A stretch of 46,172 nt of DNA from Methanothrix sp. (GTDB lineage Archaea; Halobacteriota; Methanosarcinia; Methanotrichales; Methanotrichaceae), in the NCBI GenBank assembly GCA_040770465.1, contig JAXGJB010000019.1, forward strand, positions 1-46,172, in the 5' to 3' direction. Positions 1-46,172 of this stretch are shown piece by piece. Position 1 is the first letter of the stretch, and every line of letters begins with the position of its first letter. The notes beneath the pieces were generated by a model. That model had not been told where the DNA came from. It saw only the letters and a program-made list of their open reading frames with translations, and searched no databases. The translations under genes were made by a program, and so were the position numbers.

Positions 1-111
1 TGGGAGGAGGTTCGGGGGATAATGAAGCTGGCTGAGGCCTCTATGGCCGAATTTCTCGAAGCTGAGCCGGACATCTATACGTTGAAAGACTTGAAGGTCA
101 AATATAAATGA
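1..111 (+). CDS. 3' end of a small putative antitoxin upstream of the PemK/MazF toxin (5'-partial)
   Basis: Frame +1 reads WEEVRGIMKLAEASMAEFLEAEPDIYTLKDLKVKYK* (TGA 109-111). The acidic F-L-x-x-E-P-D-I-Y tail and position just before a PemK-like gene fit a TA partner. Confidence 0.65.
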   Translation, partial: WEEVRGIMKLAEASMAEFLEAEPDIYTLKDLKVKYK

Positions 112-140
112 CCGAAGTTAACGCCTGAAGGTGCACGATT

Positions 141-485
141 TTGAGGGGCCAGGTCCAGAAGGGTAAGATCGTTCTCGTTCCTTTTCCCTTCACGAACATG
201 ACGGAGACGAAGATAAGGCCCGCACTGGTTCTTCACGTTGGAAAAAGGGACGCCACTGTGGCGTTCATATCTTCAAAGGTCCCCAATTTTGCCGATGAAT
301 CCGAGGTCTTCATAAACGCCCATAGCCCGTCCTTCAATGAGACGGGGCTAAAGACCTCCTCGGTCATAAAGCTCGACAAGATCACTACGATAGAAAAGTC
401 GCTAATCTACGGCGAGCTGGGGGAGATCACCGACGATTTGAAGGGAGAGATCAATCGAAAGTTCTCTGAAATTTACAGATTATAA
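141..485 (+). CDS. PemK/MazF family endoribonuclease toxin
   Basis: 114 aa with G-x-IVLVPFPFT...K-x-RPALV and GLK-x-x-S-x-I-x-x-DKI motifs typical of PemK-like toxins. Confidence 0.9.
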   Translation: MRGQVQKGKIVLVPFPFTNMTETKIRPALVLHVGKRDATVAFISSKVPNFADESEVFINAHSPSFNETGLKTSSVIKLDKITTIEKSLIYGELGEITDDLKGEINRKFSEIYRL

Positions 486-499
486 ATATAAAACGGATC

Positions 500-610
500 T
501 CAAACGCTATCCTGGCAGTGGATATCTTTGAGGATCTTCCCGACATTGGCCTTCAGAACCGGAAGGTCGATATTTGTCGTGTCGAGGAGAAGCTCCCGGT
601 CGGACCTCAA
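500..610 (-). pseudogene. Internally deleted HEPN (DUF86/HepT-like) toxin remnant, 36 aa
   Basis: TTG start overlaps the MNT stop (TTGA). Reads MRSDRELLLD|TTNIDLPVLKANVGKILKDIHCQDSV*, i.e. a DUF86-like N-terminus joined to a DUF86-like C-terminal helix, with no R-x4-6-H motif. Confidence 0.7.
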
Positions 611-897
611 AGGGGGACGGCCTCATTCAAGACCCGGTCCCGAATCCGCTCCCTGAGGCTCCGTTCGCTCACCACGTCGACCCGGCGGCCGAGGAGACCC
701 TCTAGCTCTCGGGTCATGGCCGAGCTTTTGAGGAGGGTGAATCCCGGCATCGGCTCCACAAGAAAGTCGAGGTCGCTCTCCTCGTCGGCCTCGCCGCGGG
801 CGACGGAGCCGAATATCCGGACGTTTCGGACCCCGTATTTCTCGGCTATGGCGAGGATCTCCTCCCGGCGGGACTTCAGGGTCTCCTCAATCTTCAT
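607..897 (-). CDS. Minimal nucleotidyltransferase (MNT/MntA-type antitoxin), 96 aa
   Basis: IFGSVARGEADEESDLDFLV and GRRVDVV motifs. Start placed at ATG 897 (MKIEETL); the longer track ORF overlaps the R-M gene. Confidence 0.9.
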   Translation of the reverse strand: MKIEETLKSRREEILAIAEKYGVRNVRIFGSVARGEADEESDLDFLVEPMPGFTLLKSSAMTRELEGLLGRRVDVVSERSLRERIRDRVLNEAVPL

Positions 898-1108
898 CGC
901 CGACGCCCTATGTATCTGATTATATTTATACTTCCTGAAGCCGTCCGCATGTCGCATTTCGGCGGGGCAGATCTGACGACCGCCCCCGCCCACGCGCCCA
1001 TCCACCCTTCTCAATCCCGTCGTCCGACCGCCCGGCGCGAATGCGCCGGGCGGCGCAGCCCCCGGTGGTGCCAGAGGAAGACGCCGGCTCCGCCACCAGA
1101 CTCGGAGA

Positions 1109-4100
1109 TCACGAAAGGCTCGCCTCGACGATGGCGACCTCCGCCTCGGTGAGGCCGTAGAGCCGGTACACGATCGCATCGATGAGCCGGTCGGTCTCCC
1201 CGATACGCGCGATGAGCGGCGCGAGCTTCTCCATCGACGCCGAATATTCCCGCCGCAGATCCTCGGAGAAGGCCCGGCGGTTTGGATCGACGCCGAGCTT
1301 CCTCTTGTTCTTCTTCAGAACCCCTAGAAGCTCGCTGAACTCGATCTCGTAGTAGGCCTGAACCTTCGTCTTGTTCGAGAGTCCATCGACCTTCGCGCCC
1401 ATGAACTCCTCAAGCCACGCGAGGAAGCCCCGGATCTCCTCCTGCTTCTCTTTGTTCATCCGGATCATCTCTTCGGCGAGGTGCGAGAGCAGGTCGTGGA
1501 CTACGTCGGACCGCTCGCCCTCGGCCACGAGCTCGCCAGCGTCATCTTTCGGCAGGCAACCGTCAACCACTTCCATGACTTTTTCAAACTGGCCTGCGGC
1601 GCAGAGCCCTTTCAGCTCCTCCGCCATTCGGCGGCGCTCGTCCTCGGGGGTGGAGAAGGAGATGCGACGGATGGGTGTTTTTTCAATGAAAATTGCAGAA
1701 AAATTAAAACTGTCTCCTTGAAGATCAGTGCATGAATTATGGATAAAAAGTCTGATCAAAGACGAATTAAGTACCGCTAGCAGATAATAACTTTGTTCAG
1801 GAATTGCGTAAGCTTTGTTGTTTGAGTAGAGTCCATTTGAATCGAACGTAAACCTTGCACTTCCGGCTATTTCTGGCCAGAATATTTTTGGCTTTTCAAA
1901 CACGTCGTAGTAATCACACGCCCGCAGCTCCCACCAGTATTCGCCCTTATCGTACCGTTTTTGGGCGGCCACAGAGAACTGCGCTAGATGGGCTGAAACT
2001 GCTGGATAGCGTTTTTCAAAATAGCTCCAAGGATCATCAATTTCTGATCGGTGAGAATTTGTCCAGCCGTTCGGAATCAAAATCAGATACCGATCAGCTT
2101 CAGGCGGCTCGTATCTCTTGATATCCCGCCCGGCGAGGAAGGGCTTGATCAGCTCCATGCTCTTCGGGTCTTCTCGGATCAGACGGGCGCGGGTCTCCTC
2201 GTCGATCACGAAGGCCTCGTTGAGGCCAGTGAGAACCCCTCGGTAGATCTTGCCCCCGACGTACTCGCCCAGGGGCGTCCCCGCCCGGCGTAGCTTCTCC
2301 AAAAGCCTCTGGACCGATTCGTCGACGAGAGACCAGCCGGAGTCGTCGAGCCCCGAAAGGCTGACGGAGTAAGCGTTCTCCTCGACGTAATCCTTCAGCC
2401 GCCCAAAGTCGAGGGCCTCGACCTCCGCCGCTTTGAAGCTCGGCTTTGCCGGGCCGCCGCAGAGGCGGAGGATGCAGGGGTAGGTCGTCGCTTCCGGGAA
2501 GACCGGCAGGTCTCCGAAGTCCACGATCTCGTCGATGCACCGCTCCTTCATCCAGGTCCGGAGGGGCGAGCCGTAGTTCGCCCTCATCCACTTGTTCGCG
2601 AGGATGTAGGAGAAGAAGCCGTCCTTCTGGATGAGGGAGACCCCCTGCTCCACGAAGTAGACGTAAAGGTCGGCAACTCCGTGATAAACCCGGTACCTCA
2701 CCTCGAAAAAGCCCTTGAACTCCCCCAGCCCCTCCTGCCGGACGTAGGGCGGATTTCCCACAACCGCATCCCAGCCGGGATTCTTCTTGCCCTCGCCGCC
2801 CGCAAAGAAGACCTCGGGAAACTCCAGCTGCCAGTGAAAGAAGCTCCTCTCCCCGGCGATCCTCTGCGCCTCAGAAAACCAGGCGGGCGAGGTCTTCCTC
2901 CGCCACTCGGCCTCGTCGCCGCCCACCGCCCAGAAGAGGTCGTGGTAGACCTGGTCGGGTCCCTTCGTCCCCGAGGGCGTCGCCCGCGCCTCCACCTCGT
3001 TTCCGAAGTAGACGGCGGTGTGGACGTTTGCGATCGCTCTTGCCTTGGTGTACTCGGGAAGGTTTCGGAACTCCTCGAAGACCTCCTCCTTCCTCTTGAT
3101 CTCGGAGAGGGAGTCGTCCCCGATCTCCTCCAGCTCCCTGATCTTCCCGATCAGGTGCTGGAGAAAACGGGGCGAGACGAATGAGGGGAGGGTCACCTGA
3201 TCGGGCGCTATCGCGGTGGCCTTCTCGCCGGGGTAGTGGATAAGGTCCGAGAGGCGGGCGCCGACGAGGCTGTTTCCCTGCTTCAGCCGATGGTCGAGGA
3301 AGCTGAGGGGCTTGTCCTTGGCGATGGTGATGAGCCACAGTGAGACCTTCGCCAGCTCGACTGCCAGGTCGTTCAGGTCGACGCCGTAGATCGAGTGGGA
3401 GACCGCCTCCCTCTTCGCCCACTCGCTGGTGAACTGACCCCGGTCTTCCACCAGCCCCCACTCGATGTCGCTCTCGGCGGCCCGCATCAGCCTTCCCGCC
3501 AGAAACTCGACGGCTCCGACGAGGAAGTGGCCCGACCCCATCGCCGGGTCCAGGACCTTCACAGAGAGGGTGGCGTCGATCAGGCTCCGGTTTTCGAGGA
3601 GCGCCTCCTTCCACCTCTCCTCGACGACCGGCCCCACCGTCTTCTCCACGATGTAGTCGACTATGTAGTCGGGGGTGTAGTAGGAGCCGGTCGCCTTCCT
3701 CTCGCCCCGATCGGTTGTGAGGTATAGGTCGCCGGCCCTCGCCCTCTCAAACTCCCCGAACTCCTCGAAGGACTTCTCTTTCTTCTTGCCCTGGTTGAAC
3801 TCGTCCAGGGGGACCCACCGCCGGTCCTTCCCGCCGGAGACGACGAGATCTCCATCGGCCACCTCAAGCCTGTACTCCAGAAGCCCCTCGTAGATCGAGC
3901 CAAGGTGTCTGATCTCCAGGGTCGAGTAGTCGACAAACCCCTTCCCGCCGTTGGCGCCGCCGTTTCCATCGCCTCTGAAAGCTCCTCCGGCGGCGCCTTT
4001 CGCCCTGCCGCTCCCTTTGCCTCCGGCCTCACCGTCTACTGCGCCGCCCGCCCCCGCCTCAGACCGGGAGAGGAGGTCGATCGCCTCGGCGAGGTACGAG

Positions 4101-5254
4101 TCGCCTATCGTCCACCTCGCAAGGTCCGGGTGCTTCTCGGGGTCGAAGAGGCCGCCGTTGTAGGCGGGAACGCTGATCAGCTCATCGATCCCCAGATTCT
4201 TGCTCCCCTGGTCGATCAGCCGAAAGAGGTCTGAGAGGTCGGACAATAGCGACCTCTTGATCGGCAGAAATCCCTGGACGGCGGGACCGTCGAGGCGGAC
4301 CGCCACCTCCTTTTTGATCCGATCGAAGCTGTAAGAGCCGGCGTAAACCTCGTCTCTCAGGTCGAGGAGCTCCTTTCCCTCGGCGTAGAGGAGGAAGAGG
4401 AACCGGTAGAGGAGGATCATGGTATTCCTCTGAACCCGCGCCCTCGTCTCCGGGTCGGTCGGGTCGAGATCGTTCTCCCGCCAGGCTATGAAACCTTCAG
4501 CCACCTTCTTCATCGCCCGGTAGACGTTCTCCTTCAGGTTCTCTCCGATCTCTCGGGCGTAGTTCGCCGACCCCCGGAGAACCTCGTCAAGGAAGACCGC
4601 CCCCTTTTCGTTTGGGAGAAACGCCTCCTGCCGGAAGAAGTAGTAAAAGTACCGAAAGGACTCAACGTCCCTGGCCTCCAAAATCGCCGCGAGATCCACC
4701 TCGTAGTAGACGTCCAGCGGCCTCTCCTGCCGGTAAAGCCGCCACTTCTGGCCGTTGGAGAGGATACCCCAGGCGGGCTCCGTCTCGTGGAGGTAGAGCC
4801 AGATCTGAAACGACGGGTTACGCCTCTTGTCCTGCCGATCCCTCCCGAACCGGTCCAGGGAGGCGTCCCACCTCTTCACCTCTCCGACGGCAAAAGCCCC
4901 CAAAAAGAAGGACTCGGTGTCCTTTCTCGCCTGAGCCCGGTCCCGCGCCTCCCGGTCGGGGAAGAAGGCGTAGTCCGGAAACTCCCGGGACTTCGTCGCC
5001 CCCTGGACCTCGTAGTCGGGCAGGATCACGGCGAATAGGCTCCGAAAGAGCCGATCCTCCAGCTGCGACTCGGAAAGGCCTTCGACGAAGGCGCTCTCCC
5101 TCTCGTATATCCTCCTGATCTTCTCGAAGGCCGCCTCGTGATCCGACCGCCCCCACTCGGGGGAGGCCCTGATCTGGTTTTCGAGATAGTGGTTTGAGAA
5201 GAGGTTTCGGTTGTTGAAGGGTCGGCTATTGAAGGGGCGGGTCGCTTTCTCCAT
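1109..5254 (-). CDS. Type IIG (Eco57I-like) restriction-modification fusion: nuclease, N6-adenine methyltransferase and target-recognition domain
   Basis: N-terminal PD...EVK and WGILSNG-x-x-WRLY; TGSYYTP, motif I VLDPAMGSGHFL, motif IV VVGNPPY; TaqI-C-like region. Start uncertain (5254 or 5314). Confidence 0.9.
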   Translation of the reverse strand: MEKATRPFNSRPFNNRNLFSNHYLENQIRASPEWGRSDHEAAFEKIRRIYERESAFVEGLSESQLEDRLFRSLFAVILPDYEVQGATKSREFPDYAFFPDREARDRAQARKDTESFFLGAFAVGEVKRWDASLDRFGRDRQDKRRNPSFQIWLYLHETEPAWGILSNGQKWRLYRQERPLDVYYEVDLAAILEARDVESFRYFYYFFRQEAFLPNEKGAVFLDEVLRGSANYAREIGENLKENVYRAMKKVAEGFIAWRENDLDPTDPETRARVQRNTMILLYRFLFLLYAEGKELLDLRDEVYAGSYSFDRIKKEVAVRLDGPAVQGFLPIKRSLLSDLSDLFRLIDQGSKNLGIDELISVPAYNGGLFDPEKHPDLARWTIGDSYLAEAIDLLSRSEAGAGGAVDGEAGGKGSGRAKGAAGGAFRGDGNGGANGGKGFVDYSTLEIRHLGSIYEGLLEYRLEVADGDLVVSGGKDRRWVPLDEFNQGKKKEKSFEEFGEFERARAGDLYLTTDRGERKATGSYYTPDYIVDYIVEKTVGPVVEERWKEALLENRSLIDATLSVKVLDPAMGSGHFLVGAVEFLAGRLMRAAESDIEWGLVEDRGQFTSEWAKREAVSHSIYGVDLNDLAVELAKVSLWLITIAKDKPLSFLDHRLKQGNSLVGARLSDLIHYPGEKATAIAPDQVTLPSFVSPRFLQHLIGKIRELEEIGDDSLSEIKRKEEVFEEFRNLPEYTKARAIANVHTAVYFGNEVEARATPSGTKGPDQVYHDLFWAVGGDEAEWRRKTSPAWFSEAQRIAGERSFFHWQLEFPEVFFAGGEGKKNPGWDAVVGNPPYVRQEGLGEFKGFFEVRYRVYHGVADLYVYFVEQGVSLIQKDGFFSYILANKWMRANYGSPLRTWMKERCIDEIVDFGDLPVFPEATTYPCILRLCGGPAKPSFKAAEVEALDFGRLKDYVEENAYSVSLSGLDDSGWSLVDESVQRLLEKLRRAGTPLGEYVGGKIYRGVLTGLNEAFVIDEETRARLIREDPKSMELIKPFLAGRDIKRYEPPEADRYLILIPNGWTNSHRSEIDDPWSYFEKRYPAVSAHLAQFSVAAQKRYDKGEYWWELRACDYYDVFEKPKIFWPEIAGSARFTFDSNGLYSNNKAYAIPEQSYYLLAVLNSSLIRLFIHNSCTDLQGDSFNFSAIFIEKTPIRRISFSTPEDERRRMAEELKGLCAAGQFEKVMEVVDGCLPKDDAGELVAEGERSDVVHDLLSHLAEEMIRMNKEKQEEIRGFLAWLEEFMGAKVDGLSNKTKVQAYYEIEFSELLGVLKKNKRKLGVDPNRRAFSEDLRREYSASMEKLAPLIARIGETDRLIDAIVYRLYGLTEAEVAIVEASLS

Positions 5255-5374
5255 CGGGATCGAACTTCGGTCTGCCCCCGGACCCGATAAATCTGTCGAG
5301 AGAACGGGTGGCAAAGGGCCGGGAGACGAAAGGGGTCAGAAAAGGAAAAGAGAAAGATGAAAACGAGGGACTGA

Positions 5375-5448
5375 TGGGCCCGACGCGATTCGAACGCGTG
5401 ATCCCCGCCGTGTAAGGGCGATGTCATAACCACCTAGACCACGGGCCC
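5375..5448 (-). tRNA. tRNA-Val (TAC)
   Basis: Reverse complement GGGCCCGTGGTCTAGGTGGTTATGACATCGCCCTTACACGGCGGGGATCACGCGTTCGAATCGCGTCGGGCCCA folds as a cloverleaf with TTCGAAT T-loop and TAC anticodon; no encoded CCA. Confidence 0.95.
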
Positions 5449-5528
5449 TCCGGCCCATCCCTTATCCCTCGTCATATTAGATTCTATCGCTTAAGGCTCA
5501 AGGCCGCCCGCGCGGCCTCGCCAAAAGC

Positions 5529-7094
5529 CTACTTTCTCCGGATGTACAGCCCCGTCATCGTGTTCTCCAGGACCTCGTCAGAGGGCTTCGATGTCAGAAG
5601 GCTGACGACCACCATCGCCAGAATCGATACCGCGAACCCGTAGAGGCTGAAGTAAACGGGAAGCGGGTGGACGAACTGGTGCCAGTATCCAGCAAACCCG
5701 GCGCTCAAAAGGCCCAGCCCCATCGCGAAGATGGCCCCCTCTCTCGTCGCCCGCCGCCAGTACAGCCCCGCAAAGAGCGGCGCCACGTAGCAGGCGAGCA
5801 TCAACCCGATCCCCATCCATATCAGCCATGCCAGAAGCTCGGGCGGGTTGGACCAGGCCATGGCCAGGGTCAGAAGGGCAGCGGTGGCGACGGCGGCCCT
5901 GCTGACGAAGGTGACCGTCGAGTCTCGGGCGTCGGGCCGGAGGAACCTCTTGTAGATGTCCCACCCGAAGTAGGTCCCGATGGTGAGCATCAGCCGGTCT
6001 GTGGTGGACATCACCGCGGCGAGTACTATTACCCCAATGAATACGCTGATGATGCTGGGAAAGGCGTACTCAGCCCCCAGGATGAAGGCGTAATCCTGTG
6101 GATTTGTTACCCCCGTTGGGAGGATGATCTGTCCCTGGGTGGTCATCACCCTCCCAGCAAACCCAGAGATCTTGATCAGGTACATCACGACGACGTATAT
6201 CGAGAAGGCCGCAAGAGGCGCCCACCTGAAGTACTTGTTGTCCCGGGCCGCAAATACGTTGTTTATGACGTGAGGGGCGCTCGCGAGGCCGAAGGCCAGA
6301 AGGAAGAAGAACGAGACCAGAAATATCGGGGTTGCAAAGGCATATGGGGCGTAGGGCCCTTCGGCACTGGGGTACCAGTTGGGATACCAGGGCTGGACGA
6401 AGTTCGGGTCTATCCCTGCGAGGACGGTGTTGATGTGGGTCAGCCCCCCAGCGGATTGGATCACCGCAGGGGCGACGATTAAAACTCCGAGGATCAACAT
6501 CATGCCCTGGATCAGGTTGTTCCATGCCACGGCGTAAAGCCCTCCCATGATCACGTAGGCGGTCACTATCAGGGCCGAGATGATCAGGGCAGTTTGGTAG
6601 GAGATCCCGAAGAGCCAGCTGAGGACCATGCTGATGGCGACGTACTGGCCCACCATGTAGATGAGAGATACCAGAATCCCTGTCACCGCCGAGAGCCCCC
6701 GGATCCCGTTCTTGCTGTAGAACCGGTCCGAGAAGTAGTCCTGGACCGTGAAGTACCCCCGCTCCCTCCCCACGGCATGAAGCTTCGTCCCGAAGAGGAG
6801 GATGCAGACCGCAGCGCTGAGGGGGACGAAGACCTGCTCCCAGATCGTCGGCCAACCCGTCACGTACCCGAGGCCGCTCGTCCCCAGGATCGTCATCCCG
6901 CTGCAGATGCAGGCGACGATCAGGATCGTGAATACCCAGAAACCGAGGTTTCGGCCCGCCAGGATGTAGTCTTCGGAGGTCTTCACCTTCTTTGAGGCCC
7001 AGGCCCCGACGGCCATCAGCCCCAGGAAATAAACGGCGACTATCGCCGCCATCTCGAAGTTGAACTCCAACTCCTTCACCACCTGAGCGCCCAA
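5529..7094 (-). CDS. Sodium:solute symporter (SSS, PutP/PanF-like)
   Basis: About 520 aa, many TM segments, EDYILAGRNLG, GGLYAVAW, AAVMSTTD and GLYWRRATREGA motifs. True start may be slightly downstream (GTG 7079 or TTG 7070). Confidence 0.9.
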   Translation of the reverse strand: MGAQVVKELEFNFEMAAIVAVYFLGLMAVGAWASKKVKTSEDYILAGRNLGFWVFTILIVACICSGMTILGTSGLGYVTGWPTIWEQVFVPLSAAVCILLFGTKLHAVGRERGYFTVQDYFSDRFYSKNGIRGLSAVTGILVSLIYMVGQYVAISMVLSWLFGISYQTALIISALIVTAYVIMGGLYAVAWNNLIQGMMLILGVLIVAPAVIQSAGGLTHINTVLAGIDPNFVQPWYPNWYPSAEGPYAPYAFATPIFLVSFFFLLAFGLASAPHVINNVFAARDNKYFRWAPLAAFSIYVVVMYLIKISGFAGRVMTTQGQIILPTGVTNPQDYAFILGAEYAFPSIISVFIGVIVLAAVMSTTDRLMLTIGTYFGWDIYKRFLRPDARDSTVTFVSRAAVATAALLTLAMAWSNPPELLAWLIWMGIGLMLACYVAPLFAGLYWRRATREGAIFAMGLGLLSAGFAGYWHQFVHPLPVYFSLYGFAVSILAMVVVSLLTSKPSDEVLENTMTGLYIRRK

Positions 7095-7168
7095 AAGAGG
7101 AGCACCAGGGCGATCAACGCCGGCGCGGCGATGACCAAGAACGTCGTCTCAAAGGGCAATCCGAACAA
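7076..7168 (-). CDS. Small single-TM protein (30 aa), probable SSS transporter partner
   Basis: GGAGG upstream of TTG; MFGLPFETTFLVIAAPALIALVLLFWALRW*; its stop overlaps the symporter start region. Confidence 0.6.
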   Translation of the reverse strand: MFGLPFETTFLVIAAPALIALVLLFWALRW

Positions 7169-7222
7169 ATAACCTTCCTCCGCCAAATGTATTGCATTAT
7201 TGCACAATCTTGTACATATGAT

Positions 7223-7300
7223 GCGTGATATCATATGACACGCGAGATATGATAACCCGTTTCATCTGCAACGTGATAACGTGATGCATTATATCACGTT
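7223..7300. promoter_or_regulatory. Two related inverted repeats (CGTGAT-N7-ATCACG), candidate operators
   Basis: AACGTGAT-gcattat-ATCACGTT at 7278-7300 (perfect), GCGTGAT-atcatat-GACACGC at 7223-7243 (imperfect), extra half-site at 7270-7277, all in a divergent promoter region. Confidence 0.5.
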
Positions 7301-7425
7301 TAAATCTAACGTCGATCAGAAATGATAACTGCCATCGGTCCGCCATCAACCCGACTTAACACCCGACTTAAATATGACTTCAATGAGGGCGACTTTTATA
7401 AGAGATCTAGTCGTTCTATCCATCG

Positions 7426-8265
7426 ATGAACCGACAGGCCGAGATGGAGCTATCCGAGGAGGGCAAGAGGCTTCTTGCGATCTGCGACTCCGCCGCCGAG
7501 GCGGTATCAAAATCGATAACCAAGATGGTGGGCGACCCCGCCAGCGGCACGGTGATGCAGATGGGCGCCGACGGCACCCCCACCAAAAGCATCGACGGCC
7601 GGGCCGAGGATGCGGTGATCGACGTCCTTGAGAGGTCGGGCGTCGATTTTGCCATCCTCTCCGAGGAGCTGGGAAGAAAGGAGATCGGAGAAAACCCGAG
7701 ATACTTCCTCCACCTCGACCCCCTCGACGGCACCTTCAACGCCATCTGCGGCATCCCCTTCTACTCGGTATCGATCTACATCAGCGGTGACTCCTGCTCC
7801 TTCGGCTACGTCTTCGACCTCGCCCACGCCGTCAAGTTCTACGCAGAGAGGAAAAGAGGCGCCTGGACCGAGTTCGGCGGCACCAGATCCCGCATCGCCG
7901 TCTCGACCACCCCGACCCTTGAGACCTTCAGCGTCTCGGCCTACACCCTCCGCCCCAACACAAGCCGGATAGTCGACCTCGGCGACGTCGTCCGGCGTAT
8001 CAGGACCCTCGGGTCCACATCCCTTGAGCTCTGCTTCGTCGCCGCTGGAAGGCTCGACGCCTTCGTCGACCTCCGGGGAGGTCTCAGGCTCGTGGACGTC
8101 GCCGCCGGCAGCCTCATCATCCAGGAGGCGGGCGGGGTCGTCACCGACGGCCGGGGCGAAAGGATACGGTTCAACGGAGACATGTGGCAGAAGTCCGAGT
8201 TTCTGGCTTCAAACGGCCTCTTCCATCGCGAGATCCTCGACCTCATAGGGGGTGGTCGAAGTTAG
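7426..8265 (+). CDS. suhB: Bifunctional fructose-1,6-bisphosphatase/inositol monophosphatase
   Basis: GADGTPT, LSEE, LDPLDGTFN, GRLDAFVD and DVAAG motifs. Confidence 0.9.
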   Translation: MNRQAEMELSEEGKRLLAICDSAAEAVSKSITKMVGDPASGTVMQMGADGTPTKSIDGRAEDAVIDVLERSGVDFAILSEELGRKEIGENPRYFLHLDPLDGTFNAICGIPFYSVSIYISGDSCSFGYVFDLAHAVKFYAERKRGAWTEFGGTRSRIAVSTTPTLETFSVSAYTLRPNTSRIVDLGDVVRRIRTLGSTSLELCFVAAGRLDAFVDLRGGLRLVDVAAGSLIIQEAGGVVTDGRGERIRFNGDMWQKSEFLASNGLFHREILDLIGGGRS

Positions 8266-9067
8266 AATAGGGTTCGTCTCCCGGGGGGACCCTGAGTCGA
8301 TCAAGATGGTCCGAAACCTCGTGGAGAGGTTCCGGTCGAGGGCCGAGATCGTCATCGAGCCGGAGACGGCGAAGAAGCTCGGCCTTCCTGAGGCCCGGAT
8401 CGAGGAGATGGACGCCGACCTGATCGTCTCCGTCGGAGGGGACGGTACGATCCTCAGGACGATCCGGAGGATGGAAGACCCAAGGCCGATCCTGGGGATC
8501 AACATGGGCACCCTCGGCTTCCTCGTGGACGTGGAGCCGAAGGACGCCGTAAAGACCCTGGAGCGGGTCCTCTTCGGCTTCGAGGTGATGGAGCGAAGCC
8601 GCCTTTCGACCCGCCTCAACGGCGTTCCGCTCCCACCAGCAACAAACGAGATCGCCCTCCTATCGGCGAGCCCAGCCAAGATGCTGGAGTTTGAGATCAC
8701 CGTCGACGACTCGCTTCTTGAGAGCCTCAGGGCCGACGGCCTCCTCTTCGCCACCTCCACCGGCTCCACCGCCTACGCCATGTCCGCCGGAGGTCCCATC
8801 GTCGACCCCAGGGTCGACGCCATCGTCCTCGTCCCCATGGCCCCCTTCAAGCTCTCGGCCCGTCCCTGGGTCCTCCCGGCGGAATCGGTCATAAAAGTCG
8901 ACCTGGATCTCCCCGAGAAGGAGGCCCTCGTGGTCATCGACGGTCAGAACGTCGCCACCATCTCAAAGCGAGATCACATCACCATCAGCAGGGCCGAGAA
9001 GCCCGCGCGGTTCGTCAAGGCCCGGGAGGGTGGCTTCTACGAGAAGGTCAAAAGCAAGCTGGCTTGA
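8252..9067 (+). CDS. nadK: NAD(+) kinase
   Basis: VGGDGTIL, GIN-x-GTLGFL, NE, ADGL-x-x-ATSTGSTAYAMSAGGP motifs. Confidence 0.95.
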   Translation: MVEVRIGFVSRGDPESIKMVRNLVERFRSRAEIVIEPETAKKLGLPEARIEEMDADLIVSVGGDGTILRTIRRMEDPRPILGINMGTLGFLVDVEPKDAVKTLERVLFGFEVMERSRLSTRLNGVPLPPATNEIALLSASPAKMLEFEITVDDSLLESLRADGLLFATSTGSTAYAMSAGGPIVDPRVDAIVLVPMAPFKLSARPWVLPAESVIKVDLDLPEKEALVVIDGQNVATISKRDHITISRAEKPARFVKAREGGFYEKVKSKLA

Positions 9068-9143
9068 ACGGCGCTCACAGTGAACGGTCGTTTTCATCGG
9101 ATGGCCTGCATCCTGCAGCTCAGTCAAGTTGCTGGGATTCAAT

Positions 9144-9425
9144 TCACAGCAGAGCAGCGGGCATATTTCGCGCTGCCTCAGTGATTCCCGTGACATTCCC
9201 GATTCTCGTTGCCCTTTCGACCAGAGCGTGAATCGACTCACGTGATGAAATATCCGCAGTAGCCGTGCTCACTTCATACCCTGCATCCAGCATGGCTTCA
9301 GCAGCGGTTTTTGCATTTTCCGGTTTTACGTCTGCCAGAAGCACATGTTTTCCGACGCCTACACGGCGAGCGATCGCCACCCCGATAGAACCCGCACCAA
9401 TTACTACGAGAACATCTTTCATCAT
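9144..9425 (-). pseudogene. Truncated short-chain dehydrogenase/reductase (N-terminal Rossmann part only)
   Basis: VVIGAGSIGVAIARR...LLAD...ADISSRESI; ends after about 93 aa without a YxxxK catalytic motif; lies at the island edge. Confidence 0.75.
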
Positions 9426-9469
9426 TTCATCCTTATGTGTCACAGTCTTTCCCATGAGCCGACCTTGAG

Positions 9470-9895
9470 TCAACCTTCCTTTGAGCATATCATATCGTAT
9501 TCTTCATCGGTCACGGGTTCGAACCACACGGAATCCCCCGCCTGGGGATTCGCAGTGATTCCCAAGTGCACGAACCAGCTCTCCTTCGCGGCACCGTGCC
9601 AATGCTTGACATTTGGAGGGATCTTTACGACATCTCCTGGCTTAAGCGATCTTGCTGGTTTTCTTTCTTCCTGATAATATCCACTTCCTCCTGTAACTAA
9701 CAGGATTTGTCCGCCCGGATGCACATGCCAGTTATTCCTTGCCCCGGGTTCAAATGTTACATTATACACAGGACAATTATATTCATTATCAGTTACCAGC
9801 ATTTCAACCCACGCCGTCCCTATGAAATGCTCATCCGCGACTTTTTGGCCTTTCGGAAAGATCGCGCTTTCACTCAAATCGTCTTGGCAATCCAT
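9470..9895 (-). CDS. Cupin domain protein
   Basis: VTFEPGARNNWHVHPGGQIL and PGDVVKIPPNVKHWHGA motifs. Confidence 0.9.
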   Translation of the reverse strand: MDCQDDLSESAIFPKGQKVADEHFIGTAWVEMLVTDNEYNCPVYNVTFEPGARNNWHVHPGGQILLVTGGSGYYQEERKPARSLKPGDVVKIPPNVKHWHGAAKESWFVHLGITANPQAGDSVWFEPVTDEEYDMICSKEG

Positions 9896-9910
9896 ATCAG
9901 ATCCTCCTTT

Positions 9911-11080
9911 TTATTTATAAGATTCTCTGTAAATCGCAGCAGATTCCTCGACGCTGATTTCGCTTCTGTCACACGTAAACAAAAAGCCCATCGTATCCTT
10001 GGCATTCTTTGCCATGGTTTCAAATTCTTCCGGCTTTATGCCGTAATCGGACATTTTGAGGTCGGCAACACCGCAATCTTCCTGTAATTTCGCCAGCATC
10101 TTGATGAAGTCCATCGGCTCTGTGGCATCTTCCATCCCCATGGCCTTTGCCATCTGAACGAATCTGTCATCACATACATGCTTATCAATGAGATGAGTGA
10201 AATACGCTTTGCTAATCATGATCAGGCCCGCACCGTGCGGAAGTTCCTGATGGAACGCTGACATGGCATGCTCTAAAGAATGTTGGCTCGTACAAAGTCC
10301 AACACTTTCAACCACGCCAGAGAGGGTATTGCCGAATGCAACCTTCTCGCGTGCGTCGATGTCCTTTCCGTCTTTCACTGCTCTTGCAAGATTTCGACTT
10401 ACGGCCTCAATCGCTGTGATGGCATACATATCGCTCATGAGGTTGACACCTTTCGAAACATAGCCTTCTACACTATGGAATAAGGCATCAAATCCCTGAT
10501 ACGCAGTAAATTTCGGCGGTACGGACGTCATGAGCTCCGGATCAACAATTGCCAGAACAGGAAACATGTCGTCGTTACCAAGCCCGATTTTTTCATGATT
10601 TTCTTCATGCGTCACAACCGCCCAGGGATCGGTTTCGGAACCTGTTCCTGCCGTTGTTGTGATGGCTATAAGCGGCAGTGGTTTATGTTCCATCGCCATA
10701 CCTTTTCCTGTACCACCAAACACATAATCCCAATAATCCCCATTGTTGGTGGCCATAACGGCAATCGCCTTTGCCGCATCTATGCAGCTTCCACCACCTA
10801 AAGCGACGATAAAATCACAGCCATTTTCTTTTGCAAAGGAACCGCCTGCCATAACCGTCGATTTCAATGGATTGGGTTCAACTTTGTCAAACACCACGGT
10901 ATCTATTCCTGCAAGTTTCAGCTGCTCTTCTGTTCTTGCAAGATAACCGTATGATCTTGCGGATTTCCCTCTCGAAATAACAATCATCGCTTTCTTGCCA
11001 GGCATCTTCTGGCTGTGCAGATTGTTTAATTCGCCTGCACCAAATAAGATCCTGGTAGGTACATACATGTTAAAACTCAT
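9911..11080 (-). CDS. Iron-containing alcohol dehydrogenase
   Basis: ALGGGSCIDAAK, TTAGTGSE, DALFHSVE, HSLEH and PHG motifs. Confidence 0.93.
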   Translation of the reverse strand: MSFNMYVPTRILFGAGELNNLHSQKMPGKKAMIVISRGKSARSYGYLARTEEQLKLAGIDTVVFDKVEPNPLKSTVMAGGSFAKENGCDFIVALGGGSCIDAAKAIAVMATNNGDYWDYVFGGTGKGMAMEHKPLPLIAITTTAGTGSETDPWAVVTHEENHEKIGLGNDDMFPVLAIVDPELMTSVPPKFTAYQGFDALFHSVEGYVSKGVNLMSDMYAITAIEAVSRNLARAVKDGKDIDAREKVAFGNTLSGVVESVGLCTSQHSLEHAMSAFHQELPHGAGLIMISKAYFTHLIDKHVCDDRFVQMAKAMGMEDATEPMDFIKMLAKLQEDCGVADLKMSDYGIKPEEFETMAKNAKDTMGFLFTCDRSEISVEESAAIYRESYK

Positions 11081-11155
11081 ATCACATCATCGAACACGTA
11101 AGGTATAAATAGGTTGTACATACAAAAATGTCCCATACTTACAGGATTGATACTA

Positions 11156-11506
11156 ATGGACACAACTCCTGAGGAATACAAGTACGATTGGCCAATCGAC
11201 GCGACTCTAGATGTGATCGGAGGCAAATGGAAACCGCTGATCATATATGCGCTGAATGATGAGACGCTGCGTTTTAGCCAGTTACTGAACAGGCTACATC
11301 CCAGGATCACCCAAAGGATGCTCACAAAACAGCTCCGCCAGCTTGAGGAAGACGGCCTTATTATCAGAAAGGTTTACGCGCAGGTCCCGCCTAAAGTGGA
11401 GTATTCGCTCACGGAAACGGGAAAATCCCTGATGCCGATCCTCGACCAGCTCTGCGCGTGGGGATCTGAAAACATGAGCGACCGCATTAAGTATCAATGT
11501 GAATAA
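11156..11506 (+). CDS. HxlR/DUF24 winged-helix transcriptional regulator
   Basis: ATLDVIGGKWK...LRFSQL...MLTKQLRQLE-x-DG...VPPKVEYSLT; divergent from the ADH operon. Start placed at ATG 11156. Confidence 0.92.
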   Translation: MDTTPEEYKYDWPIDATLDVIGGKWKPLIIYALNDETLRFSQLLNRLHPRITQRMLTKQLRQLEEDGLIIRKVYAQVPPKVEYSLTETGKSLMPILDQLCAWGSENMSDRIKYQCE

Positions 11507-11518
11507 TCAGAGAATGCG

Positions 11519-11538
11519 CCCCGCTGATTGCTGCGGGG
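11519..11538. repeat. GC hairpin CCCCGC-N8-GCGGGG (IS200/IS605-end or REP-like, or a terminator)
   Basis: Inverted repeat right after hxlR at the island boundary. Confidence 0.4.
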
Positions 11539-11892
11539 TTCACCTTCAGAGTTTGGCTTGGGGAAAGAGTTGTGAGGGAGGAGGTGGTGCCGTCTGATTC
11601 AGGTTTCGCCCTTTGGTGATGGAGGCTACAAGTTCAAGGGGCCATCCGGGTCGGGGCCATGTCCATCCCAGACCCGCAAGTTGAGGTGCTGCCAATCGAG
11701 AGTTGGGCTATCCATCCTGCCGGAGCGAAATTCCTCCTCCGAGAAGGGATCGGCGACCGGCTCGTATAAAAGTTATCTTTATACTATTGATAGCAGCATG
11801 GTCATCTATAGTTTCAACAGAGTCAGGTTTCGGGATTTTGATCTGGGACTATGACAAACCCATCTCCACCCGAGGGGATGAGTTGATATTAT

Positions 11893-12216
11893 ATGGGTCA
11901 GATTGATCCGGGCTCGATCATGATCTGCGAAAGATGCGGCTTATGCTGCACGAAACTGGACGTGATGATAATCAACCCGAGGTCGATAAGGCCGGACGGG
12001 ACCGTCGACCCTGCAGACCAAGACTCGATGATCGCAAAGCCTGCGGGCCGGAGGTGTCCTCACCTTGCGTATCTGGGAGAGGTCGCCGTCTGCACCATCC
12101 ACGACCTGCCGTGCTATAAGGGGACGCCCTGCGACCGGTTCGAGGCGATCGGCCCCGAGGACGGCGCCTGCCTCATCAGCGGGTACTTTCGAAGCCTCGG
12201 GTCGGCTGAACTATGA
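11893..12216 (+). CDS. YkgJ-like CxxCxxCC cysteine-cluster protein
   Basis: CERCGLCC...CPHL...CTIH...C motif. Confidence 0.8.
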   Translation: MGQIDPGSIMICERCGLCCTKLDVMIINPRSIRPDGTVDPADQDSMIAKPAGRRCPHLAYLGEVAVCTIHDLPCYKGTPCDRFEAIGPEDGACLISGYFRSLGSAEL

Positions 12217-12412
12217 TCGGCCTTCTATGGCCAGCTGCGACTCAATAACTATCAACTGCCAACACCACCCACCATCAACGCAAAAAATCGCTCTATTCAT
12301 CTAGAAAAGCCGATCTTGAACTTCGATCATCTTCCATCGATCCCGTTTTATGGATTAGATGCAAAAATTATAAATGTATAAGCGTCCTAGGAATATCATG
12401 GAGGTGAAATAG

Positions 12413-12688
12413 ATGACTGAGTTTTTGGGACTGGTTGAAGACGGCAGGTTCAGGATACTGGAGCCGAAAGAGCACTGCTGCACCGTGAGCATGACCCAGC
12501 TGATCAAGCCGAGCCTTCAGGACGAGGCGGCGATAGAGAAGCACAAGATCGACCTCTCCAAGGATGAGGGAATGGCGATCATGGTTGAAGGAAACCTCGC
12601 CAAAGAAGAGCTCTGGATATACGAAGCTAAAGTGATCGACAGGGCGGGACCCATTCTCTCGACGGCTGTTCGGAAGATCTTCGGCTGA
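12413..12688 (+). CDS. Hypothetical protein (91 aa)
   Basis: Strong GGAGGTG RBS, upstream TTATAAA box, host-like codon use. Confidence 0.75.
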   Translation: MTEFLGLVEDGRFRILEPKEHCCTVSMTQLIKPSLQDEAAIEKHKIDLSKDEGMAIMVEGNLAKEELWIYEAKVIDRAGPILSTAVRKIFG

Positions 12689-12775
12689 ATGTGAAGATCG
12701 GAGATTAAAGCCGATACCGCGTCCTGAGAAAGGACGCGGCATCACTTATTCTATCTATTTTCTAAAATAGAAGGT

Positions 12776-14065
12776 TCAAAATAAAAAGATCGCCAAAAGC
12801 CCCACGGCGATCATGGGGAGGAATATCATGGCTACCCGAGACCCAAACTCTCTCGACCCCAGGATGAAGGTTATAAGAAGCTTCACCAGGGTGTTGGTCA
12901 TGGCGGCGAGGGTTATCCCGGCTGCCGCCACACCCCCGTCCATCGCTGGGGTCTTGGCCAGGGTTGCCAGAGATAAGGTTATGGCGTCGACGTCGGCAAG
13001 CCCGGCCACCAGGCTTGCAACATACGTTCCGGCCTCGCCGAAGTAGATGCTGGCGACCTTTGATACCAGGAGGACGACGGCGAAGAAGGCCCCGAACTTG
13101 AGTGCCGGCGAAAGCCGAAAGGGGTCGGAGAGGTTGACGCTCGTCTCGATCGTCTCCCTCTCTTTATGAAGTGTCAATGCCATGAGGACGCCGACGACGG
13201 TCATGCTGGCCAGCGGGATCAGAAGGGAGAAGAAGAGCTGTCTGTTCACCACGAACACCTCCAGGAGGATCCGGGGGAACATTGTGCAGCTGGCGATGGT
13301 GGTGGCGAAGACCGCCGAGGGGATCACCTCACGATGGGCCTTCGCCTCCGCCGCCATGGTGGTGGCTACGGCGGTGCTGGAGACAAGCCCCCCCAGGGCT
13401 CCGGTGATGGAGAGCCCCTTATCGGTCCCGAAGATCCTGATCATAACGTAGCCGACGTAGCCTATCAGGCTTACAAGGACCACCATCAGCCAGATGTTCC
13501 GCGGGTTGAGGACCCCGAAGGGGTCCAGGGTCTCGTTGGGGAGGAGGGGGAGGATCACCAGGGCGATCGTCCCCATCTTCAATGTGTCGAGGAGCTCGTC
13601 CTCTCTGATGATCTCGACGTACCGGTGGGCGGTCTTCTTTACGGCCAGAATCATCGTCTCCAGGATGGCAAGAGCGATGGCGAGCATGACGGTCTTGGGG
13701 GAGTAGCAGAGGACTCCGAGGATGAAGGCGACGACCGCCGCCACCTCCGAGGTGAAATCGAGCCGTCCCAGGTTCGTCGCACTGGCGGCGTACCCCACCG
13801 TCACCATGAGGACGAAGCTGGCGAAGGCCGCCACCATGAACGTCCTTCCAAACTCCGCCGCCAGATGGGCGGAGAGGGTGCCCAGAAGCGTTATCAGTAT
13901 GAAGGTCCGTAGCCCCGCTACCCCTCGTTTCTTCTTCTCCAGAAGGTCGCGCTCCCTCTCGGTACCGATGAGGGCTCCGATCAATATCGAGATGAGGAAG
14001 GGGTAGAGGTCGCTGAAGGCGATGGCCTCCAGGCTCAGATATCCATAGTCCATTACCCTATCCAT
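12776..14065 (-). CDS. MgtC/SapB family membrane protein with DUF4010 domain
   Basis: GALIGTERE...AGLRTF at the N-terminus; GGLVSSTA and GLADVDAI; multi-TM. Confidence 0.88.
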   Translation of the reverse strand: MDRVMDYGYLSLEAIAFSDLYPFLISILIGALIGTERERDLLEKKKRGVAGLRTFILITLLGTLSAHLAAEFGRTFMVAAFASFVLMVTVGYAASATNLGRLDFTSEVAAVVAFILGVLCYSPKTVMLAIALAILETMILAVKKTAHRYVEIIREDELLDTLKMGTIALVILPLLPNETLDPFGVLNPRNIWLMVVLVSLIGYVGYVMIRIFGTDKGLSITGALGGLVSSTAVATTMAAEAKAHREVIPSAVFATTIASCTMFPRILLEVFVVNRQLFFSLLIPLASMTVVGVLMALTLHKERETIETSVNLSDPFRLSPALKFGAFFAVVLLVSKVASIYFGEAGTYVASLVAGLADVDAITLSLATLAKTPAMDGGVAAAGITLAAMTNTLVKLLITFILGSREFGSRVAMIFLPMIAVGLLAIFLF

Positions 14066-14134
14066 CGCCTCCTTCGGCTAATAATTTTTCCGTAGAGCAG
14101 CACTGGGACGATCGATCGATTCGTCCCTTCGCTG

Positions 14135-14272
14135 CCCGCCACCGCCCTCTCTCGCCTTCTTCTGCTCGCCTCTACCCACCTCCCTCCCCTCTACCTACCA
14201 CCTCTCTATCCACCACCTCTCTAACCGCCTTCCTCCCCTCTGCCCACTTCCCCTCTGCCCACCTCCGCCCTT
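14135..14272. repeat. Polypyrimidine low-complexity tract with degenerate CCTCT(A/G)CCCACC units
   Basis: For example cctctacccacctc, cccctctgcccactt, cccctctgcccacct; nearly all C/T on the + strand. Confidence 0.6.
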
Positions 14273-14331
14273 GAGAGACCCGAAAGCTCCAGCGTCAAGT
14301 TATTGATCTATCGAAGGGCAGGGTTCTGGAG

Positions 14332-15102
14332 ATGGCAGCGACAGATGACGACGGAGATGTCTCCGCAAAACCCGCCGCCGAGAACCTCGATCGCGCAAAA
14401 CGGTGCATAGATCTGCTGGAGGGGGTCTACGGCCTCCCCAGGAGCCGGGGGCTTGGTCCCGTCGACCAACTCGTCCAGACGATCTTATCCCAGAACACCA
14501 CCTCGGCGAACACCCACCGGGCCTTCGAGAACCTCAAGAGAAGGTACCCCGACTACCAGGCCCTCCTGGACGCCCCCGACGAGGAGGTCGCAGGCCAGAT
14601 CCGCTGTGGGGGACTCGCCAACATCAAGACCGGGAGGATCAAAGAGGCCCTCGAGAGAATTAAGGCGATGGAAAAGGGGCGAGCTGGAAAGGATGAAAAC
14701 GAGCAGGCCAGCGAGGCAGGGAGCAAGGCAGGGGTCATAGACCTGGAGTTTCTTAGGGGCAGAGACCCCGAGAAGGCGCGGGATATCCTCGTCGCCCTGC
14801 CCGGGGTCGGGCCGAAGACCGCGGCGGTGGTCCTCCTCTTCGCCTTCAACATGCCCTTCATCCCCGTAGACACTCATGTCAACAGGCTTTCCCGAAGGCT
14901 CGGATTCGTTCCCGAAGGGGCTAGCATAGATGAGGCGGAGAGGATCCTGGAGAGGATCACTCCAAAAGATAAGTACTGCTCGTTTCACGTCAACCTCATT
15001 CGGCACGGTCGGGCCGTCTGCAGGGCTAGATCCCCCTCCTGTAAAGAGTGCGTCCTGAGAGAGATATGCCCGAGCAGGGATCGGGCGGGGCAAAAGGGTT
15101 AA
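14332..15102 (+). CDS. nth: Endonuclease III-family HhH-GPD DNA glycosylase
   Basis: TILSQNT, LPGVGPKTA, PVDTHV and the Fe-S motif CRARSPSCKECVLREIC. Confidence 0.88.
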   Translation: MAATDDDGDVSAKPAAENLDRAKRCIDLLEGVYGLPRSRGLGPVDQLVQTILSQNTTSANTHRAFENLKRRYPDYQALLDAPDEEVAGQIRCGGLANIKTGRIKEALERIKAMEKGRAGKDENEQASEAGSKAGVIDLEFLRGRDPEKARDILVALPGVGPKTAAVVLLFAFNMPFIPVDTHVNRLSRRLGFVPEGASIDEAERILERITPKDKYCSFHVNLIRHGRAVCRARSPSCKECVLREICPSRDRAGQKG

Positions 15103-15136
15103 ATGGTAGAACGCCAACAAGGGGCCACTCAATTGC

Positions 15137-15211
15137 GCTCCGGTAGTGTAGCTCGGCCAATCATGCGGGACTCTCACTCCCGCGACTGGGGTTCAAATCC
15201 CCACCGGAGCA
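15137..15211 (+). tRNA. tRNA-Glu (CTC)
   Basis: GCTCCGGTAGTGTAG...GCGGGA-CTCTCAC-TCCCGC...GGTTCAAATCC...CCGGAGCA cloverleaf. Confidence 0.95.
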
Positions 15212-15475
15212 CTCTTCTAATAAAAAAACTAGCCGTTCTTCTGATTCCCGGTTATGAGATTCTATGTAGTCGGAGGAGACCTCTCTGGAGAGGGTCAATG
15301 GGTCGGTAAGTTTCGATCCTGTTTATAAGGCCCCTTGATAATCTCGAAAAGCGTATGGTTATCTTCTTCATCTTGCCGGGAATATGGATAATCCCGAGAG
15401 TTCATAAATTCTTATTTTCAAAAGAGGTGGGGACCGCCCCGATTAGGCTTTCGGGGCAGCCAGATAATTTCGAAT

Positions 15476-16276
15476 TTAGATGCAGGGTAGCCAGTCTACC
15501 TGGACTTCGCCGCAGGTGCCGTTGCCCCAGAGCTGGATGAACTTCTCGATGGAGAAGACGCCCGTCAGGTCCTCAACGGATCGGCCCCACTCATAGTGTC
15601 TCCCCTTGCAGTTCGTGCTGACGTCCTTGGAGAGCCAGCCGATATGGGCGACACCGATGACGTTGGAGTTGAAGTTCGCCTCAAGGGCGCCGGTGCAGTT
15701 ACCGCAGCCATAGCATCCGTCTGCGCCACAGTTCGTCGAATCCCAAGTGCTGCAGTCCCTCCTCGTCTTCACCTCGGTGTTCTTCTGGAGGTGCTCGGCG
15801 TGGGTGTACATCTCGACGACGGTGGCTCCGATGTAGTAGTTCTGGACGCAGAGCTTCTCGATCCACTTCTGGTCGTAGGTGCCGGTCTGATAGCTGACAG
15901 GCATGTACTCCAGCTCGGTCTCCTTGTTGAAGTTGATGTAATCGACGCAGCCGCTGCCGGGATCGAAACTATCGACAGTGCAGGGACTAGATCCACCACA
16001 TTGATAGGGGGATCCACACTCGGTCCCGGGGCACCAGGGTCCATAGGGGTCCCTCTCGGCCTCGATCTCGGTCATCGATGTAATGACGTTTCCGCTTCCA
16101 GACTCTTTCTCGACCAGCTTATTTCCGTTAAGGCCGGGCTGAGTCTGAATGATAATCTCGGTGTTCTTGTAGCCGACGCCCTTTATGTTGGATTTCTCGT
16201 ACATATAGTTGGCAGCGCCAGCCATGCCCACCAGGGCAATCCCGATTACCAGCAATATAGCCAGTTCTCTCTTCAT
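15476..16276 (-). CDS. Secreted cysteine-rich protein (266 aa), candidate envelope/sheath structural protein
   Basis: Signal peptide MKRELAILLVIGIALVGMAGA; 14 Cys; beta-strand-like S/T/N/G-rich sequence; ends DWLPCI. Confidence 0.8.
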   Translation of the reverse strand: MKRELAILLVIGIALVGMAGAANYMYEKSNIKGVGYKNTEIIIQTQPGLNGNKLVEKESGSGNVITSMTEIEAERDPYGPWCPGTECGSPYQCGGSSPCTVDSFDPGSGCVDYINFNKETELEYMPVSYQTGTYDQKWIEKLCVQNYYIGATVVEMYTHAEHLQKNTEVKTRRDCSTWDSTNCGADGCYGCGNCTGALEANFNSNVIGVAHIGWLSKDVSTNCKGRHYEWGRSVEDLTGVFSIEKFIQLWGNGTCGEVQVDWLPCI

Positions 16277-16751
16277 TCAGTTCCCACTCCGTTCACTGTT
16301 ACCCTCTAATATGCTGCCATCGCTGGCCGCAAAAAAGAGCGGCCCGATAGCTGCATAGCTCGTCCCTGAGAGCTATGGCTAGATCGGATGATTCTCATGA
16401 CCCCTCTCATCGAGCCCATCAAGCCCTGAAAGGCGGTCTTTCTTCGATCTAACCGGATATTCCGGCAGAAGCTCACAACCCCCAGGGAGCTTCCAGCCTT
16501 TCCGAGAACCTGATCCATTCAGGTTCATCGTCTAGGCGTACCTCTCCTTCAGGCTGATGGCATAAATATCTATCGAGCCGCCTATTAGCGATTTCGTCGA
16601 CCAATTATATTGGATGTGAATTCCTCTCTGAATCGGAATACAATCGGTGATGAACTCTCTGCGTCTCGAAATCCGTTCTCGCAAATTCTATCGGAGACCA
16701 AAAGAAAGGCCTCAGACAGCGCCGGTTCTGTCGGACGTTAGGGGCCGATCT

Positions 16752-17333
16752 CTATCCCTCAGCCATCCTCTGGGCCCTCTCCTTCTCCGCCAGGAGGACG
16801 TTCTCGTTCAGAACCCCCAGGGCCTTATCGTCATTCCACCAGGCCAGCCTTTCTGCGCCGAGGGCGCGTGAAGCGGCGGCGATCCCCTCAAACTCCTGGT
16901 CGTACCTGGTGTATTCGGGGTCCAGGGGCACCATCGACGATCCTCCGACCTCCGAGAAGGAGGGGTCGACCTCGATCACCTCGCCCTTCTCGTTCTTCAC
17001 CAAAAGCCAGAGGTGATCGAAACCTCGATCTGAGAAGTTCTCGGCGTAGGCAAAGTAGACGTCAAATCCGCGGCTATTGAAGTACCACTCGTAGAAGGCG
17101 GCCCTCTCGAAGACGTCCAGGTCTGAAGCGTAACTCCTGATGGAGCTGGAGTACCTGATCACGTCGTCGGGGTTCTGGACGTCGGCGTGCTTAAGCTCCA
17201 GATAGTAGGGGTCGGGTATCCCTCCGGATAATTCATCACCGTGAAGTCCGTCCCGTCCGCCGTCGCTGAAAAAGAGGGTGCGAGCTCCGATCAGGATAAC
17301 TACAGCTGCAAGGACGATCCACCATCTCGACAG
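16752..17333 (-). CDS. Membrane-anchored transglutaminase/papain-like fold protein, probably inactive; CTG start proposed
   Basis: The frame is open upstream of track start 17162 through the TM segment WWIVLAAVVILIGA. AGGAGG lies 7 nt before CTG at 17333. Contains H-L-W...V-D-P. Confidence 0.6.
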   Translation of the reverse strand: MSRWWIVLAAVVILIGARTLFFSDGGRDGLHGDELSGGIPDPYYLELKHADVQNPDDVIRYSSSIRSYASDLDVFERAAFYEWYFNSRGFDVYFAYAENFSDRGFDHLWLLVKNEKGEVIEVDPSFSEVGGSSMVPLDPEYTRYDQEFEGIAAASRALGAERLAWWNDDKALGVLNENVLLAEKERAQRMAEG

Positions 17334-17386
17334 ATTTAGGCCTCCTACCCAATAAATATTGAAAAATACTTGAATGCCAAATACGG

Positions 17387-19135
17387 CTAATTCCCTTTGA
17401 TGATCTCCCTCACCCTTTGATCGAACTCAGGCGTACCCAAAAGCCTACTGATCTCCCTTTGCACCAGCATCTCAACCTCGCTCGCCTCCGCATCCGTCAA
17501 GCTCTCTTTGGAGAAGATGCTGGGGGGGTGCAGGTTCAGAAATATTGGCATTTTTCCTTCGACGATCCTGTCTTTGGCCTTGGCCAGCTCTCCACGCATG
17601 CCCCCAGGACCGTAGAAGTAGTTTCGCAGGCTCTCTTTAGTAAATGGAGTATAACCCTTGGCGTCGATGATATTCATCTCTTGGCTGTCGATGTATTCTA
17701 TGGCCGACTCCACAATCCCATATATTCTGGACTCCAGTGTTCCCTCCTTCAAATGCTCCCCGGCCACACCTCCATAGGGGTTACGCAGAAGGATGAGGAT
17801 GTCTTCAGAACCACCGTTGCCGAGCTTGCGATAGACCTCGATTTTGGTGATCTTGTGATCGGTGAGGTCGTCTATCGCCTCCTTGATCTTATCCTCCCGT
17901 ACGAATCCTCTTGTGAATACGAAGGCTCGATCGGCCCTATCTGGGACGCAGGGGAAGAAGCGGGACCCCTCCTGGAGGGCATGTTCCACCAGGGACCGCT
18001 CTCCATCCCGAGCACCAGCATGGTGGTGATAGCATGGAACGAGAATGGGTGTCGGCAGAAAACTGGTACCATCCTCCCAGGTGAGTCTGTCGTCCTGATC
18101 CGCATCCAGGAACACCCTCCTCAAGGCCGGAGCGTCGTCTTGGAGCTTTGCCCCTGGATAATTTCTGATGTCCAGCAGGGGCCTCAGGCAGGAGTAGATG
18201 TCTTTGTCGATAGATTTGAAGTCACCGTTATGCTTTACTTTGAGGATCTCGTTGTCTACGACGATGAGGGAATCGATGCCCTCTCCTGCGGGCTTGGTGA
18301 GCAGATCATACATGGCTATGGTCGCTCCCAGGTTCCTCTGCCCCTCACCGGTTTTGCGGGATTCCTTTCCCGTCTCCGTCAGTATCCCTAAAGCTAAGAT
18401 TGGAAAGGCCTTCTGCTTCTCCACCTGACGGACGTAGGCGGTGATGGGGTTGATGAAACCAGTTCCAGTGCCACCGCCTAAGGATGCGACGAAGAGAATT
18501 GAATCGCAGAGATTTTTAGACTTGGATACGTACCTACTTAACGAATCGCCATTCGAGTTTTTTAAGGGCACCCTGATCGACTTCAGGGTGCTGAGGATGC
18601 CTCCCAGGATACCTGCACTTTCTGCCTCTTCATCACCTGCGGATCCTGATTTGATCCCTTTGTATGATGGGGACTCCAGACCCAGGCCAAGCACCGTGTA
18701 GGGTCTGATACCGCACTTCCACATGTACCCAGGAAGGGGATAATCCTCTCCATTGAATTCCTTCCGAGATTTTTTCTTTATCTCTTCCAGGTCGAAGACC
18801 TCGAAGATGCCCTTCAAGTACTCAGCCCGACGATCATACCCCTGGGCCTTCAGATCGAGCCCGTACTTGTCCGTTATCCATTTTCTTAAGGGGGAATCAT
18901 CGGGGATTATTTTATGGCAGATTAGGCAGCCCGGGTATTCACCATTCTCCAGATCGCCATAGAAATTCTGGTCTTGGACGTCTTGAGTGGCCGACTCCAG
19001 CCACACCCCCTTGGCGTTCCCGAAGGCAAGGTGTTCTCCAAAGGAGCCGACGGGCAAGGAGACGTCCTGGCTTTGCAGGAACTGCTTGAGAATGTTGCCC
19101 CCGGCCCCACCTATCCCCACTATCATGGGCTTCAT
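17387..19135 (-). CDS. Divergent tubulin/FtsZ-superfamily GTPase (CetZ/FtsZ-like), 582 aa
   Basis: IVGIGGAGGNI (T1), ASLGGGTGTG (T4 signature), LIVVDN; large insertions and a C-terminal extension. Confidence 0.85.
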   Translation of the reverse strand: MKPMIVGIGGAGGNILKQFLQSQDVSLPVGSFGEHLAFGNAKGVWLESATQDVQDQNFYGDLENGEYPGCLICHKIIPDDSPLRKWITDKYGLDLKAQGYDRRAEYLKGIFEVFDLEEIKKKSRKEFNGEDYPLPGYMWKCGIRPYTVLGLGLESPSYKGIKSGSAGDEEAESAGILGGILSTLKSIRVPLKNSNGDSLSRYVSKSKNLCDSILFVASLGGGTGTGFINPITAYVRQVEKQKAFPILALGILTETGKESRKTGEGQRNLGATIAMYDLLTKPAGEGIDSLIVVDNEILKVKHNGDFKSIDKDIYSCLRPLLDIRNYPGAKLQDDAPALRRVFLDADQDDRLTWEDGTSFLPTPILVPCYHHHAGARDGERSLVEHALQEGSRFFPCVPDRADRAFVFTRGFVREDKIKEAIDDLTDHKITKIEVYRKLGNGGSEDILILLRNPYGGVAGEHLKEGTLESRIYGIVESAIEYIDSQEMNIIDAKGYTPFTKESLRNYFYGPGGMRGELAKAKDRIVEGKMPIFLNLHPPSIFSKESLTDAEASEVEMLVQREISRLLGTPEFDQRVREIIKGN

Positions 19136-19719
19136 CTTACACCTCCCTTGATGCTAAGGAAGACCGGACTGAGGAGGAGGATCAAGGGCGCCAGCAGGGC
19201 AAAATATCCGCAGTACCAGATCATATCGTCGGTCCTGGGGTATATTGCGCCCAGATATAACGAGAGGAGGATGGAGATCGTCAGCAGGAGCGGCGCGAGA
19301 AAGGTCATCATCTTCTTGATCGTCCCATGAATTATATAATATTTATATATCTCAGGTATGACAACAGCCGGAATAAAAGTCAGGCCCATAACCCCCCAAC
19401 CGAAGATGATCATTCCATACCAAGCGGAGGCTATTCGAGGCAGCTGGAAATAATTCCAGTTCTGAAAGATCGCAGGCGTCTGGAAGAATAGATAGGCCAT
19501 GCCGACGAAAAAAAGGAGCCACGATAGCAGCATCATCGTATTGAAGTTGGACCCCTGAGGAAGCTCTAAATGTTTCTTCAGCTCTTCCATCTCAAAGTTA
19601 CCATCGGTGGTCTTCCGAACCCGGTGATAAATTCTGTCCAGGCAGGTCTTATGAATCACCATAGCAAGGCCCAGGATGGCCAGAATAAGCCCTAAGAGGA
19701 GCAACTCCAATCTCATCAT
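19132..19719 (-). CDS. Integral membrane protein (about 5 TM, 195 aa)
   Basis: Hydrophobic segments; ATGA overlaps with both neighbouring genes. Confidence 0.8.
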   Translation of the reverse strand: MMRLELLLLGLILAILGLAMVIHKTCLDRIYHRVRKTTDGNFEMEELKKHLELPQGSNFNTMMLLSWLLFFVGMAYLFFQTPAIFQNWNYFQLPRIASAWYGMIIFGWGVMGLTFIPAVVIPEIYKYYIIHGTIKKMMTFLAPLLLTISILLSLYLGAIYPRTDDMIWYCGYFALLAPLILLLSPVFLSIKGGVR

Positions 19720-21158
19720 CGGTAAAACCTCCTCTCTATCACGACGCCACATGCCAGCGCCGCCAGCAGGACGGCGAGGATGTTGACTACCGTCACCATC
19801 GAGTATATCGGATACTTCACGATCTTGGGGTTGATCTTCCCTCCTGAGGTCCCGCCCATCTCCTCCCGAGAGTTCTGGTCTGTCTCCGAGTACCTGAAGT
19901 AATAGCTGAAGCTCTCGTCGGCGTCGGAGACGTCGAAGGGCTGAAGATCGAAGATGACGTCCTGCACCTCATCGGAGGCGTTGATGGTCTTAGTTTTCTG
20001 ATACATGTTGGGATGGGACGGCGTGCTGGTGTAGAGGTCGATCTTCAGGTTGCTCACATCCGGATTCTTAACCTTCAGGCTGAACCTGTAGTTCTGCCAC
20101 CAGTACCTGTTCTCGTCTGCGGCCTCAACATTGGGGTCCGAGACGAAGATCTTGGGGCTCGGCAGAATGCTCGGCCCGAGATATATCTCCGTCCTGTTGC
20201 TGTCCAGGCCGTCTCCGTAGGTGTACATGTAAGAGAAGTTCTTTCCTGCATCCCTCTCACCGAAGAGGCCGTACTCGGTGGCAGCGAAGGTTACGTTAGT
20301 GCCGGAAGGCACCTCTTGAGTGTAGTTTACAATCTCCTTGTTCTGATCGTCGAGGAGGTGGAGGGTCACGTTGATCAGATCTCCGTCGGAATCCGCAAAC
20401 CGGGCCTCGTAACGGATCGGATCGTTGTACCGGGCCCTAGAAGGTTCTACACTGACGCTCTCCTCATCCACTTTCGGGGGGCTATTGACCAGATCAAGTT
20501 CGAGAACGCTGAAGAAATTGTTTTGATGAAAAGGCTCGCTGTACATGGTGTCGGTGCAGTAGGTGCTGTGCATGTCGTTGAACCAGATGCGGAAGGTGGC
20601 ATTTCCCACCTCCCTCGAATCGAGGAACGGGGTCAATCCAGACCAGTCCCGGGTGGTGGAGTTGGACTTCGATGAGTACTCATTCGCGAGGATCACCCTC
20701 TGAGATCCGATCCTGGTGAAGTTCTCCTGGCCCGGACCCTTCGCCTCCAGGTAGAGGTAGACGTCCGACCTGACCTCGATGGGATTCTCGTTCTTCACCC
20801 AGGCGTATATATCGAGCTTCTCGTTTCGAGTGATCTTGGCATTCTCCGTGGAGTTGGGGTACCATATCAGGACCGTAGGAGCGGAGTAATTCTTGGGCGG
20901 GACGAAGGGTATGTAGAGGAGCTTTTTGAGGTACTCGTACTGATCGGGGTCGTCTTGCGACCATTTCTCAAGGTTGCCGATCAGATCTTCCAGCTCCAGT
21001 TTGACTATCTTCTTGCCGCCGCTCTTGGTGGTCCCACTGCTGCTATCCCCACTGGACGACGGCGTCGATTTGGGGGGCGAGGGGCTCACCCCGGCGGCCT
21101 GAGCCGCCAGGGGGAGTAGGAGACAAACCACGATCATGCACGCCGCTAATCTCTTCAT
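19716..21158 (-). CDS. Secreted, C-terminally membrane-anchored beta-sandwich repeat protein (480 aa)
   Basis: Signal peptide MKRLAACMIVVCLLLPLAAQA, S/T/P linker, V-x-P...Y-x-x-x-F-x-DSDGD and YLGP motifs, C-terminal TM followed by ERRFYR. Confidence 0.8.
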   Translation of the reverse strand: MKRLAACMIVVCLLLPLAAQAAGVSPSPPKSTPSSSGDSSSGTTKSGGKKIVKLELEDLIGNLEKWSQDDPDQYEYLKKLLYIPFVPPKNYSAPTVLIWYPNSTENAKITRNEKLDIYAWVKNENPIEVRSDVYLYLEAKGPGQENFTRIGSQRVILANEYSSKSNSTTRDWSGLTPFLDSREVGNATFRIWFNDMHSTYCTDTMYSEPFHQNNFFSVLELDLVNSPPKVDEESVSVEPSRARYNDPIRYEARFADSDGDLINVTLHLLDDQNKEIVNYTQEVPSGTNVTFAATEYGLFGERDAGKNFSYMYTYGDGLDSNRTEIYLGPSILPSPKIFVSDPNVEAADENRYWWQNYRFSLKVKNPDVSNLKIDLYTSTPSHPNMYQKTKTINASDEVQDVIFDLQPFDVSDADESFSYYFRYSETDQNSREEMGGTSGGKINPKIVKYPIYSMVTVVNILAVLLAALACGVVIERRFYR

Positions 21159-21159
21159 A

Positions 21160-23169
21160 TCAAATCCCGACCGGCACGAAGTCCACTTCCAGACAATACG
21201 GATATCCCTTCCACTCAAGCCTTCTCCACTCGGCGGTATCTGAGGCGTAGACCTTCGGATCGTCTGCGAGGGTCCACGCCGTCCGGTCCATGGTGGTGAC
21301 CAGATCGACAGCGAGGCTGGAGAGGGATGACCGGACCTCCACGCCGTAAGTATAGACGTACTCCTCTTTCGCTTTGTCGTAAGTCACGTTCCATGTCTTA
21401 TTTCTGAAGTTGACCAGAATCTCGGGACCGCTGAAACCTTCCTCGCCGTCCAGGAACCTCGTGCCGGAGAGGAACCTGAACCTGGACTCGCCCAAGAAGG
21501 GCTCGGCGAAGGGCAGCTCGTCCAAGGTGAAGTTGAGAGAACCCTCTGAAAAGTTGTAGCTCTGGGGGTTTCCCGCCTCCATCCAGGTCTTGCGGACCGG
21601 ATCGTAAACCTCAAGCTTCACCACCAACGGCTCGGTGCTCTCGATGGAGTCTACCTCCACCGAATAGATGTAAGGCGTCCGAGCCAGCCTCTCCCCCGCC
21701 GGATGGAAGCTCGCGTCCCAGGACCCGATAGATCCGTTGTCGGGCAGAACTCTTCCACGGATTAACTCCTTGAATATGTTTGGCCCCTGGTAAATGGTGG
21801 GTGGAGAAGCCACTCTGATGAACCTGAAGCTGACGTTTCCGGCGACGTCACCGTCGAAGGATATGTCCTTCCAGCTGATCTGAGGGTCGCCGTTGTAGGT
21901 GGTGATCCCCTGGGACCTCCATATGCCAGAGCCCGGCTCGCTGGTCTGAAGCTCGATGTCGCAGATGGGAAGAGCCGTACTTACATCCACAGAGTAAGTA
22001 TACCTGGCAACGGTGCTCCCCCTTTCGGGAGATACGGTGGCGTTCTCATACTTTATCAGGACGATCTCGGGTCCCAGGTAGACCTTCCCCTCCTCCTCCC
22101 GGCTGGTGCCGAGGGGGCTCTCGGATCCGGGGTAGTAGAAGCTGAAGTAGTATGAGGATGTCCCCTCTGAACCGATCGTCTCGCTCGGCATGACGCCGGT
22201 CCATTCCATCCTCTGCCAGAAAGTGGCGTTTTCGTACCTCTTCTTCTCGACAAGCTTGAACTGGTTTTGATCTATGTCCCAGATGTTCAGGCCTACGTCC
22301 AGGTTCTTTGAGCCCTTAAAATCGAGGGAATAGGTGAAGGGCGATCCAGAAAAGCCGTCAAGAGGGTAGACGGTGGCATTTTCGTATTCGTAATCTACCG
22401 GCCAGAAGGGGCCTTCGAAGCTCTCCGTCTGCTTTCTTCCCACGAACCTGTAGTGGGCTTTGATGAAGTCGAAGTCGAGGGAGACGTTGTCCCACCTCAG
22501 AGTCTGCCAGGCTCCGATGTTGGTGTAGTTTTTGCTGCCGCAGTCCTTCCAGGGGCCGATCGCCTCCGGAGCCACCTGGAGAGAGACGACGTCATCGGCG
22601 CTTGAGAAGACGTCGATCCGATAGCTGTGAAGGGTCTCGTCGGTGCCCGTCCTCGGCGAGACCTCGGCGTTCTTGTAGACGGTGATCATCTTGATGAGGC
22701 TGGGCTCGCCGTCATAGCTCTCCAGGGCCACAGGGTCGCCGACAAGGGGAGTTATCAGGACCCTGTACCAGCTCTTCTCCCAGATGCTGGTGTCGTTATC
22801 GTCGGTAGCCCATTCGCCGAATGCTCCTCGGCTCATCTCCGGAGACCTGAAGTTGACGTCGAAGCTGACGACTTGAGATGAGTGGGCGGTGAGGCTGACG
22901 TCAGAGGTGTATTTTTTTGAGGCGGAATAATCGGTGTAGTCAGGCCCCGCCTCCAGATCAACCACATAACGCATGGGGCTGTTCATCGCATTTGTCAGGT
23001 GGACTTTGTAGACTATGGGCTGGTTGACGTTATAGGGCATATTTGCAGTGCTGACCTGCTGGAAGCTCATCGAGGCTTCCGTCTGGCCAAAAGCAGGAGC
23101 AATAACTAGCGTAGCTGCGACGAAAACCAGGAGCGCAGATTTTGGAAGTATCAAGCTCTCATCACCCAC
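21160..23169 (-). CDS. Secreted protein with about five 100-120 aa internal repeats (669 aa)
   Basis: Signal-like segment ending APAFG; repeated Y-x-NATV-x-P-x-x-G...Y-x-Y-x-[VI]-[DE]-V...GP-x-I units. Confidence 0.8.
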   Translation of the reverse strand: MGDESLILPKSALLVFVAATLVIAPAFGQTEASMSFQQVSTANMPYNVNQPIVYKVHLTNAMNSPMRYVVDLEAGPDYTDYSASKKYTSDVSLTAHSSQVVSFDVNFRSPEMSRGAFGEWATDDNDTSIWEKSWYRVLITPLVGDPVALESYDGEPSLIKMITVYKNAEVSPRTGTDETLHSYRIDVFSSADDVVSLQVAPEAIGPWKDCGSKNYTNIGAWQTLRWDNVSLDFDFIKAHYRFVGRKQTESFEGPFWPVDYEYENATVYPLDGFSGSPFTYSLDFKGSKNLDVGLNIWDIDQNQFKLVEKKRYENATFWQRMEWTGVMPSETIGSEGTSSYYFSFYYPGSESPLGTSREEEGKVYLGPEIVLIKYENATVSPERGSTVARYTYSVDVSTALPICDIELQTSEPGSGIWRSQGITTYNGDPQISWKDISFDGDVAGNVSFRFIRVASPPTIYQGPNIFKELIRGRVLPDNGSIGSWDASFHPAGERLARTPYIYSVEVDSIESTEPLVVKLEVYDPVRKTWMEAGNPQSYNFSEGSLNFTLDELPFAEPFLGESRFRFLSGTRFLDGEEGFSGPEILVNFRNKTWNVTYDKAKEEYVYTYGVEVRSSLSSLAVDLVTTMDRTAWTLADDPKVYASDTAEWRRLEWKGYPYCLEVDFVPVGI

Positions 23170-23283
23170 CTTGATCTATGCGATCTTCTCAGAAATTACC
23201 TGTGGGAGGTTAGATACGTCTCTATTAAAAGTTAACGGATGAACTGACAAGAGACAGCAGCCGGCCAAAAAATTGGCGGGGGT

Positions 23284-24423
23284 TCACCCGTCGATCGCCT
23301 TGCTCGCCGCCTCGACTCCGGTTCCCAGGCTGGAAATCACGCCTTCTTTCTCCAGGACCAGCTCCAGGGTCTGAATGGTTCTGAGAACGTCGGACTCGGT
23401 ACAGGCGCCCATGGTCCCGATCCTGAATATCTTGCCCTTCAGTCCCGACTGGCCGCCGGAGACGACGACGCCGCGCTTTCTCATTCCTCCCCGAAGCTGG
23501 CCGTCGGTGATTCCGTCGGGCATCTTCATGGCGGTGACGGTGTTGGAGTAGGATGAGTGCTCGTTGACCTGGGGGAATAGCTCGATCCCGAGGGCAGATG
23601 CTGCTTCTCTCACTCCCTTGGCGAGCCTAGCCATCCGGGCCCGCCTCTCGGCAAAGCCCTCCTCTGCGGCGATGATCAGCGCCTCCTGGAGAGCGAAGAA
23701 TAGGGATACTGCGGGAGTGTAAGGGGTCTGGTTCTTCTTCGCCTTGTCCAGGTGAGCTTTTAAGTCGGTGTAGTAGCTGCCCTTGCCCTTCTCCAGCATC
23801 TCTTCTGCCCTCTTGCTGACTGCCACCATGGCGAGCCCCGGGGGGACTGCAAGGCACTTCTGAGATCCGGTGATGGCGATGTCGATCCCCCACTCATCGG
23901 TGAGAAACTCGTTTCCGCCGACGGAGGATATACCGTCCACGATGAATATGGCGTCGTATTTCCGGGCGAGCTTTCCGACCTCCCTGGCTGGGTTGACGAT
24001 CCCGACGGAGGTCTCGTTGTGGACCATGGCTATGGCTTTTGCGCCGTCTTCGAGGGCGGACTTTATCTTTTCCAGGTCGAAGGGAGTTCCCCAGGCGAAG
24101 TCCAGGGGGACGGCGGTCCCGTAGCGGTCGCCGAGTTCAGTGAACCTCTCGCCGAACTTGCCGTTGGTGATGGTGACGATCTTATCCTCTTTTCCGATGA
24201 TGCCGCCAACGGCCGCCTCCATGCCGGCGGTTCCGCTGCCGCTCAGGACGGCGGCGTCGTTCTTCGTGTCGAAGAGCTCCTTCAGCCGCGACCTGCAGTC
24301 CTCGTAGATCTTCTCGAAGTCGGCGCTTCTGTGGCTGATCATCGGCTTTGACATGGCCCGGAGCACCCTCTGGGGGACCTTGACCGGCCCCGGAATCATG
24401 AGCAGCGTGTCCTCGATATCCAA
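23284..24423 (-). CDS. Class V PLP-dependent aminotransferase (alanine-glyoxylate/serine-pyruvate type)
   Basis: LMIPGP, GSGTAGMEAA, VHNETSVG, VDGISS, GSQKCL and FRIGTMG motifs. Confidence 0.92.
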   Translation of the reverse strand: MDIEDTLLMIPGPVKVPQRVLRAMSKPMISHRSADFEKIYEDCRSRLKELFDTKNDAAVLSGSGTAGMEAAVGGIIGKEDKIVTITNGKFGERFTELGDRYGTAVPLDFAWGTPFDLEKIKSALEDGAKAIAMVHNETSVGIVNPAREVGKLARKYDAIFIVDGISSVGGNEFLTDEWGIDIAITGSQKCLAVPPGLAMVAVSKRAEEMLEKGKGSYYTDLKAHLDKAKKNQTPYTPAVSLFFALQEALIIAAEEGFAERRARMARLAKGVREAASALGIELFPQVNEHSSYSNTVTAMKMPDGITDGQLRGGMRKRGVVVSGGQSGLKGKIFRIGTMGACTESDVLRTIQTLELVLEKEGVISSLGTGVEAASKAIDG

Positions 24424-24499
24424 ATCTTATCCCTCGTCATCTTACAACCACGGGAAGTCTATATAAATCTAGCTTTGAGCCCGGCTTTATACCCGGTTT

Positions 24500-25141
24500 T
24501 TAAACTCGACTTTTAAGCCCAGCTTTTATCCGTTCTGCCGTCTTCCAGCTCTGCCTTGCGAAGGGAGGAAGATCCCCATGTTCTTTCACCCAGGATTCGA
24601 GAAAGCGAATGGTTGCGGGGTCTGAGGGGTAACCGCTCCCGATCTCTTCTCCGATCGCCGCCTCGATCTCCCGGACAGATCTGTCTCTATTCACCTTGGC
24701 GAGGATCGATGCCGCGGCCACCACGGGGTAATTTCTGTCGGCCCGATGCTCGGCGATGACCTCCATGCCGGTCCCGCTCCCCTCCTTAACCCGCCGGGCG
24801 AACCTGCCTGGGTTGACGTCGGCGGCGTCCAGGATCGCCCTGTCCGCGGAGAGCTTCTCCACCACCTTCGAAAAGCTCCTGACCATGATCTCGTTCATGG
24901 TCATGAGCTGGCGGAGCTCGTCGATCACCTCCGGCTTCACCTCCAGGACGTATTTGTCGAGGGTGATCTTCTCGATCCTCGCGGCTAGGAGCTCTCTTCT
25001 GGCGGGTGTGAGGAGCTTGGAGTCTTTCACCCCCATGGCTGCCAGGTCGAAGAGCCGGTCCTCGTCGATCACCACCCCGGCGACGAACATCGAGCCGATC
25101 ACCGGCCCCTTCCCCGCCTCGTCGGCGCCCAAAAGTCGCAT
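24500..25141 (-). CDS. rnhB: Ribonuclease HII
   Basis: GADEAGKGPVIG, VKDSK-x-L, VAAASILAKV and GSGYPSDP motifs. Confidence 0.96.
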   Translation of the reverse strand: MRLLGADEAGKGPVIGSMFVAGVVIDEDRLFDLAAMGVKDSKLLTPARRELLAARIEKITLDKYVLEVKPEVIDELRQLMTMNEIMVRSFSKVVEKLSADRAILDAADVNPGRFARRVKEGSGTGMEVIAEHRADRNYPVVAAASILAKVNRDRSVREIEAAIGEEIGSGYPSDPATIRFLESWVKEHGDLPPFARQSWKTAERIKAGLKSRV

Positions 25142-25217
25142 CGCTCATCAGGTGGGGGCCGGAGGTATTTGAATCGATCGAAAAATGAGGAGGGCGAAAG
25201 AGGATCGAGATCCTCTA

Positions 25218-28175
25218 TCAGGGCTCCGACTCTGCAAACGCGAGATTATACGCGAGTTCGCCCTCCAGCTCGCGGGAGATATTTTTCATGGTCTGGTTGA
25301 GATCTCCAGAGCTGAAAGCCGCGACGGAAGAGAAATTGCCGCCGGTCGCCTCTGAGATCTTCGTGAGGTTATGATACTGATTTTGTGACGCTTCGAAGCT
25401 CTCGTTGATCCCGATCCCTATTGTGAAGATCTTGCATCCCGATTCGTTCGCCTCGGATATGTAATCGTCCAGCTTCTCCCCCGGCTCGAACTCGCTGTAC
25501 CCCGTCAGGAAGATTATTATCTTCGACGAGTTGGGGGGCACAGTTGCAGGATCGTGCAACGCCGCAAGGGTGCCGTTGAGCCCCTGGTCGTAGCTGGTGA
25601 GATCCGTCTCGATGCACTTTTCGGAGAGGTTATCCAGGATCTCAGCGAGCCGGTCTTCGTTCCCTTGCAGGGGGGCAGGACCGAAGAGTAGCTCGCTCTC
25701 GTGGTCCCAGCTCACAATCGCGACGGTGGCGTTTTCGAAGGCGGACCATCCCGAGACGATATCTGCGCTCTCGTTTTCAGCTAGACGATAGTACTTTTTC
25801 ATGCTGCCGGAGGTGTCGAAGGCGAAGACGAGAACTGTGGTGTTGTTCGGTGGAGCTACATTCTTAATACCACAATCTATGGATTTGTTTCTATCGCCAG
25901 GTCCGATGATGATCGGATCTGTCATACCAGTTGAGTTCGCGTCGCTGTCAATTTTGTCATCGGAACCTTGATCCTGAGGGCTGAACTCGAATCCAGGAGG
26001 ATGTTCAAACTTGATGCGGTATTCTCCGATTGAGAGGTTCGTGAACAGGTAGCGACCTGAATCGTCGGTCAATGTGGTCTCAGACCCGGTCTCGTTGATC
26101 AGACTGACCAAAATGCCGGGAACACCATTCCCGTCCAAACCCTGTATACCATCGCCGTTCGAGTCTTTCCAGACCAGGTCTCCAATTGACCCCAGACCGT
26201 AGATCCCGCAGTCCACAGACAGGTTCGTATCACCTGATACGAGGTAAATCGGACCTGTAATCCCGGTAGACTGGTTCGCGTCGCTGTCGTTCTCGTCATC
26301 GGTCTTGTCCATCGGGCTGAACGTGAAATCCGAAGGCAACAAGAACTTGACACGGTACTTGCCACTTCGGAGGTTCGTGAACAGGTAGCTACCGTTGACG
26401 TCGGTTGATGTCGAATTGACCTCGGAATCGGTATCGTTCAGGAGCTTTACCTCTACCCCTGAAACTCCAGACTCGCCAGGGTCCTGGACCCCGTTGCCGT
26501 TCGAGTCGTTCCAGACGAAGTCTCCGATAGACCCAGGAGGAATGGGGACGATACCGCAATCGACGGACATGTTTCTATCGCCAGCTCCGATGATGACCGG
26601 ATCTGTCATACCAGTTGAGTTCGCGTCGCTGTCGTTCTCGTCATCGGTCTGATCCATCGGGCTGAACCAGAACCCTGACAGCAACTCGAACTTGACGCGG
26701 TATTCACCGCTTGAGAGGTTTGTGAATTCGTAGTAGCCGGTACCGTTGGTCGTTATGTTATCCTGCTCGGTCCCGATCGCGTCGGTCAGCTTTACTTCGA
26801 TACCAGCTGCACCATCCTCTCCTGGGTCCTGGATCCCGTTACCATTGGAGTCGAGCCAGACGAGGTCACCGATCGATCCAGGTGGAATGGGGACTATACC
26901 GCAATCGACAGACGAGTTCCTATCGCCAGGTCCGATGATGATCGGATCTGTCATACCAGTTGAGTCCGCGTCGCTGTCGTTCTCGTCATCGGTCTGATCC
27001 ATCGGGCTGAACCAGAACCCTGACAGCAACTCGAACTTGACGCGGTATTCACCGCTTTGAAGGTTCGTGAACAGGTAGCTACCGTTGATGTCGGTTGATG
27101 TGGAGTTGAGCTCGGAATCGGTATCGTTCAGCAGCTTTACCTCTACCCCTGAAACTCCAGACTCGTCAGGGTCCTGAATCCCGTCGCCGTTCGTGTCGTT
27201 CCATACAAGATCTCCGATCGATCCAGGAATGCTGAAGATACCGCAATCGATAGACATGTTCATATCGCCAGGTTCCAGGATGATCAGATTAGTCATCCTT
27301 GTCGACTGGTTGGCGTCGCTGTCAAGACCGTCGTCGTAGCCCTGGTTCTCGGGGCTGAAACTGTAGCCGGTCGGAAGATCGAAACCGACCGAATAGTTGC
27401 CTGGGACCAGGCCAGTGAAGATGTAGTTGCCTGCTTTATTCGTCGAAGTAGTCTTGTTCGACGATTCGGTCGAGTCGTAGAGGTGTACGGTGACGTTATA
27501 GACTCCAGGTTCTCCCAAGTCCTGGATGCCGTTGCCGTTCAAGTCGTTCCAGACATAATCACCCAATTTAAAAGTATTTTCTAAACAGAATATAGCTCTA
27601 GCCTCAGAATCGCTGAAAAAATTTCCGCCATGGTCATCAGATAAATATTTAAGATTTTTAAGATACTTGGAATCATTACCAAAGCCTATCGTAATTATCG
27701 TAATGTTTTTGTTAATTTCGTAATTGTAGGGGTAACCTTGTTTACCATCAGAGAAAACTACAATAATCTTTTTATCATTTTGGTTAGCTTTATCAAACAA
27801 TTTATTTGATAATCCAATTAGGTCTTTAATAGTTGTATCGTTTTCAACTGTAGAATGTTCTTTGATATAGTCTAATTCCAGATATACCTTTTCAAAATCT
27901 GAGTCAGAGGTTAGTTCCACTTTATGAGGAGCGGCATTATGAAGGTAATATACCAGCCCAATTTTGTCCTTACGGCTGTCCATCTGTTTCACGTAACATT
28001 TCGCTATTTCTGTACGATTGAATTCTGGATCCGACTCATCCATACTATCCGAATTATCTATCACCAAAACGATTGCTTTATCATCAGAACTAAATGATGG
28101 ATCACCCTGACCATTCGCCACTAGCATGATCAAAAACAGGGCAATCTCGATCCCCAGCATAAACTTTAGCCTCAT
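25218..28175 (-). CDS. Secreted adhesin-like protein: vWA, five SdrD-B-like domains, vWA (985 aa)
   Basis: Signal peptide; MIDAS IDNSDS; five (S)IGD-x-VW-x-D-x-NG-x-GIQ...DSDA...[IV]DCGI units; second MIDAS FDTSGS. Confidence 0.9.
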   Translation of the reverse strand: MRLKFMLGIEIALFLIMLVANGQGDPSFSSDDKAIVLVIDNSDSMDESDPEFNRTEIAKCYVKQMDSRKDKIGLVYYLHNAAPHKVELTSDSDFEKVYLELDYIKEHSTVENDTTIKDLIGLSNKLFDKANQNDKKIIVVFSDGKQGYPYNYEINKNITIITIGFGNDSKYLKNLKYLSDDHGGNFFSDSEARAIFCLENTFKLGDYVWNDLNGNGIQDLGEPGVYNVTVHLYDSTESSNKTTSTNKAGNYIFTGLVPGNYSVGFDLPTGYSFSPENQGYDDGLDSDANQSTRMTNLIILEPGDMNMSIDCGIFSIPGSIGDLVWNDTNGDGIQDPDESGVSGVEVKLLNDTDSELNSTSTDINGSYLFTNLQSGEYRVKFELLSGFWFSPMDQTDDENDSDADSTGMTDPIIIGPGDRNSSVDCGIVPIPPGSIGDLVWLDSNGNGIQDPGEDGAAGIEVKLTDAIGTEQDNITTNGTGYYEFTNLSSGEYRVKFELLSGFWFSPMDQTDDENDSDANSTGMTDPVIIGAGDRNMSVDCGIVPIPPGSIGDFVWNDSNGNGVQDPGESGVSGVEVKLLNDTDSEVNSTSTDVNGSYLFTNLRSGKYRVKFLLPSDFTFSPMDKTDDENDSDANQSTGITGPIYLVSGDTNLSVDCGIYGLGSIGDLVWKDSNGDGIQGLDGNGVPGILVSLINETGSETTLTDDSGRYLFTNLSIGEYRIKFEHPPGFEFSPQDQGSDDKIDSDANSTGMTDPIIIGPGDRNKSIDCGIKNVAPPNNTTVLVFAFDTSGSMKKYYRLAENESADIVSGWSAFENATVAIVSWDHESELLFGPAPLQGNEDRLAEILDNLSEKCIETDLTSYDQGLNGTLAALHDPATVPPNSSKIIIFLTGYSEFEPGEKLDDYISEANESGCKIFTIGIGINESFEASQNQYHNLTKISEATGGNFSSVAAFSSGDLNQTMKNISRELEGELAYNLAFAESEP
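25866..27570 (-). repeat. Intragenic array of about 345-bp SdrD-B repeats with near-identical DNA blocks
   Basis: The block at 26601 recurs at 26946 (+345); the block at 26371 recurs at 27061 (+690). Confidence 0.85.
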
Positions 28176-30490
28176 GATATCCCTCCCATCACCACGTCAC
28201 CTTCCTCCGTCCTCATGTTGATGACGTTGACCCCGGCAACACCATCACCCGTAGCCGTTATATTAACCCAACCCGGCCAGCCGGTAGCGCCGATCCCATC
28301 GGAGGCCTGCGCCTCGTTGACGGCGGCGAGGATCTTCAGGCTCCTCGACTCCCCCGCTCTCACGCCCCTCGCGATCCAGGTGAGGGTGGAGGTTCCGTCG
28401 GGGTTCTTCGCCATGTTGACGTCAGCGCCGGCAGGAACCGTCTCCTTCACCACCAGGTCGGCGGGAAGGGTCTCGATTACGACTATGTCCTTGGGAGCGC
28501 CCCCGCTCGAAGCGTGAGCCGACACATTTCGGAGGACATCCTTGAGGGTGACAGAGTCGAGACCGCCGACGTGGTAGAACCGGCCGCCCGTCATGTTCGC
28601 CAAATTGCTCAGGTTGTCGTACATGAGGGGCGACTCGATCTCGTTGATCGCGACGCCGATGGGGTATATCGCGTAACCCCTCCGCTTAAGCTCGGTTGCC
28701 AGGTCGCTGAGGTTCTCGCCGGGCCGGAACTCGTCGGGGCCGGTGATGAAGAGGACGATCTTACCATCTCCGCTGAAATGGTCGCCGAAGTCGTCATCGA
28801 CCTCCAGGACCCCCCGGAGCCCTGCCGCGTAGACCGTCTGGTCGCTCTCGCCGCAGAGTCCGGAGAGGTTCGCGATGGCGGCGAGGACATCCTCGCGGCT
28901 CTCCATCAAGGGCCGCGGCGGGACCATCAGCAGATCTGCGCCCGAGCCCGCGCCCCCGGCGCCGTCTTCGTCCCAGCCGATGATCGAGACGTTGCTGAAG
29001 TTCGCCTCCGCGAAGGCAGCCCGGTCCTCCGCGTCCATCCCCTCGTAGGGAAGCCTCATGCTCCCGGAGACATCGAAGGCGAGGAGAGCGTCGATCGCCG
29101 CATCGGGCCTCGAGACGGTGAGGTTGATCACGCCGGTGGGCTCGTCGGTGCCGTTCCAATAGGGGGTCGAGCCGAAGATGGCGTTCTGGACGATGTTTAT
29201 GTTGTTGACCTTTGAGGCGTCGTCGGACGGGGCTGAGGCGCATTCGGGGCAGGTGGCGCTTGAGCATTCGCAGACGATCTTCTTAGAGGGCTCTCCATCG
29301 GGGCCGGGGGATGGGGTGCAGTTGTAGTAAATAGATCCATTTCCGAAGATTAAATTTGTGCCAGTAATATTATAGCTGTCTCCAAAATAAATGTATTTAA
29401 CTTTTGTGATATTACAACTCTGGTTCTCCTCGCATGGTACGACCAATAACATTTTCTCTTCTATTGGTTCTTCAATTTTTATATTGTTTCCAGTTACGTT
29501 TTGCACTGTATAGCTCATTTTAGAATCAGGCACTCCAAGGGTGAAAATTCCATGATTTTCGGAGCTTACCTTGAATGTCTTAATCCATTTTTCTCCAATG
29601 TAGAAATAGTTTCTCGGACCGCTGGAGTCTTCCACCATAGGTTTCCATGTGAATTCTTTATTATTTCCCTCAATGTCGAAATCCTGGATTGAGTATGAGA
29701 GATTCGATGGGGTAAGGTATCTAATCGTAACATCTTCGCCAGCTAATCTCGTCATATTTCTGTAAATATTGACAAAGACATCTTCCACAGTTAAATTAAT
29801 TGCAGGATAATATAATCCGTCAGTTATATTTGCTATTTCTTTGAGAATGATTTCTCCTTTCTCATCTATAGAGAATCCCACAGTCCATATCTCTATTCCT
29901 TCTTCTTTGGCTCGGTTTGCCTGAGATTCCGGATCAATGGTTGGAATGTAGCGATCGATAGGTTCAGGCAAGCCATCTGACAGGAATATGATGCATTTCT
30001 TATTATTGCCATTATCTTTTTCGAACATATTGATGGACGCATTTAGCGCAGTATCGAAATTAGTGTCTCCGCTTGGAAGGACGCCTACTCCGGATATGTC
30101 TGCATCTAGTTTAGAGATTATATCATTAAAATTATTTGTTAAATCGACTGATCTTGAATCAATTATTGTTTCATTCCAGCAGATCAGCCCGGCTCTATCC
30201 CTAGCGGGATCTAGATAATTGATGAATTTTTTCGTAGCTTCAAGTCGCCCATTAGTTCTATCACTATCGTTAATGCTACCTGAGTAATCGATCGCGAAAA
30301 CCACGTCTAACGGTATCGGATCTCCCATGCCTTCCACGACAAGAATAACAGTACTTGAAGATCCCTCACAGATCAAAGGTAGAAAAATTTCATGTAATGT
30401 TATATTCATATAAGCCGCTGCGAGAGGCGCTCCAAGCATAAGAATTAAGAGGTAGATCGCGCTAATAATCGTATAGTATTTTGATTTCAT
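28172..30490 (-). CDS. Secreted protein with two vWA domains and a C-terminal DUF11-like beta domain (772 aa)
   Basis: Signal peptide; DVVFAIDYSGS and LSDG; FDVSGSM; Cys/Pro-rich linker; DIVVIETLP...LTW motif; ATGA overlap with the next gene. Confidence 0.88.
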   Translation of the reverse strand: MKSKYYTIISAIYLLILMLGAPLAAAYMNITLHEIFLPLICEGSSSTVILVVEGMGDPIPLDVVFAIDYSGSINDSDRTNGRLEATKKFINYLDPARDRAGLICWNETIIDSRSVDLTNNFNDIISKLDADISGVGVLPSGDTNFDTALNASINMFEKDNGNNKKCIIFLSDGLPEPIDRYIPTIDPESQANRAKEEGIEIWTVGFSIDEKGEIILKEIANITDGLYYPAINLTVEDVFVNIYRNMTRLAGEDVTIRYLTPSNLSYSIQDFDIEGNNKEFTWKPMVEDSSGPRNYFYIGEKWIKTFKVSSENHGIFTLGVPDSKMSYTVQNVTGNNIKIEEPIEEKMLLVVPCEENQSCNITKVKYIYFGDSYNITGTNLIFGNGSIYYNCTPSPGPDGEPSKKIVCECSSATCPECASAPSDDASKVNNINIVQNAIFGSTPYWNGTDEPTGVINLTVSRPDAAIDALLAFDVSGSMRLPYEGMDAEDRAAFAEANFSNVSIIGWDEDGAGGAGSGADLLMVPPRPLMESREDVLAAIANLSGLCGESDQTVYAAGLRGVLEVDDDFGDHFSGDGKIVLFITGPDEFRPGENLSDLATELKRRGYAIYPIGVAINEIESPLMYDNLSNLANMTGGRFYHVGGLDSVTLKDVLRNVSAHASSGGAPKDIVVIETLPADLVVKETVPAGADVNMAKNPDGTSTLTWIARGVRAGESRSLKILAAVNEAQASDGIGATGWPGWVNITATGDGVAGVNVINMRTEEGDVVMGGIS

Positions 30491-30533
30491 GCGAGTTACC
30501 CATCCATTTTAATGGCTTACCATAAACCTATTC

Positions 30534-31157
30534 TCAACATTCTCTCACATATCCGAAGTTTATGGTTGTATTTTTCGGGATATCTTTACTTAGAACAACC
30601 AATACTCCGTTATGATTTTTGCTATATATCTCAGCATCTTCATCTATAATTTTAGTCGGCCACCAATTACAACTATCTGGAGGTATCTTAATAATACGTT
30701 TATTTTCATAACTGTATTGATAATTGGGACCTTCTCCTGTTTTTACGGTGTATCTACCGTAAGGTACTTCAAATAAGTAGTGGCCCGTATCGTTGGAGTA
30801 GATGCTAAAGAGGAGTGTTTCAGTTTCGCCATCATAAAGTGAAACGTTAACCCCCTTAAGTCCTTCTTCACCACTTTCCATGATGCCATCCCCTTCTTCA
30901 ATTATATTATTCGGTGGAGTGTCATTCCAAACACATCCACTAATGGTGCCGTTAGGAATAATAAATCCGAAATCGGCTATATCGATATCCTCTCCATTGA
31001 TAGTGACATTAGTTGAGATATTAGAATTCATGCCCAATTCGTTTGAGCCTGAAGGCTGGGAAAAAGCAGGAAAAGCGACCAGCAGGATTGTCGTCATCAC
31101 AGCTGTGACGCATCTACATGCCATTGGCAGCCATCCTGCAAATTGACGAAATAGCAT
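30534..31157 (-). CDS. Secreted SdrD-B-like protein with an extra N-terminal strand segment (candidate cap subunit)
   Basis: Signal segment; NVTINGEDIDIADFGF precedes GTISGCVWND...G-x-Y-x-F; C-terminal NTTINFGY is also present. Confidence 0.75.
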   Translation of the reverse strand: MLFRQFAGWLPMACRCVTAVMTTILLVAFPAFSQPSGSNELGMNSNISTNVTINGEDIDIADFGFIIPNGTISGCVWNDTPPNNIIEEGDGIMESGEEGLKGVNVSLYDGETETLLFSIYSNDTGHYLFEVPYGRYTVKTGEGPNYQYSYENKRIIKIPPDSCNWWPTKIIDEDAEIYSKNHNGVLVVLSKDIPKNTTINFGYVREC

Positions 31158-31205
31158 TGCGCAAATTTGGACCTCACGTCAAGGACTTGTACTCTTGAGT
31201 TGCGA

Positions 31206-31249
31206 GTGATGATGGGTTAAGCACAGGCCAACCCATCAAAATTCATCAC
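31206..31249 (-). terminator. Intergenic stem-loop after the 154-aa gene (terminator or mRNA stabiliser)
   Basis: TGATGGGTT-N11-AACCCATCA at 31210-31238 with a possible GTGA/TCAC extension. Confidence 0.45.
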
Positions 31250-31275
31250 CCATATCCATTAGAGTCTTTCCTCAA

Positions 31276-31740
31276 CTACGGTGCTGGTATACCATCACTA
31301 TCTATATCGTCTGCCCCGGCATTGGGTGTCGTATTAATCATATCCTTCAACGCTGGCTGATCCATTGGTATCTTTACTTCATAAGTACCATTGGTAAGTC
31401 CATCAAATATGTAGTTTCCCTTTTTCCTATCTTGACTATCATTTGTGGTGGTGGTGCTGATAGGCTCATCTCCTTGCCAGAGTTCAACTCGCACGCCAGG
31501 AATTCCCAGCTCGCCATCGTCCTGAATCCCATTCTTGTTTGAGTCCTCCCAGACCCAATCACCTATCGAGAAAGTTTGAATTGGCCGCACATAAAACCCA
31601 AAGTCAATTGTAAAGTTATCTGCGCCATCAACAATAGCAGTAGCATTAACGGCTCCACCAAGCTGCTGGGCAAATACCGTCTCCGCGCCAAGGCAGAGCA
31701 CCGCTGCGGCCAATAAGAGATAAATGCGCTTCATCCTCAT
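31276..31740 (-). CDS. Secreted permuted single SdrD-B-like domain (candidate major pilin)
   Basis: Signal peptide; DNFTIDFGFY precedes SIGDWVWEDSNKNGIQD; ends at DIDSDGIPAP. GAGGAGG RBS; start 31740 or 31734. Confidence 0.8.
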   Translation of the reverse strand: MRMKRIYLLLAAAVLCLGAETVFAQQLGGAVNATAIVDGADNFTIDFGFYVRPIQTFSIGDWVWEDSNKNGIQDDGELGIPGVRVELWQGDEPISTTTTNDSQDRKKGNYIFDGLTNGTYEVKIPMDQPALKDMINTTPNAGADDIDSDGIPAP

Positions 31741-31826
31741 CCTCCTCGTACCCTAGCTTCCAGATTAAATTTTCATGTTCACTTCTTGTTTTATTAATCT
31801 TTGCGTTGTCGTCATATTCATAGCGC

Positions 31827-33044
31827 TTAAGACCGCTCTCCCAAATAGCTCTCTGACATCACCAGGCGACCGAGCCGATCATTCCCATTCACAAGAATGC
31901 CGTCGCTATCTATAGAATCGTTGCTGCCTACGTTCGGCTCCGTCGGCCACCATTGAGTCCCATCGTCCCGTTCTGGGAGGGTTGAAATGTCCACACATAC
32001 ATAGAAATAGCCAGAGTATAGCCCATCGAAAAGGTAACTACCATTGCCATCGGTTTCGCAGGTTTCGATCAGTCTGCCCCCCGAATCGAAAAGTAAGACC
32101 TCCACGCCGGGAATTCCCGAATCATTTCCGTCGTCCTGAATGCCATTCTCGTTCAGATCCCACCACACAAAATCTCCGATCGCACCGGTGCCTGGAGGTA
32201 CGGCTACGTACCCGAAGAGCCGCGGTGGATCCGACGGGATCGACACGTCAAAGTATACCCTGTCTGAAGCGTCATAGACGGGAAGGCTCAGCTGATCCTC
32301 GAAGACGTTCCCGTTCGCGTTGTAGAACCTGACCTGACCGCGAGCGAGGGGAGACCAGACTGCGAAGTCGGGGCCGGGATGGAGGAGGCCGACCCCCGCT
32401 CCCCGATCGGGATCTGAGCTGTTTACCATCGTTCCCGGAGGAAGACCGTATGCCCAGGTGAGCCTTACGTCGCCGACCGCCACCTTGGAGATCGGGGGGA
32501 CCGACTTGACGTACACCGAGTCGTTTCGGTCGTAGGCGCCTGCGACGTCCCCAAAGTCTCCGTATACGAGCCTCGGGTAGGGGGGGCTGAAGGCCCAAAG
32601 GTCGAGGCCGAGGTCCTCGTCGGTAGGACCGACCCTGGACCCCACCCGGCCGTAGGTGGAGTTTGTGAGCCTTATGTCCGCGATCTTTACGGGACCCTGG
32701 CCTACGTGAAGGTAGAGGGGGTCCTCAACATCGTAAATCCCTCTGACGCCCCCCACATCGAGATACATCACCTTCACCGGGAGCTGCTCGCCCTCCGGAA
32801 CTGAGGTGAAGTCCTCGACTATCAGAGTCTTCTCCGGGCTTCCTGGATGCTCAATCGACCCGAACTCAAACTGCGCCGAGGCTGAGGCTATGAGGAGGAG
32901 AAATGCGAATTTCGTCAGCCTCAAGCTCTCGTCTCTCAAATAGACCAACGCTCCTCTCGTCTCCTTAACCATAACGATCCGCCGACTTTTCGAGGGTCCT
33001 GAGGTTCCAATCGCCCTCCTCAAACCGGATGGCTCACTCTTCAT
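31827..33044 (-). CDS. Secreted fusion of a three-fold repeat domain and an incomplete SdrD-B-like domain (candidate adaptor)
   Basis: DIRLT...GSRV...D-x-D-x-G repeats, then AIGDFVWWDLNENGIQD...SIDSDG with no terminal IDxG motif. Real start probably 32972 or later. Confidence 0.8.
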   Translation of the reverse strand: MKSEPSGLRRAIGTSGPSKSRRIVMVKETRGALVYLRDESLRLTKFAFLLLIASASAQFEFGSIEHPGSPEKTLIVEDFTSVPEGEQLPVKVMYLDVGGVRGIYDVEDPLYLHVGQGPVKIADIRLTNSTYGRVGSRVGPTDEDLGLDLWAFSPPYPRLVYGDFGDVAGAYDRNDSVYVKSVPPISKVAVGDVRLTWAYGLPPGTMVNSSDPDRGAGVGLLHPGPDFAVWSPLARGQVRFYNANGNVFEDQLSLPVYDASDRVYFDVSIPSDPPRLFGYVAVPPGTGAIGDFVWWDLNENGIQDDGNDSGIPGVEVLLFDSGGRLIETCETDGNGSYLFDGLYSGYFYVCVDISTLPERDDGTQWWPTEPNVGSNDSIDSDGILVNGNDRLGRLVMSESYLGERS

Positions 33045-33277
33045 GTCATGACGTGCTCATAAAATATAACTCTGTCTGCCGAAGTTTTCCAGGTTGGCAC
33101 CTCCAGTGCTCCGACAATATTTCGTCTGGCAAAGGCCAATTTACATCCCATATCCCATCAGCCTTCTAGCCAGACTAATCTTCCTTCCTGAAGATGGATT
33201 GAGATGCTGAGGCTGAGGAGTGGCTGAAGAGGCGAAGTGAGACGTAAAAATGTAGAGCGCCAGATGGCGATGGCGCT

Positions 33278-34093
33278 CTAAATGCTGAGGCGGATGGCGT
33301 TTGGCGTTATGTAGCCGATGCTTCTGGGGTAGGCAGAGGGGCTCGACAGGTCAAAATATACGTCATCGGGCTCGTCGTAGATCGGCGGGCTCGACTGAGT
33401 CTTCACGGGAGCCCCCGGATCGATATATAAGTTCCCGTTTTCGTTGAAGAACCTGAGCTTACCCCTGGCTCCAGGATACCAGACGTCAAAGCTCGGACCC
33501 GGATGCAGTACTGAACAGACCAGGCCGTAATCTGATGCTCCCTCCTGAACAAAGGTGGCCGGATCTCCGTGGATGGAGCTGAGCCTGACATCTCCAGTCC
33601 CCAAAATCCCGACCGGAGAAGCGGTCTTTATGTAGACCGAGTCGTTGATGTCAAACTGGCCAGTAATCCCAACCAGCTCATCAGTGAAGACGATCCGCGG
33701 CAGCCCTCGCGGAAATTGCGTTAGATCCATTTCAAGGTCGCCGTCGCCTGCCTTCACCTTAGAGCCCGGCGGACCGAAGGTCGAATTTGTGAGCCTTATG
33801 TCGTTTACACCGACTTCGGTCCCAGTCAGGACTTCGCCGATGTGAAGATAGAGAACGTCACCCTCGTCGAAGATATTCAGGTTGGACCCCATCATGTCCC
33901 AGTACCCCATCTGTACCGGAGTCTGCACGAACGGCTTTGAAGACGGAAGGTTATCGGCGAAATCCTCCACGATGATGTTGGCCTCACTGCTGCTGTTTGT
34001 CACCCTGAACCCGAACTCGTCATCTCCCATCCCTACTAAGCCAAGGGTCAAGATTAAGCCCGCAAAGATGCAGGCCGTAATTGGCCTCTTCAT
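33278..34093 (-). CDS. Secreted three-fold repeat family protein
   Basis: AGGAGG RBS before ATG 34093; signal peptide; NDIRLT/GDVRLS/NAIRLS repeats. Confidence 0.8.
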   Translation of the reverse strand: MKRPITACIFAGLILTLGLVGMGDDEFGFRVTNSSSEANIIVEDFADNLPSSKPFVQTPVQMGYWDMMGSNLNIFDEGDVLYLHIGEVLTGTEVGVNDIRLTNSTFGPPGSKVKAGDGDLEMDLTQFPRGLPRIVFTDELVGITGQFDINDSVYIKTASPVGILGTGDVRLSSIHGDPATFVQEGASDYGLVCSVLHPGPSFDVWYPGARGKLRFFNENGNLYIDPGAPVKTQSSPPIYDEPDDVYFDLSSPSAYPRSIGYITPNAIRLSI

Positions 34094-34131
34094 TCTCCCC
34101 TCCTGATATCTTAAGACATTACGACAGAGTC

Positions 34132-34890
34132 TCATGCGGTGAGTCGCACGTTGTTTGGAACCACAAACCCGAAAGGATAACCACCCATCAGAACGCTTGG
34201 CAGAGAGAGGTCTATGTATACGTCGTCGCTGTAGTCATAAATTGGCACACCCATCCCATCAACGTTTCCGTTGCCGTTGAAGAACCTCAGAGTGGCCATC
34301 GGTCCGGCCGCAGATAATGGAACTATCATCGGAATAACCGGATCATCGTTGTCTGGATGGTAATCGAGGACCTTTGTTCCAGGTGCAAGACCTCCAACGC
34401 GAACCAGCCGGACATCGTTGGTGGTGGTCCTGGCACCTACTGGGGCAGAGTTCGTCACCAGTAGATAAACCGGATCCGCCAAGTCGTAACCCTGGCTGCC
34501 ATAGTGGTCTGCGTAATAAATGCCAGCCAGCTGACCAGGCAGATCTTCCAGGGGCTTGTTTATGTCGTTGTCTGCGGACGTGACTTTGGTCCCCGCAAGA
34601 TACGAGTAATAGTCGGTGAGCCGTATGTCGTTGGCTTCGATGAGGTTGTCCCCATCCATGTCCAGATATATGACGTCCTCGTCATCGTAGATACCGGGAT
34701 TTCCGATATCCCAGTAACCGAAGTCTGGATTCAGCGTCAACGGAAAATCCACGAGAAAACGTCCCACGTCGGCGTCCCCGGCCATTACCTTGGATCCGAA
34801 CTGCCCCAAACTACCGTTGAGGCTCAGGGCCATAACCAGTGCTGTGATCATACAAGCTTTCTTCATTCCCATCAAATTAACCCCCTTCAT
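34132..34890 (-). CDS. Secreted three-fold repeat family protein
   Basis: Signal peptide; FGSKV, NDIRLT, NDVRLV, NNVRLT. Start may be 34872 or 34866. Confidence 0.82.
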   Translation of the reverse strand: MKGVNLMGMKKACMITALVMALSLNGSLGQFGSKVMAGDADVGRFLVDFPLTLNPDFGYWDIGNPGIYDDEDVIYLDMDGDNLIEANDIRLTDYYSYLAGTKVTSADNDINKPLEDLPGQLAGIYYADHYGSQGYDLADPVYLLVTNSAPVGARTTTNDVRLVRVGGLAPGTKVLDYHPDNDDPVIPMIVPLSAAGPMATLRFFNGNGNVDGMGVPIYDYSDDVYIDLSLPSVLMGGYPFGFVVPNNVRLTA

Positions 34891-35026
34891 TCTTCATTCA
34901 GGCTTTACAGTCTATCGTAATCTTATAAGTACTTTTTTGGGATTTAGGAAGATGGTGGAGATATAAGACGCTGACGACGGGTTTTAGATGAAAACAAACT
35001 GTGTCCGCCCCTTGAATTAAATTGCC

Positions 35027-35075
35027 TGCGGCCACCCCGCCGTAAAGGACGGGATATTGCTTCGGGCCGCACGCC
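35027..35075. mobile_element. IS200/IS605-type end hairpin remnant (MITE/PATE-like)
   Basis: TGCGGCCACCCCGCCGTAAAGGACGGGATATT; closely similar to the copy at 44981. Confidence 0.55.
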
Positions 35076-35325
35076 CGGATATCCGGATTTCAGAACTCGG
35101 CGAGTCTTCGTTGCCCAGATTTCCTCGATCTGCATGAATGAGAACGCCGTCGATTTCCTCTGGATAGTCACAGACGTTTTACCGATCTAAACGAACAGAA
35201 AAACTGGCTAAGGTTTTCTCCATTCCGACCTAAAGGTCGAGGTATTCGTGACCTCTGCGCCCCCGAAGTAATAAAACAGTGTTCGACCCCCTATCCTTTG
35301 AAGAATGGCGGGGGTCGATGGAAGT

Positions 35326-36030
35326 TCAAATGGACATCCTGACGTCGTTTATGGTCACCATGTAGAATGGGTACTGGGTATCCATATAAACCACATCCCC
35401 TTTATCGTATATGGCATATCCCCCGTTGTTGATATTCCCGTTCTTGTTGAAGAAGCTGAGCATACCTGGAAGGGTCGAGGTCTTCAGGCCATTATCCGGA
35501 TTGATGTCGCTTACTCTGCTTCCAGCCGGGAAACCGGTATAATTGGTGATCCTGACGTCGTTGGATTTTATCTCGCCTGGGACCACGTTGAGATATACAG
35601 GGTCCTCCAGGTCGTAGGCCCAGTCCCCCCCAGCATCAAAGAAACGGAGCTCTGCTCTGGGGTTGGTGGCGGTCCCGAACTTGGTCAATTGCTGTCCGAT
35701 ATCGTTGTCGGCTTTGCCCACCTGAGACCCCGCTGGAAGGTCGCTGAATTTCGTCAGCCGGACGTCATTTTCGCTCACCACATCGTCATCGGGATTTATG
35801 TTTATGTAGACCACCTCATCAGCATCCAGAACATGGTCGTCGTCGGCATCCCAGAAGGCGAAATCAGGGGCGATGTAAAAGGGGCTCAGCGCTCCCCCCA
35901 AATCAACATCGTTCCACTCAACCTTTGATCCATACTGCATATCGTCGCTGGCCCAGGATGCCGAGGAGGCCACCAGAACCAAAACCAGCATCATCAAGGC
36001 CGCTCTGCCAAAATGAAGATATCCCATCAT
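35326..36030 (-). CDS. Secreted three-fold repeat family protein
   Basis: Signal peptide; three units GS-x-V...D-x-D-x-G...F-x-D...D-x-x-[DE]-x-VY...NDVR. Confidence 0.85.
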   Translation of the reverse strand: MMGYLHFGRAALMMLVLVLVASSASWASDDMQYGSKVEWNDVDLGGALSPFYIAPDFAFWDADDDHVLDADEVVYININPDDDVVSENDVRLTKFSDLPAGSQVGKADNDIGQQLTKFGTATNPRAELRFFDAGGDWAYDLEDPVYLNVVPGEIKSNDVRITNYTGFPAGSRVSDINPDNGLKTSTLPGMLSFFNKNGNINNGGYAIYDKGDVVYMDTQYPFYMVTINDVRMSI

Positions 36031-36257
36031 AACTCACCCCACATCAATTCGTATTACTCCCCTCTGTTTTAGATTTACCTTTCTACTGTATAGCATATAA
36101 ATATTGCTAAAATGATGCGCACAATCCAAAGAAAGAACTGCTCGGGCTCCTCCGATAAAAAGAGGTTGTGGCCAAAAATCCGATTCGGCCGAGGATTCTC
36201 GTGCTTTTCGCAAACCACGGCCGAGATTCCGTCAGATACTCTCCAGAATCCCGATCC

Positions 36258-37091
36258 TCATCTCCAGACCTTCGGTTCCACCATTCCGTCTTTGATCACC
36301 ATGTACTGGTAATCGTTACATGGGCTCTTCTTCCAGGAACCTACGTTTGCAGCCCTGTGCTCCTCGTCTATGAAGGGCATGTGAGTGTGGCCAAAGACGA
36401 GATACTCGTCCTTCTCCATCCCGAGATATACGGTTCTGGAGCCGGATTTTGCCAGGTTGTCTATGGTGAGGGAGACTTTGTGTCTGCCGAAGAGCCTATC
36501 GTCGGGGCCCGCCATCATCGACTCGAAGGCCCCTTTCAGATCTGACGGAACCCTCTGGAGCTTCTCAAGTATCGATTTTGAGTTCTGGATCATATCCCAG
36601 AGGTCGCTGGCGGCGCTCCCCGTATCGTCTCCCGCAAGACACAGGTTCTCGGCAAAACACTTGTAAGCTGTCAGAGACTTATAGTAGGGGTTTGCGAGGA
36701 CCTCCAGCTGGTAGCCGTGAGTGAAGAAGAACTTCCTGCCGCCGTCTTCCAGCCTCACCTGCTCTGCTACGTTCTTGAATGGGAAGTCGTCGGCCAACTT
36801 CTCTTTCAGCCTCAGCATGTAGAAGTCGTGATTTCCTACGACGTAATGGACTCTGACATCGTCGTTGAAGCTTGTGATGATCGATACCGCCTCTTCCATC
36901 TCCATCAGCGCAAGAGCGAAGTCGCGCCTCCAGAAATCGATCAGATCTCCCAGGATGACAAGATCACCACCTTCAGATAGGAGGTCGCCTTTTACGTGGT
37001 GGAGGAAGTCGAGGAACTCCCGGTCGTCCCTTTCGACCTTTTCATCCTTCGGCTTTTCTGCCAGATGGACGTCAGATATCACAACTATCAT
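36258..37091 (-). CDS. Calcineurin-like metallophosphoesterase (LpxH-like)
   Basis: ISDVHL, GDLID, GNHD, THG and GHTH motifs. Confidence 0.9.
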   Translation of the reverse strand: MIVVISDVHLAEKPKDEKVERDDREFLDFLHHVKGDLLSEGGDLVILGDLIDFWRRDFALALMEMEEAVSIITSFNDDVRVHYVVGNHDFYMLRLKEKLADDFPFKNVAEQVRLEDGGRKFFFTHGYQLEVLANPYYKSLTAYKCFAENLCLAGDDTGSAASDLWDMIQNSKSILEKLQRVPSDLKGAFESMMAGPDDRLFGRHKVSLTIDNLAKSGSRTVYLGMEKDEYLVFGHTHMPFIDEEHRAANVGSWKKSPCNDYQYMVIKDGMVEPKVWR

Positions 37092-37230
37092 AATATTCTC
37101 TCCGATTAAATCCCTCTTACTTGGTGGAGTTTTACATATTTAAATTCTCCCCAAAGCGTTCCCTGAAGGGCGGCTCGCCGCCAACGGACCGCCCTTCGCC
37201 CATCATTTTTGCCCCCGCTCTTTTGCGCCG

Positions 37231-39162
37231 TCAAACCCCGACGGTCCAGATCCTCCCGTAGTTGCTGGGAAGATCAAAGGATCTCCATGCCCCGGCGACG
37301 ACGTCTTCCAGGTTGTCCAGACCGTGAAGCTCCTCTCGATAGTCTCCGCTGAAGGGGAACTGAAACTCGACCGTCCGATCCGAATCTGTGAAGTTGAGGG
37401 CCACAAGGCTGAAGGATCGTTCGTCCTCCCTCGAGAAGACCAGGACGCCCTTGGACTGGTAGCGGCCTGGATCGTTGTAGAACATGTGGCCGCCGCGCTG
37501 GAACTGGGAAGACCGGCGCATCTTGATCAGTCTTCTGACCAAGGAGACCATCCTCTTTCCCGCGGGATCGTAGAAGTAGTCCCACCGGACCGGCCTGAAC
37601 ATCACCACTCTGCCCATCCCCTTCTCGGGGATGAAGTAGTTCTCACCGAACTCCTGACCCTGCCAGAGCATCGGAATCCCTTTGGCGGCGAAGATCCCGA
37701 TCAGGTAGGGCTGGACCTTGTACCAGAGGTCCCGGTTTCCGTCCTTCAAGACCATAATGTCCTCCTCCCATTGTTTGAAGAGGTCTTCGTTCCTCTTTCG
37801 AAGCTCATTTGCGGCGAGGTCCAGCCCGTCGGGAAGGGTGCCGAAGCTGCAGACGAGGCGGGGGTGGTCGTGGTTCTCCAGGTACTGGAATGCGGTCTTC
37901 TTGATCGTCTCGCCGTTGGCCTCGACCTCGACTGGATAGTCCATGAGGCCGAGCCTGAAGCCGAGGGCCGTCAGCCAGTCGAACTCTTCCCGGGAGACAT
38001 GATTGACGGCGTCGAGAGTCTCGTTCTGCCAGGTGCAGTTGCTGTAGGTCTCGCGGAGGATCTCCCTCGGTCCCTCCAGCTGCTCTGCGCACTGGATTAT
38101 GTTGACGGAGTCGCCATCGAAGAACCTCTGCCAGTGGTCGGAAGATCCCATCTTCGATTTGACCATCTGGTAGGTCTCGTAGACGAGGGAGGCGTAGCCC
38201 CTCCCTAACGGACCGTCCCAGTAGTTGGGGACGCAGTCGTACCTGAACCCGTCGACGTGGTATACGTCGAGCCAGTGGTGGTTGACGGTGAAGAAGAAGT
38301 CCTGGGTCAGATCCCGGTTGAAGTCGGTGCTCCTGCCGAAGTAGTCTTTTGCGAAGGGGCCCATGAAGGGGTTTTCGTTGTACCTGAGCCTGTCGTAGAG
38401 GTAGCTGTAGGCGAAGAGGTCGCTTGCATGGCCGTAGACTACGTCCAGGATCACGGCGATCCCCCTCTGGTGGGCGGCGTCGATGAACTCCTGCATGTGG
38501 CACCTTTTGCCGAACCTCTCGTCGACCCCGAAGTAGCCGATTGGCAAAAATCCCCAGTCTACGGTGTTGGAGACGTTGGAGACGGGCATAACCTCGATGC
38601 AGTTTATGCCCAGGTCCCGGAGGTAGTCGAGCCTTTTTATGGAGTCGTTGATGGACCCTCCAAACTCGTTTATCATCAGCTCGTAGATCACCAGCTCGTC
38701 GAGGGGCGGGGTCTTCCACTCCACCTCACGACCGTCCCATACATGCTGGTAGTCCCTGTCGTACCCCTTGGTGATGGCTGAGAGCTTTCCGACCCCAAAC
38801 TCCCGGGCGAAGGGGTCGATGATCCAGTCGATGGGATCGGTTCGAGGACTTTCAAGGCAGTATCGATAGACGTACCTCCCGTCCTCTCCCCAGTGAGAGT
38901 CGGGATGGCGGTCCGGAAAGTCTGGATCAATCTCGACCTCTGCGGACCAGAGGGCGCCATAATCGGGGTCCTCGGACTGCTCCATCTCGAACTTCATCGG
39001 CTGTATATCCTGAATGAACTGGTCATTCTCGTGAATTATCTTGACGAAGAGCCGATTTTCGTCCCTGGCGTAGACCCAGGGGAGAAGAATGTCGAAGTCG
39101 ATCACCTCCGGCGCGTTCTTCCTCGACCGCGCGCCGAGCCTATCCAGCGGCAAACGTTTCAT
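37231..39162 (-). CDS. GH13 alpha-amylase family glycoside hydrolase (branching enzyme/trehalohydrolase-like)
   Basis: IYEL, LGINCIEVMPV, LDVVYGH, DGFRYD (nucleophile), AE (acid/base) and ENHD motifs. Confidence 0.9.
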   Translation of the reverse strand: MKRLPLDRLGARSRKNAPEVIDFDILLPWVYARDENRLFVKIIHENDQFIQDIQPMKFEMEQSEDPDYGALWSAEVEIDPDFPDRHPDSHWGEDGRYVYRYCLESPRTDPIDWIIDPFAREFGVGKLSAITKGYDRDYQHVWDGREVEWKTPPLDELVIYELMINEFGGSINDSIKRLDYLRDLGINCIEVMPVSNVSNTVDWGFLPIGYFGVDERFGKRCHMQEFIDAAHQRGIAVILDVVYGHASDLFAYSYLYDRLRYNENPFMGPFAKDYFGRSTDFNRDLTQDFFFTVNHHWLDVYHVDGFRYDCVPNYWDGPLGRGYASLVYETYQMVKSKMGSSDHWQRFFDGDSVNIIQCAEQLEGPREILRETYSNCTWQNETLDAVNHVSREEFDWLTALGFRLGLMDYPVEVEANGETIKKTAFQYLENHDHPRLVCSFGTLPDGLDLAANELRKRNEDLFKQWEEDIMVLKDGNRDLWYKVQPYLIGIFAAKGIPMLWQGQEFGENYFIPEKGMGRVVMFRPVRWDYFYDPAGKRMVSLVRRLIKMRRSSQFQRGGHMFYNDPGRYQSKGVLVFSREDERSFSLVALNFTDSDRTVEFQFPFSGDYREELHGLDNLEDVVAGAWRSFDLPSNYGRIWTVGV

Positions 39163-39196
39163 CTATGAATCCTCCAATCATCTATGAATCCTCCAA
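39159..39196. repeat. Perfect 19-bp tandem duplication spanning the RBS and ATG of the GH13 gene
   Basis: TCATCTATGAATCCTCCAA at 39159-39177 and 39178-39196. Confidence 0.9.
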
Positions 39197-39380
39197 ACTT
39201 CTCGTCGAATCGTTGGCCATTCGACGGTCTGAGATCCTCTCCAGAGGTCAGTCCCTATTTATTAGGCATTTCAAGACATAAGTAGGTTTTCATATATTGA
39301 AAAAGTCTCTGCCGAGATCAGAGTATGATCCGCGAGAGTCCTGGAATACGTTGATCTATCGGGACGGCTACTCCCATTCG

Positions 39381-40319
39381 ATGATCGATCTCCTCCTGCA
39401 GGCGGTGGAGTTTGCAGCGCCGATCCTCGCCATGATAGGGATCGGCCTCTTCGGAGCCGGCGTCCTGATGGAGATGGGTCTGCTCCAGGGGATATCCAGG
39501 ATTGCAAGGCCCATCTTCTCCTTCACCAGGCTTCCGGACGCCTGCGCCTCGGCCTTCGTGTTGTCCCTGGGGTCGGCGGTGGCGGCCAACGGGATGGTGG
39601 CGAGGTTCCGGGACGAGGGGTGCCTGAACGAGAAGGAGGTGGCGCTCTGCGCCATCATGAACAGCATCCCCGTCTACTTGAGGGAGCTTTTCACCTATCA
39701 GATCCCCATCGTCCTTCCGGCCCTCGGCCTTGTGGTGGGGGGGTTTTACGCCCTGGTCTTCATCGTCACCGCCCTCTTCAAGATCTCGGTGGTGGTGATC
39801 GCAAGCAGGCTCTTTCTCGACGAGAAAAGCTGCAGGGTCCCGGAGAGGGTAGAGCAGGAGAAGGTATCGCTCAAAGAGGCGGTGATGAGGTCATTTCAGA
39901 GGGAGAAGAGGCTCTTTTTCAAGATCGCAGCCATCTACATCGCCATGACCTCAATCGTCTTCGCCCTGAGGGATCGGGGGGCATTCGATCTCTTCAGCGT
40001 CCTGCCTCTGGCGGAGATATTCGGGATCCCGCCGGAGAGCATCGTCCCCCTGACCACCTACGTTGCTAGCCCCATCGTCGGGATATCCCTTCTCGGACCG
40101 ATGATCGCAAGCAACGGGATCTCGCCCGTCCAGGCGATGATCGTTCTGATGCTGGGAAGCATGTTCATGCTACCCCTCTTCGCCGCAAGAAGCCTTCTTC
40201 CCCGCTACGTGGGGCTATTCGGGCCGAGGCTCGGGGTTGGGATCGTCCTCTTCTCCACTGGGATGAGCGTCCTCGTGAGGTTTGTCATCCTTCTGATCCT
40301 GCTCGCCTTCGGCCGGTGA
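39381..40319 (+). CDS. Nucleoside-recognition (Gate) domain membrane protein
   Basis: Multi-TM with two similar halves (P-x-F-x-x-x-x-LP...; PLAEIFGIPPE). Start placed at ATG 39381. Confidence 0.7.
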   Translation: MIDLLLQAVEFAAPILAMIGIGLFGAGVLMEMGLLQGISRIARPIFSFTRLPDACASAFVLSLGSAVAANGMVARFRDEGCLNEKEVALCAIMNSIPVYLRELFTYQIPIVLPALGLVVGGFYALVFIVTALFKISVVVIASRLFLDEKSCRVPERVEQEKVSLKEAVMRSFQREKRLFFKIAAIYIAMTSIVFALRDRGAFDLFSVLPLAEIFGIPPESIVPLTTYVASPIVGISLLGPMIASNGISPVQAMIVLMLGSMFMLPLFAARSLLPRYVGLFGPRLGVGIVLFSTGMSVLVRFVILLILLAFGR

Positions 40320-40369
40320 ATCGCCCCTTCACTTATCGCTATCTTTGACCCGTGGGCACGCCGACGATT

Positions 40370-40786
40370 TCATTCTCCCATGATCTGGACGACGACCCTC
40401 CGGTACCGGGGCCTATTGTCCAGGTCTAAAAAGACGATCTGCTGCCAGGTGCCGAGGAGGAGCTTCCCGTTTGCAAAGGGGACGGTGAGGCTTGGGCCGA
40501 TCACCGATGCCCGGATGTGGGAGTGGCCGTTGCCGTCGCCCCACCTCTTGTTGTGGGCGTACTCGATCTCATGAGGCGCTATTCTCTCGAGGGCGCCCTG
40601 CATGTCCTCGACGAGGCCCGGCTCGTACTCGATGGTGGTGACGGCACCGGTGGCGCCGGAGGCGAATACGACGACGACCCCTGCCTCCATCTCCGACCTA
40701 TCGAGGGCGGCGGCCACCTTTGCGGTCAGGTCGGTCATCTCGCCGTTTCCTCTGGTCTGAAAGTCGATGTGCTCGGTTGCGATCAA
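40370..40786 (-). CDS. yjbQ: YjbQ/UPF0047 family protein
   Basis: TTIEYEPGL, Y-x-H...GNGHSHIRA and LGTWQQI motifs. Confidence 0.9.
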   Translation of the reverse strand: MIATEHIDFQTRGNGEMTDLTAKVAAALDRSEMEAGVVVVFASGATGAVTTIEYEPGLVEDMQGALERIAPHEIEYAHNKRWGDGNGHSHIRASVIGPSLTVPFANGKLLLGTWQQIVFLDLDNRPRYRRVVVQIMGE

Positions 40787-41014
40787 GGCGATAACCTCCG
40801 ATTTAAATAGAGAGGATTCATGATGATGATGCCGGTTTCATATCGCGACGTATTTTAGCAGTCAACCTTGATCAAACTTTGCAGGGGGAGAGGCGGGACG
40901 ACCAGGAGTTGGTGACGACCCCACGAGGTCCTCTCGACCGATCAAGGTCGGGCCGGAGCCCGAACCAAAAATTTTTGTACCTTCGGGCAGATATGAATAA
41001 GCGAGGTATTCGTC

Positions 41015-41836
41015 ATGAGATCCTCTGGATGTATCTTCTGTCTACTGCTGCTAGTCGTTCTCGTCTTCGGAACGCCGATCGGGTCCTCCATCGACTCTTC
41101 GGAGGGCTTCGCCTACAGCTCGGAGGACGCTTCCGCTTTCTCCGACTTCTTCGCGATGGAGGAGCCGGCCACCACCGGCGAGGTGATGGCCTACAACCCG
41201 TCGGGTATAGAGCCCACATCAGTCAGCTTCGGCGACAGGACCGTCTCCTATTACGCCTATCGATCGACCTATTCTGGGACGAACTCCCTCTGGATCATGG
41301 GGGCCTCGAGCTGGACCCAGCGGGTGGTCTGTCCCCTGGGGTCGTACCTCTCGCTCCTCGTCTACGCCCCCGCCGGGGGGAGGGCCGACTTCTACGAGAT
41401 ATATCCTGACGGAAGGCTCCTCAGCAGGTCCTACTACTTCTATCAGGGTTACAGCAGGATCAACTTCGAGGCGGACGAAGTCGGGCGGCACGTTCTGATC
41501 TTCGCAGCGAACAACCAGCCGAGCAACGCCGTCATCGTGGACGTTGCAAGCGGCGGCTGGCCCCCATCATCGGGACCTGGGACCGGGCCTTCCCCGTGGC
41601 CGCCGGTCGGATCTGCGAGGGTTATCTTCAGCTCGAGCTGGCTTACGGGCTACAGCGTCTTCGTCGACGGCTCCTACGCCGGAGGCGACGGCTCGGGAGG
41701 CGATCCCCTCGATGGGACATACAGCCTGGACGTCGCCGGAGACCAGTACCACACCCTGGAGATCTCCTCCGGGGGCCAGACCTTCTCCGAGCGGGGGACG
41801 TTCCTATCAGGGGTCACCTACAGGCTCTCGATATAA
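41015..41836 (+). CDS. Secreted hypothetical protein
   Basis: N-terminal hydrophobic signal, beta-rich domains separated by a Pro/Gly linker. Confidence 0.75.
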   Translation: MRSSGCIFCLLLLVVLVFGTPIGSSIDSSEGFAYSSEDASAFSDFFAMEEPATTGEVMAYNPSGIEPTSVSFGDRTVSYYAYRSTYSGTNSLWIMGASSWTQRVVCPLGSYLSLLVYAPAGGRADFYEIYPDGRLLSRSYYFYQGYSRINFEADEVGRHVLIFAANNQPSNAVIVDVASGGWPPSSGPGTGPSPWPPVGSARVIFSSSWLTGYSVFVDGSYAGGDGSGGDPLDGTYSLDVAGDQYHTLEISSGGQTFSERGTFLSGVTYRLSI

Positions 41837-41987
41837 CCATAATCGGCCGGGGCGGCAGATCGATGGCCGCTCCGCCCGCCTTCATTTTAACCGGGCCAGG
41901 CTTCCGAAGCCAGAGTTAAACAAGTAAATTTGATTTATCCAAAACATATTTAACTCAATTGAGACAACTGAATTTTGATTAAAACAA

Positions 41988-43064
41988 ATGAAATTGATGG
42001 TTGTGTTCAATGTGCTGAAAGTCAAAGTCCTATTCATCTTCCTCGCCCTGGCGATCCTGACCGCACCTTCCTTTGCTCAGGACGACTCGAACCAGACGGT
42101 GACCGTCACCGATGAGGGGGGAGACGAGGTTACAGTTCCCCGCTGCCCTGAAAAGATCGTATGCTTAACCCCCGCCGCGGCGGAGGTGATATTCGCCCTT
42201 GGTGAATCGGATCGACTGGTGGCCTTATCTGAGGACTGCACCATGCCTCCGGCCCTGTCGGAGAAGGAGAGAGTCGGGCAGTCGGGCCGCGAGGCGGACG
42301 TAGAGAGGATCCTGGAGCTGGACCCGGATCTCGTTATAGCAAAGACTGGAAGCCTATTTCCCGAAGAGTACGAGGAGCAGCTGGAAAGCTACGGGATCCC
42401 CGTCCTCAGGTACCGGGTGCTTCATATAGACACCCTGATGCCGATGATCGAAGATCTGGGGCTCATCTTGGACAGGGTGGACGCTGCCCGGGAGATGAAT
42501 GAACGCGTCGGCGGGTACTATGATCTTGTTCTCAACAGGACCGCCGGGATTCCGGAAGAAGAGAGGCCAAAGGTCTACTTCATGTCGATGGGCCATTTCG
42601 ACTGGACCGCCAGCTCTGAATCCACTGGCCACGAGAGGATCGTCGAGGCGGGGGGAGATAACATTGCAGCGGATCTGGAGGGGAAGGTTCCCCACGTCGA
42701 TATAGAGTGGGTGATAGACAGCAACCCCGAGATGATAATCTACTCGATGCCGTCATCTCAATACGAGGGTGCGACACCCACCCTCGAGGCGATGGAGCTT
42801 GTGAGGGAGGAGATCATGAGCCTTCCCGGGTTTGACCAGATCGACGCCGTGAAGAGCGGAAATGTCTATGTCGTGGACATAAGCATGGCAAGCGGCCTTG
42901 CTGAAGTTGTGAACATGCTCTACTACGCCAAGTGGTTCCACCCAGATCTCTTCGAAGATCTGGATCCCAGGGCCGTCCATGAAGAGATATATTCGAAGTA
43001 CTTCAATATGGAGATCGACGATGTCCACCAGGCATATCCCGAAAGCGCAAGCGCAATCTTATAA
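41988..43064 (+). CDS. ABC transporter substrate-binding protein (cobalamin/iron-siderophore type)
   Basis: TVTD-x-x-G-x-x-VTVP-x-x-PEKIV, ERILELDPDLVI, AGGDN, AVKSGNVY and AKWFHPDLF motifs. Confidence 0.9.
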   Translation: MKLMVVFNVLKVKVLFIFLALAILTAPSFAQDDSNQTVTVTDEGGDEVTVPRCPEKIVCLTPAAAEVIFALGESDRLVALSEDCTMPPALSEKERVGQSGREADVERILELDPDLVIAKTGSLFPEEYEEQLESYGIPVLRYRVLHIDTLMPMIEDLGLILDRVDAAREMNERVGGYYDLVLNRTAGIPEEERPKVYFMSMGHFDWTASSESTGHERIVEAGGDNIAADLEGKVPHVDIEWVIDSNPEMIIYSMPSSQYEGATPTLEAMELVREEIMSLPGFDQIDAVKSGNVYVVDISMASGLAEVVNMLYYAKWFHPDLFEDLDPRAVHEEIYSKYFNMEIDDVHQAYPESASAIL

Positions 43065-43090
43065 CCGGCCAGCGTAGAAATGCAGAGTCT

Positions 43091-44086
43091 ATGGTCAGAG
43101 GCTTGAACCTGCGGGGCTGGATCGAGGTTGACGGAAAAAGGCAGAGCGAGTCCGAGGTCGAGGCGCTCCTCGAAGAGGACCCCGCAAGAGCCTCCGGCTT
43201 CGGGGGAGAGTTCTTCCTTTCCTGGGACGATTGCTCTGCCCGAGACCACTTCGGGATCATCCCCGGCGACTGTCCTGCGGGATCGATCGTCTGCAATGGT
43301 GAGGTCGTCGGCTCCGTCGATCCGCGGCCGCCCGCAATGGGCCTCGCCTCGGCCATCGAGACGGCCGTCCGGCTCCGGAGCGATGAGGGGGTCGTCGCCC
43401 TCTCCGGCGGCGTAGACTCGGCCCTGGTGGCGGCCATAGCAAGAAGGGAGTGCGTCGTGGTGGGGGTCGAGGGGTCCGGCGACCCGGTGAGGGCGAGGTC
43501 GGTCGCCGACGCCCTCGACCTTGATCTGGAGGAGGCATTGATCGACCCCGGAAGGATCGAAGAGGCCCTCGCCGCCGTTCTTCCCGTCATTCCCAGCACA
43601 AACCCCGTCGACGCCTCCATCGCCGCCACCCTCTACTTCGTGGCGGAGTGGGCTGGCGATCACGGATACGAGAGGATTCTCGCGGGCCAGGGCGCCGACG
43701 AGCTATTCGGCGGGTACGCCCGGTACCTGGAGACGACGACCCTCGGCGAGGATCTAAAGCGGGACTTTCTGGGCCTATCCCTCCAGGCGGCGAGGGACCA
43801 GGCGGTGGCCGGCCTCTTCGGCGCTCGCTTCTCGCTACCCTATCTGGACGTCCGGGTGGTGAAGAAGGCCATGGCGATCCCGCCCGAGGATAAGGTCAGG
43901 GACGGCGTCCGAAAGAGGCCGCTCCGGGAGGTGGCGGCTTGTCACATGCCGGCCGAGGTCGCCTATCGCGAGAAGAAGGCGATGCAGTACGGCTCCGGGG
44001 TGATGCGGGAGATGAAGAGGCTCGCCCGGAGGAGAGGGTACAAAGGGGTACAAAAGTGGTTAGTTAAACAGCATAACTTTGAATGA
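43091..44086 (+). CDS. Asparagine synthase C-terminal domain protein (reduced glutaminase domain)
   Basis: ALSGGVDS PP-loop, GQGADELFGGY, PYLD, RKRPLR and KKAMQYGSG motifs. Confidence 0.85.
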   Translation: MVRGLNLRGWIEVDGKRQSESEVEALLEEDPARASGFGGEFFLSWDDCSARDHFGIIPGDCPAGSIVCNGEVVGSVDPRPPAMGLASAIETAVRLRSDEGVVALSGGVDSALVAAIARRECVVVGVEGSGDPVRARSVADALDLDLEEALIDPGRIEEALAAVLPVIPSTNPVDASIAATLYFVAEWAGDHGYERILAGQGADELFGGYARYLETTTLGEDLKRDFLGLSLQAARDQAVAGLFGARFSLPYLDVRVVKKAMAIPPEDKVRDGVRKRPLREVAACHMPAEVAYREKKAMQYGSGVMREMKRLARRRGYKGVQKWLVKQHNFE

Positions 44087-44100
44087 ATAATGATACAGCA

Positions 44101-44919
44101 TCACCTGGCACCCGTTGCGTATGCTGTCGCAGTAAGAACCGCAGTACTTGGAGAAGGATCTTCTGATACGAAGGTTACTCTAATATAATTCGCAGCAGCT
44201 CCATTAACTCCCTCATTAGTTAACCGATATCGTTTGATCGCGGTCTTATCAGCGTTTTCTGTTACCAAAGTGTACCCATCAACGTCTTTCAAGTCGTCCC
44301 AGTTATCCCCATCCGGGCTCCATTCGACTTTCCAGACTGCATTTGTTTGAATAGCACTCAAAATAACCTTAACCACTAAGTCTCGATAAAAGCTCACGTC
44401 TATCGAAGCCGTGCTGCCCGGCTCTGTCAGGGCGGAAAATTCGGGGGCCATCGGACATAGCGGGTAGTTTTCCATTATGCAGCGTATTGATCCCGAAGAT
44501 AGGTCGTAACCAGCCGTAATGAACCGACCAAATTGGTCCATCCATGGTGTAACTGCCTCACCATCATCCCGCATCTCTGGAACGCCCTTAACCGCAGGCC
44601 CGCCAAATGCTGCTACCTTCCTATTGAAGGCTTCTCCCGGCTTCCCTACGACTTCCTCTATTGACTTTATCTTCTCTTCGATCATATTCGTACTTTTGCG
44701 TTCATATAAAAATATAAAAATAATTATTAATATTGTGAGTGCCTGTATTAGAATATTAGCGTTCGTTTTAATATTATCAATCATTGAATATAAATACATT
44801 TTTATTGCTGTTATATTGGTGAAGATCTCACTAATTTCATCTGGGGCCGAGGACGATAATGGCAGAAGATCCACTAATATCAGTAGGAACAATATCAACT
44901 TAAGTTCCATCTTGGTCAC
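44101..44919 (-). CDS. Hypothetical membrane-anchored protein in an AT-rich patch
   Basis: 272-aa ORF; signal plus TM in a very AT-rich 5' third, beta-rich C-terminal domain. Confidence 0.6.
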   Translation of the reverse strand: MTKMELKLILFLLILVDLLPLSSSAPDEISEIFTNITAIKMYLYSMIDNIKTNANILIQALTILIIIFIFLYERKSTNMIEEKIKSIEEVVGKPGEAFNRKVAAFGGPAVKGVPEMRDDGEAVTPWMDQFGRFITAGYDLSSGSIRCIMENYPLCPMAPEFSALTEPGSTASIDVSFYRDLVVKVILSAIQTNAVWKVEWSPDGDNWDDLKDVDGYTLVTENADKTAIKRYRLTNEGVNGAAANYIRVTFVSEDPSPSTAVLTATAYATGAR

Positions 44920-44980
44920 CCTCGGAGAATGGGACTGTACTCAACCACCAAGAATGTTTCGGTATCTTTATCAAATTAAG

Positions 44981-45043
44981 TGCGGCCCACCCCACCCTAA
45001 AGGACGGGGTATTCGCGACCCTCAGCGCTCCCGAAGTATTAAT
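44981..45043. mobile_element. IS200/IS605-type end hairpin remnant (MITE/PATE-like)
   Basis: TGCGGCCCACCCCACCCTAAAGGACGGGGTATTCGCGACCCTCAGCGCTCCCG; the CCCC-x-CCCTAAAGGACGGGG hairpin resembles IS200/IS605 subterminal palindromes; no transposase nearby. Confidence 0.6.
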
Positions 45044-45237
45044 TGATTTCCTTTTTTTGGCCAAGGGCCTAAATTATCGTTCATATCATTCGAGTTGCAT
45101 ATAACAAAATCTGCCCTATATAAAATTTTTGAATAATTATTCACGATAACCGATTTATCTAGGTCAATTCGGTTAGTTTACCGTATCCTTTTTCAACGTA
45201 GAGAGCTTATTTCGAATAAAACAGGAAGGGGTAGGTT

Positions 45238-45672
45238 TTGTCTCTGGTTCAGGAACTCAGGCCTGGAAGGCTCTTTCTCTCTAGCCTCGATCACGATTCT
45301 GAGATCGTCGCCTCCATCACAGCCCTGGCTGAATCTCTTGGCGTCGAGGTCGGCGCCGTCGCCGCCATAGGGGCGCTGAAGAGGGCTGAGATCGGCTACT
45401 ACGACCAGGAGGCCCACGAGTACAGGCCGATCGAGATCGCCGGTCCCGTTGAGATATCAAGCCTAGTCGGAAACATCTCCATCAGAGACGGAAAGCCCTT
45501 CCTTCACGCCCATGCGACCCTGGCGGACTCCGATGGGAACGTCAGGGGAGGCCACCTGTCGAGCGGGACGGTCTTTGCGGCCGAGGTTTGCATCCAGGAG
45601 CTTTGTGGCCGGCCGCCGACCAGAACCCACGACCCAACAACGGACCTCTTCCTCTGGAGTGACGGCGATTGA
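45238..45672 (+). CDS. PPC/DUF296 domain protein
   Basis: [21 protein letters not shown] and GGHL motifs. Confidence 0.9.
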
Positions 45673-46172
45673 AGACCGCCGAGTACTTCGAGGTTCTCGA
45701 ATCGGGGCTGGCCCGCGCGATGGAGATCGCGGGCAATGCCCGAAGTCAGGGAAAAGACCCCAGCCTCTCGGTGGAGGTGCCGACGGCAGTCGACCTCGCC
45801 GAGAGGGTCGAGAAGCTGATCGGGATCGAGGGTATCGCACGACGGGTCCGGGAGCTGGAGGACGAGGGGATGAGCCGGGAGGAGGCGGCTCTCGCCATCG
45901 GCCGCGACTTCGCCGAGGGGAGGATCGGGAACTTCTCGACGAAGATCGAGGCGATCGACGGCGCCATCCGGACCTCCGTCGCCCTCCTGACGGAGGGTGT
46001 GGTGGCCGCCCCCATCGAGGGGATCGCCAAGGTGGACCTGGGAAAAAACGACGATGGGACCGAGTACCTCAAGGTCTACTATGCCGGGCCCATCCGGAGC
46101 GCCGGGGGGACCGCCCAGGCCCTCTCCGTCCTCGTAGCCGACTGCGTCCGAAGAGAGGTGGGGATCGACCGA
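45669..46172 (+). CDS. polC: DNA polymerase D (Pol II) large subunit DP2, 3'-partial
   Basis: Absent from the track (no stop in window). From TTG 45669: MKTAEYF...GKDP...DLAERVE...SREEAAL...[13 protein letters not shown]...[21 protein letters not shown]. Confidence 0.95.

Follow-up and report, generated by a model that had tools for sequence, protein, structure and literature searches.

A stretch of 46,172 nucleotides from Methanothrix sp. (GCA_040770465.1, contig JAXGJB010000019.1, positions 1 to 46,172; hereafter the window) contains three neighbouring ORFs, designated here genes A, B and C, whose products carry SdrD_B sequences. A first-pass annotation had proposed these ORFs, and we confirmed their extents and their location on the minus strand. 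The genes, the segments relevant to this work and the neighbouring secreted proteins are as follows.

33278..36030, minus strand: three secreted paralogs (285, 252 and 234 aa) sharing the N-domain of A; candidate sheath (SH) proteins
31827..33044, minus strand: gene A, 405-aa ORF; signal peptide, all-beta N-domain of ~225 aa, SdrD_B core lacking the closing strand
31878..32183, minus strand: SdrD_B core and proposed acceptor of A, residues 288-389 (positions 2-94 of the 112-position Pfam profile); placed identically by a second search
31276..31740, minus strand: gene B, 154 aa; signal peptide (1-24), donor hairpin, spacer, SdrD_B core ending 5 residues after DSD
31594..31653, minus strand: putative donor hairpin of B, residues 30-49, ending in NATAIVDGADNFTIDFGF; matches the C-terminal hairpins of the solved SdrD B1 and B2 domains
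31294..31572, minus strand: SdrD_B core and proposed acceptor groove of B, residues 57-149 (positions 2-89 of the 112-position Pfam profile)
30534..31157, minus strand: gene C, 207-aa ORF; signal peptide, donor hairpin, SdrD_B domain that includes a closing hairpin and is thereby complete
30963..31019, minus strand: putative N-terminal donor hairpin of C, residues 47-65, ISTNVTINGEDIDIADFGF; from alignment, D62, G64 and F65 invariant in 6 sequences
30549..30605, minus strand: C-terminal closing hairpin of C, residues 185-203, ending in NTTINFGY; from alignment, V188, T198 and G202 invariant
25218..30490, minus strand: two downstream secreted VWA proteins (772 and 985 aa), syntenic with the cassette

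Split SdrD_B proteins encoded by genes A, B and C

The three proteins exceeded the gathering score of the Pfam SdrD_B family (PF17210; 29.7 bits), with 87.8 bits for B (residues 58-152 on profile positions 2-89 of 112), 79.9 bits for A (residues 288-389 on positions 2-94) and 35.3 bits for C (residues 74-152 on positions 5-76). Signal peptides were called by eye as a hydrophobic stretch followed by A/S/G-Q, in agreement with the signal-like segments previously noted in all three translations. The true start of gene A is probably internal, near residue 25-36, that of gene C is probably M12, and a ribosome-binding-like GGAGG was found at gene B. Neither an LPXTG-type sorting signal nor a C-terminal membrane anchor could be seen by eye in the A, B and C translations, and Pfam and NCBIfam returned no TasA-type match for any of them. 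Pfam analysis of the eight proteins of the cluster detected only SdrD_B-related or VWA families, the remaining proteins having no match, and revealed no chaperone, usher, lipoprotein precursor or protease-activation step.

Protein B does not reach a complete SdrD_B domain, which spans profile positions 1-112 and ends with its closing hairpin in canonical order; the hairpin is found at the N-terminus instead. Residues 29-49 of B were aligned by MAFFT with the hairpin of the preceding unit of the 985-aa tandem protein, which is composed of five complete SdrD_B units between two VWA domains and in which all five units end in a hairpin (...S[IV]DCGI). With phmmer, residues 31-144 of B matched residues 419-521 of 10ps_A as a single stretch (E 1.3e-13 for the stretch), a segment comprising the terminal hairpin of SdrD B1, the linker and the B2 core, so that B matches SdrD in a shifted register; residues 30-54 also matched the B2 hairpin, a match that is weak on its own (E 0.53). 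The linker between hairpin and core has six residues (VRPIQT) and the protein terminates in DSDGIPAP, in line with the earlier description of a displaced domain hairpin, a 6-aa linker and a stop soon after DSD. The B core was superimposed by Foldseek on SdrD B1 (10ps and 4jdz) with rmsd of 1.1-1.4 over 72-73 columns and 38-43% identity, and the calcium motifs of SdrD_B are kept throughout the B family, Ca2+ binding itself being predicted.

This architecture was conserved in all 22 distinct B proteins, each with the N-terminal signature N-x-T-[IV]-D-[FI]-G-[FL], a spacer of 5-9 residues and, the closing strand being absent, a tail of only 2-11 residues past DS[DN]. The spacer is comparable to the inter-domain linker of the 985-aa tandem protein (5-7 residues), as the first-pass annotation had supposed. 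The last strand of the hairpin, the putative donor strand, was the best-conserved segment of the family (0.94, vs 0.51 for the core), and protein lengths and both cut points were retained down to 37-45% identity. A second B gene in one genome (G009) has a segment of about 75 residues separating hairpin from core, the short-linker rule thus not being universal.

Protein C combines both arrangements. MAFFT aligned its N-terminal segment with the hairpin of a preceding unit and its terminal NTTINFGY with the closing strand, here in canonical order, as had been proposed for this ORF, and both hairpins were present in all six C proteins.

The first-pass annotation had described A as ending at SIDSDG without a closing IDxG motif; the absence of the motif was upheld, but SIDSDG is followed by a 22-residue tail, ILVNGNDRLGRLVMSESYLGERS. 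The beginning of this tail resembles the first hairpin strand in the source genome and in one relative (G001), with no xIDxG closing strand after it, and the tail lies below pLDDT 50 in the predicted model. Across 16 A-family members (352-392 aa) the sequence following DSD varies, and a closing strand (xIDFG) was found in none. In the source genome and in G001 the tail could partly occupy the groove of A in cis, as a weak placeholder. The modelled C-domain of A matched SdrD with VIA Z scores of 8.9 and 8.8 (rmsd 2.9 over 98 aligned residues for the former); Foldseek and VIA matches to the A model were confined to the SdrD_B part, and barely probed the N-domain. The latter was modelled by AF2 as 11 short strands with pLDDT of about 90 and displays a threefold repeat in its sequence. 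We also considered that SdrD_B might be inserted within the N-domain, with the tail as its returning last strand, an arrangement that was dropped given that the relative P0065 keeps that strand ahead of SdrD_B. Among the matches listed for A in protein representatives, 149 of 150 were giant tandem-repeat proteins (1319-7796 aa). Judged from their sequences, A, B and C look like one staphylococcal-type calcium-binding stalk in pieces, each cut one beta-hairpin out of register.

Distribution of the gene set and its association with candidate sheath proteins

B-type short ORFs were detected in 6 of 16 same-genus genomes (G000 counted) and none was seen with the same query in 25 genomes of other genera. 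Genes A and C flank B in all six genomes, and A-type ORFs were seen in these six only, plus one example cut at a contig end. The eight-gene block holding A-B-C was syntenic in the five same-genus relatives whose flanks were examined, and named protein relatives belong to Methanotrichaceae. Conservation of the permuted architecture and of gene order, proposed earlier as a check, was thus found in 22/22 proteins and 5/5 relatives, respectively. A profile scan of genome contigs with the B alignment recovered 79 loci, nearly all bacterial by their record titles and corresponding to tandem SdrD_B matches; none had the B architecture, and just three short ORFs with a core were found, all at one locus. 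An HMM search of the source genome revealed no second split SdrD_B set, and its members of the N-domain family are the four clustered ones only. The two VWA proteins showed neither donor nor acceptor features, and no conserved donor-like segment at their mature N-termini.

Logan contigs from four metatranscriptome runs of one study included sequences identical to gene B in three (X1-X3), for which DNA carry-over is possible, and parts of A in two (X1-X2), while all four runs covered the three paralogs upstream. Such contigs cannot rank expression, and the parts left uncovered carry no information.

The paralogs (234, 252 and 285 aa) adjoining A fit the general features given for the sheath (SH) proteins of Methanotrichales in the portions of PMC11576556 available to us, namely a signal peptide, 150-350 aa excluding extensions, clustered paralogs and a subset with Ig-like extensions; the SH core is described there as two six-stranded antiparallel sheets. 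The N-domain family common to A and the paralogs was present in 13 of the 15 same-genus genomes and, elsewhere in the family, in 6 of the 9 other genera searched. We found no SH structure in the PDB and no match for the N-domain family in PHROGs, and an ESM Atlas search with the 285-aa paralog gave scores of at most 0.85 and no lead. Given that its N-domain fits the description of Methanotrichales sheath proteins, A may be the sheath anchor of a stalk. The term pilus used in the first-pass annotation is premature, and sheath-anchored stalk is a better fit for a set whose base subunit looks like a sheath protein.

Predicted hairpin placement and proposed assembly

The AF2 monomer of B left the hairpin unfolded, with pLDDT of 50-67 and no strands, next to a core with pLDDT of 80-93. 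When three copies of B were modelled with ESMFold2, ipSAE values of 0.58, 0.56 and 0.59 were obtained, vs 0.00 for the best control, with run-to-run contact agreement of at least 86% and partner pLDDT of at least 67. The ipSAE mark had been reached by 20 of 30 known one-chain pairs and by 1 of 23 single chains, a calibration that is only rough for a custom alignment and three copies. In the predicted trimer, residues 29-52 and 54 of one copy contact residues 55-67 and 115-127 of the following copy; with 47-49 paired to 62-63 and 41-43 paired to 58, the pairing is parallel. The modelled chain is open and head-to-tail, neither reciprocal nor cyclic. For B, the comparison of monomer and homo-oligomer models suggested in the first-pass annotation gave a monomer with the hairpin left free and an oligomer with the hairpin placed in the core of the neighbour, parallel to strand A. 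The trimer model indicates compatibility rather than binding, and it may reflect a memory of tandem SdrD structures from which the predictor rebuilds an intact domain.

In the consulted parts of PMC6232131, the staphylococcal B domain binds three Ca2+ ions, one of which, Ca3, bridges the N- and C-terminal strands and is held by one Asp on each of these closing strands; the closing strands run parallel and Ca3 is given as the most important site. Such a parallel, Ca3-bridged closure implies that an interface formed by a donated strand should be a calcium clamp loaded in shear, and makes the short spacer an argument against the hairpin folding back. We propose that the secreted proteins assemble by calcium-clamped donor-strand complementation into A-(B)n-C (n ≥ 1), a reading that we consider moderately probable. 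The three proteins would be cut upstream of the domain boundaries by the length of one beta-hairpin. Once outside the cell, A would have its open SdrD_B core completed by the N-terminal hairpin of B, the core of B would in turn be completed by the hairpin of a further B or by that of C, and C, closed by its own C-terminal hairpin, would end the chain. The donated closing strand (TIDFGF, with an invariant Asp, D46 in B, as the presumed Ca3 ligand) would lie parallel to strand A (IGD...) of its acceptor, the joint would be a shear-loaded calcium clamp formed with no chaperone, and the N-domain of A would be seated in the cell sheath, anchoring the stalk. What we infer is that the stalk assembles in vivo with n above 1, depends on calcium, is anchored in the sheath and is adhesive; the product may be a polymer rather than a fixed A-B-C chain, and the 405-aa protein may be a pure acceptor in this genome. 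The more extensive picture of an open-length surface fibre of register-shifted SdrD-B subunits, with an SH-core base in an amyloid-like sheath, a self-closed cap and shear-loaded Ca3-clamp joints, is advanced tentatively, as possible rather than probable.

A fixed short heteromer would result if the B hairpin fitted only A and the C hairpin only B, yielding a three-bead stalk A-B-C, or four beads where two B genes exist, and no open polymer. Gene order equals chain order, two distinct B genes lie in series in G009, the sheath adhesins described in the available text of PMC11576556 have finite chains of Ig-like domains, and the contigs, which cannot rank expression, gave no sign of a B excess. 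However, B was accepted on B in the predicted trimer, and DFGF is common to the B and C donors, and A and B have similar strand A motifs, so that no specificity determinant is visible; dividing a fixed three-domain stalk among three genes would also bring no obvious gain. We regard the fixed heteromer as unlikely. Intermolecular complementation might instead not occur at all, with the hairpin folded onto its own core as in a circular permutant, or exchanged within closed, reciprocal domain-swapped B dimers. Predictors are unable to exclude non-native packing, and on geometric grounds a spacer of 7-9 residues might permit a U-turn in an antiparallel side-by-side dimer. Folding back is at odds with the closing strand being parallel to strand A, a geometry in which the connection in cis must span the entire strand, yet some relatives have a five-residue spacer that itself includes strand residues. 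The hairpin was not folded back in the AF2 monomer, the three-copy model was open and head-to-tail rather than closed, and co-inherited partners, one acceptor-only and one with a donor plus a complete domain, would be left unexplained, which makes this second scenario quite improbable.

The first-pass annotation had itself named broken fragments of a tandem-repeat gene as a scenario that would undo its proposal. The ORFs would then be decaying remnants of a formerly continuous adhesin gene with no assembly function, and the A relatives P0062-P0064 and P0066 (262-291 aa) do lose similarity exactly where SdrD_B starts, in a frameshift-like manner. Against this, each gene has its own start and signal peptide, with the GGAGG in the case of B, the set recurs in six genomes, and lengths and cut points persist at 37-45% identity with the donor strand as the best-conserved part. 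Contigs identical to gene B in three of four RNA libraries of one study point in the same direction, weakly given possible DNA carry-over, and we consider decay very improbable.

Relation to known stalks, donor-strand fibres and split domains

The closest resemblance is to the B-repeat stalks of staphylococcal MSCRAMMs (SdrD, SdrG, SdrC; PF17210), which share with A, B and C the domain family and fold, the DxNxNGxQD and DSD calcium motifs, the closing hairpin with its Asp and the linker length. MSCRAMM units, however, form a single polypeptide anchored to the wall by sortase, whereas here separate secreted proteins are encoded by an archaeon without sortase signals. Sortase-assembled Gram-positive pili, built of CnaB pilins, differ likewise in the LPXTG-type signal that we could not find by eye in A, B or C. 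In chaperone-usher pili and in the type V pili of Bacteroidia, the Ig-like or transthyretin-like subunit lacks part of its fold, which a strand of the neighbour supplies, and the chain is begun or terminated by specialised end subunits; the donor strand is C-terminal in type V pili. The proposed assembly would differ from both in having no chaperone, usher, lipoprotein precursor or protease step, in an organism without an outer membrane.

Among archaeal donor-strand filaments that depend on calcium and need no chaperone are Pyrodictium cannulae, built of CanA, a jelly-roll protein, and AbpX. As far as the accessible descriptions of CanA and AbpX go, a strand of each secreted subunit is inserted in the following one with Ca2+ at the donor-acceptor interface, and the AbpX abstract places that protein in the TasA superfamily. 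These are other fold families; here the fold is SdrD_B and the putative donor, a hairpin of two strands, is a homologue of the C-terminus of the domain itself. Protein A resembles the sheath adhesins in having a signal peptide, an all-beta N-domain common to three clustered paralogs and one Ig-like (SdrD_B) extension, but in the available text of PMC11576556 Ig-like chains lie within one protein, and neither incomplete domains nor separate complementing subunits are mentioned there.

If correct, the proposed assembly would add the SdrD-B fold to the known donor-strand assembly scaffolds, as a new fold class among chaperone-free donor-strand fibres, and would illustrate how a tandem-repeat stalk can be turned into a self-assembling polymer merely by a one-hairpin shift of gene boundaries. 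Methanothrix is central to the granules of anaerobic digesters and, to our knowledge, the attachment of its sheathed filaments to partners or surfaces is poorly known, for which the stalk would provide a concrete attachment organelle. Milles et al. reportedly measured unfolding forces above 2 nN for the SdrD-B-type fold; the joints would use the type of Ca3 clamp that reportedly gives B domains their rank as the mechanically strongest known folds. Each joint would then amount to a natural calcium-switchable protein ligation module, of interest for biomaterials.

An open-length SdrD-B fibre would also be a natural, calcium-locked split counterpart of SpyTag/SpyCatcher, an engineered CnaB2 domain split ahead of its C-terminal strand and reconstituted in trans, with the difference that in the engineered pair one strand is split off and an isopeptide bond provides the lock, whereas in the natural split there are two strands and calcium is the presumed lock. 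The resemblance of B domains to the parent domain of SpyTag/SpyCatcher is stated in the consulted parts of PMC6232131, and the relatedness of the folds was also apparent in our searches, with a Foldseek prob of 0.93 to 4mli_C and VIA Z scores of 5.1-5.2.

A split SdrD_B set in a cluster of secreted proteins

Eight consecutive genes, all for secreted proteins, occupy the minus strand of the window:

35326-36030, minus: 234-aa secreted paralog, of the N-domain family common with A
34132-34890, minus: 252-aa secreted paralog, of the same family
33278-34135, minus: 285-aa secreted paralog, of the same family
31827-33044, minus: A, 405-aa ORF, truncated SdrD_B
31276-31740, minus: B, 154 aa, truncated SdrD_B
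30534-31157, minus: C, 207-aa ORF, SdrD_B
28172-30490, minus: VWA protein, 772 aa
25218-28175, minus: VWA protein, 985 aa, with a VWA domain at each end and five complete SdrD_B units

Pfam SdrD_B (PF17210) was matched above cut-off by A, B and C, the matches in A and B being truncated (profile positions 2-94 and 2-89 of 112, respectively), and by all five units of the 985-aa protein over positions 2-112. Among the 40 SdrD_B matches in the window's own genome, A and B were the only short open frames with a truncated match. Units of the 985-aa protein end in DSDA, about 20 residues and S[IV]DCGI, followed after 5-7 residues by the next IGDxVW. In a MAFFT alignment, the hairpin that ends the preceding unit is matched by residues 29-49 of B (GAVNATAIVDGADNFTIDFGF) and by residues 47-65 of C, and the closing strand by the NTTINFGY of C. 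Independently of this placement, a phmmer search against PDB sequences aligned B residues 31-144 in a single unbroken stretch (E 1.3e-13 for the stretch) with SdrD 10ps_A 419-521, that is, the B1 terminal hairpin, the linker and the B2 core; residues 30-54 also matched the B2 terminal hairpin. B, which terminates in DSDGIPAP, therefore reads as one SdrD-type stalk repeat period cut one hairpin out of register. Both alignments agree with the first-pass annotation, which had described B as permuted, with an N-terminal hairpin copy and a core stopping soon after DSD, and the MAFFT placement bears out its view of C as having both an N-terminal hairpin and its own closing strand. Its account of A held in part: the xIDxG closing strand is indeed missing, but the ORF, said to stop at DSDG, continues for 22 residues, the first of which (ILVNGNDR) resemble the first hairpin strand.

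In the 985-aa protein no anchor was visible and the five units are flanked on both sides by a VWA domain; the protein may be a two-headed cross-linker. Directly past the B stop codon, region 31158-31275 (minus) contains the inverted repeat GATGGGTT(11 nt)AACCCATC, and 31741-31826, ahead of the B start, includes the AT-rich ATTAATAAAA and a GGAGG; from these elements B may have a candidate promoter and attenuator of its own.

Conservation and distribution

A word-indexed search with B returned 8 proteins of 143-179 aa (identity 56-100%), and a profile search raised the short proteins of the same build to about 21. The permuted build was conserved throughout, N-x-T-[IV]-D-[FI]-G-[FL] being present in 22/22 distinct B sequences, with a spacer of 5-9 residues before the IGD motif and 2-11 residues from the last DS[DN] to the end. 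The donated closing strand is the most conserved segment of B (mean majority fraction 0.94; strand A plus calcium loop, 0.70; remaining core, 0.51). The closing strand was absent from 16/16 A-class proteins compared (352-392 aa), whose tails are unrelated and 2 to about 35 residues long, and 6/6 C-class proteins had both hairpins.

In 41 related genomes searched, B-type short frames were found in 5 of the 15 other genomes of the genus, in addition to the window's own, and none was seen with the B query in 25 genomes of other genera. Gene order is likewise conserved: A and C flank B in 6/6 genomes with B, and the block paralogs-A-B-C-VWA-VWA-RNase HII is syntenic in 5/5 relatives whose flanks were fetched. 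Apart from one frame truncated at a contig end, A-type frames were seen only in the six genomes that carry B. No second split set was present in the window's own genome, nor any at 79 loci from a contig scan with the B alignment (nearly all bacterial by record titles). The conserved build, the matched A/B/C sets and the synteny therefore exclude the idea that these ORFs are accidental fragments; what was observed in the sequence is genuine, conserved and not a chance pattern.

One relative (G009) has two B genes, the second of which (L092, G009:C31; 211 aa) carries about 75 extra residues between donor hairpin and core, starting RIGDVIW, that look like a decayed core. The homologue of the 772-aa VWA gene in the closest relative (L102, G001:C1) is seen as a 233-aa and a 560-aa frame about 1.1 kb apart, which may reflect an insertion or a disruption. 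An N-x-T/S sequon immediately precedes the closing strand in 22/22 B proteins (residues 42-44 of B), in C (residues 196-198) and in the tandem 985-aa units; because bacterial SdrD_B proteins carry it as well, its role may be a structural one and not that of an archaeal glycosylation site.

Proposed donor-strand assembly

In B domains, according to the excerpted account of Milles et al. (PMC6232131), the outermost N- and C-terminal strands run parallel and close the fold, and Ca3, the site most crucial for stability, is held by one aspartate on each closing strand. With a parallel neighbour, a link in cis must retrace the entire strand, and the B spacer is as short as an ordinary inter-domain linker. 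In the AF2 monomer of B (12-row alignment) the core was predicted to be folded (pLDDT 80-93) and superposed on SdrD B1 with rmsd 1.1-1.4 over 72-73 columns, while residues 29-56 had pLDDT 50-67 and no secondary structure. Spacer length and predicted monomer are in line with the earlier proposal that so short a linker would keep the strand from folding back.

Three copies of B residues 26-154 were also modelled with ESMFold2, and the N-terminal hairpin was predicted to insert in the neighbour, as had been anticipated, with ipSAE of 0.58, 0.56 and 0.59; none of the three controls scored above 0.00. Contacts common between runs amounted to at least 86%, with partner pLDDT of at least 67. In calibration 20 of 30 known homo-pairs and 1 of 23 single chains reached the mark, figures that apply only roughly here given the own alignment and the three copies. 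On the donor side the confident interface comprises residues 29-52 and 54, and on the acceptor side residues 55, 57-67, 69, 71, 73, 80, 83, 86, 115-127, 131 and 133-138, with 47-49 pairing against 62-63 and 41-43 against 58 in the parallel arrangement of the native fold. The groove of the partner was itself left empty, so that the modelled chain is open and head-to-tail. The model indicates compatibility with insertion in trans, short of showing binding, and may well reflect recall of intact tandem structures.

We propose that A, B and C would leave the cell via Sec export, whereupon the hairpin of B would complete A, hairpins of further B or of C would complete B, and C, closed by its own hairpin, would end the chain. 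Ca3 would be rebuilt across each joint from the invariant donor-strand Asp (D46 in B, D62 in C) and the Asp/Asn of the acceptor IGD, so that assembly is expected to depend on calcium but to do without a chaperone. The same calcium-dependent, chaperone-free principle is reported, in the excerpts consulted, for AbpX and for cannulae, each of a fold family other than SdrD_B; A-B-C would be a new form of a principle already known. Donor-strand complementation is the best explanation available, and we lean slightly towards it; its main rival, in which the three proteins form a fixed A-B-C heteromer, we regard as rather improbable.

In the literature searched, a split SdrD-B assembly was nowhere described, and no listed paper joined 'donor strand' with SdrD. 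Among the matches listed, no SdrD_B/PF17210 title concerned archaeal fibres and no Methanothrix/Methanosaeta paper also mentioned 'donor strand', SdrD or 'von Willebrand'. The A-B-C assembly is worth an experimental test.

The N-terminal domain of A and a possible link to the sheath

The first ~225 mature residues of A share homology with the three paralogs encoded upstream. This family (A residues ~59-283 and the paralogs, 33278-36030 minus) is all-beta with a threefold D-x-V-Y...D-[IV]-R-L-T repeat, and the AF2 model of the A domain has 11 short strands at pLDDT about 90. It had no Pfam, NCBIfam or PHROG match, and occurs in 13/15 genomes of the genus and 6/9 other genera of the family searched; homologues are named Methanotrichaceae archaeon. 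RNA-library contigs covered the three paralogs in 4/4 runs.

In excerpt, PMC11576556 describes Methanotrichales sheath (SH) proteins as clustered, 150-350 aa long, with a signal peptide and an amyloid-like core built from two six-stranded sheets, a subset being extended by Ig-like domains ('sheath adhesins'). A and its paralogs fit this account, the match being by description; no solved SH structure was found. Should A and its paralogs be SH proteins, the stalk would be rooted in the sheath through A.

Four relatives of A (P0062-P0064 and P0066; 262-291 aa) match A as far as the junction ...LFGYVAVP..G, where they change to an Arg/Glu-rich tail, the pattern expected if a frameshift occurred within the opening codons of the SdrD_B part. 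Pseudogenes, an on/off switch and assembly errors are possible explanations.
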